Shown here: positions 1 through 64,000 of the stretch, piece by piece | Layout: every line of letters begins with the position of its first letter | How positions within the stretch are numbered: the first letter of the stretch is position 1 | Origin: Eubacteriales bacterium | GTDB lineage: Bacteria > Bacillota > Clostridia > Oscillospirales > CAG-272 | Assembly (NCBI GenBank): GCA_045654725.1 | Contig: JAZONX010000030.1 | Location: 5,906 to 69,905, forward strand | Length of the DNA stretch: 64,000 nt | Direction of reading: 5' to 3' | Translations under genes and position numbers: made by a program | The notes under the pieces: generated by a model | What the model was told of the DNA's origin: nothing | Database searches by the model: none | What the model saw: the letters and a program-made list of their open reading frames with translations, nothing else

Positions 1-3
1 TTT

Positions 4-660
4 ATGGCAATCTTTAACCTTTTACTATTTGTAATTGGTGATGCCTCCGAATTTACTGCATCGGTGTGGATCTCGTATGCATTTATTCACTTTGCATTTA
101 TAGTATCCATTGGAACACCACTTCTTACATCGGGTAAACTGGACTTTGCAAGACAGAGCAACGTATCATACATATTTACAATCGCATACTTTGTTCTTGC
201 TTTTGTTACTGGTTTGATATTCATTCTCGTAGCTCCCGATTCTGAAGGTGGAGTTACAGCAAGCTGGTTACTCCAGGTTATTTGGCTCGCTATTTTTATC
301 ATTGCATTTGTTCCTGTTCTTATGGCAAACCGACATACGAATGCCGAAGTTGCAAGACAGGGCAAGGAAGCTAGGTTTGTGCAGGACGCGGCGTCTCGCG
401 TTAAGCTTTTGAGAGATTTCGCGACTGACCCCAAGATAATTAACGAGCTTGACATATTGAGCTCTGTAATCTCGTCCTCGCCCATAAAATCGGCACCCGA
501 CGTTAAAGAGCTTGAGGCATTGCTTTCGAGTCAGATTTCCGACCTTAGAAAGGCGCTTGATGATAACGATCTTGAAAAGGCGCTGACACTTTGCCAAAAA
601 ATTACCCGCAACGTAAAAGAAAGAAATCGCGTTTTGCAGCTAGTTTCTCATACTTATTAA
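4..660 (+). CDS. hypothetical membrane protein (about 4 N-terminal TM helices, helical C-terminal domain); may be 5'-truncated by the window edge
   Basis: 218-aa ORF; hydrophobic N-half, charged helical C-half; terminator follows. Confidence 0.75.
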   Translation: MAIFNLLLFVIGDASEFTASVWISYAFIHFAFIVSIGTPLLTSGKLDFARQSNVSYIFTIAYFVLAFVTGLIFILVAPDSEGGVTASWLLQVIWLAIFIIAFVPVLMANRHTNAEVARQGKEARFVQDAASRVKLLRDFATDPKIINELDILSSVISSSPIKSAPDVKELEALLSSQISDLRKALDDNDLEKALTLCQKITRNVKERNRVLQLVSHTY

Positions 661-691
661 ATCCGTAGCGGATTTGTATATTAATAAACCC

Positions 692-721
692 AAAAGCTGT
701 TCCAGAAATGGGACAGCTTTT
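692..721 (+). terminator. rho-independent terminator
   Basis: AAAAGCTGTTCCA-GAAA-TGGGACAGCTTTT hairpin after the stop codon. Confidence 0.75.
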
Positions 722-791
722 AATATTTTACAGATATATACTTTGAGCAGAACAATCATTGCTAAAATAATATAAATAATAAAATAAAACC

Positions 792-820
792 TTGCAAAAA
801 TTGCTTAGGTATGGTATAAT
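792..820 (+). promoter_or_regulatory. sigma-A promoter of the AraC-dxs-miaB operon
   Basis: TTGCAA-17nt-TATAAT with extended TG. Confidence 0.7.
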
Positions 821-865
821 ACTATAAATAGGTATGTGACTATATAGAACGAAAGGGGTCGGAAA

Positions 866-1657
866 ATGTCAACGAATATTGGCCGAGTTGAAGAAATCAC
901 ATTCAATCGAATAAACCGAGAAAATCTATCCGATTCCTTTGGTCGTGATAATTGTAGTGACAAATATGAAATTATTTATGTGGCATCGGGTTCGGGAAAG
1001 TATAGAATCGAGGGTAGCGAATTTGCTGTTGCTCCGCGTTCGCTGATTTTGATCAAACCATTTGCTTACTATTTTGTTGAGTTTAATCAAAGTAATTTTG
1101 AGATTTACTCGCTTAAATTTTCAAAGACGGCGCTTTCCACAAAAGCAACCGATTTGCTAGAAAAAAAGTGTGAGAATAAGAGGGGGTGTTATTACTCTCC
1201 GACAATGCTCTCAGGTGCAATAATATCCGTCTTTGACAGATTTGAGATTGCAGAAACGCTGGATAAAGAATCGGCAGAAGAATTTAAGAGGGCGTTGTTA
1301 TCCGAGATTATCATTCTTCTTTCAGCGGTAAACGGCGAAGAAATGTCAACCGTTGAGGGCGAACTTGGCGCCAGGGTAGCAGAGTATCTTAATCGAAACA
1401 TCGAGAGAGATCTTAGTCTTGATAGGCTAGCTAAACGCTTTTTTGTAAGTAAATATCATCTTTGTCGTGCGTTTAAAATATATACAGGCATATCGGTGCA
1501 TTCATATATAAACCACAAGCGCATTATGTATGCGAAGCAGCTTATTGAATCGGGGATGACCGCATCCGGCGCGGCAGAAAGAGTCGGTTTTGGAGACTAT
1601 TCCGCATTCTATCGTGCCTATGTAAAGATCGTAGGGAAATCACCCACATCAAATTGA
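866..1657 (+). CDS. AraC family transcriptional regulator
   Basis: N-terminal cupin-like region (YEIIYVASGSG); C-terminal double HTH (LAKRFFVSKYHLCRAFK...VGFGDYSAFYRAY). Confidence 0.92.
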   Translation: MSTNIGRVEEITFNRINRENLSDSFGRDNCSDKYEIIYVASGSGKYRIEGSEFAVAPRSLILIKPFAYYFVEFNQSNFEIYSLKFSKTALSTKATDLLEKKCENKRGCYYSPTMLSGAIISVFDRFEIAETLDKESAEEFKRALLSEIIILLSAVNGEEMSTVEGELGARVAEYLNRNIERDLSLDRLAKRFFVSKYHLCRAFKIYTGISVHSYINHKRIMYAKQLIESGMTASGAAERVGFGDYSAFYRAYVKIVGKSPTSN

Positions 1658-1677
1658 TTTAGAGAAAGGGTTTTTGT

Positions 1678-3537
1678 ATGAAATATTCAATCCTTGAGAG
1701 AATAAATTCTCCTACAGACCTAAAACAACTAAATAAGTCTGAGATAGAGGCTCTTTGTAAAGAGATCAGAGATTTTTTGATTGAAAAAACAGAGAAATGC
1801 GGAGGACATTTGGCATCTAACCTTGGTGCAGTTGAGTTGACTCTTGCTATTCACACTGTTTTTGATTCGCCCAATGACCATATAATCTTTGATGTGGGCC
1901 ACCAATCCTACGTACACAAACTTATTACAGGTAGAAGAGATCTTTTCGATGCGCTTCGTACACCCGGCGGTTTGTCCGGATTTACAAAGATGAGTGAGAG
2001 CACACACGATTCATTTGGCGCAGGTCACTCCTCCACATCTATTTCAGCCGCCCTCGGCTATGCTGAGGCCGATGCGCTTTCCGGGAAGAAAACCTATACT
2101 ATCTGTGTGACAGGGGACGGAGCCTTTACCGGAGGAATGATCCATGAGGCGTTGAACAATTGCAGAGCCGAGCTTCCCATGGTAATTATTCTTAACGAGA
2201 ACGGAATGTCAATTTCCTCTAATAAGGGTGCGTTTGCATCATATCTTTCGAAGGTTAGAGTGTCGGGAGGCTACCGCAGACTTAAGCGAGGTACTCAAAA
2301 TGTACTTGATCGCTTGCCTCTTATCGGCAAACCTATCGCAGGATTATTCTCTTTTGTGAAAAAAACGGTAAAGAAGATCGTTTACAGACCCAATTATTTT
2401 GAGGAGCTTGGTCTTTACTATATTGGCCCGATTGATGGCAATGACTATGATAGAGTTTGCAAAGCACTTGCAGATGCAAAGGCAGTCGGTAAAACCTGTG
2501 TTGTTCATCTAAAGACTGTCAAGGGCAAGGGCTACGCACCTGCTGAAAGCTCGCCCGATAATTATCATAGTGTTGTGAAGACGCATAGCAGCAATAATTT
2601 CCATTCTGTTTTTGCGGATAAGCTTATAGAGCTTGCGAAGGAGGATGAAAAACTTCTTGCTGTAACTGCGGCTATGGGAATTGGCACGGGACTTGATACT
2701 TTTGGAAAGCAGTTCCCGAACAGATATTTTGATGTAGGAATTGCAGAGGCGCATGCGCTTACATTTTCCGCAGGTCTTGCCGCGGGTGGATATAATCCAT
2801 TCATTGCTATATACTCCACCTTCCTTCAGCGTGGATATGATAACCTTCTGCACGACGTAGCTTTGCAAAACCTTCCCGTAAAGTTGATGATTGACAGAGC
2901 GGGTCTGGCTGTCGGAGATGGAGCAACACATCATGGAATATTTGATGTTTCCTTCATTTCTCACATTCCCGAGATGACATTACTTGCTCCTGCGAGTTAC
3001 GAGTCGCTAAAGCTTATGACCGAGTATTCAGCAAAGCTTAATGCGCCCTGCGCGATAAGATATCCAAATGCGGCAGAGAAGAGCACTAGCATCAATAGAC
3101 TTCACCCGATTTCAGAAGATTGTACGGCAAGGGTCTTTGCTGATTTTACCACAGACTCGATACCAGAAAATGTTTTTATTACATATGGAAATCTCGTCGA
3201 GAGGGTATTTTGCGCGTCTGATATTTTGAAAGCTGAGGGTAAGAGTGTTGGAGTAATTCTTGTAGAAACTATCAAGCCCTACGATAAATGCGCAAAAATT
3301 ATTTATAATCTTATTTCCTCTGCAAAGCGTGTTGTATACGCCGAGGAGGGCATAATGAACGGTGGTGCTGCAGAAATAACATACCGTGAGCTTTTAGACC
3401 TTGGATTCGATAACTCGAAAACAGAGTATAAAATTGCAGCGATCGACGATTGTTTTGCATCACCGGACAAGCCCGGCGATCTATATGATTATCTCGGACT
3501 CTCGCCGGAAAAACTTGCAGAATTAATGAAAAAATAA
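1678..3537 (+). CDS. dxs: 1-deoxy-D-xylulose-5-phosphate synthase
   Basis: GGHLASNLG, DVGHQ, GHSSTSIS, TPP-binding GDGA...N, DVGIAE, DGATHHG. Confidence 0.97.
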   Translation: MKYSILERINSPTDLKQLNKSEIEALCKEIRDFLIEKTEKCGGHLASNLGAVELTLAIHTVFDSPNDHIIFDVGHQSYVHKLITGRRDLFDALRTPGGLSGFTKMSESTHDSFGAGHSSTSISAALGYAEADALSGKKTYTICVTGDGAFTGGMIHEALNNCRAELPMVIILNENGMSISSNKGAFASYLSKVRVSGGYRRLKRGTQNVLDRLPLIGKPIAGLFSFVKKTVKKIVYRPNYFEELGLYYIGPIDGNDYDRVCKALADAKAVGKTCVVHLKTVKGKGYAPAESSPDNYHSVVKTHSSNNFHSVFADKLIELAKEDEKLLAVTAAMGIGTGLDTFGKQFPNRYFDVGIAEAHALTFSAGLAAGGYNPFIAIYSTFLQRGYDNLLHDVALQNLPVKLMIDRAGLAVGDGATHHGIFDVSFISHIPEMTLLAPASYESLKLMTEYSAKLNAPCAIRYPNAAEKSTSINRLHPISEDCTARVFADFTTDSIPENVFITYGNLVERVFCASDILKAEGKSVGVILVETIKPYDKCAKIIYNLISSAKRVVYAEEGIMNGGAAEITYRELLDLGFDNSKTEYKIAAIDDCFASPDKPGDLYDYLGLSPEKLAELMKK

Positions 3538-3555
3538 AGCAGAAAGGGAGATAGT

Positions 3556-4950
3556 ATGATTTATAATATTAACGATACAGAAGTGAATAAATTTATCTCC
3601 CTTGTTAAAACGATCAATGAGGGGACGCCACGTTATGCGCACATTATCACCTTTGGCTGTCAACAGAATGAACGTGATAGCGAGAGGATTATGGGACTTT
3701 GCGTTGCTATGGGGTATTTGCCTTGTGATAATCCCGAAAATGCTGATTTAATTATTCTGAACACCTGTGCGATAAGAGAACATGCCGAGGTTAAGGCTCT
3801 TTCGCTTTTGGGAAGATTTAAAGCTTTGAAAAAGAGAAATCCCGATTTGCTTGTCGGTGTAGTTGGTTGTATGGCTGCGGAGCCCCATAGGGCGGATATG
3901 CTAAAAAAGGATTTTCACTACGTGACCTTTACTGCAGAGCCGAATATGATACATCTCATTCCCGAACTTATTGCCAAAAAACTTGTTGATAGAAAGAGAT
4001 CTTTTGTGTTTGGCGAGGATAAAGGAGACATTTATGAGGACATCCCCTCTGTTAGGCGCGAGGGACATCGAGCATACGTCGCCATAATGTATGGCTGCAA
4101 TAACTTCTGCTCATACTGTATTGTTCCTTATGTAAGAGGAAGAGAGCGCAGCCGAGCCACATCCGATATTATTACCGAGTGTCGTGAGCTTGTCGCAAAT
4201 GGAGTTAAGGAGATAACTCTGCTCGGACAGAACGTGAACTCCTATAAATCAGATATATCTTTCCCGCAGCTTCTTTCGAGTATTGCCGAAATCGAAGGCG
4301 ATTTCATCATCAGATTTATGACGAGTCATCCCAAGGATACCTCGGATGAGCTTATTTCGGTTATTGCGAAATATACTCCCAAGATTGCTCCGTTTTTCCA
4401 CCTTCCGCTTCAGTCAGGTAGTGATAAAGTTCTTCGCACGATGAATCGCACCTATACAAGGGAGCAGTATCTTAAAACCGTCGAGAGCCTTAAGGAGCGT
4501 GTTCCCGGAATAGCCCTTTCAACCGATGTAATTATCGGTTTCCCCGGTGAGAGCGAGGAGGATTTTGAGAACACGATGGACGTTTTGCAAAAGGTAAGAT
4601 TTGATAACGTCTACGCCTTCCTATTTTCAAAGCGAGAGGGAACTCGTGCCGCAAAAATGGACGGTGAGGTTGATAGAGGAATAAAGGATCGCCGAATGGC
4701 AATTCTATTAGAGTATCAAGATAACGCATCACTTGAAATAAACAAGAGCTACGAAAACACCATTCACCGTGTGCTTGTTGATTCCTATGAGGAAAAAGAA
4801 GACAAAAAGGTCTTCTCTAGCAGAACGCTTACCAACAAGCTTGTGTATTTTGAATCGAATGAATGTGTTAAGGGTAAATTCGTAAACGTGAAAATAACCA
4901 AGGCTTGCCCCTATCATCTCTTGGGGCAGCTTGAAAGTGAGGATAAATAA
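3556..4950 (+). CDS. miaB: tRNA-i6A37 methylthiotransferase
   Basis: UPF0004 Cys motifs (TFGCQQN, NTCAIRE, GCMA), radical SAM CNNFCSYC, C-terminal TRAM. Confidence 0.95.
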   Translation: MIYNINDTEVNKFISLVKTINEGTPRYAHIITFGCQQNERDSERIMGLCVAMGYLPCDNPENADLIILNTCAIREHAEVKALSLLGRFKALKKRNPDLLVGVVGCMAAEPHRADMLKKDFHYVTFTAEPNMIHLIPELIAKKLVDRKRSFVFGEDKGDIYEDIPSVRREGHRAYVAIMYGCNNFCSYCIVPYVRGRERSRATSDIITECRELVANGVKEITLLGQNVNSYKSDISFPQLLSSIAEIEGDFIIRFMTSHPKDTSDELISVIAKYTPKIAPFFHLPLQSGSDKVLRTMNRTYTREQYLKTVESLKERVPGIALSTDVIIGFPGESEEDFENTMDVLQKVRFDNVYAFLFSKREGTRAAKMDGEVDRGIKDRRMAILLEYQDNASLEINKSYENTIHRVLVDSYEEKEDKKVFSSRTLTNKLVYFESNECVKGKFVNVKITKACPYHLLGQLESEDK

Positions 4951-5346
4951 ATGACAAAAATTATTGAGCTTGCACACGCTCTTGGTCTTGAAATTGCCAA
5001 AAGCGATGAAATAAAAAATCTTGAAGAGAGTAAGGCGGCGTTTCAATCTGATGCCGAGCTTCAAAACAAAATGAATGAATATGAGGCAGAGCGACTTCTT
5101 CTTGGTCAGGAGTTTGCAAAAGACCCTTCCGAAGCCGATCAGCGCGCTATCGCAGACATAAGAGCGAGAATAGAGGAGCTTTCTTCCGAAATAGGATCTC
5201 ACCCGAATTATATTAAGTTCGCTGAAGCACAGAGAGCTATGAACGCTCTTATGGCAGAGGTAAATGCAGAGATAAAGTATTGTATAACAGGCGAGCGTCC
5301 CTCCGAGTGTACTCATGATTGCTCTTCATGTAAGGGATGCCATTAA
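4951..5346 (+). CDS. YlbF/YmcA (RicA/RicF-like) family protein with Cys-rich tail
   Basis: Helical protein between miaB and mutS; ends CTHDCSSCKGCH. Confidence 0.85.
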   Translation: MTKIIELAHALGLEIAKSDEIKNLEESKAAFQSDAELQNKMNEYEAERLLLGQEFAKDPSEADQRAIADIRARIEELSSEIGSHPNYIKFAEAQRAMNALMAEVNAEIKYCITGERPSECTHDCSSCKGCH

Positions 5347-5374
5347 AATTCATTAAACAAGAGGTATTTGCCTT

Positions 5375-8005
5375 ATGGCAGACTATATTATTTTAGAGAA
5401 AAGAAGCGAGCTTAACTTTGTTACTCCTATGATGAAGCAATACCTTGAGGTTAAGGCGGAGTATGAGGATCATATCCTTATGTACCGCCTGGGCGACTTC
5501 TATGAGTGTTTCTTTGAGGATGCCGTTATAGCCTCTCGTGAGCTTGAACTCACTCTCACCAGCCGTGATTGCGGAGAGGGGAAAAGAGCTGCAATGTGTG
5601 GCGTACCTTTCCACAAGGCAGATGTCTACGTTGGTAGATTGGTCGAAAGGGGAATAAAGGTGGCAATATGCGAGCAGGTCAGCGATCCTAAAGAATCTGT
5701 TGGGCTTGTAAAGCGTGAGGTAACAAGAGTTGTTACTCCCGGAACTGTTACCGATGGCGCACTGCTTCCCGACGGAAAGAACAACTTCCTTATGGCTATA
5801 TATTATTCACAGGGTGTTGCAGCCGTTGCGGCTGCCGATGTTTCCACGGGAGAGATTTCCGCTACATTCCTTAGTGGAAAGGACGTTCTTTCGCTCATTC
5901 GTAACGAGATTGGAGCATATCAGCCCTCCGAAATCATTCTTAGTTGCAAGCGCGAAGAGCTTTCCGGAATTGCCGATTTTGCGGTAGAGAGATTTTCGAC
6001 ACTAATAACAGATAAAGCAGGCCGTCTTTTCGCATACGAGCGCGCAAAGGAGCTTACACGCCGTCATTTTGGTGAAGAAAGTTCGAAGCTCAATGAATCC
6101 GAGCTTATAATGGCATCGGGTGCGCTTCTTTCCTATATTGAAGAAACACAAAAGACTGACGTTGCATTCACACGTGGAATTAACGTCTATGCGAGAGGTC
6201 AATATCTTGACCTTGATTTAAATACAATAAGAAACCTTGAACTTGTCGAGGCAATGCGAATCAAGGGCAAGCGAGGTTCTCTCCTTTGGGTTCTTGATAA
6301 AACCAAGACTGCAATGGGCGCAAGACTTCTTAATTCATGGGTTCTTCGTCCTCTTATCGACCCTGTGAGAATTTCTCACCGTCAGGGCGCTGTACGAGAT
6401 ATGTTTCGTGACCTCAGATGCCGCGATGCACTTGGTGAGCTTCTTGCCAATATTAGAGATATTGAGCGTCTTACTGCGAAGGCGGTATATGGTACCGCTA
6501 ATGCGCGTGATATTAAGGCTATTGGCGATAGCATAAGATGTCTGCCTGAAATTAAGTCCTTAATCTCGCAATTATCCTCTCCTTCGCTCAAGAAAATTAC
6601 AAAAAATCTTGATACACTTGACGATATTTGCGAGCTTATCGGTGATGCGATTTGCGATAATCCCCCCCTTACGATTCGAGAGGGTGGTATGATCAGAGAC
6701 GGCTTTAACGCTGACGTTGATTATTATCGTTCGATTAAAAACGGTGGCCAGGATATTATGGCATCGATAGAGCAACGTGAGAAGGAAGCCACCGGCATTA
6801 AGACTCTCAAGGTCGCCTATAACAAGGTATTTGGATATTATATTGAGGTTTCGAAATCCTTTATCGACCAGGTTCCCGATAGATTTGTTAGAAAGCAAAC
6901 ACTTGCAAACTGTGAGAGATACATAACTCAAGAGCTGAAGGAAATGGAGAGTACTATTTTTAGTGCTGATGAGAAGCTTGTTTCTATGGAATATCAGATA
7001 TTCTCCAGTCTGCTTGCCTTCGTTTCCGAAAATAGAGATCGTATCCGTAAGAGTGCTTCTCTCATTGCCGAAATTGACGTTTACCGCTCTCTTGCAGAGG
7101 TCGCTGCAAAGAATAATTACGTTTGTCCTGAGGTTGATATTTCTACCGAAATCAGTATAAAGGATGGACGTCATCCTGTGGTAGAAAAGTTCGTCAAGGA
7201 TTCATATTTTGTTCCTAACGACACCACTCTCGATACCTCAAAGAATAAGATTATGATAATTACAGGCCCTAATATGGCCGGTAAATCAACATATATGCGT
7301 CAGGTTGCAATCATCACTATTATGGCGCAGATAGGCTCTTTCGTTCCTGCAAGAGAGGCGAAGGTTGGTATTGTTGATAAGGTATTTACTCGAGTTGGCG
7401 CATCCGACGATCTTGCATCAGGACAGTCCACATTTATGCTTGAGATGAACGAGGTTGCCTCTATTTTGAAGAACGCGACAAGCCGTTCGCTTATCATTTA
7501 TGATGAGGTGGGCAGAGGAACCAGCACATACGACGGTATGTCTATAGCACGAGCTGTTGTGGAGTACACACATTCCAAGAAGATAGGTGCAAAGACGCTC
7601 TTTGCCACCCACTATCATGAGCTTACCGATATGGAGAATGAGTTCGACGGAATTGTTAACTATAACATTGCTGCGAAAAAGCGCGGAGATTCTATCACAT
7701 TCCTTCGCAAGATTGTTCGTGGAGGTACGGATGATTCATATGGAATTGAGGTTGCAAAGCTTGCGGGAGTGCCCGGTGAGGTTGTAAAGCGCGCTAAGGA
7801 AATTCTTGCCGAAATCGAGTTGGATAAGCCTCGCGTGGTTGTAGAAAAGAATGTTGAGGCAGGCGGATTTGATCTATTCAGCGGAATAACCGCATCGGTT
7901 GAGAGCGAGGCTTGTGATAAAATCCGCAGCGTTGACATTAACACTCTTACTCCAATTGAGTCCATGAATCTGCTCTTTGAGCTTAAGAAAATGCTTTCCG
8001 AATAA
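5375..8005 (+). CDS. mutS: DNA mismatch repair protein MutS
   Basis: TPMMKQY, GDFYE, GPNMAGKSTYMRQ, DEVGRGTST, FATHYHEL. Confidence 0.98.
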   Translation: MADYIILEKRSELNFVTPMMKQYLEVKAEYEDHILMYRLGDFYECFFEDAVIASRELELTLTSRDCGEGKRAAMCGVPFHKADVYVGRLVERGIKVAICEQVSDPKESVGLVKREVTRVVTPGTVTDGALLPDGKNNFLMAIYYSQGVAAVAAADVSTGEISATFLSGKDVLSLIRNEIGAYQPSEIILSCKREELSGIADFAVERFSTLITDKAGRLFAYERAKELTRRHFGEESSKLNESELIMASGALLSYIEETQKTDVAFTRGINVYARGQYLDLDLNTIRNLELVEAMRIKGKRGSLLWVLDKTKTAMGARLLNSWVLRPLIDPVRISHRQGAVRDMFRDLRCRDALGELLANIRDIERLTAKAVYGTANARDIKAIGDSIRCLPEIKSLISQLSSPSLKKITKNLDTLDDICELIGDAICDNPPLTIREGGMIRDGFNADVDYYRSIKNGGQDIMASIEQREKEATGIKTLKVAYNKVFGYYIEVSKSFIDQVPDRFVRKQTLANCERYITQELKEMESTIFSADEKLVSMEYQIFSSLLAFVSENRDRIRKSASLIAEIDVYRSLAEVAAKNNYVCPEVDISTEISIKDGRHPVVEKFVKDSYFVPNDTTLDTSKNKIMIITGPNMAGKSTYMRQVAIITIMAQIGSFVPAREAKVGIVDKVFTRVGASDDLASGQSTFMLEMNEVASILKNATSRSLIIYDEVGRGTSTYDGMSIARAVVEYTHSKKIGAKTLFATHYHELTDMENEFDGIVNYNIAAKKRGDSITFLRKIVRGGTDDSYGIEVAKLAGVPGEVVKRAKEILAEIELDKPRVVVEKNVEAGGFDLFSGITASVESEACDKIRSVDINTLTPIESMNLLFELKKMLSE

Positions 8006-8026
8006 TCCTCGGAAAGGGAGATAATT

Positions 8027-9967
8027 ATGGGAAAAATTAACGTACTTGATTTTGAAATAGCTAACCTTATTGCTGCAGGCGAGGTAGTAGAGCGCCCTTC
8101 GTCCGTGCTTAAGGAGCTTATCGAAAATTCAATAGATTCGGGCGCGACCTCAATTACTGCTGAGATTAAGAGGGGCGGAGTTGCGCTCATCAGCGTTTCG
8201 GACAACGGATGCGGCATGGATAAGGAAGATTTGCCCGTTGCCATTAAGCGCCACGCAACAAGTAAAATTAAAAAGCGTCAGGACCTTGAGGAAATTGCTA
8301 CCCTTGGCTTCCGCGGTGAGGCTCTTGCTGCTATTTCTTCGGTTAGCGCCGTTACAATAATAACAAAAACAGCAGACGCGGAGCAGGGCTCGATGCTTGT
8401 AAGCGAAGGCGGAAGGATTCTCGACATTTCGGAGGTTGGTTGTGCTAACGGAACCACTGTTGTTGTAGAAAACCTTTTCTTCAATGTTCCCGCAAGACGC
8501 AAGTTCCTTAAGAAGGATTCTACTGAGGCGATGAATTGCTCAGCGCTTCTTGAGAAGGTTGCACTTTCTCGTCCGGACATATCCATCCAGCTGAAGGTTG
8601 ACGGTGAGGAACGCTTCAAGACTCCGGGTGACGGAGATTTACTTAATACAATCTACGCTGTCTATGGCAAGGAGTTTTCCTCGAAGCTTATTAAAGCCGA
8701 TGGAACTGCGAACGGAATTCACGTTCACGGCTATATTGGAAGAAGCGATAACGTAAGAAAAAACAGAAACTACCAGAATGTATTCATTAATGGCAGATAT
8801 GTCAAGAGTCTTACAGCTATGGCGGCTATCGAGAAGGCATATACGTCTTATATCGCGCACGAGGCATTTCCTACCTGCGTACTGTTCCTTGATATGAATC
8901 CAACGATGGTGGATGTAAATGTTCACCCCGCCAAGCTCGAGGTTAAATTTGCATCAGAGCAGCCTGTTTTCGAGGCGGTTTATTATACTGTAAAGCGTGC
9001 TATTGAGGAGCACGAATACCGTCCTGAAATGTCATTTGGTAATAAGGATAAGGGCGAAAAAAATCCCCTGGGAGCATTCGTTCCGATTGGAGAGGATACG
9101 AAGGGGAAGCAGATATCTTTCACACCTACTACAAACGGTAATCTAAAGCCTAACGTATATCCGGAAACCCTTAAAGTTCCTGAATACGTGAAACCTATGA
9201 AGGTTTCCAGCTCGGCAGGAGAGAATTTCTCTGTAAAAGATACTCCCAAACAGCAAATGACACCAAAGGGTTCTGTTGAGCTTCTTGAAAGATATTCAAA
9301 GGCATCGATTGACGATAGAATTGTGGAAAGGGAGGTCGTTGCCCCCAAAGCAAGCCCTTCCATAGAAATTATCACCGAAGCTCTCGATTATAAATACATC
9401 GGCGAGGCATTTAACTGTTATCTTCTTGTGGAATATGAAGGAGCAATGCTTGTGATAGATAAGCATGCGGCTCACGAGAGAGTGATTTTTGAGGATCTCA
9501 AGAAGATTACCGAGAGAGATGGCAGAGTGGCGTCACAATCTCTCCTGCTTCCTATAACGGTTATTCTTACTCCTGACGAGTGTGCCTGCGCGGGTGAGTA
9601 CAAAGACGAGCTTTCCGCCGTCGGTTTTGAGTTTGACGTTGCAGATGGATATGCAAATCTTGTTGCAATCCCTTCGTCTATCGGTAGCATGGAAGCGGAG
9701 TCGCTTTTTGTTAAGATGGTGGATGATATTATCGAAGGAAAGGGAAATCCTGAGATTACGGAAAAGATACGTCGCGAGCAGGCACTTTATCAAATAGCTT
9801 GTAAAGCGGCAATAAAGGGTGGCAGAATCTATGATCGATCGGTTTCCGAGTGGATAATCAAGAAGGTTTTGGAGCTTCCCGATATTATTGTCTGTCCTCA
9901 CGGCAGACCCATCGCTTATAAATTGACGAAGAGTGAACTCGACCGTCAGTTTGAGCGAATCAAGTAA
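8027..9967 (+). CDS. mutL: DNA mismatch repair endonuclease MutL
   Basis: IAAGEVVERP, GFRGEAL, DVNVHP, endonuclease motifs DKHAAHER, ACK, CPHGRP. Confidence 0.98.
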   Translation: MGKINVLDFEIANLIAAGEVVERPSSVLKELIENSIDSGATSITAEIKRGGVALISVSDNGCGMDKEDLPVAIKRHATSKIKKRQDLEEIATLGFRGEALAAISSVSAVTIITKTADAEQGSMLVSEGGRILDISEVGCANGTTVVVENLFFNVPARRKFLKKDSTEAMNCSALLEKVALSRPDISIQLKVDGEERFKTPGDGDLLNTIYAVYGKEFSSKLIKADGTANGIHVHGYIGRSDNVRKNRNYQNVFINGRYVKSLTAMAAIEKAYTSYIAHEAFPTCVLFLDMNPTMVDVNVHPAKLEVKFASEQPVFEAVYYTVKRAIEEHEYRPEMSFGNKDKGEKNPLGAFVPIGEDTKGKQISFTPTTNGNLKPNVYPETLKVPEYVKPMKVSSSAGENFSVKDTPKQQMTPKGSVELLERYSKASIDDRIVEREVVAPKASPSIEIITEALDYKYIGEAFNCYLLVEYEGAMLVIDKHAAHERVIFEDLKKITERDGRVASQSLLLPITVILTPDECACAGEYKDELSAVGFEFDVADGYANLVAIPSSIGSMEAESLFVKMVDDIIEGKGNPEITEKIRREQALYQIACKAAIKGGRIYDRSVSEWIIKKVLELPDIIVCPHGRPIAYKLTKSELDRQFERIK

Positions 9968-9987
9968 GATTTTGAAAGGCAATATAA

Positions 9988-11130
9988 ATGGGCAAATTTA
10001 CTTTACTTAAAACCGAGGGCAGGGCGCGTAGAGGTCGCTTTGAAACCGTACACGGTACCATCGAAACCCCCGTTTTTATGAACGTTGGAACATCCGCCGC
10101 TATTAAAGGCGGTATTTCCACAATGGATTTGAAGGAGGTTAATTGTCAGGTAGAGCTTTCTAACACCTACCACCTTCACATACGTCCCGGAGATGATCTT
10201 ATCTATCGCATGGGAGGTCTTCATAAGTTCTTTAATTGGGATAGACCTGTTCTCACTGATTCGGGTGGATTCCAGGTTTTCTCGCTTGCTAAACTTCGCA
10301 AGATCACCGAGGATGGTGTTACCTTCAGCTCACATATGGACGGTAAGCGTATATTTATGGGCCCCGAGGAGTCTATGCAGATTCAGTCGCATCTCGGATC
10401 TACAATAGCTATGGCGTTTGATGAGTGCGTAGAAAATCCCGCCCCCTATCAGTACGTTAAAAATTCTCATGAGAGAACAATTCGCTGGCTCAAGAGATGT
10501 CGCGCGGAAATGGATAGACTTAATGCACAGGAGGGAACAGTAAACCCTCATCAGATGCTTTTCGGTATCAACCAGGGAGGAACTTACGAGGACCTTCGAA
10601 TTGAGAATATGAAGGCTATTCGTGAAATTGAGTGCGATGGCTATGCTATAGGCGGTCTTGCGGTTGGCGAGAGTGCAGATGTTATGTATCACATCATTGA
10701 GACAGTTGAGCCTTATATGCCTGTTGACAAGCCTAGATATCTTATGGGAGTCGGCACTCCTCAAAACATTGTTGAGGCAGTTTATCGCGGTGTTGATTTC
10801 TTCGATTGCGTAATGCCTTCAAGAAATGCTCGCCACGGCAATCTCTTTACCTGGAAGGGAAAGATCAACCTTCTCAACGAAAAGTACGCAGAGGATGAGA
10901 GACCTATTGCCGAGGAGTGTAATTGTCCTGCTTGTCGTCATTATTCCAGAAGTTATATTCGTCACCTCTTTAAGGCACGCGAAGCTCTTGGAATGCGCTT
11001 GGCAGTTCTTCACAATCTTTATTTCTATAACGATTTGATGCAGAAGATTCGTGATGCTCTTGATGAGGATCGCTACGAGGAGTTTTATCACACATACGTT
11101 GACCTTCTCGCAGAACGTCGAAAGGATTAA
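9988..11130 (+). CDS. tgt: tRNA-guanine transglycosylase (bacterial preQ1-type signature)
   Basis: TDSGGFQVFSL, AFDEC, GGLAVGE, RYLMGVG, Zn site CNCPAC...H. Confidence 0.97.
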   Translation: MGKFTLLKTEGRARRGRFETVHGTIETPVFMNVGTSAAIKGGISTMDLKEVNCQVELSNTYHLHIRPGDDLIYRMGGLHKFFNWDRPVLTDSGGFQVFSLAKLRKITEDGVTFSSHMDGKRIFMGPEESMQIQSHLGSTIAMAFDECVENPAPYQYVKNSHERTIRWLKRCRAEMDRLNAQEGTVNPHQMLFGINQGGTYEDLRIENMKAIREIECDGYAIGGLAVGESADVMYHIIETVEPYMPVDKPRYLMGVGTPQNIVEAVYRGVDFFDCVMPSRNARHGNLFTWKGKINLLNEKYAEDERPIAEECNCPACRHYSRSYIRHLFKAREALGMRLAVLHNLYFYNDLMQKIRDALDEDRYEEFYHTYVDLLAERRKD

Positions 11131-11131
11131 T

Positions 11132-12097
11132 ATGGGATTTATTTCAAGGCAGATAGAAAATTTCTATAAAAAAACTGTTTATAAACGTCGCGTTGATGAT
11201 GGTAGCCTTTTCTATTTCAAGGCAAGCGATTTTGACGGACTTGTTAGTGAGGAGTTTTCTTTCTTCACTAAAAGAGGGCATAAGCTAAAGGGGTTCTTTT
11301 ATCATTATCCCAACTTTATGCCAAACCGACTTATCGTTTTTGAACACGGTATGGGCGTTGGACACAGAGCCTATTTTAGGGAAATCGAACGACTTGCTCG
11401 CGCAGGATACCTTATATATTCCTACGATCACACAGGGTGTACCGACTCCGAAGGTGAGCACATTATGGGTCTTTCAGGTTCTATTGCCGACCTAGATGCT
11501 TGCATTACCGCTTTGCTTGAAAAGGGGTATAATCCTGAGCAAATTTCTGTAGTAGGTCATAGCTGGGGTGGATATTCTACAATGAATATTCTTGCATATC
11601 ACCCCAATCTTGCAAGCATCGTTGCGCTTGCCGGATTTGTATCTCTTTACGAGATGCTCGGGCAGGTAATGCCAAAAATCCTTCTGCCATTCAAATCTAC
11701 TATCTATCAACTTGAGGCAAAAACAAATCCCGAATATTACGAAAGCTCTGCGTTGGCAACTTTGAAAAATACAAAGGTTCCGGCGCTGATTATTCACTCT
11801 GTCGATGATGATTCGGTACACTTTGATCGTCATTTTAAGTTGTTAAAAAACAATCTTTCTGACAAGAAAAACATCACTTTCCTCGAGCTTAAGGATAAGA
11901 AGCATAATCCAACCTACACTGTTGATGCGGTTAATTACAAGTCGGATTTCTTCAAAGCTTATTCGAAGCGTGTTAAGAGGGGAAAAAACAAAAATAAGGA
12001 AGAGCATAAAGCATTTCTTATGTCCTACGATTGGCAGAGAATGACAGAGCAGGATGAGGATGTTTGGAGCAAGATATTAGATTTTTTGGCTATGTAG
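11132..12097 (+). CDS. alpha/beta hydrolase (serine aminopeptidase/lipase-like)
   Basis: HGMG, GHSWGG nucleophile elbow, DDSV and H triad candidates; ATG lies 1 nt after the tgt stop (ORF-track start 11051 overlaps tgt). Confidence 0.88.
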   Translation: MGFISRQIENFYKKTVYKRRVDDGSLFYFKASDFDGLVSEEFSFFTKRGHKLKGFFYHYPNFMPNRLIVFEHGMGVGHRAYFREIERLARAGYLIYSYDHTGCTDSEGEHIMGLSGSIADLDACITALLEKGYNPEQISVVGHSWGGYSTMNILAYHPNLASIVALAGFVSLYEMLGQVMPKILLPFKSTIYQLEAKTNPEYYESSALATLKNTKVPALIIHSVDDDSVHFDRHFKLLKNNLSDKKNITFLELKDKKHNPTYTVDAVNYKSDFFKAYSKRVKRGKNKNKEEHKAFLMSYDWQRMTEQDEDVWSKILDFLAM

Positions 12098-12126
12098 ATA
12101 GATTTTAGTAAAAAGGGGGAATAAGT

Positions 12127-13185
12127 ATGAAATTATTGCACTTGCGTTCAATTAGCCTGAAGCTAGTTATGCTTTCGCTTATGCATTTTGCAACGGATGG
12201 GCTTTGTGCTTATCTTGTTTTTGTAAAGCTTTACCCCGACAATCCCGGTGCCGCGTTCCTTATATTTGTTGCTTATAACATACTTGCCTTTGTAACTCAA
12301 TCACCTGTAGGAATGGTTATTGACAAATGTAATAAGCCCAAGCTGTTTCTTGCTGTGAGCATCACTATGATGATTGCCGGATATGCTTTTAGCAACCTAT
12401 GGTTTATCTCTGTTTTTATGATTGGAATTAGCAATTCCATCTTTCATGTGGCGGGCGGAAAATATGTTACCGACAAGAGTGGTAACAGTATAGTGCACCT
12501 CGGTATTTTCGTTTCTACCGGAGCAATTGGCTTGATGCTTGGTCAGAGATACTTTGCCTTTGTGGCTCTGCCTTATATTTTGTTCGGAATTCTTACAATT
12601 TGTGGTTTGTTTGTTATTTTCAGCGAAGACAGTGAAAGTATACCATACACCGAGGAATATGTAAATCCAAAGAGTGTTATTTATCCGTTTTTAGTAGTAC
12701 TAATAATAGTGTTTGCACGTGCATTTGTCGGTAAGGTTGTTTCTCCCGATTTTACTATTAAGGAATATACATTTATTTTGATTGCCCTTGCAACGGCATT
12801 AGGAAAGGCTGTGGGAGGTATTTGTTCTCGAATCTTTGGGATTAAGTCAACAACTTATGTATCCATGATTGCCTCGGCGATCCTGCTTACTTTCGGGATT
12901 GGAAATGAGATAAGCTTTCTTCTGGGCGTTTTTGCCTTTAATTTTACAATGCCGATTACACTTTATTTTGCAAACATTTTGCTTAAGGGAAGAGAAGGAT
13001 TTGCTTTCGGAAGTTTGGCGGCAACGCTGGCTCCCGGATACTTCCTTGCTATGTCGTTTTCATATTCAACTGCTATGCGTATAGCAACAGCTCTCCTTTG
13101 TGTTTTATCTATGATATCTATTATTATCATTTTGAGGAGGATAAGAAATGTTGCTCTCCCTCTTATTGTTGACAATAATTCTTGA
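12127..13185 (+). CDS. MFS-fold membrane protein, Fsr-like
   Basis: About 12 hydrophobic segments; HFATD, GISNSIFHVAGG, GKAVGG; RBS GGGGG upstream. Confidence 0.75.
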   Translation: MKLLHLRSISLKLVMLSLMHFATDGLCAYLVFVKLYPDNPGAAFLIFVAYNILAFVTQSPVGMVIDKCNKPKLFLAVSITMMIAGYAFSNLWFISVFMIGISNSIFHVAGGKYVTDKSGNSIVHLGIFVSTGAIGLMLGQRYFAFVALPYILFGILTICGLFVIFSEDSESIPYTEEYVNPKSVIYPFLVVLIIVFARAFVGKVVSPDFTIKEYTFILIALATALGKAVGGICSRIFGIKSTTYVSMIASAILLTFGIGNEISFLLGVFAFNFTMPITLYFANILLKGREGFAFGSLAATLAPGYFLAMSFSYSTAMRIATALLCVLSMISIIIILRRIRNVALPLIVDNNS

Positions 13186-13474
13186 GTGTTTAGCTCTGTT
13201 TGTATTGGGAGAGAAAAAAACGGAGTTTTATATTTTTTGGATCGCTTTAACATCATTTACAAATCTTGTTGCGAATATATACTGCATTTACATTTTTTCC
13301 GGAAGCTATGTTGAGTACATAATCACAGGAGTAGTTATAGAAATACTTGTATTTCTCATAGAATTTCTTTTGTGCTTTGCATATACCAAAAATAAAATTA
13401 AGAGCTTGAAATATAGCGCCATATGTAATACCACGAGTGTGATTTTAGGTTTATTAATTCAATTAATTATTTAA
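13148..13474 (+). CDS. small 4-TM membrane protein with polar residues in its helices (TxxxE, TN..N, ExxVxxxE, NxxS)
   Basis: GAGGAGG RBS at 13134-13140; overlaps the MFS 3' end; 108 aa. Confidence 0.85.
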   Translation: MLLSLLLLTIILECLALFVLGEKKTEFYIFWIALTSFTNLVANIYCIYIFSGSYVEYIITGVVIEILVFLIEFLLCFAYTKNKIKSLKYSAICNTTSVILGLLIQLII

Positions 13475-13491
13475 TATAAGGAGGATATCTT

Positions 13492-13665
13492 ATGTCTTTA
13501 CTTGATGTGTTGCCCGAAAGAGCTCCCTTGGTTGTGAAGGATACATCGTCCGATGGACCGATGGCTTCAATCTTTTCTCGTCCTGAGGTCATTGCTGCAG
13601 CAGCTGTTATAGGAGTTGCTATAATCGCGCTTGTTGTTATGATTGTTGTCCAAAGAAAGAAATAA
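13492..13665 (+). CDS. 57-aa single-TM micropeptide MSLLDVLPERAPLVVKDTSS...IVVQRKK (not in ORF track)
   Basis: AAGGAGG RBS at 13478-13484, ATG 13492, TAA 13663-13665; C-terminal TM helix and basic tail. Confidence 0.85.
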   Translation: MSLLDVLPERAPLVVKDTSSDGPMASIFSRPEVIAAAAVIGVAIIALVVMIVVQRKK

Positions 13666-13670
13666 GAGTA

Positions 13671-13811
13671 GTGTTTGCTATAAAGGTAAATGTAATTGAT
13701 GTTATTTCGCCTGTTGTAGTTTCCGAAGATACAATTTCATTGTTTGCAATAGTTATGGCCGTTGTTGCGTTGGCCATCGTTTTTGGTATTATAATTAAAA
13801 AGAAAATGTAG
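13671..13811 (+). CDS. 46-aa single-TM micropeptide MFAIKVNVIDVISPVVVSEDTIS...GIIIKKKM (not in ORF track)
   Basis: GTG 5 nt after the previous stop, TAG 13809-13811; same architecture and motifs as the upstream micropeptide; weak RBS. Confidence 0.65.
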   Translation: MFAIKVNVIDVISPVVVSEDTISLFAIVMAVVALAIVFGIIIKKKM

Positions 13812-13821
13812 TTTTTTACAT

Positions 13822-13859
13822 AAAAAGGGAGAACCAAAATTGGTTCTCCCTAAATTTTT
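13822..13859. terminator. bidirectional terminator
   Basis: AGGGAGAACCA-AAAT-TGGTTCTCCCT between convergent genes. Confidence 0.85.
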
Positions 13860-13861
13860 GC

Positions 13862-14269
13862 TTATTTATTGGTTAGATCGGGATTATGTTCGCCACAACT
13901 TCCATCAAACATGCCCGTCATATCGCAGAAAAATTTACCGTCAGTCATTTTAAAGCCAATAGCCTTAATAAAATCATCACTCGCGGCGCCGTCAATAGCA
14001 TAGCAGGTGTGCACACCGCACAAATCAATGAAATTCATAGTCTGTCTGGCAAGAATAAACATTGCTTCGAAATCATTTCTTCCGGGACCTTCTTTGATAT
14101 CGTATATGTATCCGCTTTTGGCAATCTCAAACTGCGACATACCCATAATTTCGCCGCTGTCTACGTCAAACATCTGATAAGCGAATGCATCAGCACGGAA
14201 CTCTGTATTACAAAGCTCGCAGATTCTTTTTTGCTCTGACTTTTCCTGAATAGGCGTAATTTTAAACAT
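13862..14269 (-). CDS. hypothetical protein (possible degenerate GNAT-like fold)
   Basis: 135 aa; TAATG overlap with the rluB stop. Confidence 0.7.
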   Translation of the reverse strand: MFKITPIQEKSEQKRICELCNTEFRADAFAYQMFDVDSGEIMGMSQFEIAKSGYIYDIKEGPGRNDFEAMFILARQTMNFIDLCGVHTCYAIDGAASDDFIKAIGFKMTDGKFFCDMTGMFDGSCGEHNPDLTNK

Positions 14270-15000
14270 TATTTATGCTCCTTGGTGGCCTTGTAAAGAT
14301 AGTCTACCTCGCTTTGCTCAAGGTATCTCCACTTTCCAACAGGAAGACCGTCGAGCTTTAAATTGCCGATGGAAACTCTTGAAAGACGCTTAACGGTAAG
14401 CTCTGCCGCCTCACACATCTTTCTGATCTGACGGTTTCTGCCCTCAAATAGAGTGAATTTAAGCACCGTTCCGGTTTCGTCCTCGCCGGTTACAACAACG
14501 TCAACCGGCTTGATCCTGTATCCGTCTATTTCCAGGGCAGAGGTGAGAATATCATACTGCGTTTGCGATACGGATTCGCTAACCTTAACTCTGTAAATCT
14601 TGGGAATTGTGTGACTGGGATGAGTGAGGCGATTTTTGAGTTCACCGTCATCGGTTAGGAGAATCATACCTTCAGAGATCAAATCAAGTCGCCCAACGGG
14701 ATAAACCCTCGTGTCAACTCCGACCAGAAGATCGGTAACACACTTTCTACCTCTGTCATCCGTGGTCGAGGAGAGGTATCCTCTGGGTTTGTTCAACATT
14801 ATATATGTGTATTTTTTTCTCTCATATCTGATTCTCTTGCCCTTGTAAGCAACAACGTCTTTCGCGGGATCAATCTTTGTGCCTATTGCGGCAACGTGAC
14901 CGTTTACCGAGAAATTACCTCGTTCAATCTCGCCTTCAGCGGCTCTGCGTGACATAAGGCCGGAATCGGCGATGAATTTTTGAAGTCTGACTTTTTCCAT
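14269..15000 (-). CDS. rluB: rRNA pseudouridine synthase (RluB/RsuA family)
   Basis: S4 domain RLQKFIADSG...SRRAAE, catalytic GRLD, EGRNRQIRKM; start at ATG after GGAG. Confidence 0.92.
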   Translation of the reverse strand: MEKVRLQKFIADSGLMSRRAAEGEIERGNFSVNGHVAAIGTKIDPAKDVVAYKGKRIRYERKKYTYIMLNKPRGYLSSTTDDRGRKCVTDLLVGVDTRVYPVGRLDLISEGMILLTDDGELKNRLTHPSHTIPKIYRVKVSESVSQTQYDILTSALEIDGYRIKPVDVVVTGEDETGTVLKFTLFEGRNRQIRKMCEAAELTVKRLSRVSIGNLKLDGLPVGKWRYLEQSEVDYLYKATKEHK

Positions 15001-15022
15001 TGTTTTCTCCGTTGTCAAAATA

Positions 15023-16159
15023 TTATTTGAAAATAGAAATAATTTTCTTTAAAATGCTATCTTTTTGTTTAACGCCAACATTCTCCGCGGCAACAAGACT
15101 AACTCTTGCGCTTTTGACTCCGTCAACGGTATAGATTATCTCTCCAAGAAGGTCACCGCGCTTAATTGGGGCAATGCAATAGCGAACAAGCTTTACCTGT
15201 TCGTCAATATTATGATTATCTTTTTTAAGAACAAGACTTGCCCCCTCGGGATTTAAAACGCTGATGACGTCCTTGCTGCCGCCAATAACGGGGAGCTTGT
15301 AGATGTGATCAAATGGATCTGCTAAATGAACCTTTTCGACACATTCGTAACAGTAATCAAGCATGGTCTTGTGATCATTCCAATCATTAGGTGCATTTAA
15401 GGTAACTCCAACGCATCTTAAGTCGTTTTTTTCTGCAGCGCTGACAAGACATCTTCCGCTTTTCTTTGTAAAGCCCGTCTTGACTCCAACACATCCGTCA
15501 TAGCTTAATAGCAATTTGTTGTGATTAACGTAGGTTCGAGTGCGATCCTCTGTGGAGAAGGTCTTCTTGTAAGTTGAGCTGATCTTTTTGAGCATATCAT
15601 TATCAAGAGCGGCAGCGGCAATAATTGCAAGGTCCTCTGCTGTGGTGTAATGATCGTCATCGTGAAGACCGTGGGGGTTTGTAAAATGTGTATTCGACAG
15701 CCCGAGAGAGGAAGCTTTTTCGTTCATTAATCCGGCAAAGTCCTCAACGTTGCCACTTATATGGTATGCAATAGCAACAGCCGCGTCGTTGGCGCTTTGA
15801 AGGAGAAGGGCATAAAGCAGCTCTTCCATAGTCAGGACGTCACCTTTACGCAAGTACGCCGAAGATCCCTCAACTCCTATTGCAGAATCGTCAATTTCAA
15901 CTGTGTCAGATATATTTGAGTTCTCAATGGCTACTAATGCTGTCATAATCTTTGTTGTGCTCGCCATTGGCATAATATTGTCTGAGTTTTTGAGATAAAG
16001 AAATTCTTTTGTTTCAGGGATATAAAGCGCGGCAGAATGCGCGCTTACGTTGGGCTTACTTTCTTTCTGTGCGCCAAAGGCGTAGATCGTCATAATCGAA
16101 AAAAACAAAGTGACGATCAACAGTAGCGCAATATAAAAATTAGGATTGTATCGTTTCAT
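15023..16159 (-). CDS. dacB: D-alanyl-D-alanine carboxypeptidase (peptidase S11, DacB-like)
   Basis: SxxK (ASTTK), SxN (SAN), KTG; signal/TM segment; ytfI-gerW-dacB context. Confidence 0.85.
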   Translation of the reverse strand: MKRYNPNFYIALLLIVTLFFSIMTIYAFGAQKESKPNVSAHSAALYIPETKEFLYLKNSDNIMPMASTTKIMTALVAIENSNISDTVEIDDSAIGVEGSSAYLRKGDVLTMEELLYALLLQSANDAAVAIAYHISGNVEDFAGLMNEKASSLGLSNTHFTNPHGLHDDDHYTTAEDLAIIAAAALDNDMLKKISSTYKKTFSTEDRTRTYVNHNKLLLSYDGCVGVKTGFTKKSGRCLVSAAEKNDLRCVGVTLNAPNDWNDHKTMLDYCYECVEKVHLADPFDHIYKLPVIGGSKDVISVLNPEGASLVLKKDNHNIDEQVKLVRYCIAPIKRGDLLGEIIYTVDGVKSARVSLVAAENVGVKQKDSILKKIISIFK

Positions 16160-16180
16160 TTTTGACTCCCGTTTTTTCAT

Positions 16181-16209
16181 ATCTTCTGAAGGAAAAGCGA
16201 GAAGTATTC
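16181..16209 (-). promoter_or_regulatory. putative sigma-E promoter of dacB
   Basis: GAATA-16nt-CAGAAGAT on the minus strand (one mismatch to CATAnnnT). Confidence 0.45.
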
Positions 16210-16217
16210 AATGAAAT

Positions 16218-16595
16218 TTATGACAATACAGTCTTAATCTTGTCAATTATTTCAGGCGATTTCTCAATAAGATCGGTTATCTTTTCGATTTGTGAGCCCG
16301 AACTATTTATGTGAATAATATTAACCTCGGCATCCCTCCCAACGGTAAGGAAGGCGATAGGCGTTATAGAAAGTCCGCTTCCACCACCGCCGCCGAAGTT
16401 TTGATTTATTGAGCTTCTTCTCTCGCCATAATCAACGCCGCCCGTCGCAATTCCCATAGACACCTTGGAAACAGGGATAACTGTTACACCGCTAGGCGTC
16501 GTAATAGCGTTTCCAATAGCGCTTTCAAGATCGCTAAAGCTTTTGATTCCTTCGAGGGAAGCCTTGATAATGTCGCTCATTCTATTCTCTGACAT
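16218..16595 (-). CDS. gerW: sporulation/germination protein GerW (YtfJ)
   Basis: VIPVSKVSMG, FGGGGGSGLSITPIAFL. Confidence 0.92.
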   Translation of the reverse strand: MSENRMSDIIKASLEGIKSFSDLESAIGNAITTPSGVTVIPVSKVSMGIATGGVDYGERRSSINQNFGGGGGSGLSITPIAFLTVGRDAEVNIIHINSSGSQIEKITDLIEKSPEIIDKIKTVLS

Positions 16596-17130
16596 TTTTA
16601 TCCATCCTTGCACGTTTCTTTTCTTTTGTCAAATGAAATTTGTAGGTCATTATCGCTTGGACAAACTCGTATAATCTCGGCTTCGCTGTCAAGTGAAATT
16701 GCGTTTTAGATATGTCAGGGGATAGAATGAATGTATTATCGTCTATCGTTATTTTTTTCGTTTTTGTTCTAAAATATGCAATAATTGAAAAAATAATAAA
16801 CTGTTGTCTGATTTGTTTTGAAAAGCTTCCTACAAGCAGATCATCTTCTCTTATCGGAATTACTATTTTGTGAATTTCAATATCGCAGGATTCGATTTTT
16901 TTAATGACGGCAGAGATAATACGGATATAAGCATATGGTGAAAGTTTATCTTTCCTTTTAGCTTTTCTTTTATCTCTGTCGTCACTTCGGGAATCAAGGT
17001 GCAAGGCAATTATCGGTAGGTGAACCTGCAGGTTGATTTTATCGTTTTTTTTAACAACAACCCATACCTCGCGGGTTGAAACGTAAAATATCAAAAACAG
17101 CATCAAAATAGCAACCTGAATAATCGCCAT
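16582..17130 (-). CDS. YtfI/DUF2953-like protein
   Basis: N-terminal TM, basic protein directly upstream of gerW; divergent sequence. Confidence 0.6.
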   Translation of the reverse strand: MAIIQVAILMLFLIFYVSTREVWVVVKKNDKINLQVHLPIIALHLDSRSDDRDKRKAKRKDKLSPYAYIRIISAVIKKIESCDIEIHKIVIPIREDDLLVGSFSKQIRQQFIIFSIIAYFRTKTKKITIDDNTFILSPDISKTQFHLTAKPRLYEFVQAIMTYKFHLTKEKKRARMDKNVRE

Positions 17131-17136
17131 GCATCC

Positions 17137-17937
17137 TTAGACCTCGTCAATTATGATATCATCCTCTGCGGACTGGTCGTCCTCGTATGTATTAGGTTCT
17201 ACAGTAACCTCTTCGGCAACTGCGGATATGCGATCGATAGCGTCTGCTTCCGCCATAATCTCGAGGTCTGCTTCTGAAAGGGAAATCTGCGAATCGTCAA
17301 CCTGGTCGGCATACTCCTCAGCTCCGTCAAGCTTCGCAAACATGAGCTTGATTTCCTCAGCAGTCTGGGGAAGGGCATCAATGGTGGAAAGTCCAAATGC
17401 GCGAAGGAAGTCGGGAGTTGTACCATAAAGCATAGGACGTCCTGGCGCATCAAGTCTACCCTTGCACTCTATAAGACCTCTGTCGATGAGGTTATTCATT
17501 GCATAGGATGAGTCAACGCGACGAAGGGTATCGACGAATACTCTCGTAACAGGCTGATTGTATGCAACGATTGCAAGAGCTTCCATTGACGACGTAGAAA
17601 GCGAGCCGCTTTTTTTAATGCCTAGTGCCTCGCGTATTTCGTTGAGATAGTACTTTTTGGTGCAAAGCTGACAGCTGTCTGCGTATGTAAGTAGAATGAC
17701 ACCTCTCGGAATTTCAGAGTTGTTGTAGATTTCGGAGTATTTTATAATATCCTCCTTGACCTTCGCGGGGGTGGATTCAAAAACTCTCGCTAGAGTAGCA
17801 TAGGAAATGGGGTGACCTGCCGCAAAGAGGATAGCCTCAAGTGCTTCTTCAAATACCACAGCGCGCTCCTCGGTAGGAACAGGAGGTGCGGTTACAACGG
17901 ATTCATCCTGCTTTTCTTCTATAATAATTTCACTCAT
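17137..17937 (-). CDS. scpB: segregation and condensation protein B
   Basis: LEAILFAAG, EALAIVAYNQPVTR, GRPMLYGTTPDFL; acidic tail. Confidence 0.95.
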   Translation of the reverse strand: MSEIIIEEKQDESVVTAPPVPTEERAVVFEEALEAILFAAGHPISYATLARVFESTPAKVKEDIIKYSEIYNNSEIPRGVILLTYADSCQLCTKKYYLNEIREALGIKKSGSLSTSSMEALAIVAYNQPVTRVFVDTLRRVDSSYAMNNLIDRGLIECKGRLDAPGRPMLYGTTPDFLRAFGLSTIDALPQTAEEIKLMFAKLDGAEEYADQVDDSQISLSEADLEIMAEADAIDRISAVAEEVTVEPNTYEDDQSAEDDIIIDEV

Positions 17938-17939
17938 TT

Positions 17940-18767
17940 TTATTCATCCTTTTGACTGACGTTTTCTTCGGGAATAGTGTCGAATTCGCTCTGCGCATCT
18001 TCGGGTGGAATGTAATCGGGGTTAAGTGTGAACATCATTTCCAGTCCGCTTTCGTTGTATTCTACAACGTCTTCGATTACGGTCACTGTTGTTATAATAA
18101 CTCTACGGAGTTTAATAAGTTCAAGAATACCCATAAATCTCGCGACTAATTCAGATCGCGACTCTGAGTCCTTGAGAAGGAAGAAGAGAGAAGCTTCCTC
18201 TTGCTCCTCGAGAATGCCGCACATCTGTTCTATTTTTTCTTCAACGGAGATGACCTTGTGTTTAATTAGGGGATTAACAAGCTCGGTGGGGTGCTTAAGC
18301 GCCTCAGCAACCTTCATTCGTTTTAGCACCGATTCAAGTGCTTTGACAAGCATTTGTGCGTCGAGATTAAGTGGGAGTCCCTTTTCGGGGGGGATGTCGT
18401 CCGTTCCCTTAACGAATCTACCCGAGTATTCTTCATACCTTGGGCGAAGCTCCTTTGCAACCAGCTTTGCCTGTTGATAAAGCATAAGTGCATCGGCAAT
18501 CTCACGTCGAGGATCGTTTTCACCGCCTTCCTCGTGGGGAAGGAGCATACGACTTTTGATGAGCATAAGCTCGCTCGCCATAACGATAAATTCACTTGCG
18601 ATATCGGGGTCCATCTTTTGCGCCTGCTCGATGTATTCCATATACTGATCGCATATTAGTGCAATAGGAATATCCGTAATACTCACCTTGTTTTTGCTGA
18701 TCAGCGTAAGAAGAAGATCAAGCGGGCCTTCGAATTGGTCAAGGCGATATGTTACCTGTTCAATCAT
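17940..18767 (-). CDS. scpA: segregation and condensation protein A
   Basis: FEGPLDLLL, IKSRMLLP, FMGILELIK. Confidence 0.95.
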   Translation of the reverse strand: MIEQVTYRLDQFEGPLDLLLTLISKNKVSITDIPIALICDQYMEYIEQAQKMDPDIASEFIVMASELMLIKSRMLLPHEEGGENDPRREIADALMLYQQAKLVAKELRPRYEEYSGRFVKGTDDIPPEKGLPLNLDAQMLVKALESVLKRMKVAEALKHPTELVNPLIKHKVISVEEKIEQMCGILEEQEEASLFFLLKDSESRSELVARFMGILELIKLRRVIITTVTVIEDVVEYNESGLEMMFTLNPDYIPPEDAQSEFDTIPEENVSQKDE

Positions 18768-18792
18768 AATAAAATCCTTTCAAAGTAAGGGG

Positions 18793-19536
18793 TCAAAGCC
18801 TGAGGAAGGGAATTAACTGCCAGAAGTTAAGGAAGAGTTGAGAAACCCAACTAATCACCTTGCCGAGCATTCCTGAAAGTGAGAGTATTCCGGCGAATTT
18901 ATAAAGAAATGCACTCGACTGAACTATGGGAATCATACGTACGCCTTGTGCGGCATAATCGCCGAATAAAAGCCAGAAGAGAACTCCGTAATAAATCTTT
19001 TTCTCGTACTTCATAATGGCAAAATAGGTTTTCTGCGGCAGGATTACGTTTAACAGCCTAGATCCGTCAAATGGAGGAATAGGCAATAAATTAAAAAGTC
19101 CAAGTCCTATGTTTACCGAAAAGAAAACTCGTAAAAACAGATCTGTGTTAATTACTAATTTAAGCGTAAAATTTGTAAATTCACTGACAGGAATATTACC
19201 AACGAGTGCACGAAACAGCAGAAAAACAAAGGCAGAAATGAAACCAAGCACTAAATTTGATAAAGGACCTGCCATTGCTGTAATTGCAAATCCCTTTTTT
19301 GGATTCTTGAAATTTCGAGCATTTATCGGTACGGGTTTAGCCCAACCAATATGGAAAAATATCATACAAATCGTTCCGTAAGGATCGAGATGTTTTATAG
19401 GATTCAAGGTCAATCGTCCAAAGTTTCGAGCGGTATCATCACCTAATTTGTAGGCTGCATATCCATGACAATACTCATGTACTGTCAGTGCAATAAGCGC
19501 GGCAACTGCCGATAAAAGATAATATGTTAAGTTCAT
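18793..19536 (-). CDS. site-2 protease, peptidase M50
   Basis: HEYCH, GRLTLNP, AGPLSN, FNLLPIPPFDG. Confidence 0.93.
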   Translation of the reverse strand: MNLTYYLLSAVAALIALTVHEYCHGYAAYKLGDDTARNFGRLTLNPIKHLDPYGTICMIFFHIGWAKPVPINARNFKNPKKGFAITAMAGPLSNLVLGFISAFVFLLFRALVGNIPVSEFTNFTLKLVINTDLFLRVFFSVNIGLGLFNLLPIPPFDGSRLLNVILPQKTYFAIMKYEKKIYYGVLFWLLFGDYAAQGVRMIPIVQSSAFLYKFAGILSLSGMLGKVISWVSQLFLNFWQLIPFLRL

Positions 19537-19554
19537 ATACTCAACCTCTTTCGG

Positions 19555-20154
19555 TTAGGAAATAGCATCAAATATTTTTCTCCAGACCTCATCCTTGCCG
19601 TCTCTTGTAACCGACGAGAAGGGAATGATCTCGATTCCCGTTCCCTCAAAATGCTCTTTGTGAAGCTCCTCAAGTCTATTCTTTAGCGCGGTTTTAGAAA
19701 GCTTATCTGTTTTTGTTGCTACGAGAATAAAGGGAATTTCACGGTCGAGCATCATATTGATCATCAAAATGTCATCATCTGTTGGACCTGTACGTATATC
19801 CATCAGCTGAATAACAAGCCTAAGCGCGTCCGCAGAAGGATTCTTCAGGAAATAATCCTCGGTAAGAGAGCTCCAGGAGCGCTTTGAATCCATAGACCTT
19901 TTCGCATAGCCGTAGCCGGGAAGGTCAACGAGATAAATTTTCTTATCAACGTTGTAGAAATTGATAGTTATAGTCTTGCCGGGCGCAGAAGATACTCTTG
20001 CAAGAGATTTTCTGCCAAGAAGTGTGTTAATAAGCGAGCTTTTGCCCACGTTTGATCTGCCGGACAGAGCAATTTGCGGTCTTGGATCACGTGGGAACTG
20101 CTTTAGCGTACCGGCAGTAAGGGCTATATCGCAATTATTGACATTGATTTTCAT
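19555..20154 (-). CDS. engB: ribosome biogenesis GTPase EngB/YsxC
   Basis: GRSNVGKSS, DLPGYGYA, TKTDK. Confidence 0.96.
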   Translation of the reverse strand: MKINVNNCDIALTAGTLKQFPRDPRPQIALSGRSNVGKSSLINTLLGRKSLARVSSAPGKTITINFYNVDKKIYLVDLPGYGYAKRSMDSKRSWSSLTEDYFLKNPSADALRLVIQLMDIRTGPTDDDILMINMMLDREIPFILVATKTDKLSKTALKNRLEELHKEHFEGTGIEIIPFSSVTRDGKDEVWRKIFDAIS

Positions 20155-20178
20155 TGTTAATTAGTCCTTTGATGAATT

Positions 20179-22512
20179 TTAGTGACAAAGCGCATTTATG
20201 AGTACGTCGTCAGCCGTTTTGCAGGGGATAAAGCGAAGATGTTCTCTAGCCTCGGCATCAATATCGTCAAGGTCGCGAAGATTGTCCTCGGGGATAAGAA
20301 CAGTGTTAACACCCGCGCGATATGCCGCAAGAGTTTTCTCCTTTAGACCGCCAATTGCTAGAACCTTACCGCGGAGGGTGATTTCACCCGTCATCGCAAC
20401 GTCGCGTTTAACAGATATTCCGCTGAGTGCACTGACCATAGCAGTGACCATAGTTACACCTGCAGAAGGACCGTCCTTGGGAATAGCACCTTCGGGGAAG
20501 TGAATATGAATATCGTTATTCTTATAGAAATCGGGGTTGATTCCGTATTTGTCAGCAACCGTTCTTACGTAGGAGTGAGCAATCTTTGCGGATTCCTTCA
20601 TAACCTCACCAAGAGAGCCTGTAAGCTCGATCTTGCCGGTGCCATCCATCACGGCAACCTCAACCTTTAGGAGATCGCCTCCTGCCTGTGTATAAGCAAG
20701 TCCGTTGACGATTCCAACAGGATCGGTAACCTCGAGCTTCTCTGGAATAACCTTACGCTTACCGAGATATTCGGCAAGATTTTTCTCGGTGATTCTGACA
20801 GTTTTAGCTCTTCCTTCTGCGATTTTCTTTGCACTCTTTCTGATTAGCGAAGCGATTTCTCTCTCGAGGTTTCTTACACCTGCCTCTTTGGTATAGCTGC
20901 GAATTAGAGCAAGAATACCGGCATCTGTAATTTTAAACACGCGTGCGGGAACGCCGTTACGCTTAAGCTGTTTAGGAATAAGATGATTCTTCGCAATATC
21001 AAGCTTCTCGGAATCATTGTAGGTAGAAAGCTCGATAATCTCCATTCTGTCGATCAGCGGAGATGGAATGCCATCATAACTGTTCGCAGTAGCAATGAAG
21101 AGTGTATCTGACAGATCTATGGGAATTTCCATGAAGTTATCACGGAAGGACTTGTTCTGCTCGGGGTCGAGAACTTCAAGCAGGGCAGAAGTAGGATCTC
21201 CGCGGAAATTAGAGGAAAGCTTGTCGATCTCGTCAAGTACGATCACGGGGTTTTCGCTCTTTGCGTTTATAATCGCGGTGACAATACGTCCGGGCATTGC
21301 GCCAACGTAGGTCTTTCTGTGTCCACGGATTTCAGCCTCGTCGTGCATACCACCGAGTGAAACTCTTGCATATTTTCTACCGAGGGCTCTCGCAACAGAT
21401 GCCGCGATAGAGGTTTTACCAACGCCGGGAGGTCCAACAAGACAAATTATCTGGTTTTTAACGTCAGGACTAAACTGTCTTACGGCAACGAATTCAAGAA
21501 TTCTGTCCTTAACCTTGGTGAGACCGTCGTGGTCTGCATCGAGTATATTCTTTGCGTCCTCAACAGAAACTTTCTCCTCATTTTTGATACCGAACGGATA
21601 ATCAAGACAGGTGTCGAGATAGGTTCTAATCACCGTACCCTCAGCGGCACCAAAGGGAGTTTTTGCAAGCTTAGAAAGCTCCTTGTAGAGCTTTGACTTG
21701 ATTTCATCGGGCATTTTGGCTGTCGAAATCTTTTCGTCATATTCCTTAAGCTCGTCATCTTCCTCGTATTCGCCTAGTTCGGACTGCAAAGCCTTAATCT
21801 GCTCACGAAGAAAATAATCTTTCTGGTTTTTGTCGATCTTCTCGCGTACGGTTTTCTGTATATCTCTCTCGCACTGGAGAATCATAAACTCCTCACTGAG
21901 GGCGACAAGCAGCTCTTCGAGCCTTGCTCTTGATGTAACAGCCTCAAGGACGGTTTGCTTGTTTTTATAATCAATTATCGCAGAGGATGCAACGAAGTCG
22001 GCAAAATATCCGGGAGACTTTATTGCCTCTGCGGCGATTCTGATTTCCTCGTCGAAGCTGGGGTGCATTCCAACCATCTGACGGAGCAGGGAATTGGCCT
22101 CATGCATAAGTGCGTCAAGCTGGGGAGAAACCTTATAGCTCTGCTTTTCTTTTTTTGCAATGCAGGAAGCAACAAGGTAGCCACTTTCCTCGCGGACTCC
22201 ACCAATTTTTGCTCTGGAAATTCCTTCGAAGATAACCGAAATGTTACCATGAGGGTTCTTAACAACGTGCTTTATTTCGGCAACAACGCCCATTTTATAG
22301 AGATCCTCGCCTTTAGGATCCTCGGTGGCGATATCCTTCTGTGCAACGAGCAAAACCTTCGCGTCATACATAGTTGCCGCGGCAGTAAAAGCCTTCAGCG
22401 ACACAGGACGAACAATCTCAATATTCAGCTGTACAGCGGGGAAGCCAACTAATCCTCGAAGAGCGATCAAAGGCAGCGTCATTTCCTCAAATATATCTAT
22501 CTTTTCTGACAT
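20179..22512 (-). CDS. lon: ATP-dependent protease La
   Basis: GPPGVGKTS, LDEIDK, PKDGPSAG, IGGLKEK; start placed at the ATG following GAAAGG. Confidence 0.97.
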   Translation of the reverse strand: MSEKIDIFEEMTLPLIALRGLVGFPAVQLNIEIVRPVSLKAFTAAATMYDAKVLLVAQKDIATEDPKGEDLYKMGVVAEIKHVVKNPHGNISVIFEGISRAKIGGVREESGYLVASCIAKKEKQSYKVSPQLDALMHEANSLLRQMVGMHPSFDEEIRIAAEAIKSPGYFADFVASSAIIDYKNKQTVLEAVTSRARLEELLVALSEEFMILQCERDIQKTVREKIDKNQKDYFLREQIKALQSELGEYEEDDELKEYDEKISTAKMPDEIKSKLYKELSKLAKTPFGAAEGTVIRTYLDTCLDYPFGIKNEEKVSVEDAKNILDADHDGLTKVKDRILEFVAVRQFSPDVKNQIICLVGPPGVGKTSIAASVARALGRKYARVSLGGMHDEAEIRGHRKTYVGAMPGRIVTAIINAKSENPVIVLDEIDKLSSNFRGDPTSALLEVLDPEQNKSFRDNFMEIPIDLSDTLFIATANSYDGIPSPLIDRMEIIELSTYNDSEKLDIAKNHLIPKQLKRNGVPARVFKITDAGILALIRSYTKEAGVRNLEREIASLIRKSAKKIAEGRAKTVRITEKNLAEYLGKRKVIPEKLEVTDPVGIVNGLAYTQAGGDLLKVEVAVMDGTGKIELTGSLGEVMKESAKIAHSYVRTVADKYGINPDFYKNNDIHIHFPEGAIPKDGPSAGVTMVTAMVSALSGISVKRDVAMTGEITLRGKVLAIGGLKEKTLAAYRAGVNTVLIPEDNLRDLDDIDAEAREHLRFIPCKTADDVLINALCH

Positions 22513-22653
22513 TTTACTAAACCTTTCTGACATTTGCGCATATAAAATCATTATATTATAACATAATTAAGAAGAAAAGTCTATACTTTTAAAAATAAAA
22601 GTGTAACAAAAATATGTCGATTAAATAAACATTTAAAATATTTTTTTATTTTG

Positions 22654-22682
22654 TTGACTATGTGCACAAATTGTGATATAAT
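22654..22682 (+). promoter_or_regulatory. sigma-A promoter of the ruvC operon
   Basis: TTGACT-17nt-TATAAT with extended TG. Confidence 0.75.
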
Positions 22683-22730
22683 ACATTATTATGGATTTTT
22701 ATGGCCATTTGATGAAAGGAGGTTTCCTCG

Positions 22731-23231
22731 ATGAGAATACTTGGTATTGACCCAGGTCTTGCAACTATCGGTTGGGCGGTTATTGATAGTCAAAGAGGTA
22801 ATCTTTATCCTGTCGCTTATGGTGCAATTACAACTCCGGCGCATACAAGCGTTGAGTCTCGTCTGCTTATCATTAAGCAGGATCTAGAAACAATAATCGA
22901 TAAGTATTTGCCCACAGAAATGGCGGTAGAGGAGCTCTTCTTCAATACAAATATCACAACGGGAATTACCGTTGCAGAGGCACGAGGTGTTATTCTTTGC
23001 ACAGCTTACGCCAAGGGACTTAAAATTAGCGAATACACACCGCTTCAGGTTAAGCAGGCGGTGGTAGGCTACGGTAAGGCGGAGAAGCACCAGGTTATTG
23101 CGATGGTAACCTCAATTTTAAAGTTAAAAAAGCCGCCAAAGCCGGACGATACGGCTGATGCCGTTGCGATCGCAATATGCCATTCCCAATGTGCGGGCTC
23201 GGCAATAGGAAAATACTTCAATCAAAGATAG
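22731..23231 (+). CDS. ruvC: Holliday junction resolvase RuvC
   Basis: ILGIDPG, AVEELFF, EYTPLQVK, DDTADAVAIA. Confidence 0.97.
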   Translation: MRILGIDPGLATIGWAVIDSQRGNLYPVAYGAITTPAHTSVESRLLIIKQDLETIIDKYLPTEMAVEELFFNTNITTGITVAEARGVILCTAYAKGLKISEYTPLQVKQAVVGYGKAEKHQVIAMVTSILKLKKPPKPDDTADAVAIAICHSQCAGSAIGKYFNQR

Positions 23232-23240
23232 GACAAGATT

Positions 23241-24104
23241 ATGTGGTTAGCAGATAATTGGCAAGACTATACTGTAATAGATACATCCTCGGGTGAAAAG
23301 CTAGAGAGGTGGGGAAAATATACTTTAATTAGACCCGACCCCCAGGTTATTTGGAAAACCGAGAAGAAAAATCTTCTTTGGCGCACCGCTGACGCAAGCT
23401 ATAAGCGCAGTCGCTCGGGAGGAGGAGCTTGGAGTGATAATAAACTTCCCGAAAGCTGGGTTATCTCCTACGGAGATCTCTCATTCCGCATTAAGCCTAT
23501 GGGATTTAAGCATACCGGTTTATTTCCCGAGCAAGCGGCTAACTGGGATTGGTTTGGAAATCTTATAAAGAAAGCCAATAGACCGATCAAAGTTCTCAAC
23601 CTCTTTGCATACACAGGTGGAGCAACCGTTGCCGCGGCGAAAGCAGGTGCGCAGGTTGTACACGTTGATGCATCGAAGGGAATGGTTGCGGCAGCTAAAG
23701 AAAACGCACGTCTTTCCGGACTTGCAGATGCGCCTATACGATATATTGTTGACGATTGCAAAAAGTTTATCGAGCGTGAAATTCGTCGTGGAAATAAGTA
23801 TGATGGTATTATTATGGATCCTCCTTCTTACGGAAGAGGACCCACTGGTGAGGTTTGGAAGATTGAGGAAAATATCGATGAGTTTGTTGCGCTTACAGCC
23901 AATCTAATTTCTGATGAACCCCTCTTCTTCCTGCTTAATTCTTACACTACCGGTCTTTCTGCATCGACTATGAAGTATATCACCTCGGTACGTCTATTGT
24001 CGAAAAGAGGCGGATATTCCGAGGCAGATGAGCTCGGACTGCCTGTTGGCAACTCAGGACTTGCACTTCCTTGCGGATCGAGTGTAAGGGTAACCTTTAA
24101 ATAA
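23241..24104 (+). CDS. class I SAM-dependent methyltransferase (RlmI/RlmK-like)
   Basis: HTGLFPEQ, VLNLFAYTG, DPPSYG. Confidence 0.88.
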   Translation: MWLADNWQDYTVIDTSSGEKLERWGKYTLIRPDPQVIWKTEKKNLLWRTADASYKRSRSGGGAWSDNKLPESWVISYGDLSFRIKPMGFKHTGLFPEQAANWDWFGNLIKKANRPIKVLNLFAYTGGATVAAAKAGAQVVHVDASKGMVAAAKENARLSGLADAPIRYIVDDCKKFIEREIRRGNKYDGIIMDPPSYGRGPTGEVWKIEENIDEFVALTANLISDEPLFFLLNSYTTGLSASTMKYITSVRLLSKRGGYSEADELGLPVGNSGLALPCGSSVRVTFK

Positions 24105-24121
24105 TCGAAAAAGGAAAAATA

Positions 24122-24988
24122 ATGAAGGATTATATTGTTAAAACCGAAAATCTCGGGTTCACCTACGCAGACAGCGAGGAAGAATTATCTCGTGATATAC
24201 CTGCTCTTGCAGATGTTAGCATAAATATCGAGCGCGGTAGCTATGTAGCAATTCTCGGCCATAATGGATCGGGTAAATCGACACTTGCTAAGCTTCTTAA
24301 TATGATATTGACTCCAACCGTTGGTAAAATATATATAGATGACGCAGATATTACTGCCGATGATTTTACCGAAGACGATATGTTTGATGTTCGCCGTAAG
24401 ATCGGAATGGTATTCCAGAACCCTGATAATCAGCTTGTGGCGACCGTTGTGGAAGAGGATGTTGCATTTGGACCGGAAAACCTTGGCCTACCACGTGAGG
24501 AAATTCGTCATAGAGTAGACTCCTCGCTTGCTATTGTTGGAATGACAAAATATGCTCGCCACGCTCCTCACAAGCTCTCCGGCGGACAAAAACAGCGTGT
24601 TGCCATCGCGGGCATCATCGCTATGAGGCCTCAAGTTATTATCTTTGACGAATCAACTGCGATGCTTGACCCACAGGGCAGACACGAGGTTGTAGATATT
24701 ATGGAGCGCCTAAACCGTGATGAAAATATAACGATTATAAACATCACCCATTATATGGAGGAGGCGGCAAGAGCCGATAGAGTTATTGTTATTAATGACG
24801 GTCATATTGCCCTTGACGGAACACCGCGCGAGGTATTTGCCAAGGTTGATGATCTTCGTAAAATGGGCCTTGAAGCCCCACAGGGCAACGAACTTGTTCT
24901 CGAACTTAAAAAGGCCGGACTTAAGATTGAAGGCGACTCCTTAACAGAGGACGAGTGTATCGAAACTCTTTACAAATTTCTTTCGTAA
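24122..24988 (+). CDS. ecfA1: ECF transporter ATPase A1
   Basis: GHNGSGKST, FQNPDNQ, LSGGQKQR, DESTAMLDP. Confidence 0.94.
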   Translation: MKDYIVKTENLGFTYADSEEELSRDIPALADVSINIERGSYVAILGHNGSGKSTLAKLLNMILTPTVGKIYIDDADITADDFTEDDMFDVRRKIGMVFQNPDNQLVATVVEEDVAFGPENLGLPREEIRHRVDSSLAIVGMTKYARHAPHKLSGGQKQRVAIAGIIAMRPQVIIFDESTAMLDPQGRHEVVDIMERLNRDENITIINITHYMEEAARADRVIVINDGHIALDGTPREVFAKVDDLRKMGLEAPQGNELVLELKKAGLKIEGDSLTEDECIETLYKFLS

Positions 24989-25003
24989 GACAAGGAAAAT
25001 AAA

Positions 25004-25867
25004 ATGAACGAAATTTTAAGAATTGAAAACCTTTCCTTCGTCTACGGGAAGGGAACACCCTTTGAGAAGGTTGCGCTTGATAATATCAACGTTTCCTTTG
25101 AGAAAGGAAAAATTACAGGTCTTATCGGTCACACAGGCTCGGGAAAGTCTACTCTGGTAAATCTTCTCAACGGCTTGTATAAGCCAACCTCTGGTAAAGT
25201 ATATCTTGACGGTAAGGATATTTGGGAAAATCCCAAGGAAATATCCAAAATTAGATTCAAGGTTGGTCTGGTAATGCAGTATCCAGAATATCAGCTTTTT
25301 GACGAAACGGTAAAGGCTGATATAGGATTTGGCCCTCGCAATCTTGGACTTTCTGAAGAGGAGATCGCTGAACGCGTTGCCGAGGCGGCAAGATTTGCCG
25401 GTGTTAGTGAGGATTTGCTTGAAAAATCTCCATTCGAGCTTTCCGGTGGACAGAAGCGTCGCGTTGCCATCGCCGGTATCATTGCTATGCGTCCCGATGT
25501 GCTTGTTCTTGATGAGCCTGCAGCAGGCCTTGATCCCCGTGGAAGACGTGAAATTCTCGGTAGTTTGAGGGACTACGTTAACCAGATCGGAGCTTCTGTA
25601 ATTCTTGTCAGCCACTCTATGGAGGATATGGCACACTACTGTGACAACGTTGTTGTTATGAATTCTGCCAAGGTTTATCGTATAGGAACCGTAGGAAACA
25701 TCTTTTCTGAAGCCGAATCGCTCATTTCGGTAGGACTCGATGTTCCTATGATTTCCCGTGTTGCGGACGAGCTAAAAAAACGTGGAATATCACTTGATGG
25801 TCAGCTATACACCGTAGAGGGTGTTAGGGATGCAATACTTCAATATTTGAAGGAGGGAAAAAGATGA
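25004..25867 (+). CDS. ecfA2: ECF transporter ATPase A2
   Basis: GTPFE, GHTGSGKST, QYPEYQLF, SPFELSGGQ. Confidence 0.94.
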   Translation: MNEILRIENLSFVYGKGTPFEKVALDNINVSFEKGKITGLIGHTGSGKSTLVNLLNGLYKPTSGKVYLDGKDIWENPKEISKIRFKVGLVMQYPEYQLFDETVKADIGFGPRNLGLSEEEIAERVAEAARFAGVSEDLLEKSPFELSGGQKRRVAIAGIIAMRPDVLVLDEPAAGLDPRGRREILGSLRDYVNQIGASVILVSHSMEDMAHYCDNVVVMNSAKVYRIGTVGNIFSEAESLISVGLDVPMISRVADELKKRGISLDGQLYTVEGVRDAILQYLKEGKR

Positions 25868-26724
25868 TTTCTGATATCACACTAGGTCAGTTTTTCCCAG
25901 GATTCTCTCCTATACACAAGCTTGACCCAAGAACGAAGATAATTCTTGCAACGTTTTTTATTGTCGCTGTATTTGTTGCTAATAACCCAATTAGTTTCCT
26001 TTTGCTTACGGTATTTACCCTTACGTTTATTGGTATTAGCAAAATTTCTATGAAGACGATTTTGAGGAGCATTAAGCCCCTTGTATTCATCCTCATATTC
26101 ACTGCGCTTCTTAATATCTTTATGACAGGTGGTGAGGGAGAGCCTCTCTTCTCCTTCTGGATACTGAAGATTTACGAGGAGGGAATTGCGAGAGCAATAA
26201 TGATGGCTCTTCGAGTTATCATACTTATAATTGGTACCAGTGTGCTTCTTACTTATACAACATCTCCAATCGCACTTACCGACGGACTTGAATCTCTCCT
26301 TTCTCCCCTAAAGAGAATTAAGGTTCCCGTTCACACCTTTGCGATGATGATGTCTATTGCGTTGAGATTTATTCCAACCCTCGTTGAGGAAACCGACAAG
26401 ATTATGAACGCACAGAAATCTCGTGGCGCAGATTTTACTACCGGAAGCCTTGTAAAGCGTGCGAAGGCATTGGTCCCCATTCTTGTTCCGCTGTTTGTAT
26501 CTTCCTTTAAGCGTGCGGAGGAACTTGCAACTGCTATGGAATGTCGTTGTTATAGAGGTGATAACAACAGAACAAAGCTTGTCAAGCTTCAGTATCGCGC
26601 ATCCGACGTCCTATTTATGCTTTTGTTCACAATTCTGCTTGCGGGCATAATTTGTATTAGCGTTCTGCCTTATAAATTTGATTCCTTCGGTATTGTATAC
26701 GACCTAATGTTCTATAGAGTATAG
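25864..26724 (+). CDS. ecfT: ECF transporter transmembrane component T
   Basis: LDPRTK, ALRFIP, AQKSRG, AMECRCY. Confidence 0.94.
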   Translation: MISDITLGQFFPGFSPIHKLDPRTKIILATFFIVAVFVANNPISFLLLTVFTLTFIGISKISMKTILRSIKPLVFILIFTALLNIFMTGGEGEPLFSFWILKIYEEGIARAIMMALRVIILIIGTSVLLTYTTSPIALTDGLESLLSPLKRIKVPVHTFAMMMSIALRFIPTLVEETDKIMNAQKSRGADFTTGSLVKRAKALVPILVPLFVSSFKRAEELATAMECRCYRGDNNRTKLVKLQYRASDVLFMLLFTILLAGIICISVLPYKFDSFGIVYDLMFYRV

Positions 26725-26732
26725 GTGACAAA

Positions 26733-27476
26733 ATGAAATATTTCGCAAAGATTAAGTATCTCGGAACTGATTTTCATGGTTTCCAGGTGCAGCCGGGACT
26801 TCGAACCGTTCAAGGAGAGCTGAATACCGCTCTAAATCAGGCTTTTGGTTTGCCGTGCAAGGTAACCGGATGCAGTCGAACGGATGCCGGAGTCCACGCA
26901 AACGAATTCTGTCTGACGGTAGAGTGTGACGGCGGAACAATTCCCGCGGACAAGCTTCCTATTGCCGTTTCTCGTTTCTTGCCAAATGATTTATCCCTTT
27001 TCTATGCAGAAGAATGTGATGAGAGCTTTCATCCGCGTTATGACGTCAAGGAAAAGGAATATCTTTATCGCATAATGAACAGCCGAATTTACGACCCCTT
27101 TGAGTTCGGCAGAGTTTGGTTTGTTGGCAGACCCATTACCGACGATGGATTAGTGCTTATGCAGAAGGCAGCCACTTATTTTGTCGGCAAACATGATTTT
27201 GCCACATTTATGGCAGAGGGCTCTGACATAGAGGACACCGTACGAAACGTAACTGCATTGTCGGTAACACGCAAAGATGATTTTGTTGAGATTCGAATAT
27301 CTGCTGATGGATTTCTCTACAATATGGTTAGAATTATTGTCGGTACGCTCTGTGAGGTAGCGTTTGGCAGATTTTCACCCGATGAAATTCCCGATATTAT
27401 TTCATCCCGCGACAGATCGCGTGCAGGAATGACAGCACCTGCCGAAGGACTATTTCTCAACAAGGTTAATTATTAA
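26733..27476 (+). CDS. truA: tRNA pseudouridine(38-40) synthase
   Basis: FHGFQVQP, SRTDAGVHA, FLYNMVR, TAPAEGL. Confidence 0.96.
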   Translation: MKYFAKIKYLGTDFHGFQVQPGLRTVQGELNTALNQAFGLPCKVTGCSRTDAGVHANEFCLTVECDGGTIPADKLPIAVSRFLPNDLSLFYAEECDESFHPRYDVKEKEYLYRIMNSRIYDPFEFGRVWFVGRPITDDGLVLMQKAATYFVGKHDFATFMAEGSDIEDTVRNVTALSVTRKDDFVEIRISADGFLYNMVRIIVGTLCEVAFGRFSPDEIPDIISSRDRSRAGMTAPAEGLFLNKVNY

Positions 27477-27515
27477 TTTGCCATTTGTTCCAAAAATTCA
27501 ATAAAATAAAAAATG

Positions 27516-27558
27516 CTCTCTGTGACAAGATGAAAACAAGGTCATGGAGAGTTTTTTT
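27516..27558 (+). terminator. putative terminator after truA
   Basis: CTCTCTGTGAC...GTCATGGAGAG stem followed by T7. Confidence 0.55.
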
Positions 27559-27575
27559 ATTGAAAGGATAAAGTT

Positions 27576-29933
27576 ATGAAAAAACAGAAAAGCGCCTTCG
27601 GGAAAATCGCTATAATCATCTTCTCGCTTGCACTTATTGGAGCTATTATTTTCGGGTTATTGGTTATATTTATTTATAAAGACATAAATTTTGAAGCAGA
27701 TGAAAGGCTTTTTGAAAGCTCGCGAACCTTTGAGTCAACCGTGTTCTATGCAAACGGTTCGGATACAGAGGAATATATGCCGGTAAAGGTGGAGTTAAGC
27801 GGAAGTATGCGAAAAATTCATTATTCATTAGATGACATATCATCATATTTAAGGGATGGCTTTATAGCCGTTGAGGATAAGATCTTCTATTCGCATAAAG
27901 GAGTAGATATTAAACGTACACTTATGGCTGCGCTAAACCAAATTACAAAAAGACAAAAAAGCTTTGGTGCATCGACAATAACACAGCAGGTAGTAAAAAA
28001 CATAAGCGGTGATAATCAAATAAATATAAAACGCAAAATCGGTGAGATAATTAGAGCTATCCATATTGAGAGAAATTATACGAAGGATGAAATACTTGAG
28101 GTTTATCTCAACGTGGTACCAATGAGTGACAATATATACGGAGTAGGAGCTGCATCAAGGGCATACTTTCAAAAAGATCCTAGTGAGCTCTTGCCCGAAG
28201 AGGCGGCAATGCTAATAGGAATTGCGAATGCACCGTCGGCATACAGTCCTTATTACCATCCGGAGGCGTGTCGAAAGAAAAGAAATATAGTTTTATCTGT
28301 TATGCATACAGATGGTATAATTGACGATGAGGAATACGGGAAAGCGATAGAAACGTCACTTGAGATTATACCGCGAGAAAAACGCGAGGACAGATTTGAC
28401 TCCTGGTTTGTAGAAACGGCTATTGATGAAATCACGGAGGATCTAATTGCAAAGTATGATATATCCGAATATGCAGCTCGTATGATGCTTTTGGGAGGTG
28501 GATATAAGGTTTATAGCACAATGAAACCAGAGGTTCAAAGAACGCTTGAGAGATATTTTGAAAATACAAACAATCTGCCAAGCGAGGTAGAGAATGGTTT
28601 GAATTATGCCATGGTAGTTACCGATTCGAATAATGGTAATCTTGTGGGAATTATAGGTAGAGCAGGTAAGAAGGAAGGTAATAGATTGCTAAACCACGCT
28701 CTAATTCCTCACGTGCCCGCATCGACTCTCAAGCCGTTAGCTTTGTATGCGCCATTGATTGACGAGGGCAGGATTAATTGGGCAACAGTATTCGATGATG
28801 TTCCTGTTAGCTTCAGCGAGAAGGAAGGAGAATATAGGGAATATCCTCACAATTCTCCGAACGCTTATGATGGTCTGACGACAGTAAAGGATGCAATCCG
28901 CCTATCGAAAAACACCATTGCAGTTAGGCTCTGCAATATGCTGACACCGAGAGAAGTTTTTAATTCACTGAAGGAAAATTATCAATTTGATACATTAATT
29001 GAGAGGGAAGGAAATCTTAGCGATCTTGCTCTTGCGCCAATGGCTCTCGGTCAACTTGGTAGAGGTGTTTCGCTTTTAAAGCTCACAGAGGCCTATAGTG
29101 CTTTCCCCGGAGAGGGAGTGCGGAGAGAGGCTACAAGCTATGTTTGCGTTGTAGACCACACAGATAGGATTATACTGCAAAATAAAAAAATGGAGAAGAG
29201 AGTACTAAAGGAAACAACTGCAAGAATAATGAATCAACTGCTGATGCAGGTAACGGATAACGGAACCGCGAGTGGTATATCTTTAAAGGATTGCTTCGAT
29301 GTTGCGGGTAAAACGGGAACCTCCGGAAACAACAAGGATAAGCTCTTTATCGGCTATACTCCGTATTATACAGCGGGTATTTGGTGTGGTTATGATAATG
29401 GCGCGAGCATTTCTAGTTTGTCCAAAAACCAGCTTCAAATTTGGGATGAGGTTATGAAGGAAATTCACTTGGAAATTGATGCCTCTGCAAAAAAGATCTT
29501 CTCGACTGTCGGTTTAACAAAAATACCGTACTGCAAAGATTCGGGTGAGCTGTATTCGAAGAATTGCATTTATGACCCAAGAGGAAACAGACGTGAATAC
29601 GGCTACTTTACAGCCGATAATATGCCACTTAAGGAGTGTCAAAGACACGTAATTTGCCTATATGATACAGAAACAAAGGCTATAGCCACCGAAGGTTGCC
29701 CGAGAGAAAATCTTTTAGCAATTTCACTGATTTCGGTTAACGACCGGGCATTTCCAAAAGAAATTATAGTTACAGATGCCGAATACGTTTATCGCGACGT
29801 AGACAGATACGAAAACAGACCTATTGATTATAGTTTGCCTTACTTCTATAATACGATACCCGACGAAGTTTACGTAGGAAGAAGCAAAAATAAAAAACAG
29901 TTTAATTCAAACTGCTATATTCATAGCGATTAG
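27576..29933 (+). CDS. class A penicillin-binding protein (transglycosylase/transpeptidase)
   Basis: N-terminal TM; EDKIFYSHKG, GASTITQQ; STLK, SKN, KTGT. Confidence 0.93.
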   Translation: MKKQKSAFGKIAIIIFSLALIGAIIFGLLVIFIYKDINFEADERLFESSRTFESTVFYANGSDTEEYMPVKVELSGSMRKIHYSLDDISSYLRDGFIAVEDKIFYSHKGVDIKRTLMAALNQITKRQKSFGASTITQQVVKNISGDNQINIKRKIGEIIRAIHIERNYTKDEILEVYLNVVPMSDNIYGVGAASRAYFQKDPSELLPEEAAMLIGIANAPSAYSPYYHPEACRKKRNIVLSVMHTDGIIDDEEYGKAIETSLEIIPREKREDRFDSWFVETAIDEITEDLIAKYDISEYAARMMLLGGGYKVYSTMKPEVQRTLERYFENTNNLPSEVENGLNYAMVVTDSNNGNLVGIIGRAGKKEGNRLLNHALIPHVPASTLKPLALYAPLIDEGRINWATVFDDVPVSFSEKEGEYREYPHNSPNAYDGLTTVKDAIRLSKNTIAVRLCNMLTPREVFNSLKENYQFDTLIEREGNLSDLALAPMALGQLGRGVSLLKLTEAYSAFPGEGVRREATSYVCVVDHTDRIILQNKKMEKRVLKETTARIMNQLLMQVTDNGTASGISLKDCFDVAGKTGTSGNNKDKLFIGYTPYYTAGIWCGYDNGASISSLSKNQLQIWDEVMKEIHLEIDASAKKIFSTVGLTKIPYCKDSGELYSKNCIYDPRGNRREYGYFTADNMPLKECQRHVICLYDTETKAIATEGCPRENLLAISLISVNDRAFPKEIIVTDAEYVYRDVDRYENRPIDYSLPYFYNTIPDEVYVGRSKNKKQFNSNCYIHSD

Positions 29934-29981
29934 TATTTACTTTTTGCCTCTTTTGTGTTAAAATAAACTGGGAGGTGCGGT

Positions 29982-30533
29982 ATGAAATATGAAATAAAGT
30001 ATTCAAAAAGAAAAACTCTATCTTTGTGCATAAAGAATGCCGAGTTGATCGTAAAAGCACCTCTGGGCACCTCTAAAAGAATAATCGATGAAATTGTCAA
30101 CTCCAAGATTGAATGGATTAATAAGGGGATTGAAAAGCAACAAAAAGAAGCAGAAAAAATCAATTCACTAACCGATGATCAAATACTCGAGCTTCGATGT
30201 TTGGCAAAAAGGGTAATCCCTCAAAAAGTGTTAATGTATTCAAAAATAATGGGGTTAAATTTCGGCAGAATAACAATTACAGGCGCTAAAACGCGTTTTG
30301 GGTCATGCTCATCAAAGGGAAATCTATCGTTTTCGTATCATTTGATGCTATATCCGGAGGAAGCAATTGACTACGTTGTGGTTCACGAGCTTGCACATTT
30401 AAAAGAGATGAATCACTCAAAGAAATTTTATGAAATTGTAGAATTTGTACTGCCTGATTATAAAAAGAGAAGAAAACTGCTAAAAAATGAGAAGCCATCA
30501 GGCTTCTCATTTTTAATATTCAAGTGTGTGTGA
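29982..30533 (+). CDS. YgjP/DUF45 (M48-like) zinc metallopeptidase-fold protein
   Basis: TRFGSCS, YVVVHELAHLKEMNHS. Confidence 0.9.
   Translation: MKYEIKYSKRKTLSLCIKNAELIVKAPLGTSKRIIDEIVNSKIEWINKGIEKQQKEAEKINSLTDDQILELRCLAKRVIPQKVLMYSKIMGLNFGRITITGAKTRFGSCSSKGNLSFSYHLMLYPEEAIDYVVVHELAHLKEMNHSKKFYEIVEFVLPDYKKRRKLLKNEKPSGFSFLIFKCV
30483..30514. terminator. bidirectional terminator lying inside the 3' end of the YgjP ORF
   Basis: Perfect AAAAATGAGAAGCC-ATCA-GGCTTCTCATTTTT. Confidence 0.8.
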
Positions 30534-30971
30534 CACCAATTTATCTCCTTCATAGCAGAGCTTTAAGGAGAAGAATCGTTTTTCTGTTTCCATCAGTTCG
30601 AAGAAAATTTTATCACCCTCCCATATAGGAAGAGTTGGAATAACCTCTTTTTTTACCCATTCGAGCTTGCCTTCATCGCAATTGTAGTCTATTTCACCTT
30701 CAAATTGTGTTGCAGTGAATAAATGCATATATTCTGTGCCGTAAAGGTCGGATACAAAGGTAATAATTCCACGATAATTTAGGTCGCGAACTATTATTCC
30801 TGTTTCTTCAAATATTTCACGTCTTGCACAGTCGAAAGGGGTCTCACCCTCCTCGAGCTTACCACCGACGCCAACCCATTTATCCTTGTTCATATCATTA
30901 TTTTTTTTAATGCGGTGTATCATAAGATACGCTCCGTCTTTTTCAATGTAGCAGAGAGTAGTGTTAAACAT
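30513..30971 (-). CDS. NUDIX 8-oxo-dGTP diphosphatase (MutT/MutX-like)
   Basis: Nudix box GGKLEEGETPFDCARREIFEETG; LPIWEGD. Confidence 0.92.
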   Translation of the reverse strand: MFNTTLCYIEKDGAYLMIHRIKKNNDMNKDKWVGVGGKLEEGETPFDCARREIFEETGIIVRDLNYRGIITFVSDLYGTEYMHLFTATQFEGEIDYNCDEGKLEWVKKEVIPTLPIWEGDKIFFELMETEKRFFSLKLCYEGDKLVSHTLEY

Positions 30972-31071
30972 AAATCGTCCTCACTTTCCATAGAATATTT
31001 TATCACTTTTCGGGATAAATTTCAAGAGAAAAAATAAAGTGTGTATAATTTGTTAAAACAGCCGAAAGCAC

Positions 31072-31117
31072 TTGACTTTTTCTGTAAAATATGTATAATA
31101 GTTAAGTGGTTAATTAT
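31072..31117 (+). promoter_or_regulatory. sigma-A promoter with overlapping MarR-type operator
   Basis: TTGACT-16nt-TATAAT; near-palindrome ATAGTTAA-GTGG-TTAATTAT at 31098-31117. Confidence 0.65.
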
Positions 31118-31152
31118 TAAGAAGTTAACGAATTTGAAAAAGGAGAGCAATA

Positions 31153-31605
31153 ATGACTGATACAAAGCTTTCAAAGGCTATCAATATGATGATTAAAACC
31201 GATCATATGCATAGATCTCTTATCGATTCCCGTGTTGGAAGTCTTGGAATACATCGTACTCATCACAGAATACTTATGCATCTTGCGATACGCGATAAGC
31301 TTCCATCACAGAAGGAACTTGCCGATCATCTTAACATAACTCCGGCAGCAGTTACCGGTGCAATACAGAAAATCGAAAAGCAGGGATATATCGAAAGAAC
31401 GCTCGGACACGATAACAGATATAACGAGATTCGTATAACGGAAAAGGGGAGAGAACTCGTTACACAGACGAAAATAATGTTCAGTGAGGCCGACAGCTCT
31501 ATGTTCGAAGGTTTTACAGACGAGGAGCTTGATATATACATCGCCTGTCTTGAAAAGCTTCAGGGCAATATTAGAAAGCAATGCGAAGGGAAGGATCACC
31601 AATGA
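31153..31605 (+). CDS. MarR family regulator
   Basis: SQKELADHLNITPAAVT...DNR...ITEKG. Confidence 0.93.
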   Translation: MTDTKLSKAINMMIKTDHMHRSLIDSRVGSLGIHRTHHRILMHLAIRDKLPSQKELADHLNITPAAVTGAIQKIEKQGYIERTLGHDNRYNEIRITEKGRELVTQTKIMFSEADSSMFEGFTDEELDIYIACLEKLQGNIRKQCEGKDHQ

Positions 31606-33332
31606 AAAGATGGTTTAAATATATAAAACCCTATTTAGCTTCATTTATCCTTGGTCCGCTCGGAATGATCGTCGAGGTAATTGGAGAGATGTTTATGCCA
31701 TTCTTGCTTGCGCAGCTTATCAATAGCGCAAACGATGGCACTCTCGATGAGGGGAAAAGCATTGGAATCGCAGCTATTCTTATAGGTATCGTTCTTCTAA
31801 TGATGTCCGGCGGTGTTGCAGGTGCATACTTCGGTGCAAAAGCATCGGTGAATTTTGCTGCAGACCTTAGACGGGATTTGTACTCAAAAGTTCAACAGTA
31901 TTCTTTTGCAAATATAGATAAGTTTTCCACGAGCTCGCTTGTTACGAGAATGACAAACGATGTTACACAGATTCAGAATTTCGTTAATATGCTTCTCCGA
32001 ATGGCGCTTCGCTCACCCGGTATGCTTATAGGCGGAATCATAATGGCAATCACATTAAAGCCGAGTCTATCTGTTATTCTTGCTGTTACAATGCCAATAA
32101 TGCTTTTGGTTATTTTCGGTCTTATTATGCTTGGTTTCCCGAGATTTGAAAAGCTGCAGAAGAAGGTTGATAAGCTAAACTCCACCGTGCGTGAAAATGT
32201 TACTAACGTTAGAGTAGTAAAATCCTTTGTTCGTGAGAATTATGAGAACGAAAAGTTTGTAGCTGATAATGATGACCTAAAAGATAGTGGAATGCATGCT
32301 GTTAAGGTGCTAATTTGGGCGGGCCCGGTAATGAACATCTTTATGTATATCACGGTAATCGCAGTTGTTTGGTCGGGTCATAAAATTGTTCTTTCAAACG
32401 GAATGCCTGTTGGTGACCTTTCGGCATTTATCAGTTATACAACACAGATACTCTCTTCGCTAATGATGGTGTCTATGCTCTTTATGTTCTCCTCCAGAGC
32501 TCTAGCTTCAGGAAAGAGAATTTGCGAGGTCCTTGATGAAGAAATTGATATAAACGATATAAATTCTGTGGCAGAAAGAAAAATCATAGATGGCAATATC
32601 GAATTCAAGAACGTTTCCTTCCGTTACTATAAGAACAGCGAGGAGGCGGTTCTAGACAACATCAACCTTAATATTCCGGCAGGTGCAACGGTCGGAATTA
32701 TCGGTTCAACAGGATGCGGAAAAACAACTCTTGTGTCGATGATTCCACGCCTTTATGATGTTGACGAAGGTCAGGTTCTGATCGATGGTGTTGACGTAAA
32801 GGACTACTCACTTGTTAATCTTCGTGACGGTATCGGAATGGTGCTTCAGAAAAATCTTCTTTTCTCGGGAAGTATAGCATACAACCTTCGTTGGGGTGAT
32901 GCTGACGCAACAGATGATGAGATGATTCTAGCGGCAGAGCACTCTGCCGCACATAAGTTTGTTTCGACATTTGCCGATGGATACGAGACTTTACTTGAAA
33001 AAGGAGGCATGAATCTTTCCGGCGGACAGAAACAGCGCCTTTGCATAGCTCGTGCACTTCTCAAAAAGCCTAAGATTATTATTCTTGACGACTCAACAAG
33101 CGCGGTTGATACTGCAACAGAAAAGCAAATCAGAGATGCTTTTGCAACCGATTTGGTTGGAAGCACCAAAATTATTATAGCTCAGCGTATCAGCTCGGTA
33201 ATGGATGCCGATTCTATAATCGTTATGAATGAAGGACGTATCACAGGAATTGGTACACATAGCCAGCTCCTCGAGAAAAACGAGGAATACGGCGAGATTT
33301 ACTACTCTCAGATGGATAAGAAGGAGGCGTAA
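31602..33332 (+). CDS. heterodimeric ABC exporter, subunit 1 (TMD+NBD)
   Basis: 6 TM; GSTGCGKT; LSGGQKQR; degenerate Walker B LDDS. Confidence 0.93.
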   Translation: MKRWFKYIKPYLASFILGPLGMIVEVIGEMFMPFLLAQLINSANDGTLDEGKSIGIAAILIGIVLLMMSGGVAGAYFGAKASVNFAADLRRDLYSKVQQYSFANIDKFSTSSLVTRMTNDVTQIQNFVNMLLRMALRSPGMLIGGIIMAITLKPSLSVILAVTMPIMLLVIFGLIMLGFPRFEKLQKKVDKLNSTVRENVTNVRVVKSFVRENYENEKFVADNDDLKDSGMHAVKVLIWAGPVMNIFMYITVIAVVWSGHKIVLSNGMPVGDLSAFISYTTQILSSLMMVSMLFMFSSRALASGKRICEVLDEEIDINDINSVAERKIIDGNIEFKNVSFRYYKNSEEAVLDNINLNIPAGATVGIIGSTGCGKTTLVSMIPRLYDVDEGQVLIDGVDVKDYSLVNLRDGIGMVLQKNLLFSGSIAYNLRWGDADATDDEMILAAEHSAAHKFVSTFADGYETLLEKGGMNLSGGQKQRLCIARALLKKPKIIILDDSTSAVDTATEKQIRDAFATDLVGSTKIIIAQRISSVMDADSIIVMNEGRITGIGTHSQLLEKNEEYGEIYYSQMDKKEA

Positions 33333-33333
33333 T

Positions 33334-35271
33334 ATGGCAAGAAATCTTGCAGAACTTCAAAAACAGTATAATAGCGTCTCTCACGGTATGTCCCTGAGAG
33401 GAGGCGGTCCCGGCAGAGGTCGAGGTCCGGGAGGCAAGGGTAAGCCTAAAAATATATCAGCAACAATTAAACGACTTCTTAATTATGTTGGAAAATATAA
33501 GTTAAGATTGATTTTTGTATTTCTTTCAATGGCGCTTACTACAATAAGCTCGCTATGCGCAGGATATCTTATCGCTCCGATAATCACGAGACTCACTTTA
33601 GAGATTAACCCCAATGCAAATATTTCTCGAAGTGCACTTGAGAGAGGTGCTCATAGTATAGTTGAGTCTTTTGCGTCGATGCTAGGCGACAAAAATTCAG
33701 TTACTGTGTATGTATTTGCCGCTTTGATTATTCTTGCTACCGTCTACTGTATATCGGCATTTGGTAGCTATTTGCAGTCGAGATTAATGCTCTCTGTTTC
33801 ACAGAACTCTATTAAGGCGATCCGAGAAGACCTTTTCAAGAGCTTACAGAAACTCCCGGTTAAATATTTTGATTCTCACCCTACGGGCGAGATAATGAGC
33901 CGATTTACCAATGACGTTGATAATATCGACGTGATGCTCAATAATTCCTTAACGTCGGTTGTTAGTGGTATAATCAGCCTTGTGGGAACATTCATCTTTA
34001 TGCTAACAACCAATGTTTGGCTCACCCTTGTAACGGTAGTTTTTCTACCATTGCTTTTCTTTGCTGCGGGAACAATAGCCAAAAACTCATCAAAGTATTA
34101 CGGTGCACAGCAGGCTGCAATAGGTGCAGTAAACGGATATATTGAGGAAACTATAAGCGGACAGAAGGTTGTCAAGGTGTTTAACCACGAGGATGAGTGT
34201 ATTGATGAAATGAATCTCCTTAATGAGGATCTCAGAAATAAGCAAGAAAAAGCTCAGTTCTGGGGCGGTGTAACAGGCCCGATAATGCACAACATCAGTT
34301 TAATTTCCTATGCCGTAACCCTTGGTGTAGGCGGTATATTGATGGTTACAACCGGATTTACACCCGGTGCTCTTACGGTTTTTGCAAACTACTCGAAGCA
34401 ATTTTCAATGCCCATTAGCCAACTTTCACAGCAGGTATCTACGCTCTTCGCAGCACTTGCGGGAGCAGAGCGGGTGTTCAACGTGATGGATGAATCTCCT
34501 GAAGAACCCGATGCGATTGATGCTACCGATGATAAAATCTCGGGACACGTAATTATGGAAAACGTAACCTTTGGTTACGAGCCAGGCAAAACCGTTCTCA
34601 AAAATATCAGTTTGTATGCCAGACCCGGCCAAAAGATAGCCTTTGTAGGTTCTACAGGTGCAGGTAAAACAACGATAACTAACCTTCTTAACCGTTTCTA
34701 CGATATTGAGGAGGGAAGCATTACTATTGACGGAAAGCCGTTAAAATCATACAAGCGAGATTTTCTTCGACAAAACATTGCAATGGTGCTTCAGGACACG
34801 CATCTCTTTACCGGAACTGTAATGGAGAATATTCGTTACGGCCGTCTTGATGCTACCGACGAAGAAGTTATCGCAGCGGCAAGAACGGCAAGTGCTCACA
34901 GTTTCATCATGCGTCTTGAGCATGGTTATGACACCGTTCTTGAGGGCGATGGTGCAAACCTCTCGCAGGGTCAGCGTCAGCTTCTAAATATTGCGAGAGC
35001 TGCACTCTCTAAAGCGCCTATTCTTGTTCTTGACGAGGCAACATCGTCGGTTGACACCCGTACAGAGCGACATATTGAGCGCGGTATGGATAGACTTATG
35101 AAGGATAGAACAACATTTGTAATTGCTCACCGACTTTCTACAGTACGCAATTCCAACGCAATTATGGTACTTGAAAAGGGTGAAATTATAGAGCGCGGCG
35201 ATCATGATGATCTTCTCGAACAGAAGGGAAGATATTATGAGCTTTATACAGGTCTTAAAGAACTCGATTAA
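33334..35271 (+). CDS. heterodimeric ABC exporter, subunit 2 (TMD+NBD)
   Basis: AAGGAGG RBS; GSTGAGKT; LSQGQRQ; LDEATS. Confidence 0.93.
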   Translation: MARNLAELQKQYNSVSHGMSLRGGGPGRGRGPGGKGKPKNISATIKRLLNYVGKYKLRLIFVFLSMALTTISSLCAGYLIAPIITRLTLEINPNANISRSALERGAHSIVESFASMLGDKNSVTVYVFAALIILATVYCISAFGSYLQSRLMLSVSQNSIKAIREDLFKSLQKLPVKYFDSHPTGEIMSRFTNDVDNIDVMLNNSLTSVVSGIISLVGTFIFMLTTNVWLTLVTVVFLPLLFFAAGTIAKNSSKYYGAQQAAIGAVNGYIEETISGQKVVKVFNHEDECIDEMNLLNEDLRNKQEKAQFWGGVTGPIMHNISLISYAVTLGVGGILMVTTGFTPGALTVFANYSKQFSMPISQLSQQVSTLFAALAGAERVFNVMDESPEEPDAIDATDDKISGHVIMENVTFGYEPGKTVLKNISLYARPGQKIAFVGSTGAGKTTITNLLNRFYDIEEGSITIDGKPLKSYKRDFLRQNIAMVLQDTHLFTGTVMENIRYGRLDATDEEVIAAARTASAHSFIMRLEHGYDTVLEGDGANLSQGQRQLLNIARAALSKAPILVLDEATSSVDTRTERHIERGMDRLMKDRTTFVIAHRLSTVRNSNAIMVLEKGEIIERGDHDDLLEQKGRYYELYTGLKELD

Positions 35272-35274
35272 TAC

Positions 35275-35303
35275 AAAAAAAGGCGAGCCATTCGGCTCGC
35301 CTT
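35275..35303. terminator. terminator between convergent ABC and gltX genes
   Basis: AAGGCGAGCC-ATTC-GGCTCGCCTT with A-run. Confidence 0.85.
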
Positions 35304-35319
35304 AATCATTTAAAAGAGT

Positions 35320-36765
35320 TTATGCAAGTTTTGTCAGAGCGCTTTCAATTCTTGCGATGGATTCTTCTTTACCGATAACCTCCATAATCTCAGTCGCACC
35401 ACCGGGGGTTGCAGTCATACCGGAAACGGCAATACGCACGCACCACATGAGAGTACCGGTTTTTATCTGGAGTTTTTCGGCGATAGGCATAAGCGATGCA
35501 AAGAGAGTGTCATTATCGAACAGGTCAACGCCTGCAAGAATATCCTTTGCTTCTGCAAGAACCGTCTTTACAATCTCATAATCAGCGATCTTGTTTTTCT
35601 TGTTAAGGAAGAGCTCCTTATCGTACTCGGGGAGTGTGATGAAGAACGCCATTCTCTCGTCGATTTCAGAAAGCTTTGCTATTCTGGTCTTTAGAAGACC
35701 AAGCATCTTTGCTTTGTTGATGTTTGTGGGAATTTCCGTTTTAATAAAGCTCTCGATAATCTCTGCGAACTTCTCGTCTTCAAGCTTATGAATATATTCA
35801 CCGTTAAACCAAAGAAGCTTTTCAAAATCAAACACAGAGGGAGACTTGGATACGCCTTCGATGGTAAAAGCGGTTTTTAATTCGTCGAGAGTGAAGAATT
35901 CCTGCTCGCCGCCCTTGGGACACCAACCGAGCAGAGAAATGTAGTTTATAATTGCCTCAGGAAGATAACCGTCTGCAACAAGATCCTGGAAGGAAACTGC
36001 GCCGTGACGTTTGGAGAGCTTGGAAATATTGCCTTCAGCATCTTTACCCATAAGAAGGGGAAGATGAACGTAGGTGGGTCTTTCCCAGCCGTATGCATCA
36101 TAAAGAAGAACGTATTTGGGAGTGGAGGTAAGATACTCCGATCCTCTTACAACGTGTGTAACGCCCATAAGGTGGTCGTCAATAACGTGACAGAAGTTAT
36201 AGGTAGGATATCCGTCGGCTTTCATCAAGATCTGATCTTGTAGCTCTTCGTTGTTCATAGAAATATCACCGAATACTTCGTCATGATAGCTTGTAACACC
36301 TTCGGTAGGCATCTTCTGACGGATAACAAAGGGAATACCTGCAGCGAGATTTGCCTCCACCTCTTCCTTGGAAAGATTTCTGCAATGTCTGTCATAACCG
36401 CCCATTGCATCTTCCTCGTGGAGTTTCTCAAGACGCTCCTTGGTGCAGAAGCAATAATATGCGTGGCCCATTTCAACAAGCTTCTTTGCATATTCCATAT
36501 ATATCTCTTTACGCTCGGACTGAACGTAGGGACCGTGGTCGCCACCAACATCGGGACCTTCATCCCAGTTGAGACCGGTCATATTAAGTGTTGACTTAAT
36601 AACGTCTGTTGCACCTTCAACAAGTCTTTCGCGGTCGGTATCCTCAATACGAAGAATGAATGTCCCACCATCGTGCTTTGAAATAAGATAAGAATAAAGC
36701 GCAGTCCTGAGGTTACCAATATGCATATATCCTGTAGGGCTGGGCGCAAATCTTGTAACTGTCAT
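35320..36765 (-). CDS. gltX: glutamate--tRNA ligase
   Basis: RFAPSPTG..HIGN, RIEDTD, KLSKR. Confidence 0.97.
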   Translation of the reverse strand: MTVTRFAPSPTGYMHIGNLRTALYSYLISKHDGGTFILRIEDTDRERLVEGATDVIKSTLNMTGLNWDEGPDVGGDHGPYVQSERKEIYMEYAKKLVEMGHAYYCFCTKERLEKLHEEDAMGGYDRHCRNLSKEEVEANLAAGIPFVIRQKMPTEGVTSYHDEVFGDISMNNEELQDQILMKADGYPTYNFCHVIDDHLMGVTHVVRGSEYLTSTPKYVLLYDAYGWERPTYVHLPLLMGKDAEGNISKLSKRHGAVSFQDLVADGYLPEAIINYISLLGWCPKGGEQEFFTLDELKTAFTIEGVSKSPSVFDFEKLLWFNGEYIHKLEDEKFAEIIESFIKTEIPTNINKAKMLGLLKTRIAKLSEIDERMAFFITLPEYDKELFLNKKNKIADYEIVKTVLAEAKDILAGVDLFDNDTLFASLMPIAEKLQIKTGTLMWCVRIAVSGMTATPGGATEIMEVIGKEESIARIESALTKLA

Positions 36766-36908
36766 TTTTTTACTCCTATAAGTTAATTATCACCGTACAT
36801 TTTAACACAAAATTAATATTTAGTCAATCCAAATGTGTAAATTTATTTGACATTCTGTGATAAAATATGTTAAAATACATTTAATTAGAAATTATGGGGG
36901 TGATTTTG

Positions 36909-38408
36909 ATGTTTAAAACCTCGTTTTCAAAATATCTAACAGCCTTTATAGTAACAATCTTTGTGAGCTTTCTTATATTATCAGGTATTATTACTGCGAT
37001 GGTACGAAACTATGCAATGGGTGATACCGAGGATCGACTTGGTAAGGAGTGCTCCATCGTTGTTAACCTTATTAGTGAAAACGGAGTTGGAAATGTAGAG
37101 GAAGAGATATTTGCTGTAGCAGAAAACATTACACCTATGGTAAACCTTAACCCCGATTTTTACGTTATGGTAACCGATGAGAATGGAAATATATTTCTTT
37201 CGACTGCTCATTCGGAAAATGGGACCACGCCGATAATCGATGTTAATGGTCAAATTGGCCATATATCGCTCTCCGATTTTGAAAAGCAAAAAAATGACGA
37301 GGGGGATGTTGGATATTTGTATAATGGCAGTATTGGTGATTCGCTTAATGACCAATATATGGTTTATGCAATGCCCGTCCTTTCAAAAGGCGAAACCAAA
37401 TATTACGTAATGACGATGGCATCTACCAATAAAGAGAGCAACTTTGTAAGTATTACTCGTCGAGTTGTTATCAATAGCTCTATATGGGTAATGCTTGTTG
37501 CTGTTATCGCAGCATACTTTATCACCGAGAGAATCGTTCATCCTATGAGAAAGATGACTGCCGCTGCAGAGAGGTTTGCTAAAGGTGATTTCTCCGCAAG
37601 AGTTAGTGTCAAAAATCGACATGATGAGGTTGGAAAGCTTGGAATAGCGTTCAATGAAATGGCAGACTCGCTTGAAAGCCTTGAAAAAATGCGTAATTCG
37701 TTTCTCGCTAATATTTCTCATGATTTAAGAACTCCTATGACAACCATTTCCGGTTTTATCGACGGAATAAACTCGGGTGCGATTCCACCTGAAAAGCATG
37801 AATATTACCTCGGTGTGATTTCTGCTGAGGTGCATAGGTTATCAAGACTTGTTTCTCAGCTTCTCGACGTTTCAAGACTCGAGTCGGGCGAGAGAAAGTT
37901 CACCTTTACCGATTTCGACATCGCCGAGGTTGCAAGAATTATTCTGATTTCTTTTGAACAAAAAATCGAGGATAAGCGACTCGACGTTGAGTTTGATTCC
38001 GAGTTTGATGGAATGTACGTTAGAGCCGATAAGGATGCGATTTACCAGGTGCTATATAACCTATGCCATAATGCGATTAAGTTCGCACGAGAGGAAGGTA
38101 AGCTGAGAATTCGTATCACCCGAATAACCGACTCCAAGCTTAAAGTAGCGGTTTATGATCAAGGACAGGTAATTTCCGAGGAAGATGAAAAACTTATCTT
38201 TGACCGTTTCTATAAAACCGACAAGAGTAGAGGACTTGACAAGAGTGGTGTAGGACTCGGTCTCTATATTTGCAAAACCATAATCGAGGCACATGGCGAA
38301 ACCGTTGGAGTAGACTCTACGGTGCAGGATGGATGCGAATTTTGGTTCACTCTTACAGAGGGCACGCAACCCAATAAGCGCAAACAAATGCTTGACATAC
38401 CTAAATAA
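36909..38408 (+). CDS. membrane sensor histidine kinase (HAMP-HisKA-HATPase); no adjacent response regulator
   Basis: 2 TM, HAMP, SHDLRTPMT, N box NAIKF, FDRFYK, GVGLGL. Confidence 0.94.
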   Translation: MFKTSFSKYLTAFIVTIFVSFLILSGIITAMVRNYAMGDTEDRLGKECSIVVNLISENGVGNVEEEIFAVAENITPMVNLNPDFYVMVTDENGNIFLSTAHSENGTTPIIDVNGQIGHISLSDFEKQKNDEGDVGYLYNGSIGDSLNDQYMVYAMPVLSKGETKYYVMTMASTNKESNFVSITRRVVINSSIWVMLVAVIAAYFITERIVHPMRKMTAAAERFAKGDFSARVSVKNRHDEVGKLGIAFNEMADSLESLEKMRNSFLANISHDLRTPMTTISGFIDGINSGAIPPEKHEYYLGVISAEVHRLSRLVSQLLDVSRLESGERKFTFTDFDIAEVARIILISFEQKIEDKRLDVEFDSEFDGMYVRADKDAIYQVLYNLCHNAIKFAREEGKLRIRITRITDSKLKVAVYDQGQVISEEDEKLIFDRFYKTDKSRGLDKSGVGLGLYICKTIIEAHGETVGVDSTVQDGCEFWFTLTEGTQPNKRKQMLDIPK

Positions 38409-38410
38409 AT

Positions 38411-38455
38411 AAAAAAGCCGCGTTTTGGTTTTCTCAAAACGCGGTAATATTTTTT
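38411..38455 (+). terminator. rho-independent terminator
   Basis: CCGCGTTTTG...CAAAACGCGG stem with T-rich tail. Confidence 0.7.
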
Positions 38456-38583
38456 GAAAATAGAAATTATAATTTTTGTTTGCCGAATAGTAGGAAAAAA
38501 TAACCGATTACGCGAAACTACTTGTTTTTTAATATCTAATCGCTACAATAAGATGTGAAGTAATTGGAAAGACGGTAAATGAA

Positions 38584-39312
38584 ATGCTGGCCATAAGTAC
38601 AAGTAATTTGACAAAAAAATATAAGGATTTGATTGCGGTTGATAAACTGAATCTAAATATTCAAAAGGGAGAATTGTTTTCTTTGCTAGGTGTTAATGGA
38701 TCGGGTAAATCTACAATAGTAAAGATGCTCTCATGTATAACTAAGCCAACAGAAGGGGATGCAATTGTTTGTGGAAATAGGATTCTTCATGATGATGTAC
38801 AAGTCAAGAGTATTATAGGTTTTTCTCCTCAAGAAACCGCGGTCGCTCAAAATTTATCAGTAAAGGAAAATCTTGAACTAATATGCGGCATACATGAATT
38901 TTCAAAGGCGAAAACAAAGAGAAAGATTGAACAGCTGACATATAGATTAGGGCTAGATTCTGTTTTAAAGAAGAAAGCCGGGCTTCTTTCGGGTGGTTGG
39001 CAAAGGAGACTTAGTATAGCAATGGCTCTTGTTAGCGAACCGGAGGTGTTATTTCTTGATGAACCAACATTGGGACTTGATGTAATTGCTAGGGCGGAAC
39101 TGTGGGAAATTATCAAGTCATTGAAGGGCAGAGTAACTATATTGCTCACAACTCACTATATGGAAGAGGTTGAAGAACTATCTGATCGAGTAGGTATTAT
39201 CAATAAGGGCAGACTTTTAACGGTAGGAACGGTTAATGATCTTAAATGCAAAATGGGTTGTGACATATTCGAACAGGCTTTTATTAAATTAATAAAGGAG
39301 GCGAAAATATGA
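38584..39312 (+). CDS. ABC-2 type transporter ATP-binding protein
   Basis: GVNGSGKST, LSGGWQRR, LDEPTLGLD. Confidence 0.93.
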   Translation: MLAISTSNLTKKYKDLIAVDKLNLNIQKGELFSLLGVNGSGKSTIVKMLSCITKPTEGDAIVCGNRILHDDVQVKSIIGFSPQETAVAQNLSVKENLELICGIHEFSKAKTKRKIEQLTYRLGLDSVLKKKAGLLSGGWQRRLSIAMALVSEPEVLFLDEPTLGLDVIARAELWEIIKSLKGRVTILLTTHYMEEVEELSDRVGIINKGRLLTVGTVNDLKCKMGCDIFEQAFIKLIKEAKI

Positions 39313-40037
39313 TGAGAACAATAACCTTTGCCAAGAGATGTTCCAAGGAAATCTTTCGCGACCCAATCAACATTATTTTTGGATTAGGATTTCCTGTTAT
39401 AATTTTAATTATGCTCAATATGATTAATAAGAATGTTCCTGCGGAAATATATAAGATTGAAGAACTAACACCAGGGATTACTATCTTTGGATTGTCATTT
39501 ATGACTCTTTTTTCTGCGACTTTAATATCTAGGGACAGAGAGAGTTCTTTTTTACAAAGACTTTACACAACGCCATTAAAGCCTTACGAATATATTATTG
39601 GATACTTGTTGCCTATAATTCCAATGTCCGTAGTTCAAGCAGCTATATGTTATATCTTCGCAATCTGCCTGGGATTATCTTGCGGAATTAATGTATTACG
39701 TGCTGTTTGTCTAATTGGACCAATAAGTATATTTTATATCGGACTTGGTTTGTTATGTGGTAGCACACTTAACGTTAAGCAGGTCGGAGGCATTTGTGGT
39801 GGTTTATTTACTAATATTTCTGCTTGGCTGTCCGGCGCGTGGTTTGACATTGATTTGCTTGGAGGTACATATAAGAAATTAGCAAATATTTTACCATTCG
39901 TTCATGCTGTTGAACTTGAAAAAGCAGTTTTAAATGGAAATTATGGTAATGTAACAGAGCATTTGCTTGTTGTTTTGGGTTATGGTATTTTGGTTATGCT
40001 ATTTGCAACCGTCCTCTTTCTTCGGCAAATGAAATGA
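39309..40037 (+). CDS. ABC-2 type transporter permease
   Basis: 6 TM, EIFRDP, LSGAWF, LPFVHAVE. Confidence 0.9.
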   Translation: MMRTITFAKRCSKEIFRDPINIIFGLGFPVIILIMLNMINKNVPAEIYKIEELTPGITIFGLSFMTLFSATLISRDRESSFLQRLYTTPLKPYEYIIGYLLPIIPMSVVQAAICYIFAICLGLSCGINVLRAVCLIGPISIFYIGLGLLCGSTLNVKQVGGICGGLFTNISAWLSGAWFDIDLLGGTYKKLANILPFVHAVELEKAVLNGNYGNVTEHLLVVLGYGILVMLFATVLFLRQMK

Positions 40038-40040
40038 AAA

Positions 40041-40076
40041 CGAGGTTACAAGCTATGATGAGCATTGTAAACCTCG
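40041..40076. terminator. imperfect hairpin between permease and tRNA 3' end
   Basis: CGAGGTTACAA...TTGTAAACCTCG. Confidence 0.55.
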
Positions 40077-40078
40077 CG

Positions 40079-40161
40079 TGGTGCGGGTAACAGGAGTCGA
40101 ACCTGCACGTGTAAACACCAGATCCTAAGTCTGGCGCGTCTGCCAATTCCGCCATACCCGC
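40079..40161 (-). tRNA. tRNA-Leu(TAG)
   Basis: Reverse complement GCGGGTATGGCGGAATTGGCAGACGCGCCAGACTTAGGATCTGG...GGTTCGACTCC...CCCGCACCA; long variable arm; encoded CCA. Confidence 0.97.
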
Positions 40162-40174
40162 ATTTTCCTTAGCT

Positions 40175-40203
40175 ATTCTATCATATTATCAACAAAATGT
40201 CAA
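40175..40203 (-). promoter_or_regulatory. sigma-A promoter of tRNA-Leu
   Basis: TTGACA-17nt-TAGAAT with extended TG. Confidence 0.75.
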
Positions 40204-40229
40204 TAGAATTTCTTCGTAAAAAATAATTT

Positions 40230-40260
40230 ACCGACACCCCGAAACGGAGTGTCGGTTTTT
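40230..40260 (-). terminator. terminator of the hydrogenase operon
   Basis: ACCGACAC...GTGTCGGT GC-rich hairpin. Confidence 0.75.
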
Positions 40261-40265
40261 GTGTA

Positions 40266-42014
40266 TTAGAAGTTATATTTTTTTCTAGCAACGTAGGATG
40301 TGTGGAGAGCGTGATGTGCCGCGTGGCAACCGTATCCACCCTTGAAGTAATTATCATATACCTCTTTGATAACAGGGTTGAGGTGGGACTTTCTCATAGT
40401 CATAGCCTTATCCTGATCGTAGAGAGCCTTTGCACGAACACTCTTAAGATCAACAGTGTCACGAACGTGCTGAGGCTGAATAGGCTGACCACCGCCATTT
40501 ACGCAACCGCCGGGACAACCCATGATCTCAACGAAGGTCCAATCTGCCTCGCCGGAAGCAATCTTGTCCATAACGTGCTTGGCATTTGCGGCACCGGATG
40601 CAACACAAACCTTGATATCCATACCTGCGATATTGTAGGTCGCTTCCTTAAGGCCATCAGTACCACGAACCTCGTGGAACTCGATCTCGGAGTTATCCTT
40701 GCCGGTAAGAACGTCGTTTGCAGTACGGAGTGCAGCCTCCATAACACCACCGGTAGCACCAAAGATTACAGCTGCACCTGTATCTACACCGAGAGGACAA
40801 TCGAATTCCTCGTCGGGAAGGGAGGTAAACTTAATGCCTGCACGACCGATCATTCTTGCAAGCTCACGTGTGGTAAGAGCAACATCAACGTCAACAGTAC
40901 CTTTTGCGGCAGACATATCATCTCTGCCAACCTCAAACTTCTTTGCGGTACAAGGCATAATAGAAACTACGAAGATATCCTTAGGATCATATCCCATCTT
41001 CTCAGCCCAGTAGGTCTTGATAAGCGCGCCGCCCATCTGCTGAGGAGACTTGCAGGAAGAGAGGTGACCGATCATGTCGGGATAGTAGAACTCGCAGAAC
41101 TTAACCCATCCGGGAGAACAGGATGTGATCATAGGAAGTGTGCCGCCATTCTTAACTCTCTCAAGGAGCTCGGTTGCTTCTTCAACGATTGTGAAGTCTG
41201 CTGCGGTATTTGTGTCAAATACCTTCTCGAAACCAAGTCTGCGAAGCGCTGCAACCATCTTGCCCTCAACATTAGTTCCGATAGGCATATCGAAGCACTC
41301 GCCGAGGGTTGCTCTGATAGAGGGAGCAGTCTGAACAACAACGTGCTTTCCGGGGTCTGCAAGAGCAGCCCAAACCTTATCTGTGTCATCACGCTCTGTG
41401 AGAGCCGCGGTGGGACAAACAGCTGTACACTGACCGCAGGAAATACAGGGAGTTTCGTTAAGAGGAAGATTGAAGGGCTGACCGATGCAGGTATCAATAC
41501 CACGGTTGTTTGCACCGATAACAGCAACGTGCTGCTCCTCGCAAACCGCTACACATCTACGGCAGAGAACACACTTATTGTTGTCTCTAACGAGGTGAGG
41601 GGTGGAGAAGTCAAGCTCATAAGTAGGCTTGAAACCTTCAAAAGCGTGAGAGTCAACACCATATTCGAGGCAGAGCTTCTGAAGCTCGCAGTTAGTAGAT
41701 CTTGAGCAAGAGAGGCAGTTCATATCATGGGTAGAAAGAATAAGCTCGAGAGTTGTTTTTCTTGCCGCTCTTACCTTGGGAGAGTTGGTTTGAATTGCCA
41801 TACCTTCGGTAACAGGATAAACGCAGGCGGTAACAAGACCGCGAGCGCCGGTTGCTTCAACAACACAGATACGGCATGCGCCGATCTCGTTCTTTTCTTT
41901 CATATAGCAGAGGGTAGGGATCTCCACACCTGCTGTACGGGCAGCTTCAAGAATAGTAGCGCCCTTGGGTACGCTTACAGCGATACCGTTAACAGTTACA
42001 TTTAACATTTCCAT
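40266..42014 (-). CDS. hydA: group A3 [FeFe]-hydrogenase catalytic subunit (HydA/HndD)
   Basis: N-terminal 2Fe-2S, His-ligated and 2x4Fe-4S motifs; H-cluster TSCSPGW, MPCTAKKFE, EIMGCPGGCVNGGG. Confidence 0.95.
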   Translation of the reverse strand: MEMLNVTVNGIAVSVPKGATILEAARTAGVEIPTLCYMKEKNEIGACRICVVEATGARGLVTACVYPVTEGMAIQTNSPKVRAARKTTLELILSTHDMNCLSCSRSTNCELQKLCLEYGVDSHAFEGFKPTYELDFSTPHLVRDNNKCVLCRRCVAVCEEQHVAVIGANNRGIDTCIGQPFNLPLNETPCISCGQCTAVCPTAALTERDDTDKVWAALADPGKHVVVQTAPSIRATLGECFDMPIGTNVEGKMVAALRRLGFEKVFDTNTAADFTIVEEATELLERVKNGGTLPMITSCSPGWVKFCEFYYPDMIGHLSSCKSPQQMGGALIKTYWAEKMGYDPKDIFVVSIMPCTAKKFEVGRDDMSAAKGTVDVDVALTTRELARMIGRAGIKFTSLPDEEFDCPLGVDTGAAVIFGATGGVMEAALRTANDVLTGKDNSEIEFHEVRGTDGLKEATYNIAGMDIKVCVASGAANAKHVMDKIASGEADWTFVEIMGCPGGCVNGGGQPIQPQHVRDTVDLKSVRAKALYDQDKAMTMRKSHLNPVIKEVYDNYFKGGYGCHAAHHALHTSYVARKKYNF

Positions 42015-42032
42015 TTCAGCGTACTCCTTTCA

Positions 42033-43859
42033 TTATTTCTTAGAAATAGCGTTAAACTTACAACCTGTGATACAAGCACCGCACTTGATACACTTGGATA
42101 TATCTATAGTGTAGGAGGGAAGCTTGTGACCGGGAGCAACATAATCTGTCTTTGTGATGCAGTCGACAGGACAATTCTTCGCGCACTTACCGCAACCAAT
42201 ACACTTGTCTTGATCAACCACAAAGGAGAGAAGACTCTTACAAACACCGGCAGGACACTTCTTATCAACAACGTGAGCGATGTACTCATCGCGGAAGAAG
42301 TTAAGTGTAGCAAGAACGGGGTTGGGAGCAGTTTGTCCAAGACCACAAAGCGAGTTTGCTTTGATGTAGTTACAAAGGCTCTCAAGCCTGTCTATATCTT
42401 CAAGCGTGCCCTTACCGTCGGTAATCTTATCAAGAAGCTCAAGGAGACTCTTTGTACCAACACGACAAGGGGTGCACATACCGCAGGACTCGTCAACTGT
42501 GAACTCAAGGAAGAACTTTGCCATATCAACCATGCAGTTGTCTTCGTCCATAACGATAAGACCGCCTGATCCCATCATACAGCCGAGTGCAACAAGGTTA
42601 TCGTAGTCAACCTCGGTGTTAATAAGGCTTGCAGGAATACAACCACCGGAGGGACCACCTGTCTGGGCAGCCTTGAATTTCTTGCCACCGGGGATGCCGC
42701 CGCCAATTTCATTAATAATGGTGTCAAGAGTAACACCCATAGGGATCTCAACAAGACCTGTGTGCTGAATCTTACCACCAAGTGCAAATACCTTTGTACC
42801 CTTGGATCTCTCTGTACCCATAGAGGAGAACCACTCCGCACCGTTAAGAATGATCTGAGGAATGTTTGCAAATGTCTCTACGTTGTTTTCAACGGTAGGC
42901 TTGCCGAACAGACCCTTAACCGCGGGATAGGGAGGACGGGGACGAGGCTCACCACGGTTGCCCTCAATAGAGGTCATAAGTGCGGTTTCTTCACCGCATA
43001 CGAATGCACCTGCGCCAAGTTTTATCTCAAGGTCGAAATCAAATCCGGAGCCAAATATATTTTTACCAAGAAGACCGTATGCCTTGGCATCATCAATAGC
43101 CTTCTGAAGTCTGGTAACAGCGATAGGATATTCGGCTCTTACGTAGACGTAACCCTTAGTAGCACCAACTGCATATCCGCAAATAGTCATAGCCTCAATT
43201 ACGCAATGGGGATCGCCCTCAAGAATGGAACGGTCCATAAATGCACCGGGGTCACCTTCGTCTGCGTTACAAACTACGTACTTTTGGTCTGCCTTGTTTG
43301 GAGCGCAAAGAGCCCACTTACGACCGGTAGGGAAGCCACCGCCTCCTCTGCCACGAAGACCTGAATCGGAAACAACCTTGATAACATCCTCTGGAGTCAT
43401 CTCGGTAAGCACCTTTCCAAGTGCAGCATAGCCATCCATAGCTATGTATTCGTCAATGTTATCAGGGTCAATAACACCGCAGTTACGAAGTACTATTCTT
43501 TTCTGGGACTTGTAGAATTTTGTATCCGAAAGAGAAACGTTTTTAGCCTGCTCCTCTACGATACCTTCGGTTTCAGAATCGCTGTATACAAGACGTTCTA
43601 CTATTCTACCCTTGAGAAGATGCTCTTCAACAATCTCGTTAACGTCCTCGGGGGTAACTCTGCTGTAAAATGTTCCGTCGGGATATACGATTACGATAGG
43701 TCCGAGAGCGCAAAGACCAAAGCAACCGGTCTGAACCATCTTAATTTCTTCTGTAAGACCAAATTTTTCGAGGCTATTATTAAATGCCTCCTGGAGAGTC
43801 TTACTGCCGGAGGATGTACAACCTGTACCACCACAAATCAATACGTGTGCGCGAATCAC
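42033..43859 (-). CDS. hydB: NuoF-like flavoprotein subunit (HydB/HndC)
   Basis: GRGGGGFPTG, CNADEGDPGAFMDR, GEETAL, GGPSGG, C-terminal 2x4Fe-4S. Confidence 0.95.
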   Translation of the reverse strand: MIRAHVLICGGTGCTSSGSKTLQEAFNNSLEKFGLTEEIKMVQTGCFGLCALGPIVIVYPDGTFYSRVTPEDVNEIVEEHLLKGRIVERLVYSDSETEGIVEEQAKNVSLSDTKFYKSQKRIVLRNCGVIDPDNIDEYIAMDGYAALGKVLTEMTPEDVIKVVSDSGLRGRGGGGFPTGRKWALCAPNKADQKYVVCNADEGDPGAFMDRSILEGDPHCVIEAMTICGYAVGATKGYVYVRAEYPIAVTRLQKAIDDAKAYGLLGKNIFGSGFDFDLEIKLGAGAFVCGEETALMTSIEGNRGEPRPRPPYPAVKGLFGKPTVENNVETFANIPQIILNGAEWFSSMGTERSKGTKVFALGGKIQHTGLVEIPMGVTLDTIINEIGGGIPGGKKFKAAQTGGPSGGCIPASLINTEVDYDNLVALGCMMGSGGLIVMDEDNCMVDMAKFFLEFTVDESCGMCTPCRVGTKSLLELLDKITDGKGTLEDIDRLESLCNYIKANSLCGLGQTAPNPVLATLNFFRDEYIAHVVDKKCPAGVCKSLLSFVVDQDKCIGCGKCAKNCPVDCITKTDYVAPGHKLPSYTIDISKCIKCGACITGCKFNAISKK

Positions 43860-43874
43860 TTGTGCTACCTCCTG

Positions 43875-44243
43875 TTAATCAGCATCAGTGACGGTATATT
43901 CAGAAATGATTTTACCGCCCTTTAAATGCTTTTCTACGATTTCTTTTACCTTGTCGGCAGTCATATGGATATAAGTGACCTTATCCTTACCCGACTCATA
44001 TATCTCAACGATAGGCTCGAGCTGGCAGTAGCCAACACAACCTGTCTGGGAGACGGTAACCTTTTCATTGAGTCCTGCTTTGCTAACTTCTTCAACGAAT
44101 GCGTTGAGAACAGGACGAGCGCCTGCAGCAATACCGCACGTAGCCATACCAACTACAACACGAATATCACCGCTGCCTTCGCGAAGAGCAATTTTGCTCT
44201 TCATTTTTTCTTTGATAGCCTGAAGCTCAGCCAAAGATTTCAT
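43875..44243 (-). CDS. thioredoxin-like 2Fe-2S subunit (HydD/HndB)
   Basis: VGMATCGIAAGA, QTGCVGYCQLEP; start after GAAAGGA. Confidence 0.9.
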   Translation of the reverse strand: MKSLAELQAIKEKMKSKIALREGSGDIRVVVGMATCGIAAGARPVLNAFVEEVSKAGLNEKVTVSQTGCVGYCQLEPIVEIYESGKDKVTYIHMTADKVKEIVEKHLKGGKIISEYTVTDAD

Positions 44244-44283
44244 TTGTTTTGATTTTCCTTTCTCGGATATATTTATTAAATTA

Positions 44284-44835
44284 TTAATTAATACAACAGT
44301 ATTGACTTGACAAATTTTCTTTGATCCAAACGAGGACATCGAAGGTGTCAAGGGGAACATCATCTAATACCGTGCGAAGCTCTCTTGTATCGAGCGAAAC
44401 CTTCTTTGATCCAATATTATGAAGGAAAACAAAGTCGATATTCGGATGCCCCTGAACAAGAGTGACGATAGTAGAAATTATATCGCCAAGAGGTGTATAG
44501 TCGATGTGTGTTTTGTTGAAAATCGCGGTTATAGATGTGCCGTGATTTTCCTTATCTACGTCGATGTGTGTAGACGAAATTTTCAAATCTCCCCCGGTTT
44601 GCTCTGCAGCAAATCTGAAGAGAGGAATTCCCATTCCAACCGTACGGGTTGTCCTGGTCGTATAAAAAGGATCGGTAACCGATTGAAGCGTTTCCTCGCT
44701 CATACCGTATCCGTTATCTGTGATATTGATTGTTAAAGTATCGTCATCCTCAAAAATTGATATTGAAACCAAGTCTGCCTCGGCTTTTGTCGAGTTTTCG
44801 ACGATATCTAGTATATTAAGCGAAAGTTCTTTCAT
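44284..44835 (-). CDS. stand-alone HATPase_c (GHKL) protein
   Basis: ILDIVENS, DNGYG, DPFYTTR, GMGIP; no His-box domain. Confidence 0.88.
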   Translation of the reverse strand: MKELSLNILDIVENSTKAEADLVSISIFEDDDTLTINITDNGYGMSEETLQSVTDPFYTTRTTRTVGMGIPLFRFAAEQTGGDLKISSTHIDVDKENHGTSITAIFNKTHIDYTPLGDIISTIVTLVQGHPNIDFVFLHNIGSKKVSLDTRELRTVLDDVPLDTFDVLVWIKENLSSQYCCIN

Positions 44836-45566
44836 CGATCAAACCTCCGTAAATAATCAAATACTGCTTTGACAACCTGCGTGGGATTGGTATCTTCCAC
44901 TTCAAGCTCGAAATAGTGTTCGGCATCTTTGATTTGCGCAAGATAATGAGAATCAGAGCCAATGACAAATCTGTCCTCGGATATTCCATACATATCGGAG
45001 TAGGTCTTTACATTATCTTGATCTGCAAGCTCATAAACAGAGAATCCACAGTCAGGAAGAATTCCAAGCACGGCAATAATTCCGTTTGCTTCTCTATCGA
45101 TATGTGCGGGGTAGCAGAAGCCGTTAAATGACTTTACGAGAGAAACAACGTTATCAACCGATAAATCGGTAGCATTGATGAGAAGATGATCAATCTCACA
45201 AATTTCGTTATCGTCTTGATCAAGAACAGTCTGTCTGCCAAAAACTTCGGGTTTGTTCAAAAATTTAGTGCGATGTAAGTCAATATACTCGTCAAAATCC
45301 ATAGCATCTTGCAGATTTTCAAAGATACATACTACGTGGATATCCTCCGAAGTAGTTAGCTCCATTCCGGCTATGGGGATTATATTGTATTTTTTCGATG
45401 CTTCAAAAAATGCGGGACAGTTTTTGCAGGAATTATGGTCGGTGAGAGCAACAATATTTAGACCGCACAGATGTGCCATACCGGCAATATTGTTAGGTGT
45501 GTTGTCATCATCACCGCAAGGAGATAGACAGGAGTGAATGTGGAGATCGTAATAAAATTTACTCAA
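44832..45566 (-). CDS. PHP domain phosphoesterase
   Basis: DLHIHS, TDHN, GME, AHID, GSDSH. Confidence 0.9.
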   Translation of the reverse strand: MSKFYYDLHIHSCLSPCGDDDNTPNNIAGMAHLCGLNIVALTDHNSCKNCPAFFEASKKYNIIPIAGMELTTSEDIHVVCIFENLQDAMDFDEYIDLHRTKFLNKPEVFGRQTVLDQDDNEICEIDHLLINATDLSVDNVVSLVKSFNGFCYPAHIDREANGIIAVLGILPDCGFSVYELADQDNVKTYSDMYGISEDRFVIGSDSHYLAQIKDAEHYFELEVEDTNPTQVVKAVFDYLRRFDR

Positions 45567-45892
45567 TTTAGAACAGTATGAGCTTGTATTGCAGCATCAT
45601 AAGCAGAGAGAGAGGTTGATAAAACGTTTATTCCCTTTGCCGTGGCGGTATTGATTGTATTCTCGTCGAGAGTGACATCCTCCGCTAAAAGAATACAAGA
45701 GCATTCAACCAATGTTGCAACAGCTACGATATTGATGTTAGTCATTATTGTAATCCACAAATCCTGCGGATGGGCCTTTCCCATCACCCAACTAAGAAGG
45801 TCGCCAATATACACGCCCTTAATTTCCTTGTCAGGGGAGGGCATACATACAATCTTATAATCCGATTCCTTTGCAAAAACGTCTACGGTCAT
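45563..45892 (-). CDS. DRTGG domain protein
   Basis: YIGDLLSWVM, LWITIMTNINIVAVA. Confidence 0.85.
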   Translation of the reverse strand: MTVDVFAKESDYKIVCMPSPDKEIKGVYIGDLLSWVMGKAHPQDLWITIMTNINIVAVATLVECSCILLAEDVTLDENTINTATAKGINVLSTSLSAYDAAIQAHTVLN

Positions 45893-45893
45893 A

Positions 45894-47159
45894 TTAAGCC
45901 TTTCTATCCTTGTTCTGCCAGACTTCCTTGAGTCTGCAATCCTCGGGACAAGCGGTTTTTTTAATTACATCCTCGGCGAAAGCTCTGCACGTGGGAGCAC
46001 CACAAGATCCGCAATCGATACCGGGGAGAGTTTCTTTAAATTTTTGTATATCTGCCATCATTCTCATAGATTCGGCAATGTTTTTGCCAAGTCTTGTTAT
46101 CGGAGCATAGGCTGGTAATTCCTCGAAGAGGAAATCATCGGGGATATATTCTGAGTCTGTGGTAACGCTGTTTTGCGAAACGGGCATATACCTCCTGAGT
46201 GTAAGCAGTCGTGCCTTTGCGATGAATGGGTTTTGCATAGTAAGAACTCCACCAACGCAACCTCCGGCGCAGGCGTTTAACTCAATAAATTCGAGGGGCG
46301 GAATATTTCCGTTTTCAATCTGATCAAGAACGTGAATAACATTCTCAATACCGTCAGCGGCAAGATAATCGTCGTTAAAGAGGGCTGTTGCCTCTCCACC
46401 GCTTCTCGCCCAACCAATACCGATTTTGCCTGATTCCGAGAGATTTTCAATGGGATCATCCTTACTCATTGCATTTATAAGAAGAAAATAGATACTGCTA
46501 ATCGATACAACTCTGTCCACCTCGCTATTATAAGAGGCAAATCCGTTTTTTACGTAGCTTACCTTTGCAGGACAAGGTGTTATGAAGCAAACTCCAATCT
46601 CTTCGGGCTTAAGCTCGGGATGATTTTCGAGAGCTCTTTTTCTCGCAAGCTTTGCAGCAATCTCCATAGGGGGAAGCATATGTACGATATGTTCCTCAAG
46701 AGAAGGGAAGCGCAGAGAAATAAGTCGCATAATAACCGGACAAGCGGAGCTTATAGCAGGCTTTTGCACACCCTCGGTTTGAAGATATTTTCTAGTGTGC
46801 GCTGTAACAATTTCAGCAGCCTTGGATACTTCGAAAACCTCGTCAAAGCCGATTTTAAGCAATCCGTTCAGAACGTATTCAACATCATCAAGGTTGTCGA
46901 ACTGTCCATAAAGTGAAGGCGCAGGAAGGGCGATCTTCCATTTAAATTCATTCATAGATGAAAGCTGATCGCTAACAGCCTTCTTCGCGCCCTGCGGACA
47001 ATGTCTGATACATTCGCCGCAGTCAATACATCTATCCGGATTAATAACCGCCTTACCCGATTTAACTCTTATAGCTTCGGTAGGGCAATGTCTAATACAA
47101 GTGGTACAGCCTGTGCATTTGTCCTTGTCTAAAAGAACAGAATGATCATAGGACTTCAT
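45894..47159 (-). CDS. group D (putative sensory) [FeFe]-hydrogenase
   Basis: N-terminal 2x4Fe-4S; variant H-cluster motifs SSACP, TPCPAK, ELNACAGGCVGG; C-terminal CGSCGAPTC...C cluster. Confidence 0.87.
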   Translation of the reverse strand: MKSYDHSVLLDKDKCTGCTTCIRHCPTEAIRVKSGKAVINPDRCIDCGECIRHCPQGAKKAVSDQLSSMNEFKWKIALPAPSLYGQFDNLDDVEYVLNGLLKIGFDEVFEVSKAAEIVTAHTRKYLQTEGVQKPAISSACPVIMRLISLRFPSLEEHIVHMLPPMEIAAKLARKRALENHPELKPEEIGVCFITPCPAKVSYVKNGFASYNSEVDRVVSISSIYFLLINAMSKDDPIENLSESGKIGIGWARSGGEATALFNDDYLAADGIENVIHVLDQIENGNIPPLEFIELNACAGGCVGGVLTMQNPFIAKARLLTLRRYMPVSQNSVTTDSEYIPDDFLFEELPAYAPITRLGKNIAESMRMMADIQKFKETLPGIDCGSCGAPTCRAFAEDVIKKTACPEDCRLKEVWQNKDRKA

Positions 47160-47179
47160 CGCTTGTCCTCCTTATAACC

Positions 47180-47602
47180 TTATAACATTACTCGCATTAC
47201 GATACGTGTTCCAACGCCTACTTCAGACGTGATATGCATAGAGTCTGTGTTTTTTTTCATATTGGGTAGACCCATTCCTGCGCCAAAGCCTAAAGAACGT
47301 ATTGTTTCGGTAGCGGTGGAATATCCTGCCTGCATAGCTTTTTCTATGTCCTTAATGCCGGGGCCTTGGTCTACGAGAGAAATCTCGATGTATTCCTCTG
47401 TTACAATAACATCGGCTGTTCCGCCACCGGCGTGAATGACCATATTAATTTCGCCCTCGTACATTGCAATAGAAACGCGTCTGATTATCTCATTGTCGAA
47501 GCCGAGCTGTCTTAGGTTCTTTTTAACCTGAACAGATGCTTGACCCGCAGAGGTAAAATCATCCCCCGAAACCTCAAAATGAAAAATTAAGTTGTCGTTC
47601 AT
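47180..47602 (-). CDS. RsbT-like anti-sigma factor / Ser-Thr kinase
   Basis: DFTSAGQAS, YEGEINMVIH, DQGPGI, GAGMGLPN. Confidence 0.88.
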   Translation of the reverse strand: MNDNLIFHFEVSGDDFTSAGQASVQVKKNLRQLGFDNEIIRRVSIAMYEGEINMVIHAGGGTADVIVTEEYIEISLVDQGPGIKDIEKAMQAGYSTATETIRSLGFGAGMGLPNMKKNTDSMHITSEVGVGTRIVMRVML

Positions 47603-47955
47603 TTAGCAACCTCTCTCGAACCCAAAAGACCATTCTGGAAGAGAAGTCCACAGGAGGTATATAGAGGTTTTTCTGTGCTTAAAATCACTAATTCATGTTC
47701 CTTTGCGAGCTTAATGATATCTTCACCGGGAATCTTGGAGCGAACAAAAACTATGCAATTCATATCCATCATCAAGGCAGTTCTTACAACTTGAGGATTA
47801 ACTAAACCGGTGAGAAGAACCGCCTGGTCCTTTGCGAATGCAAGTACGTCGCTCATAAGATCGCAGCCACAAGCGGAGTAAACGTGTCTTCCAAGAAATT
47901 CCTCGCCACAGAGCACCTTTGCTTCAAGAAGCTCTTGCATTTTTGAAATTTTCAT
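47599..47955 (-). CDS. DRTGG domain protein
   Basis: ACGCDLMSDVL, LLTGLVNPQVVRTA. Confidence 0.87.
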   Translation of the reverse strand: MKISKMQELLEAKVLCGEEFLGRHVYSACGCDLMSDVLAFAKDQAVLLTGLVNPQVVRTALMMDMNCIVFVRSKIPGEDIIKLAKEHELVILSTEKPLYTSCGLLFQNGLLGSREVAK

Positions 47956-47983
47956 ATTATTGTTATCCTATACTTAAGATTTT

Positions 47984-48478
47984 TTAGTTGTATTTTTCGA
48001 GAATGCCTTTTACGTCATCGACGGTGAGTCTGCCGTAAACGTCCTCGTTTACTGTGAGAACAGGGGCAAGACCACACGCACCAATGCAACGCGAAGCAGT
48101 GAGGGAGAACTTTCTGTCGGCGGTACATTCGTCTGCACCAATGCCGAGAAGTTGCTGGAACTTATCAAAAATTAAGCCGGAGCCTTTGACATAGCAAGCT
48201 GTACCAAGGCATACGGCAATATGATTTTCGCCTTTAGGCGAAAGGGAAAACTGTGCGTAGAAGGTTGCAACGCCATAGACCTTTTCTAGAGGCACATCCA
48301 TTCCTTCGGCGATCTTATTCTGTACTTCAATTGGAAGATATCCGTAAATTCCCTGAGCCTCCTGCATTACAGCCATAATACGGCTTTTGTCGCCCTTGTA
48401 TTTCTCAATAACTCGAGCAAGCTGCTCTTCCTGTTCTTTAGTTCCTGCGAAGGGAATTGTAGAAAGTTTCTTCAGCAT
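47984..48478 (-). CDS. hydC: NuoE-like 2Fe-2S subunit (HydC/HndA)
   Basis: YGVATFY, CLGTACYVKG, CIGACGLAP. Confidence 0.93.
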   Translation of the reverse strand: MLKKLSTIPFAGTKEQEEQLARVIEKYKGDKSRIMAVMQEAQGIYGYLPIEVQNKIAEGMDVPLEKVYGVATFYAQFSLSPKGENHIAVCLGTACYVKGSGLIFDKFQQLLGIGADECTADRKFSLTASRCIGACGLAPVLTVNEDVYGRLTVDDVKGILEKYN

Positions 48479-48526
48479 AAATATTTCCTCCTATATGTGT
48501 GCGTTTGTGCGCATCAAATCTTTGAT

Positions 48527-48555
48527 ATTATATCATACGAAAAATAAAAAATCAA
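48527..48555 (-). promoter_or_regulatory. sigma-A promoter of the hydrogenase operon
   Basis: TTGATT-17nt-TATAAT with extended TG on the minus strand. Confidence 0.75.
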
Positions 48556-48617
48556 TAGGATATTAGAAGAAACTTGTTAAAAAAATGTCAAAATTGTGAA
48601 CTAAATTCATAAACTAA

Positions 48618-49457
48618 TCAAGTATCACAAAATGCAGAAAAATCATCGTACAGTTTTGTACATAATGCGCATGAGAGATTAGCGTCATTAGAACCTACAT
48701 TGAAATTATCTATGAGTGAAACCCTTCGGCAAAGTTTTGTAGTGCTTGTGACAAGGATTTCATCTGCACAAATCAGCTCTTGAAATGTAAAAGGCCTCTC
48801 AATAACATCTATTTTTTCCTCGTGGCAAATTTTCAGCAAATGCTCTCGAGCAATACCGGGGAGGATTTTGTTGTCTTTAGGGTGTGTGATGATTCTGCCT
48901 TGTTTTATTATCGAGATATTCGATTTTGTGCACTCTGTTACAAATCCATTGTTTATAAAAACGGCCTCGTCAAAGCCCATCTTTTCCGCTTTTGTTGCAG
49001 ATATAACTGCGGGTATAAGGTTGACGGTCTTTATATCGCAATATCCATATCGTAAGTCGGGCATTGAAATGAGTTTCATTGGAGGAGGATTTTTAGGAAT
49101 TTTGATAGGATCAACGGTAATTAACAAATTAGCACCGCATCCTCTTGCCGAATGATTTCTATCTGCTAAATTTCTCGATAATTGACAATACATTAGATAT
49201 GTTTTCATGCCCGATTTAACACCGATCTCATGCATTAAGGATGATAAAAACGTCTTAGAATATTTATGCCTAATTCCAATCTTTTTTGCATTTAGCAAAA
49301 ATCGATCAAGATGATCGTTTTCCCAGTGTATTCTATCATAAGAGCCGATCATAGCGTCGTAAACAGCATCTCCAAAATAAATCGATCTATCCGAAAGTGG
49401 TATCTTAACGTTTTCCTTCTTATCGAATATACCGTTGTAGTAAGCGTAAGAATCCAT
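48618..49457 (-). CDS. class IV PLP aminotransferase (D-amino-acid aminotransferase-like)
   Basis: DRSIYFGDAVY, DIKTVNL (PLP Lys), ILPGIAR, DEILVTST. Confidence 0.85.
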   Translation of the reverse strand: MDSYAYYNGIFDKKENVKIPLSDRSIYFGDAVYDAMIGSYDRIHWENDHLDRFLLNAKKIGIRHKYSKTFLSSLMHEIGVKSGMKTYLMYCQLSRNLADRNHSARGCGANLLITVDPIKIPKNPPPMKLISMPDLRYGYCDIKTVNLIPAVISATKAEKMGFDEAVFINNGFVTECTKSNISIIKQGRIITHPKDNKILPGIAREHLLKICHEEKIDVIERPFTFQELICADEILVTSTTKLCRRVSLIDNFNVGSNDANLSCALCTKLYDDFSAFCDT

Positions 49458-49556
49458 ATTTTACTCCTTTCAATTACCTTGACAGTATATTCCTTTGGAA
49501 TCTTTGCGTTAAAAAAGAGGACACTGCAAAAAAACAATATCCTCTAAAGTATTAAG

Positions 49557-50105
49557 TTAGTCAAAATTCTTTTTGATTATAACGTTACCTTTAATGTCCT
49601 TAATTGTAAAGCATCTACTATCGTAAATAATATAAGACCTGGGATTGTTTTCTTTGGGAATTGAGATAGAACCCGGATTAAGATAAATGTTACTGTTGCC
49701 AAATTCCTCGCACTTCAGAACGTGAGTGTGTCCGTGAAGAAGAATTTCATCTGCCTTGAGTGAGGGCGGGGTGCTTAAATTATAATGATGACCGTGTGTC
49801 GCGAAGACAGAAAGGCCGTCGAGTGATAGTTTTGTGTAATCGGACATAATAGAGAAATTTAGTACCATCTGATCAACCTCGGCATCACAATTTCCTTTAA
49901 CAGCAATTATTTTATCAGCGTATGAGTTTAGAAGCTCGATGACGCGCTTTGGAGCGTAGGTCGGAGGAAGATCGTTACGAGGACCGTGATAAAGGATATC
50001 TCCAAGCAGTAGAATGCTATCACATCCTTCGTTTTCATAAGCGTCGATTATAGCTTTTGCGCCATCAAAATCACCGTGTATATCCGATGCAATCAGTATT
50101 TTCAT
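49557..50105 (-). CDS. yfcE: metallophosphodiesterase YfcE
   Basis: SDIHG, GDILYHGPRN, GNCDAEVDQM, GHTH, NPGS. Confidence 0.93.
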   Translation of the reverse strand: MKILIASDIHGDFDGAKAIIDAYENEGCDSILLLGDILYHGPRNDLPPTYAPKRVIELLNSYADKIIAVKGNCDAEVDQMVLNFSIMSDYTKLSLDGLSVFATHGHHYNLSTPPSLKADEILLHGHTHVLKCEEFGNSNIYLNPGSISIPKENNPRSYIIYDSRCFTIKDIKGNVIIKKNFD

Positions 50106-50200
50106 AGAGCACCTCAATTGTTTGATATACCTAATTTTATCATCATTTTAGTGAGTTTTCAATAGAAAATAAAAAAATGTAAAAAAAGTTAAAAAAAGTA

Positions 50201-50229
50201 TTGATTTTTTAAAATCATTATGATATAAT
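50201..50229 (+). promoter_or_regulatory. sigma-A promoter of rplS
   Basis: TTGATT-17nt-TATAAT with extended TG. Confidence 0.75.
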
Positions 50230-50291
50230 GTCTACATCTGTGATTATGCCTATTTGGCGATATATGCCTATTGGCGAAACAGTATTATTAT

Positions 50292-50329
50292 CAGGACGGT
50301 CCTCTGCGATGCTCTGTACGAACGTCCGA
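50292..50329 (+). ncRNA. L19 ribosomal protein leader
   Basis: GGACG-GTCCTCTG...GAACGTCC stem just upstream of the rplS RBS; resembles the Firmicutes L19 leader as recalled. Confidence 0.7.
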
Positions 50330-50350
50330 AGTTTAAAGGAGGCCATAAAA

Positions 50351-50695
50351 ATGGAAAAGATCCAGGCTTTTGTTAGTGAGCAGCTTAAGACCGACGTTCC
50401 TAAGTTCGGTATCGGCGACGGCGTAAAAGTTTACGTTAAGATCGTCGAGGGTGAGAAGGAAAGAACTCAGATGTTTGAGGGTACCGTTATCGCAAGACAT
50501 GGTGGCGGCATCTCCGAGACCTTTACTGTAAGACGTGTTTCTTACGGTGTAGGCGTTGAAAAGACCTTCCCCCTTCATTCTCCCAACGTAGAGAAGGTTG
50601 TAGTATTCCGTGAGGCAAAGGTTCGCCGTGCTAAGCTTTACTACCTTCGCGACAGAGTTGGTAAGGCAGCAAAGGTTAAGGAGAAGGTTAACTAA
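50351..50695 (+). CDS. rplS: 50S ribosomal protein L19
   Basis: [37 protein letters not shown]; AAGGAGG RBS. Confidence 0.98.
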
Positions 50696-50711
50696 TCCTT
50701 ATCTGCCATAT

Positions 50712-50740
50712 AAAAAGCAGGGCATCTCGCCCTGCTTTTT
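50712..50740. terminator. bidirectional terminator
   Basis: AAAAAGCAGGGC-ATCTC-GCCCTGCTTTTT. Confidence 0.88.
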
Positions 50741-50744
50741 ATTT

Positions 50745-51083
50745 TTAAACAATATTTTCGGGAAGCTTTTTTCCGCCGAGAATGTGGAAATGAAGATGCT
50801 TTACTGTCTGCGCACCGTCTTCACCGATGTTAGTGATTACACGGTATCCGTTAGTAAGCCCGAGTGACTCAGCAATCTTGGGTATTACGGCGAAAATCTC
50901 TCCGATAATGTAGGCATTTTCGATGGTTATTTCATCAGCCGAAGAAATATGGAGTTTGGGAACAATAAGGCAATGTACCGGAGCCTGAGGAGCGATGTCT
51001 AGGAAGGCGTAGCAATGTTCGTTCTCGAACACCTTTTTTGAAGGAATATCTCCGTTTATTATAGCACAAAATAAGCAATCCAT
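50745..51083 (-). CDS. histidine triad (HIT/HinT) nucleotide-binding protein
   Basis: DCLFC, DIAPQAPVH, QTVKHLHFHILGG. Confidence 0.95.
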   Translation of the reverse strand: MDCLFCAIINGDIPSKKVFENEHCYAFLDIAPQAPVHCLIVPKLHISSADEITIENAYIIGEIFAVIPKIAESLGLTNGYRVITNIGEDGAQTVKHLHFHILGGKKLPENIV

Positions 51084-51217
51084 TGTTAAAACCACCTTTC
51101 TTTAATTGCAATTTAATTTTAACATAAATTAAGTCTATTTTCAAGAGTTTTTCATATTTCCTTGACTTTTTCTTCAATTTAGTATAATATTATTTTATAA
51201 AGAATTTTGGAGTATAT

Positions 51218-52333
51218 ATGCCTTACAAGTTGTTTGCTTTGCCGATCCCACCTGTAACAACGGATATGTGGGAAGAACTGAAAAACGAAAAGCGTCCCAT
51301 AATGGTATATGGTATGGGAAATGGGGCGGATAAGCTTTTTGAACGTTTTAAAGTACTTGGGATTTCGGTTGCAGAGGTTTTTGCATCCGACGGATTTGTC
51401 CGTGGTCACTCTTTCCGTGGATATAAGGTAAAATCCTTTTCCGAAATTAAAGAAAACTATCCCGAGTTTGTGATTGTTCTTTCATTTGCATCAAACAGGG
51501 AAGATGTGATAGATATGCTTGCAGATATAGACTCAAACTACGATATGTATGTTCCTGATATGCCTGTTGCAGGTATTGAGGAATATTTTGACAAGAATTT
51601 CTATAATGAGCACTATGACGCAATTATCAAGGCATATAAGAGTCTAGCTGACGACAATTCACGTGCTGTTTTTTCATCCGTAATTAATTATAAGCTTAAG
51701 GGAAGAATGAAATATTTACTTGAATGTTATTCTGTTCGTGATGATATTTATTCTTTAATGCCTGTAGAAAACATACGCGTAATCGTCGATGCAGGGGCAT
51801 ATAACGGCGACACAGCAAGGGAGGCAAAAAGCTATTTTCCAAACCTAAAACGAATTTATGCTTTGGAGCCTGATAAACGAAACTTCAAAAAACTGGAGAA
51901 ATATTCTGCGGCAGAAACTGAAATTGAGGTTACTCCGATCAATGCAGCTGCATGGCGAGAGGATTGTGAGGGCGCGTTTTTGGGTAGTGGAAATCGTAAC
52001 TCTACAGCTGTTGCGACAGCATCCTATGAGCATCGCGAGGACGCTGTTAAAATGATTAAAATTGACAATATTACAAGTGAAAAGATTGATTACATCAAAT
52101 ACGATGTTGAAGGTGCGGAGCGAGAGGCCTTGATAGGATCTCATAATATAATTATGAGCGATAATCCCAAGCTTTTGATATCTCTTTATCACCGTAGTCG
52201 TGACATTTTTGACTTGATAAATACCGTCTATGAGAGATATCCGAACTATTCGCTTTATCTCCGCAGACTTAAATGTCTTCCTGCTTGGGAGATAGATCTT
52301 ATTGCAGTAAATGAGCCGAAAGGAAATAAATAA
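51218..52333 (+). CDS. FkbM family methyltransferase
   Basis: N-terminal Rossmann-like YGMGNGADK; VDAGAYNGD, EPD, IKYDVEGAE, SLYH. Confidence 0.9.
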   Translation: MPYKLFALPIPPVTTDMWEELKNEKRPIMVYGMGNGADKLFERFKVLGISVAEVFASDGFVRGHSFRGYKVKSFSEIKENYPEFVIVLSFASNREDVIDMLADIDSNYDMYVPDMPVAGIEEYFDKNFYNEHYDAIIKAYKSLADDNSRAVFSSVINYKLKGRMKYLLECYSVRDDIYSLMPVENIRVIVDAGAYNGDTAREAKSYFPNLKRIYALEPDKRNFKKLEKYSAAETEIEVTPINAAAWREDCEGAFLGSGNRNSTAVATASYEHREDAVKMIKIDNITSEKIDYIKYDVEGAEREALIGSHNIIMSDNPKLLISLYHRSRDIFDLINTVYERYPNYSLYLRRLKCLPAWEIDLIAVNEPKGNK

Positions 52334-53562
52334 TGAAAAGACCCGAAATACTTTCACCGGCGGGTAATTTTGAGAAAATGCGCGCCGCCATACTATACGG
52401 TGCAGATGCCGTATATCTTGCAGGACATATATTTGGTATGCGTGCAGCTGCGGATAATTTCTCAATAGAAGAGCTTGAAGAAGCTGTAAAATACGCTCAC
52501 GAGCGTGGAGTAAAGGTGTATTTGACCCTTAACACCATGCCGAGAGAGGATGAATACGATCTTTTACGCAAATATTTGGTCGATCTCTCGCATATAGATA
52601 TTGATGCGATGATAATAGCCGATGTTGGAGTTCTTATGCTTGTAAAGGAAACGATTCCTAATATGGAAATTCACATTTCCACTCAGGCTAACGCTACTAG
52701 CGCAGCTGCTTGTAAGGCATGGTATGCTCTTGGTGCAAAGAGGGTTGTTCTTGCGAGAGAGCTTACGCTTGAAGAAATCAAGGCGATACGTATGAATATT
52801 CCTGAGGAACTCGAGATTGAGTGTTTCATTCACGGTTCAATGTGTGTTTCGTATAGTGGAAGATGCTTACTCTCCAACCACATGGTTGGAAGAGATGCTA
52901 ACCGGGGTATGTGCGCACAGCCTTGCAGATGGAATTACACTATCCGTAATTACGAGATTGAGGAAGAGAAGCGTCCTGATTGCAAAATGCCTGTTGAGGA
53001 AATTAATGGTGAAACATTCATTATAGCGAGCCGTGATACTTGTACCATTCAGCATATTCCGGAGCTTATTGAAGCAGGCATTAATTCCTTCAAGATTGAA
53101 GGTAGAATGAAGTCGGCATATTATACTGCAGTTGTTACAAATGCTTATAAAATGGCTATTGATTCATATTTTTCGGGTAACTATTCCTATGATCCCGCTT
53201 GGTATCGTGAGCTTGAGTCGGTTAGCCACAGAGAGTATTATACAGGCTACTATTTCACCGACTCGCATACAGATGCGAATATCGTACCAAACAACGGATA
53301 TATCAAGGATAAGGCATATTTGGCTGTCGCTGTTGGATATGATAAGGACAAAGGACTTGCAGAATTTACACAACGTAATAAAATGTGCTTTGGTGATAAC
53401 GGAGAGCTTCTGACTCCCGGTAAAATAGGCAGAGAACTTAAAATTGGCGAACTTTTCGATGAAAATATGAATCCGATAGAAAGTACGCCACATCCGTATA
53501 TGAAATTCTTTATGAAGGTAGACTTTGAAGTCAAGGCGGGAGATATCCTCCGCGCAAAATAA
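52333..53562 (+). CDS. U32 family protein (TrhP-like tRNA hydroxylation)
   Basis: PEILSPAG, GADAVY, HISTQ, CVSYSGRC...CAQPC Fe-S motif, KIEGRMK. Confidence 0.92.
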   Translation: MKRPEILSPAGNFEKMRAAILYGADAVYLAGHIFGMRAAADNFSIEELEEAVKYAHERGVKVYLTLNTMPREDEYDLLRKYLVDLSHIDIDAMIIADVGVLMLVKETIPNMEIHISTQANATSAAACKAWYALGAKRVVLARELTLEEIKAIRMNIPEELEIECFIHGSMCVSYSGRCLLSNHMVGRDANRGMCAQPCRWNYTIRNYEIEEEKRPDCKMPVEEINGETFIIASRDTCTIQHIPELIEAGINSFKIEGRMKSAYYTAVVTNAYKMAIDSYFSGNYSYDPAWYRELESVSHREYYTGYYFTDSHTDANIVPNNGYIKDKAYLAVAVGYDKDKGLAEFTQRNKMCFGDNGELLTPGKIGRELKIGELFDENMNPIESTPHPYMKFFMKVDFEVKAGDILRAK

Positions 53563-53571
53563 GGAGATTTA

Positions 53572-54411
53572 ATGTTTATTTTTGAGATTATCAAGGCCAT
53601 AATTCTTGGCATAGTAGAGGGGATAACAGAGTGGTTGCCGATAAGTTCGACAGGACACATGATCCTTGTAGATGAGTTTCTAAAGTTAAAGGTCTCGACT
53701 GAATTTTTAGAGATGTTCCTCGTTGTAATACAGCTTGGAGCAATTTGTGCCGTGCCTCTTCTGTTTTGGGATAAGATTTATCCCTTCTCAAGAAAAAAGA
53801 CTAAAGAAGAAAATAAAGCCATTTGGAACATGTGGGGCAAGGTAATTGTCGGTGCAATACCCGCGGCTGTTATCGGTTTGTTGTTTGACGATCTGCTCGA
53901 CACATACCTTTATAATTACGTTGTAGTTGCTATTGCTCTTATATTTTATGGTATTGCCTTCATTTTCGTAGAAAAATTCAAGGCAGAAAAGAAAAATCGT
54001 GTTGAAACTCTTGACCAGCTGACATATAAAGACGCCATGAAAATCGGTGCATTCCAGGTTTTATCTTTGATCCCGGGAACCTCACGTTCGGGTTCTACAA
54101 TACTTGGCGGTTTGATTAGTGGCGTTTCAAGACAAGCCAGCGCAGAGTTTTCTTTCTTTATGGCAATTCCCATTATGCTCGGCGCATCCGGACTTAAGGT
54201 ATTGAAATTTATGCTTGAGGGTTTTACCGCAAGCGTTGAAGAGATAGCACTTTTGTTTGTGGGAATGATTGTTTCCTTCTTGGTTTCTTACTTTGTAATA
54301 AAGTTTCTTATGGACTTTGTTAAACGTCACGATTTTAAGATATTTGGTTACTATAGAATAGGACTTGGTGTTTTAGTTCTCATATACTTTATGATTAAAA
54401 CTTTAATTTGA
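53572..54411 (+). CDS. uppP: undecaprenyl-diphosphatase
   Basis: EGITEWLPISSTGH, PGTSRSG, EFSFFMAIP. Confidence 0.96.
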   Translation: MFIFEIIKAIILGIVEGITEWLPISSTGHMILVDEFLKLKVSTEFLEMFLVVIQLGAICAVPLLFWDKIYPFSRKKTKEENKAIWNMWGKVIVGAIPAAVIGLLFDDLLDTYLYNYVVVAIALIFYGIAFIFVEKFKAEKKNRVETLDQLTYKDAMKIGAFQVLSLIPGTSRSGSTILGGLISGVSRQASAEFSFFMAIPIMLGASGLKVLKFMLEGFTASVEEIALLFVGMIVSFLVSYFVIKFLMDFVKRHDFKIFGYYRIGLGVLVLIYFMIKTLI

Positions 54412-54425
54412 GGCAGAGTATTAAA

Positions 54426-55370
54426 ATGAAAAAAGTTGTTTTTTATCCGGGAAATCTTTCAATCGGAGTTTTATACAAAAAAAACTCAAAATTGAACAAG
54501 AATTTGGCATATCTTTTTGCTCCAGGAATTGATGTAACGGGTAGGGTTGAAAATTACCTTATTAAGGATACAGAGAATCTTTCTTACCGCGAGGATAAAA
54601 TCAAGAAAATCAGCGTTTTTCTTCCTGAAAGTTATGACGGTAAAACTCCACACGATATTCTTTATTTCTTTGATGCACAGAATCTGTTTTGCAAAGCAGG
54701 TGAGTACACCGAAAATGGTGATCCTTACGGCTCCTGGCAGCTCGATATAGTTATTAGCGAACTTCATCGTCAGTATGGAAAAAACTTAATTGTTGTTGGA
54801 ATTGATAATGCTGATATGTATCGCAGTCATGAGTTGTTTATGAATCCCGATGAATTCGGTGAGCTTTCGTCGTTAGCGACCGCAATTCCCGATGATGATT
54901 TTTCCAAAGGATATCTTGACGGACTTTCTAACTTTATGACTAACACTTTACATAGCTTCATAAAAGAAAAGTATTGCGTTAGTGAAGATAACATAGGCAT
55001 TGGAGGTTCTTCAATGGGCGGCATAGCTTCGTTCTACTGTGGACTTCGTGAGAAGGGATTCTACAAGTACGTGCTTTCATATTCTCCGGCATTTGGACTT
55101 TATGAAATGAGTGCTTTTGAGAACTATTTTGCAAAGCAAGATTTTGCAAATCAGAACGACAAATTTCCTAAAATCCATATATATTGCGGCGGCGGTGATA
55201 TGCTTGAACAGCAGCTTTTACCTTCCTCGGTTGCAATGAAAAACTTACTTGTAAAGCATGGATATGATGTAAACAAGATATTTGAAACATATGATTTCGA
55301 AAAACCTCACAATGAGGAGTCCTGGAGACTTATTTTGCCCGAAAGCTTCACATATTTGCTTAATTTATAA
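54426..55370 (+). CDS. putative esterase (alpha/beta hydrolase)
   Basis: DAQNLF, GSSMGG, HNEESW. Confidence 0.85.
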   Translation: MKKVVFYPGNLSIGVLYKKNSKLNKNLAYLFAPGIDVTGRVENYLIKDTENLSYREDKIKKISVFLPESYDGKTPHDILYFFDAQNLFCKAGEYTENGDPYGSWQLDIVISELHRQYGKNLIVVGIDNADMYRSHELFMNPDEFGELSSLATAIPDDDFSKGYLDGLSNFMTNTLHSFIKEKYCVSEDNIGIGGSSMGGIASFYCGLREKGFYKYVLSYSPAFGLYEMSAFENYFAKQDFANQNDKFPKIHIYCGGGDMLEQQLLPSSVAMKNLLVKHGYDVNKIFETYDFEKPHNEESWRLILPESFTYLLNL

Positions 55371-55378
55371 GGAACATT

Positions 55379-56161
55379 ATGACAGACTATTTAAAAGAAT
55401 ATTATGACAATTACGACGAGGACGTAAGGCTATTATCCAGACATGGCAATATAGAGTTCCTGACCTCAATGAAATACATAGAGCGTTATCTTTTTGACGG
55501 TGCAAAGATTCTAGAGGTTGGAGCGGGCACAGGAAGATATAGTCACACCTTGGCGCACAAAGGATACACTGTTGATGCCGTTGAGCTCATTCAACATAAC
55601 ATTGATGTATTCGAAAGCAAGATTACATCAGATGAAAAAATCACAGTAAGGCAGGGAAATGCAATCGATCTTTCGTTTATTAAAGATGAAAGCTATGATA
55701 TTACCTTGCTGCTGGGTCCTATGTATCATCTTTATACAAATGAGGATAAGCTTGCGGCATTATCTGAGGCAATTCGTGTAACGAAACGCGCTGGAATTGT
55801 TTTTGTGGCTTATTGCATGGGCGATGCTTCGGTTTTGCAATATGGATTTGGAAGAGATATGATCCACGATCTGATAGAAAAGTGTCTGCTTGACACCGAA
55901 ACATTCGACACATTTTCTAATCCGTGGGATTTATTTGAGCTTTATAGAAAAGAAGATATTGATGCATTGAGATCTAATTTTAATGTGGAGCAACTTCACT
56001 TTATTGCTGCAGATGGGTATGCAAATCATATCAGAGAAAAGCTTGAACAAATGGATCAGAAAACCTATGATTTATTCATTAAATATCATCTTGCCACTTG
56101 TGAACGCCAGGATTTGATTGGCTACTCAAATCACACTCTTGATATCATTAAAAAGAAATAA
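55379..56161 (+). CDS. class I SAM-dependent methyltransferase
   Basis: LEVGAGTGRY, LGPMYHL. Confidence 0.9.
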   Translation: MTDYLKEYYDNYDEDVRLLSRHGNIEFLTSMKYIERYLFDGAKILEVGAGTGRYSHTLAHKGYTVDAVELIQHNIDVFESKITSDEKITVRQGNAIDLSFIKDESYDITLLLGPMYHLYTNEDKLAALSEAIRVTKRAGIVFVAYCMGDASVLQYGFGRDMIHDLIEKCLLDTETFDTFSNPWDLFELYRKEDIDALRSNFNVEQLHFIAADGYANHIREKLEQMDQKTYDLFIKYHLATCERQDLIGYSNHTLDIIKKK

Positions 56162-56172
56162 ACAGGTAGAAA

Positions 56173-56200
56173 AACCGAGGCAGAGTTAAATGCCTCGGTT
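56173..56200. terminator. bidirectional terminator
   Basis: AACCGAGGCA...TGCCTCGGTT. Confidence 0.75.
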
Positions 56201-56207
56201 ATATTTA

Positions 56208-56885
56208 TTAAATATTGTTTATCTTTTCCCACATAATGGTTTTTTCGCCGTTCGACTCAAGAAAGGCATTTGCCTTTATAAAATGTCCGCAACCAAAGAA
56301 GCCTGCATATGCAGAAAGTGGACTCGGGTGAGCACATTCAAGGACAAGATGGTTTGGATTTGTAATGAGCGTTTTTTTTGCTCGAGCATTGCCGCCCCAA
56401 AGCATAAACACCACAGGACGTTCCTTTTGATTGATTATTTCAATAATTTTGTCGGTCAATATTTCCCATCCGCGTCCTTTGTGGCTTTGAGGGGATGCTT
56501 CGCGTACCGTAAGAGTAGCGTTCAAGAGGAGAACTCCTTGTTTTGCCCAACCAACAAGTTCTCCGCACGGAGGCTCCTCGATACCTAACTCGTGTTTTAA
56601 TTCCTTGAAAATGTTTTTTAGAGATGGAGGAGGCGGTGTGCCTTCCTTGACGGAGAAGCAAAGTCCATGCGCTTGGCCATATCCGTGGTAAGGGTCTTGT
56701 CCCAGAATTACTACACGAGTGTTTTCGAATGACGTATATCTCAGGGCATTGTAAATATCATTCATAGGAGGATAAATGCGACGTGAAAAATATTCAGTTT
56801 TCAAAAATTCGCGTAGGGAAAGATAATATTCTTTATTAAATTCTTCCTTTAAAAGGTTGTCCCAATCGTTTCCAAGATTAACCAT
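56208..56885 (-). CDS. ung: uracil-DNA glycosylase
   Basis: GQDPYH, PPSLKNI, GVLLLN, HPSPLS. Confidence 0.97.
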   Translation of the reverse strand: MVNLGNDWDNLLKEEFNKEYYLSLREFLKTEYFSRRIYPPMNDIYNALRYTSFENTRVVILGQDPYHGYGQAHGLCFSVKEGTPPPPSLKNIFKELKHELGIEEPPCGELVGWAKQGVLLLNATLTVREASPQSHKGRGWEILTDKIIEIINQKERPVVFMLWGGNARAKKTLITNPNHLVLECAHPSPLSAYAGFFGCGHFIKANAFLESNGEKTIMWEKINNI

Positions 56886-56943
56886 AACGTTGTCCTCCTT
56901 GTTTGCTTATTTTAGCATATTAAGGTTATTAAGTCAATAGAAA

Positions 56944-56963
56944 AGCCCGGAAAAATCCGGGCT
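56944..56963 (-). terminator. terminator after the S1 gene
   Basis: AGCCCGGA-AAAA-TCCGGGCT with T-run on the minus strand. Confidence 0.7.
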
Positions 56964-56968
56964 AAATT

Positions 56969-57904
56969 TTAGAAAACGGTTTCTATTATTTTGTTCGAAC
57001 CATCAGGGGAATATTTCCATGAGTCTATATGTAGAACTCTTTCTGTGTCTACAAAGTAGGATAGTGGAGGATTTGGAGTATCTGTATCATCGGTAGAGAT
57101 GATAATCAGCTTTATTTTCATTTTATCTGGAATAATGCTTTTTATATAAACGGCCGCAGATTGTCCCGGTTGAACGTCCTCACGATATTCCGCAAGTCCA
57201 GCAAGATTTGGAGTTAACTCTACAAATATACCATAGCTTTCAACACTTCTGATTATTCCGCGTACGGTTTCGCCCTCAGAGAATAGCGCAGCATTTTCTT
57301 CCCAAGTTCCAAGTAGCTCTCGTCCTGATACAAAAATTCTACCGCGTTCATCAATTCCGCGTACTACTGTATATATCATATCTCCGACCTTAAGTCTGGC
57401 AGCAGGATGGGAAATTCGAGAAACTGAAATAGAGTCAATAGAGAGAAGGGAAATACGACCGCAACCTACATCAACAAAGGCACCAAAGTTTTCAAGATGC
57501 GTAACCTTAGCTTTGATTATGTCCCCGCTGACAAGCCCCTTAATATAATTCTCAAGGCACTCAAACTGCGCGGCTCTTCTTGATAACATTGCCACAACGC
57601 CACCATTTGGAGTCATTTTAAATCCACTTACTTTAAAGCAAACCGTTTTTCCAACGCGAGTTAAGATAGCAATATCCTTCGTTGGTTCGCCATCGAGTGA
57701 ATATTCTACCTCGCCTCGTGGAATTATACCACGAATACCTCCTCCCAAATCGACGTGGAGATCTAAATTGTGATCACAAAGAACAACCGGTGCTTCCAGG
57801 ATTACCTGACGCTCAAGTGCCTTTTCAAGTCCCGCGCGGGAGGAGATGTATTCATAATTTTTAGCCGTTTTAATTAATGATCCTTCGGGCTTATACTCGT
57901 TCAT
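56969..57904 (-). CDS. multi-S1-domain RNA-binding protein (not canonical RpsA)
   Basis: Three S1-like repeats (IRGIIP, FGAFVDVG, YGIFVEL). Confidence 0.85.
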   Translation of the reverse strand: MNEYKPEGSLIKTAKNYEYISSRAGLEKALERQVILEAPVVLCDHNLDLHVDLGGGIRGIIPRGEVEYSLDGEPTKDIAILTRVGKTVCFKVSGFKMTPNGGVVAMLSRRAAQFECLENYIKGLVSGDIIKAKVTHLENFGAFVDVGCGRISLLSIDSISVSRISHPAARLKVGDMIYTVVRGIDERGRIFVSGRELLGTWEENAALFSEGETVRGIIRSVESYGIFVELTPNLAGLAEYREDVQPGQSAAVYIKSIIPDKMKIKLIIISTDDTDTPNPPLSYFVDTERVLHIDSWKYSPDGSNKIIETVF

Positions 57905-57940
57905 AGCCACTACCTTTCTGTTTCGTAATTTCGATGGTAA

Positions 57941-57969
57941 ATACTATGCGCGAGATATCTTAAATATTC
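57941..57969 (-). promoter_or_regulatory. putative sigma-E promoter of the S1 gene
   Basis: GAATA-16nt-CATAGTAT. Confidence 0.6.
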
Positions 57970-57978
57970 CGAAGTTAG

Positions 57979-58344
57979 TCAGCCCTCGTCAACATTTCCT
58001 CCCGAGAGCCCGAAGCTTACTTCGATAGCGTTGTTTACGCTGCTCATTGTCACATCATCAAGATGTCCCATTTTTTCTTTTAGACGTTTTTTGTCTATGG
58101 TACGTATTTGTTCGAGCAATATTATGCTATCTTTTGCAAGTCCGGCATCCTCCCCCGGCACATCAATATGAGTTGGAAGCTTTGTTTTACTCATTTTTGA
58201 GGTTATTGCGGCAGCTATAACCGTTGGACTGTACTTGTTTCCTACGTCGTTTTGAACGATCAATACAGGACGCAAACCTCCTTGTTCACTGCCGACCACA
58301 GGACTTAGATCGGCGTAATATATGTCACCTCGTTTTATGTTCAT
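57979..58344 (-). CDS. mazF: MazF/PemK (NdoA/EndoA-type) endoribonuclease
   Basis: [43 protein letters not shown]. Confidence 0.96.
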
Positions 58345-58399
58345 TTTCTTAACCTTTTCTTTAGAAATTTAGTACATTTTTGATTAGTTTCCTTAATCT

Positions 58400-58428
58400 T
58401 ATTCTGCCATGTTTTTATTTTTTTAAAC
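58400..58428 (-). promoter_or_regulatory. putative forespore (sigma-F/G-like) promoter of mazF
   Basis: GTTTA-15nt-GGCAGAATA. Confidence 0.45.
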
Positions 58429-58554
58429 AAACTTTCTATAAAGTTCTGCATTAACAGTTTATGAAAAGTATTTTTTTTGTTTCTAAATAAAAATCTTGAC
58501 TTTAGAAAAAAATTGTTATATAATAGGATTACAAAATGTGAAGGAGGTTCATAT

Positions 58555-59088
58555 ATGTCTAATATTTGGCATGACATTTCCCCTAAAAGAATAAATCCCG
58601 AGGACTTTATTTGCGTTATCGAGATCTCAAAGGGAAGCAAGAAAAAATATGAGCTTGACAAGGAGACCGGATATATAATTCTTGATAGAATTCTCTATAC
58701 TTCGACTCATTATCCCGCAAACTACGGCTTCATTCCAAGAACATACGGTGATGACTCTGACCCTCTTGACGTCCTACTTATTTGTGCGGAGTCTCTCGAG
58801 CCTATGTCTCTTGTGCGTGCATATCCTATTGGTGTTATTACGATGATTGATAATGGAAGATACGACGAGAAGATTATTGCTATTCCTTTCAACGATCCTA
58901 ACTACAATATGTATAAGAGTATTAATGAGCTTCCCAAACATATTTTTAACGAAATGTCCCATTTCTTCAAGGTTTATAAAAATCTTGAGAACAAGGATAC
59001 GGTAGTTGATGATGTGCACGGAAGAGAAGAGGCGATTAATATCATTTCCGTGGCAATTGACAGCTATATTGATAATTTCTGTAAATAA
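58555..59088 (+). CDS. ppa: family I inorganic pyrophosphatase
   Basis: KYELDK, YPANYGFIP, DDSDPLDV, DEK; AAGGAGG RBS. Confidence 0.96.
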   Translation: MSNIWHDISPKRINPEDFICVIEISKGSKKKYELDKETGYIILDRILYTSTHYPANYGFIPRTYGDDSDPLDVLLICAESLEPMSLVRAYPIGVITMIDNGRYDEKIIAIPFNDPNYNMYKSINELPKHIFNEMSHFFKVYKNLENKDTVVDDVHGREEAINIISVAIDSYIDNFCK

Positions 59089-59094
59089 ATGTTT

Positions 59095-59128
59095 AGGGGC
59101 TATCAGCAGATGTGATAGCCCCTTTTTT
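59095..59128. terminator. rho-independent terminator
   Basis: AGGGGCTATCA...TGATAGCCCCT followed by T-run. Confidence 0.85.
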
Positions 59129-59132
59129 CTTT

Positions 59133-59351
59133 TTACGCGTGGTCTCTAACAACCTCGTCGTCATCCATAAAGAGCATAGAAATGCTCCAAATACCGGCAA
59201 GAGCAATTACAGTGTAAATAATTCTAGCCATAATGGCGGTTGCACCGCCGCAGATCCATGCTACAAGGTCGAAGGAAAATAATCCAACGAGACCCCAGTT
59301 AAGAGCGCCGACGATAATGAGAATCAACGCGATCTTGTTTATAATCGTCAT
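59133..59351 (-). CDS. DUF378 (YuzA-like) small membrane protein
   Basis: IVGALNWGLVGLFSFDLV...RIIY. Confidence 0.93.
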   Translation of the reverse strand: MTIINKIALILIIVGALNWGLVGLFSFDLVAWICGGATAIMARIIYTVIALAGIWSISMLFMDDDEVVRDHA

Positions 59352-59416
59352 ATTGATGACCGCACCTCTTTCAAGAAATAAGGACCGCCTACGTAGGAAA
59401 CGTCAGGATCCGTTTT

Positions 59417-59445
59417 TATTTTCCCCCAGAGATGCGCTTTTATAC
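59417..59445 (-). promoter_or_regulatory. putative sigma-F/G promoter of the DUF378 gene
   Basis: GTATA-15nt-GGGAAAATA. Confidence 0.55.
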
Positions 59446-59448
59446 ACG

Positions 59449-60156
59449 CTAATCATCAAAAAATGGAACAATATCTCCAAAAGCATCTTTCATTTTTTCA
59501 AGAGCCTTTTTTTCAATTCTCGAAACGTATGATCTTGAAATTCCGAGGTGCTTTGCAACATCTCTTTGTGTTCTCGGTTGATAACCATTTAGTCCGTATC
59601 GCAAAACGATTATCTCTTTTTCTCGAGGGAGAAGAAGGCTGTCAACTAATTCTCGCATTTTTTCGATATGGACCTTCATATCAAGATCACTTTCTATCGT
59701 CTCCGGCGCGCTGATAATGTCCATGTATGTAAGCGGATTTCCGTCCTTATCAATATCAATTTGGTCATTGATTGAGATTTCGATTCCACGTCTTTTTCTA
59801 CTCCGGAAGAACATCAATATTTCATTTTGAACGCACTTAGCACCATAGGTTGCGAACCTTGTGCCAAATGAGGGCTTAAAAGAGTCAACTGCCTTAATCA
59901 AACCAAGGCTACCGATAGATAATAGCTCGTCGGGATATTCGTAGGACGAATAGTACTTTCTTATTATATGCGAAACAAGACGAAGATTGTGTTCAATGAG
60001 TTTATCTCTTGCATCTGATTCACCTTTGCTCATTCTTTCAAAGAGCTCGTTTTCTTCATCCTTGCTTAATGGAGGAGGAAAACTTTGGGTATCCTCTATT
60101 CCCAAAATAAGCGAAATAAATTTTAGTAAAAGACTTCCGATCTTAATAAAAAGCAC
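59449..60156 (-). CDS. sigK: sporulation sigma factor pro-sigma-K (uninterrupted)
   Basis: Hydrophobic pro-sequence then SFPPPLS; HNLRLVSHI; DKDGN; LGISRSYVSRIEKKAL. Confidence 0.88.
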   Translation of the reverse strand: MLFIKIGSLLLKFISLILGIEDTQSFPPPLSKDEENELFERMSKGESDARDKLIEHNLRLVSHIIRKYYSSYEYPDELLSIGSLGLIKAVDSFKPSFGTRFATYGAKCVQNEILMFFRSRKRRGIEISINDQIDIDKDGNPLTYMDIISAPETIESDLDMKVHIEKMRELVDSLLLPREKEIIVLRYGLNGYQPRTQRDVAKHLGISRSYVSRIEKKALEKMKDAFGDIVPFFDD

Positions 60157-60169
60157 CCCCGATTCTTTG

Positions 60170-60210
60170 TATACTATGTAAAGTATATGTCGAGAGTGCT
60201 CTTTTTATTT
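60170..60210 (-). promoter_or_regulatory. overlapping sigma-E and sigma-K promoter candidates for sigK
   Basis: AAATA-16nt-CATATACT and CACT-16nt-CATAGTATA. Confidence 0.55.
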
Positions 60211-60876
60211 ATTTTGATACAGATATTCGGGAGTGTAAACTATGTAACCCTCATTAGAGACAAATCCAATCATTTTTTTACCAATCGCCTTTTCGATTTT
60301 ATTGTTCATCATTGATATATGGGTTCTGATGCTTGACACTTCCGGAATTCGTCCGGGTTTGAAAGCATATTTAATAATATCCTTTGCCATCTGAGGTTGG
60401 GGATAGGTTACTGCAAGAAATCTGAGAATCATTGCTTCGGTTTTTGTTAGATTAACGTCGGTCGAAAAATATTTTACACCTACAAGATTACTCGAAGCGT
60501 CAAATCCGCCGATGTGATAGCTGCCGATTCCCGCCAGATGGTGCTCATTTAGATATTCTATCATTTTGCGTGCCAATGAAGGAGTCATAGACGGTTTAGT
60601 ATAAATCGCTTCAAATAGATATTCGTATTCAAATGCATAATCAGGTTCTGTAAGGGCAAAAATCGGAATATCGCATCTATAGGATTTCAGCCTGCTAATA
60701 TAATCCTTTAGATCAGGGAAGCTCTCAGGATGTAGGATTAGCACTGCGCGATAAATTCCTGATATTTCGCATAAAGCTTCAGAAGGAGTTGTGCCGTAGG
60801 AGAGTATACTCATATAATGAAAGGTATCTGATACGCTCCGAGATAGCTTCTTGCTTGGACTGATAATTAGTATCAT
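60205..60876 (-). CDS. OmpR-type winged-helix regulator with degenerate receiver-like N-terminus
   Basis: LTKTEAMILRFL, SIRTHISMMNNKI, GY; N-terminal region lacks the acidic pocket. Confidence 0.72.
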   Translation of the reverse strand: MILIISPSKKLSRSVSDTFHYMSILSYGTTPSEALCEISGIYRAVLILHPESFPDLKDYISRLKSYRCDIPIFALTEPDYAFEYEYLFEAIYTKPSMTPSLARKMIEYLNEHHLAGIGSYHIGGFDASSNLVGVKYFSTDVNLTKTEAMILRFLAVTYPQPQMAKDIIKYAFKPGRIPEVSSIRTHISMMNNKIEKAIGKKMIGFVSNEGYIVYTPEYLYQNK

Positions 60877-60899
60877 AGTTAATTCCTCCGACTTTTTTG

Positions 60900-60968
60900 A
60901 TTATACAATGAAAAGTTGTTTTTGTCAACCGCTTAATACTTGACATAATAACAAAAAAGTTGTATAAT
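60900..60968. promoter_or_regulatory. back-to-back consensus sigma-A promoters
   Basis: TTGACA-17-TATAAT on minus (60900-60928) and on plus (60940-60968). Confidence 0.8.
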
Positions 60969-60999
60969 CTATTTAACAAAAAAAATAAATGGGTGAATT

Positions 61000-61716
61000 A
61001 TGAAAACCGTATTGATCACAGGTGGCTCGCGTGGAATAGGTCGTGCTATTGTTGAGGAATTTAGCGCAAATGGATATTCCGTTGCTTTTACATATAAAAA
61101 CTCCGAAAACGAGGCAAAATCCTTGGCAGAACGCACAGGCGCTCTTGCAATTCGTGCTGATTCTGCAATTCAGGGAGATGTTCTCGCGGCTGTTTCTTTG
61201 GTAATTGAAAGATTTGGAAAAATTGATTGTCTTATCAACAATGCTGGTATATCCTCCTTCTCTTTGTTTACCGATCTCTCTCTTGAAGAGTGGAATAGAT
61301 TTATTGCTATAAATCTTACGGGCGCATTCCTTTATTCCAAGGCGATTATACCCGGTATGGTATCTGCTAAATCGGGAAGGATTATCAACATAGCGTCTAT
61401 GTGGGGGCTTGTAGGATCATCTTGCGAGGTTCATTATTCTACTGCGAAGGCCGGTCTGATTGGTATGACAAAGGCATTGGCAAAGGAACTCGGACTTTCG
61501 GGAATAACTGTTAATGCAATTGCTCCCGGACTTATTGCAACCGATATGAATAGCGCTCTTTCCGACGAGGATTTAAACGAGCTTATCGAATGCACCCCCG
61601 CAGGAAGAATAGGTCACCCCGAGGACGTTGCAAAGGCAGCGCTTTTCCTGGCTAGCGACGACGCTTCTTTCATTACCGGTGAAATTATGAATCTCAGCGG
61701 TGGGTATATAATGTAA
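61000..61716 (+). CDS. SDR reductase, FabG/YmfI (EF-P 5-aminopentanone reductase)-like
   Basis: TGGSRGIG, NNAG, SMWG..GSSCEVHYSTAK (YxxxK). Confidence 0.85.
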   Translation: MKTVLITGGSRGIGRAIVEEFSANGYSVAFTYKNSENEAKSLAERTGALAIRADSAIQGDVLAAVSLVIERFGKIDCLINNAGISSFSLFTDLSLEEWNRFIAINLTGAFLYSKAIIPGMVSAKSGRIINIASMWGLVGSSCEVHYSTAKAGLIGMTKALAKELGLSGITVNAIAPGLIATDMNSALSDEDLNELIECTPAGRIGHPEDVAKAALFLASDDASFITGEIMNLSGGYIM

Positions 61717-61735
61717 TTTATTTTTTAAAAATTAC

Positions 61736-61764
61736 TTGCTTTTTTAGATATATTGTGTTATAAT
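61736..61764 (+). promoter_or_regulatory. sigma-A promoter of SRP RNA
   Basis: TTGCTT-17nt-TATAAT with extended TG. Confidence 0.75.
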
Positions 61765-61805
61765 AACAAAGTCGTTGTATAACGACGTCTTCGGTGTGTT
61801 GGATG

Positions 61806-62079
61806 GAGCCATACCAGTCGGGGCAGTAGCGGCGCCTTGTACCTGAAATCCGCTATAGCAGGGATCAATTCCCGTCCCGAGGCTTGCTTTTGTGTAGTCT
61901 GCACCGTAGCTCTCTGTGTTGAAGAATGGGTCTTGCGCAACGTGAGGCTGTGAACCATGTCAGGTGGGGAACCAAGCAGCATTAAGCGGTTTATTGCGTG
62001 TGCCGCAAGGTCGCCTGTTTGGAGCAGAGAATGCGGTTACCGTATGTAAGAGTACTTTCGACGGACGGGTGTATGGCTC
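61806..62079 (+). ncRNA. ffs: large bacterial SRP RNA with Alu domain
   Basis: Alu GTAGCGG..CC.TGTACCTG.AATCCGCTATAGCAGG; helix 8 TCAGGT-GG-GGAA-CC-AAGCAGC; terminal pairing; upstream of dnaX; ends approximate. Confidence 0.93.
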
Positions 62080-62098
62080 TGTCCAACATATCGAACAT

Positions 62099-62147
62099 AG
62101 GCACGCTCGGCGGCGGAGTTTTTGCTGTCGCGTGCTTTTCTTTTTTG
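62099..62147 (+). terminator. terminator after SRP RNA
   Basis: AGGCACGC...GCGTGCTT stem followed by T-run. Confidence 0.65.
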
Positions 62148-62170
62148 AATTTGAAAGGAGGAGTTGTGTT

Positions 62171-63733
62171 ATGTCTGAATATAGAGCGTTATATAGAAAA
62201 TGGCGCCCCGTGGACTTTGATGACGTATGCGGTCAGGACGGTATCACCGATATTCTTAAATATGAGGTCGAAAACGGCAGACTTTCACACGCCTATTTGT
62301 TCTGCGGTTCTCGTGGAACGGGAAAAACCTCCTGTGCGAAAATTCTTGCAAAAGCGGTAAACTGTGAACATCCTAAAAACGGTAATCCGTGTAACGAATG
62401 CGAGTCTTGCCGCAGTATTGACGCCGGAATTGCCACCGACGTAATCGAAATGGATGCCGCAAGTAACAACGGCATTAATGACGTCCGCGATATGCAGGAT
62501 GAGATATCATTTACTCCTGCGCTTTTAAAGTACAGAGTGTACATCATTGACGAGGTTCATATGATGTCAGGACAGGCCTTTAACGCTTTGCTTAAGACTC
62601 TCGAAGAACCCCCCGCATATGTTGTATTCATACTTGCCACAACCGAGTATCACAAACTCCCCACAACAATTGTTTCGAGGTGCCAACGTTTTGATTTCAA
62701 GAGAATATCAACCGATGTAATTATATCTCGTTTGCTTGAAATATCTAAAAACGAGGGAATCGACATTACCGAGGATGCCGCAAGAATTATTGCCCGAGTT
62801 TCTCGTGGTGGAATGCGTGATGCTATCAGCTTGTTGGAGCTTTGCGCCGGCGCTAATTCCAAAATTGATGACGATCTCGTATTTTCGACGGTTGGAAGTG
62901 GTAACCGTGATAGCGCATTTAAGGTTATCGAAGCGGTAGGCAAGGGCCATTATGAAACTGTTTACTCCGTCATAAACGATATTGTGATGAAGAGCGGTGA
63001 TATTTCTGTATTTTGGCAGGAAATAATCGATGCATACCGCGATATTATGATAGTAAAAAACAGCGAACGAGCAAAGGTATATCTTGACCTTACCGACGCT
63101 GAATATTCAGCGCTTTCTTCTATTGCTTCTTCTTACAGTATGGCAAAGCTTTCTTACCATACACAGATGCTTGAAGATGCTATGGCAGATATGCAGCGAG
63201 CTATCAATTCCAAGCGCGCTATTGCCGAAATTGCTTTGACAAGAATGTGTGATAGCAGACTTTCTTCGACAAATGAATCGCTTTTAGTACGTATTGAAGA
63301 GCTTGAAAAGACTATTAAGATGATGAAGCTTGGGGTTCCTATGCAAAGTAATGAAAAGCGTGTTGAACCTCTAGAGGTTAAATCCCAGCCCGAAATTGAG
63401 GTTAAGAAAAACCTTGAGAAGAAGGTCGAGCTCCCTTTGAGTCTTTACGGTGAATGGGGAATCGCGCTGAAGAAAATTTCCGAGCTTAAAGTTTCTCTTT
63501 CTGTGGGATTTGCGGGCGCATCGGTTTATACAGATGGTCGCGGTAAGTTTGTAATTAGAATGACAAGATTCTTCTGTCAAAAACTTAAATCTAGCGAAAC
63601 CGATATTGCTATAGTAAAGGGTGTTCTTGCGGAAAATGAAGGAATCGCATCATCTGATATTACTCTTGTACTCGAGAATATCGAGGATGTGAAAAATAAC
63701 GGAACCACCGATATAGAAGATTTGTTTAAATAA
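62171..63733 (+). CDS. dnaX: DNA polymerase III subunit gamma/tau
   Basis: YRKWRP, GSRGTGKTS, Zn-binding cysteines, IIDEVHM, SRC; AAGGAGG RBS. Confidence 0.97.
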   Translation: MSEYRALYRKWRPVDFDDVCGQDGITDILKYEVENGRLSHAYLFCGSRGTGKTSCAKILAKAVNCEHPKNGNPCNECESCRSIDAGIATDVIEMDAASNNGINDVRDMQDEISFTPALLKYRVYIIDEVHMMSGQAFNALLKTLEEPPAYVVFILATTEYHKLPTTIVSRCQRFDFKRISTDVIISRLLEISKNEGIDITEDAARIIARVSRGGMRDAISLLELCAGANSKIDDDLVFSTVGSGNRDSAFKVIEAVGKGHYETVYSVINDIVMKSGDISVFWQEIIDAYRDIMIVKNSERAKVYLDLTDAEYSALSSIASSYSMAKLSYHTQMLEDAMADMQRAINSKRAIAEIALTRMCDSRLSSTNESLLVRIEELEKTIKMMKLGVPMQSNEKRVEPLEVKSQPEIEVKKNLEKKVELPLSLYGEWGIALKKISELKVSLSVGFAGASVYTDGRGKFVIRMTRFFCQKLKSSETDIAIVKGVLAENEGIASSDITLVLENIEDVKNNGTTDIEDLFK

Positions 63734-63754
63734 TAACTTTTGGAGGATATATAA

Positions 63755-64000
63755 ATGAAGGTAAGATTGCCACAGGGAATGGGCGGCGGCCCTTCCAATA
63801 TGCAGTCCATGCTTAAGCAGGCACAGAAGATGCAGGAGGAAATGGCTGAAAAGCAGGCTGAACTTGAAGAGCGCGAATATGAAGTTGCCGCAGGTGGCGG
63901 TGTAGTTAACGTTAAGATTAACGGAAAGAAGGAAATTCTTTCTGTAAAGATTGATCCCGAGGTTGTTGATCCTGATGATTGTGAAACACTTGAGGACCTT
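63755..64000 (+). CDS. ybaB: YbaB/EbfC nucleoid-associated protein (3'-truncated by window edge)
   Basis: GGAGG RBS; MLKQAQKMQ...[12 protein letters not shown]...[14 protein letters not shown]. Confidence 0.93.

Follow-up and report, generated by a model that had tools for sequence, protein, structure and literature searches.

A four-gene block in the window (the whole stretch of 64,000 nucleotides analysed here) belongs to a widespread, unnamed and unannotated membrane module. Its core is an obligate pair of an MFS-fold protein and a 4-TM protein, whose genes adjoin or overlap each other in most loci and have become fused in several lineages. Single-pass proteins of type-I orientation accompany the pair and carry D-Φ-Φ-x-x-P (Φ, hydrophobic residue) near the N-terminus, a TM anchor and a basic tail. 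In a sister family without the MFS protein, the tag and the 4-TM domain are paired within one polypeptide. We give about an even chance to the reading that the Asp-headed finger docks into a Glu-lined 4-TM bundle on the MFS protein, forming a three-part complex for transport or gating, possibly of a metal cation.

Organization of the Four-Gene Block

The features of the block are listed in Table 1. The first-pass annotation had described four close-set plus-strand genes ending at one terminator, and in the ORF listing the four were found where it had placed them, with a hairpin closing the block. The convergent gene at 13862..14269 shares this hairpin as its closing element. Four sites in the region scored as terminator-like, compared with 2.1 on average in shuffled sequence. 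Strong Shine–Dalgarno-like stretches precede the first three genes, that of the MFS gene being AAGGGGG at 12113-12119, that of the 4-TM gene GAGGAGG at 13134-13140 and that of the micropeptide A gene AAGGAGG at 13478-13484, 8 nt upstream. The 46-aa ORF, which starts 5 nt beyond the stop codon of the 57-aa one, has a weak AAGAG only. The overlap and the strong ribosome-binding site claimed earlier for the 108-aa gene were thus both recovered.

Table 1. Features of the block, in positions of the window.
Feature	Position	Strand	Description
MFS-fold protein gene	12127..13185	+	ORF, 352 aa
4-TM protein gene	13148..13474	+	ORF, 108 aa; 38-nt overlap with MFS gene
Micropeptide A gene	13492..13665	+	ORF, 57 aa
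Micropeptide B gene	13671..13811	+	ORF, 46 aa, GTG start
Hairpin, 11-bp stem (6 G-C pairs)	13826..13851	.	Terminator-like on both strands

The block is AT-richer than its flanks, as had been noticed at first sight (GC 0.34-0.40 vs 0.42-0.48). The AT skew across it is strongly negative, as expected of T-rich membrane-protein genes; this skew explains the low GC, which alone is therefore not a sign of transfer. A tblastn search of a plasmid collection with the MFS query gave no match, and none of the four proteins matched a PADLOC family at E ≤ 0.1. The sequencing-run search listed no RNA run containing the block, and two DNA runs contained 0.08 of its words.

Fold and Conserved Residues of the Two Polytopic Proteins

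The 352-aa protein is predicted to have an MFS fold, with 12 TM helices in two six-helix bundles, in line with the earlier assignment. The AlphaFold2 model contained 12 helices (pLDDT 90, pTM 0.88), and a Foldseek search with it matched 227 PDB chains at E ≤ 0.001. The best match was 6g9x (E 4e-8, TM 0.65), which we take to be an MCT homologue, and the best 50 of the 227 chains were all MFS transporters, with TM-scores of approximately 0.53-0.70. Pfam MFS_1 scored 23.4 bits on the window protein against a cut-off of 33.4, below the gathering threshold and in the N-terminal half only. A precomputed PF07690 match is present on many homologues, which puts the family at the margin of the Pfam model. 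For the protein itself NCBIfam gave nothing at E ≤ 1, and a profile search of PDB sequences with the family alignment gave nothing at the same threshold. Some homologues carry JGI labels of the form 'FSR family ... -like'.

In MFS proteins, motif A lies between TM2 and TM3 and reads G-x3-D-[RK]-x-G-[RK]-[RK]. The window protein reads G-M-V-I-D-K-C-N-K-P-K there, with the Gly, the Asp and the basic residues present and the second Gly absent. G62 and D66 of this region were invariant in 80 of 80 sequences. The same 80 sequences showed further invariant residues in TM1 (H20, D24 and C27), TM2 (Y50, N51 and Q58), TM4 (N103 and H107), TM7 (R198), TM8 (K227) and the kink of TM10 (N272, M275, P276 and T278).

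The 4-TM protein was modelled by AlphaFold2 (pLDDT 93) as four helices at residues 2-19, 25-49, 54-80 and 83-107, and its predicted topology is N-out/C-out. The polar residues that had been noticed inside its helices are real and conserved: T9, E13, N39, E65, E72, N94 and S97 in the membrane are invariant or nearly so, and E13, E65, E72, N94 and S97 were kept in 74 of 74 sequences. No Pfam or NCBIfam family, including the SMR families, matched the protein at E ≤ 1. The 4-TM protein resembles SMR proteins such as EmrE in its length (about 110 aa), its four helices and a TM1 Glu, which is essential in SMR proteins; the invariant residue set differs, and the fusions described below imply a fixed N-out/C-out topology for the 4-TM protein. 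Against the PDB, the best Foldseek match of the fold had E 1.0, and the best VIA-align match (Z 8.8) was to soluble four-helix bundles, in a range common for helical models; this lack of an informative match does not show that the fold is new. The 4-TM profile gave one chance-level row only among PDB sequences (embigin, E = 1). In the ESM Atlas, the stored homologues P0011 and P0460 fell in unnamed "hypothetical protein" clusters only, and all source names seen for 4-TM and cis-family proteins were likewise "hypothetical".

Distribution and Pairing of the MFS and 4-TM Genes

Eighty related loci were collected from Clostridia, Mollicutes, Gastranaerophilales, Alphaproteobacteria, Dehalococcoidia and Methanosarcina. 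They were fetched with the MFS protein alone, and a 4-TM protein was encoded in 78 of them. Its gene was directly downstream of the MFS gene or overlapped it in 56 loci, lay downstream with tag genes between in 11, was upstream in 10 and was fused in 1. A sample spread evenly over the class gave the same picture: among 399 scored genomes the MFS family was present in 12, and all 12 had the 4-TM protein, 11 of them on the same contig. In a first sample of 25 same-genus genomes, including the window's own, the 4-TM protein was found in 2. A third same-genus genome (G020) matched the MFS query; its 4-TM gene is divergent and came to light only when the locus itself was inspected.

The 4-TM domain was found in 2580 representative proteins (clusters) at E ≤ 0.001. 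Among the best 150 of these, 16 are 410-461 aa long and have the domain at the C-terminus. The five of the 16 that were examined (P0173, P0214, P0229, P0241 and P0262) are all MFS-4TM fusions without TM12 of the MFS protein, in which the first bundle helix comes directly after TM11. The loss of TM12 is the only way for an N-in MFS protein to feed an N-out bundle.

Clustering of the ORFs of at least 90 aa in the loci gave the MFS/4-TM cluster, a tagged family of about 270 aa (16 loci) and a Mollicutes family (8 loci), and no other recurrent partner, a metal-related neighbour included. An opposite-strand ORF cluster in 46 loci proved to be a spurious antisense frame of the MFS gene. An Rfam search of 16 loci returned one tRNA only and no riboswitch. 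Searches of annotation and of the main text of papers gave no description of the module.

The Asp Tag and Its Single-Pass Carriers

The proteins adjoining the pair are single-pass, with a C-terminal TM helix and a basic tail. The tag takes two forms, M-x-Φ-Φ-D-Φ-Φ..P at the N-terminus, and a signal peptide ending V-[YF]-A|D-[VI]-[IV]..P. It was present in 76 of 124 same-strand C-anchored ORFs near the pair and in 0 of 54 elsewhere in the same loci; a regular expression requiring the Pro matched 60 of 116 and 2 of 44, respectively. The expectation that homologous MFS/4-TM pairs adjoin Asp-tag peptides was borne out, with 59 of 83 loci passing a strict tag filter and further tagged loci visible by eye. 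Three of the 24 loci that failed it (L055, L068 and L069) have almost no downstream sequence.

The tagged cargo includes WG repeats, the family of about 270 aa and bare micropeptides, and the tag also heads secreted proteins of 200-360 aa. The sequence before the C-terminal helix is not conserved in these proteins; the conserved motif is N-terminal. All tagged proteins found in 6 genomes were encoded beside the module and none was dispersed; for the family of about 270 aa, 11 of 11 matches in 5 genomes adjoined it.

In the signal-peptide members (37 distinct), the Asp stands at +1 of an ordinary site of the signal-peptidase-I type. Position -3, which the filter left unconstrained, was V, A, C, S, I, L, T or M in 37 of 37, with V conserved. 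Position -1 was Ala in 35 and Gly in 2, the filter allowing A, G, S and C only, and the Asp at +1 was itself a requirement of the filter. Position -2 was Y or F in 22 of 37. The conservation at -2 and -3 is unexplained by plain signal-peptidase use and could mean a dedicated processing step. Leaderless members have 3-4 residues before the Asp, and micropeptide B has 9; a free amino group on the Asp would therefore not be universal unless these residues are trimmed.

Micropeptides A and B

Micropeptide A (MSLLDVLPERAPLVV, followed by a TM helix and a QRKK tail) consists of an M-S-L-L-D-V-L-P tag, an acidic spacer of about 25 aa, one TM helix and the tail. Micropeptide B, with VIDVISPVVVSEDT in mid-sequence, has a 9-residue hydrophobic pre-sequence, a D-V-I-S-P tag, a TM helix and a KKKM tail. 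Its relatives start MFLLD, which makes its own start atypical. Both would be partners pared down to tag and anchor. Among 523 anchored frames of the window's genome, an extreme N-terminal tag together with an anchor was found in these two only.

Micropeptide A aligns with 19 peptides of related loci, in which D5 is invariant, and micropeptide B fits the same family alignment. The two had been called paralogous at first. Pairwise BLASTP between them was not significant (E = 1.1); their kinship is argued from the family alignment and from relatives with the same genomic context, which have a long first peptide and a shorter second one, the latter in the same position at L007, L008, L010, L098 and L100. 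Moreover, dN/dS was 0.15-0.35 in 8 orthologue pairs, the L043/L046 comparison being left out, so the micro-ORFs showed the purifying selection asked of them.

Tag and 4-TM Domain in One Polypeptide

In the 22 sampled genomes with the 4-TM domain and without the MFS protein, the domain lies in frames of 240-318 aa. Four of the six frames examined consist of a signal peptide, A|D-[MV]-G-P-K-[PA]-S, an ectodomain and the 4-TM domain, and the other two have an ANSAEPP variant. The predicted mature N-terminus of this cis family is D-M-G-P-K-P, with the 4-TM domain at the protein end. This agrees with a statement in the first-pass annotation, that other Firmicutes have secreted proteins with a mature D-x-x-P start to which a similar TM domain is fused. 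Aligned with hhalign, the two 4-TM profiles matched at a probability of 98.6% (E 8.8e-16) and shared the same invariant constellation. The family gave 1158 hits, with tag and 4-TM domain 1:1 in one polypeptide. In P0221 and P0226, too, tag and 4-TM domain are fused, in one order or the other, and the topology is consistent.

Putative Docking Complex and Alternative Explanations

In the preferred reading, the tag would be a hydrophobic finger headed by Asp, exposed either by signal peptidase or by a Met-x-Φ-Φ start of 3-4 residues. With the bundle N-out/C-out, the tag and the outer face of the bundle would be on the same side of the membrane, and the finger could insert from outside into a core of three invariant Glu plus Asn, Ser and Thr. 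For an acidic tag to enter an acidic cluster, we assume that protonation or a bridging cation is required. The bundle would be attached to the C-terminal side of the MFS protein. The latter may be read as a working transporter of a cationic substrate, most plausibly a transition metal, given its 12-helix fold, the Gly and Asp of motif A, and the invariant His/Asp/Cys, Asn-x3-His and Asn/Met/Thr faces. The tagged partners would serve it as tethered subunits for capture or gating. It is through residue chemistry alone that the module would be linked to metals.

Docking of the tag into the bundle is suggested by the cis family, since a 1:1 union in one chain fits intramolecular docking better than an enzyme-substrate pair. 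Co-folding of the MFS protein, the 4-TM protein and micropeptide A scored 0.47, against 0.02 for the best of 3 controls. Among 80 solved complexes 58 reached the pass mark, as did 2 of 110 mismatched pairs, and passes at or below 0.60 comprised 7 of the 80 solved complexes plus both mismatches that passed. The runs agreed in at least 61% of contacts, with a partner pLDDT of at least 56. The co-folding weakly supports a complex of the three.

The strongest alternative, which we regard as unlikely, is processing or sorting: an intramembrane peptidase or transferase, represented by the 4-TM protein or by the invariant His/Asp/Cys face of the MFS protein, would act on the tag by cleavage or modification. 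It might remove Met-x-Φ-Φ or the signal peptide, or add a group to the Asp, while the MFS protein supplies or exports a small molecule or the freed peptide. One tag on unrelated cargo does resemble the many-to-one logic of known sorting systems, the residues before the Asp are conserved (V at -3, Y/F at -2) and the leaderless pre-sequence is fixed at 3-4 residues. Catalytic roles could fall to the buried invariant Glu, Asn and Ser of the 4-TM protein and to His, Asp, Cys and Arg of the MFS protein, and weak LPXTG-anchor matches occurred in 6 of 20 peptides (best E 0.0099). In sortase/LPXTG, exosortase/PEP-CTERM and rhombosortase/GlyGly-CTERM, however, the tag is described as abutting the C-terminal helix and being cleaved (PMC1569441, PMC3237569). 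Those systems, as presented there, share with the module a short tag, a TM helix and a basic cluster on unrelated proteins, coupled to a polytopic membrane protein, and their substrates are often dispersed and numerous, whereas here the partners are all adjacent, the tag is N-terminal and one-polypeptide versions exist. The tag is N-terminal and separated from the C-terminal helix by as many as about 300 residues, so it is not a CTERM-type signal. Furthermore, the site of the signal-peptide members already agrees with signal peptidase I, the 6 genomes yielded no dispersed substrates, and a covalent 1:1 union of tag and 4-TM domain would be odd for enzyme and substrate. The 4-TM protein matches no known peptidase at the sequence level, and neither it nor the MFS protein had a Pfam or NCBIfam hit to sortase, exosortase or rhomboid families. 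The mechanism first proposed, cleavage or modification at the Asp-Pro motif by the 4-TM protein after the manner of CTERM sorting or peptide maturation, was on these grounds not upheld.

Somewhat less probable still is that the 4-TM and single-pass proteins are passive ancillary subunits, which only stabilise or traffic the MFS protein, the tag having no ligand or substrate role. Basigin stabilises and traffics MCT1 in this way. The tight MFS/4-TM pairing and the fusions, the variable ectodomains of the single-pass partners and the top Foldseek match of the MFS protein, a bacterial MFS transporter (6g9x), would all suit such a role. Against it, a tag kept from Methanosarcina to Clostridia and seven buried polar invariants exceed the needs of a chaperone, and the tag/4-TM unit persists in the sister family without the MFS protein, so its function is not solely to serve that protein.

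A two-peptide bacteriocin or membrane-toxin cassette, with the micropeptides active, the 4-TM protein as immunity and the MFS protein as exporter, would resemble class II bacteriocin loci, in which two small hydrophobic peptides accompany an immunity protein of about 100 aa and a transporter, and would suit the two paralogous peptides, the size of the 4-TM protein and the patchy distribution (4-TM in 2 of 25 same-genus genomes, MFS also in G020), yet it is very improbable. The peptides lack a leader cleavage motif and are anchored in the membrane, with a basic tail on the cytoplasmic side. Secreted proteins of 200-360 aa begin with the same tag, which also occurs fused to the 4-TM domain. Wall-less Mollicutes and archaea are among the carriers of the module, immunity proteins do not usually carry invariant buried Glu clusters across domains of life, and neither PADLOC nor the plasmid search with the MFS query gave a hit.

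Comparison with Known Systems

Transporters with separately encoded single-pass or very small membrane proteins are represented by AcrZ-AcrB, MgtS-MgtA and MCT1-basigin/embigin, and in this the module resembles them. To our knowledge, partners of the basigin/embigin, AcrZ and MgtS type have neither a conserved N-terminal tag nor a dedicated 4-TM adaptor, and we know of no cis and trans versions of them.

In ECF nickel and cobalt transporters, small extra membrane subunits likewise accompany the transporter. [quoted passage not shown] The likeness is in the conserved extracytoplasmic N-terminus, which according to that report is folded into the helical domain in NikM and which here would dock. 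The NikM finger is described there as Met-His, with nitrogen ligands, in a 7-TM S-component driven by an ABC module. Here, by comparison, the finger starts with Asp, the acceptor is a Glu-rich 4-TM bundle, the partner is an MFS protein, finger and bundle are usually on separate polypeptides, and metal binding is putative. No sequence or fold relation of the module to NikM/CbiM was found.

The hepcidin sequence starts with D-T-H-F-P (D-x-x-x-P), and TM1 of ferroportin contains an Asp-x3-His metal site, which the H20-x3-D24 face of the window MFS protein resembles. Hepcidin is reported to fill the outward-open cavity of ferroportin, with metal strengthening the binding; the pose with its N-terminus deep in the cavity is called speculative by the preprint itself (bioRxiv 10.1101/2020.03.16.993006). 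On that account, the parallel is an MFS transporter cavity occupied by a peptide whose binding is boosted by the transported metal. Hepcidin, however, is a soluble disulfide-rich hormone, whereas the peptides here are tethered to the membrane, come from the operon of the transporter and are linked in the first place to a 4-TM protein, which ferroportin lacks. Homology to ferroportin was not detectable, the MFS profile giving nothing at E ≤ 1 among PDB sequences.

A bolder form of the docking reading, which we think improbable, is that finger and Glu bundle make up a new extracytoplasmic device for cation or metal capture and gating. A NikM-like chelating finger would be split onto exchangeable tethered polypeptides and would load or plug the MFS protein via a His/Asp/Cys/His/Met site. 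It would be an operon-encoded prokaryotic counterpart of hepcidin-ferroportin, ranging from Clostridia to Methanosarcina, with a cis version free of the MFS protein.

What is defined here is a recognisable N-terminal tag, its membrane partner and a rule linking both: without the MFS protein, tag and 4-TM domain are in one polypeptide, and with it they are on separate proteins. Neither the 4-TM domain (2580 representative clusters) nor the cis family (1158 hits) has a Pfam, NCBIfam or PADLOC family. If docking and gating hold true, they would represent a new principle for controlling or loading MFS transporters. The hosts are gut and rumen anaerobes, wall-less Mollicutes and methanogens; [Clostridium] polysaccharolyticum DSM 1801, Flintibacter muris and Methanosarcina sp. 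MTP4 are examples of carriers. ORFs of 37-60 aa missed by gene callers can be integral to transporter systems. The number of tagged partner genes per locus ranged from 1 to at least 3, a variable copy number unlike that of a subunit of fixed stoichiometry.

Organization of the four-gene block

The four plus-strand ORFs reported by the first-pass annotation were all present in the ORF listing, at exactly the coordinates it had claimed, and strong ribosome-binding sites were found ahead of the first three genes. The block had also been described as AT-richer than its surroundings, and its GC content was indeed 0.34-0.40 versus 0.42-0.48 in the flanks. The skew of the block was T-rich, as typical of membrane genes. 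The upstream flank contained tgt and then an alpha/beta hydrolase gene, and the downstream flank contained a convergent 135-aa gene, a pseudouridine synthase-like gene and a D-Ala-D-Ala carboxypeptidase-like gene. Pfam and NCBIfam were run on the hydrolase and the 135-aa gene only; the names tgt, pseudouridine synthase and carboxypeptidase were read from the translations.

The hydrolase matched Hydrolase_4 (7.6e-17) and Peptidase_S9 (3.7e-15), and the same gene preceded the module at L008, the locus of a relative. Read from the listed GTG, the hydrolase ORF shares 80 nt with the end of the tgt-like gene, so translation probably begins instead at the internal Met of MGFISRQ. The 135-aa protein (MFKITPIQEK...) matched no Pfam or NCBIfam family. 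Its gene and the pseudouridine-synthase-like gene were kept immediately downstream of the module in the relatives L012, L098 and L100. The 135-aa gene marks vertical inheritance of the window's gene context within a sub-lineage.

Coordinates of the features in the window and at the loci of relatives (L-handles)
Feature	Locus	Position	Strand	Source
Alpha/beta hydrolase, directly upstream of the module	window	11051..12097	+	
MFS-fold protein, 352 aa	window	12127..13185	+	ORF listing
4-TM protein, 108 aa, 38-nt overlap with the MFS gene	window	13148..13474	+	ORF listing
Micropeptide A, 57 aa	window	13492..13665	+	ORF listing
Micropeptide B, 46 aa, GTG start, 5 nt past the end of the micropeptide A ORF	window	13671..13811	+	ORF listing
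Start region of micropeptide B	window	13671..13700		
Hairpin, 11-bp, closing the four-gene block	window	13826-13851		
Convergent 135-aa gene	window	13862..14269	-	
Cis protein	L101	2975-3850	-	
Cis protein	L102	2463-3398	+	
Cis protein	L103	2554-3438	+	
Cis protein	L104	2539-3351	+	
Cis protein	L105	2640-3359	+	
Cis protein	L106	2983-3894	-	
Anchorless member of the ~270-aa tagged family	L059	6061-7146	+	
120-138 aa family	L018	2844-3248	+	
120-138 aa family	L022	3625-4008	+	
120-138 aa family	L024	2999-3415	+	
120-138 aa family	L027	3637-4005	+	

The MFS-fold protein and the 4-TM protein

The 352-aa protein scored 23.4 bits against Pfam MFS_1, below the threshold of 33.4, and matched no NCBIfam model. 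Its predicted structure had 12 helices (pLDDT 90, pTM 0.88) and matched 227 PDB chains at E<=0.001, the first 50 of which were all MFS transporters with about 15% identity to it. Despite the sub-threshold Pfam score, the predicted fold is that of the MFS. At least 985 relatives were found at E<=0.001. Conservation was counted over 80 sequences and mapped on the predicted helices. The invariant residues were H20, D24 (79/80) and C27 in TM1; Y50, N51 and Q58 in TM2; D66; N103 and H107 in TM4; R198 in TM7; K227 in TM8; and N272, M275, P276 and T278 at the TM10 kink.

The 108-aa protein matched none of the Pfam, NCBIfam or PADLOC families, and was predicted to form four long helices (pLDDT 93). 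Since loops 1 and 3 are Lys-rich, the positive-inside rule would place both termini outside (N-out/C-out). The polar residues that had been pointed out inside its helices proved to be the best conserved of all its positions. In the 74-sequence alignment, T9, E13, E65, E72, N94 and S97 were present in every sequence, N39 and G101 in 73, and T38 in 69; the buried polar set is thus essentially invariant.

Pairing of the two proteins and their distribution

One genome per species was scanned with the MFS, and the best 80 of 526 confirmed loci were kept. They came from Clostridia, Anaeroplasmataceae and other Mollicutes, Gastranaerophilales, Alphaproteobacteria, Dehalococcoidia and Methanosarcina. 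A 4-TM HMM run on all six-frame ORFs found the partner in 78 of the 80 loci: directly downstream of the MFS gene or overlapping it in 56, downstream with small genes between in 11, upstream in 10 (archaeal loci among them) and fused in one. It was not found in L056 and L068, and the contig of L068 stops at the MFS gene. In an even class sample, the MFS family occurred in 12 of 399 scored genomes; all 12 carried the 4-TM protein, on the same contig in 11. The module is rare in the genus of the window: the 4-TM query hit 2 of 25 sampled genomes, the window's own counted, and the MFS query matched a third (G020), in which a divergent 4-TM gene was seen only by reading the locus.

An exhaustive profile search with the 4-TM domain returned 2580 representative proteins at E<=0.001. 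Among the best 150 of these, 16 were 410-461 aa long with the domain C-terminal. The five that were read (the homologues P0173, P0214, P0229, P0241 and P0262) were MFS-4TM fusions lacking MFS TM12, with the first 4-TM helix directly after MFS TM11. An N-out 4-TM protein would need a junction of this topology.

The Asp tag and the tagged proteins

Small tagged genes recurred at loci whose MFS has only 27-31% identity to that of the window. The tag took two forms: a leaderless peptide starting M-x-Φ-Φ-D-[VIL]-Φ..P (Φ, hydrophobic residue), with the Asp at position 4-5, and a protein with an ordinary signal peptide that finishes in V-[YF]-A|D-[VI]-[IV]-x-[E]-P. In either form, one TM helix (the anchor) and a Lys/Arg tail came next, with 0 to about 300 residues in between. 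A strict classifier assigned the tag to 76 of 124 C-anchored same-strand ORFs near the pair (41 signal-type, 35 leaderless), versus 0 of 54 C-anchored ORFs on the opposite strand or elsewhere in these loci. It was passed by 59 of 83 loci; among the other 24, several had tagged ORFs by eye and three had almost no downstream sequence.

In 37 distinct signal-type tags (L005-L086), position -3, left free by the filter, was small or aliphatic and uncharged in all 37; -1, where the filter admitted A, G, S or C, was Ala in 35 and Gly in 2; and +6 was Pro in 19. As the -3/-1 residues fit the signal-peptidase-I rule, the Asp is the predicted mature N-terminus. Position -2 was Tyr or Phe in 22 tags and -3 was Val in 20, and conservation upstream of the predicted cleavage site exceeds the usual view of what signal peptidase I needs.

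The tagged cargo comprised a bare tag plus anchor, WG beta-repeats and a roughly 270-aa family. In one member of the last, from [Clostridium] polysaccharolyticum, the C-terminal anchor was absent and the C-terminal domain was named cellulose-binding in RefSeq, so another attachment device can take the place of the anchor. The tagged proteins were not dispersed: the ~270-aa family had 11 matches across five genomes, each of them adjoining the module, and among 523 anchored frames of the window genome only the two micropeptides combined an extreme N-terminal tag with an anchor. Orthologous micropeptide pairs were under purifying selection (dN/dS 0.15-0.35, 8 pairs), and relatives sharing the window's gene context carried the same long-plus-short peptide pair.

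The start region of micropeptide B contains no ATG, and its GTG start has a poor ribosome-binding site; it reads V-F-A-I-K-V-N-V-I-D-V, where relatives have M-F-L-L-D-V. The peptide may be translationally coupled to micropeptide A, or may be a decaying copy. Loci of the Mollicutes type encoded proteins of 120-138 aa immediately ahead of the MFS gene, which formed a family of 8 loci in the clustering. These proteins carried L-L-D-V-x-x-P inside a signal-peptide-like N-terminus, a Cys a few residues on and no C-terminal anchor; they may be lipoproteins in which the tag forms part of the signal peptide.

Tag and 4-TM domain in one polypeptide

The 4-TM domain turned up in 34 of the 401 genomes of the class sample, 22 of which lacked the MFS and carried the domain in frames of 240-318 aa. 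Four of six such cis proteins had a signal peptide, A|D-[MV]-G-P-K-[PA]-S, a ~140-aa ectodomain and a C-terminal 4-TM domain; the other two had an ANSAEPP variant. Across the family, the predicted mature N-terminus was D-[MIVF]-G-P-K-P-S-V (or the variant), and the ectodomain was conserved. In 19 of 21 aligned members the Asp directly followed the predicted cleavage site and preceded a nearly invariant G-P-K-P-S. The family gave 1158 matches, all named ones being "hypothetical protein", and had no Pfam or NCBIfam model. Its members, roughly 240-310 aa long, were stand-alone proteins that had neither an MFS nor conserved neighbours beside them.

Profile-profile comparison joined the cis 4-TM domain to the window's 4-TM family (probability 98.6%, E 8.8e-16, 104 columns), and the constellation T..E, T-Q, E..E, N..S..G was invariant in both. 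Rarer fusions were P0221, with the tag then the 4-TM domain, and P0226, with the 4-TM domain then tag, helix and basic tail; their predicted topology is consistent with the tag being outside. The cis family and these fusions indicate that the primary partnership is that of the tag with the 4-TM domain. Where this pair is split (the trans form), the MFS goes with it.

Proposed mechanism and comparison with known systems

In the proposed mechanism, an Asp-headed hydrophobic finger would dock from outside into the Glu-lined 4-TM bundle, which would pack on the C-terminal side of the MFS. With its fold and the Gly and Asp of motif A retained, the MFS would carry a cationic substrate via a central site; His, Asp, Cys, Asn, His and Met would line this site. 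Chemically these are ligands of a transition metal, and residue chemistry is the one pointer to metals. The co-fold of MFS, 4-TM protein and micropeptide A scored 0.47 versus 0.02 for the best control, and 0.02 with the MFS replaced. Of 80 solved complexes 58 reached the pass mark, as did 2 of 110 mismatched pairs; passes at <=0.60 comprised only 7 of the 80 solved complexes and both passing mismatches. Runs agreed in at least 61% of contacts, with partner pLDDT at least 56. The model weakly supports a complex.

Alternatively, the 4-TM protein or the MFS might cleave or modify the tag, for processing or sorting as in CTERM systems. Several features may speak against docking: 3-9 residues are retained before the Asp in leaderless members, tag positions -2 and -3 are conserved too, and the copy number of tagged partners is variable. 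The 1:1 covalent cis form favours docking over enzyme-substrate turnover.

Docking would resemble ferroportin-hepcidin. As far as the available text of the preprint goes (bioRxiv 10.1101/2020.03.16.993006), the peptide occupies the cavity of an outward-open MFS protein and its binding is strengthened by metal; in a pose that the authors call speculative, the peptide N-terminus lies deep in the cavity. PEP-CTERM/exosortase and GlyGly-CTERM/rhombosortase, within the sources available, share the logic of tag, helix and basic tail, but their tag is C-terminal and cleaved, unlike the N-terminal tag of the module. No homology between the module and these systems was detected in Pfam, NCBIfam and PDB sequence searches, and the likeness is one of functional analogy. 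The module was described in no family model, annotation or paper found, and published small-protein catalogues may list the peptides. In RefSeq, the MFS was named "MFS transporter" or "hypothetical protein", the 4-TM protein "hypothetical protein", and the 72-aa partner of Methanosarcina "DUF3149 domain-containing protein".
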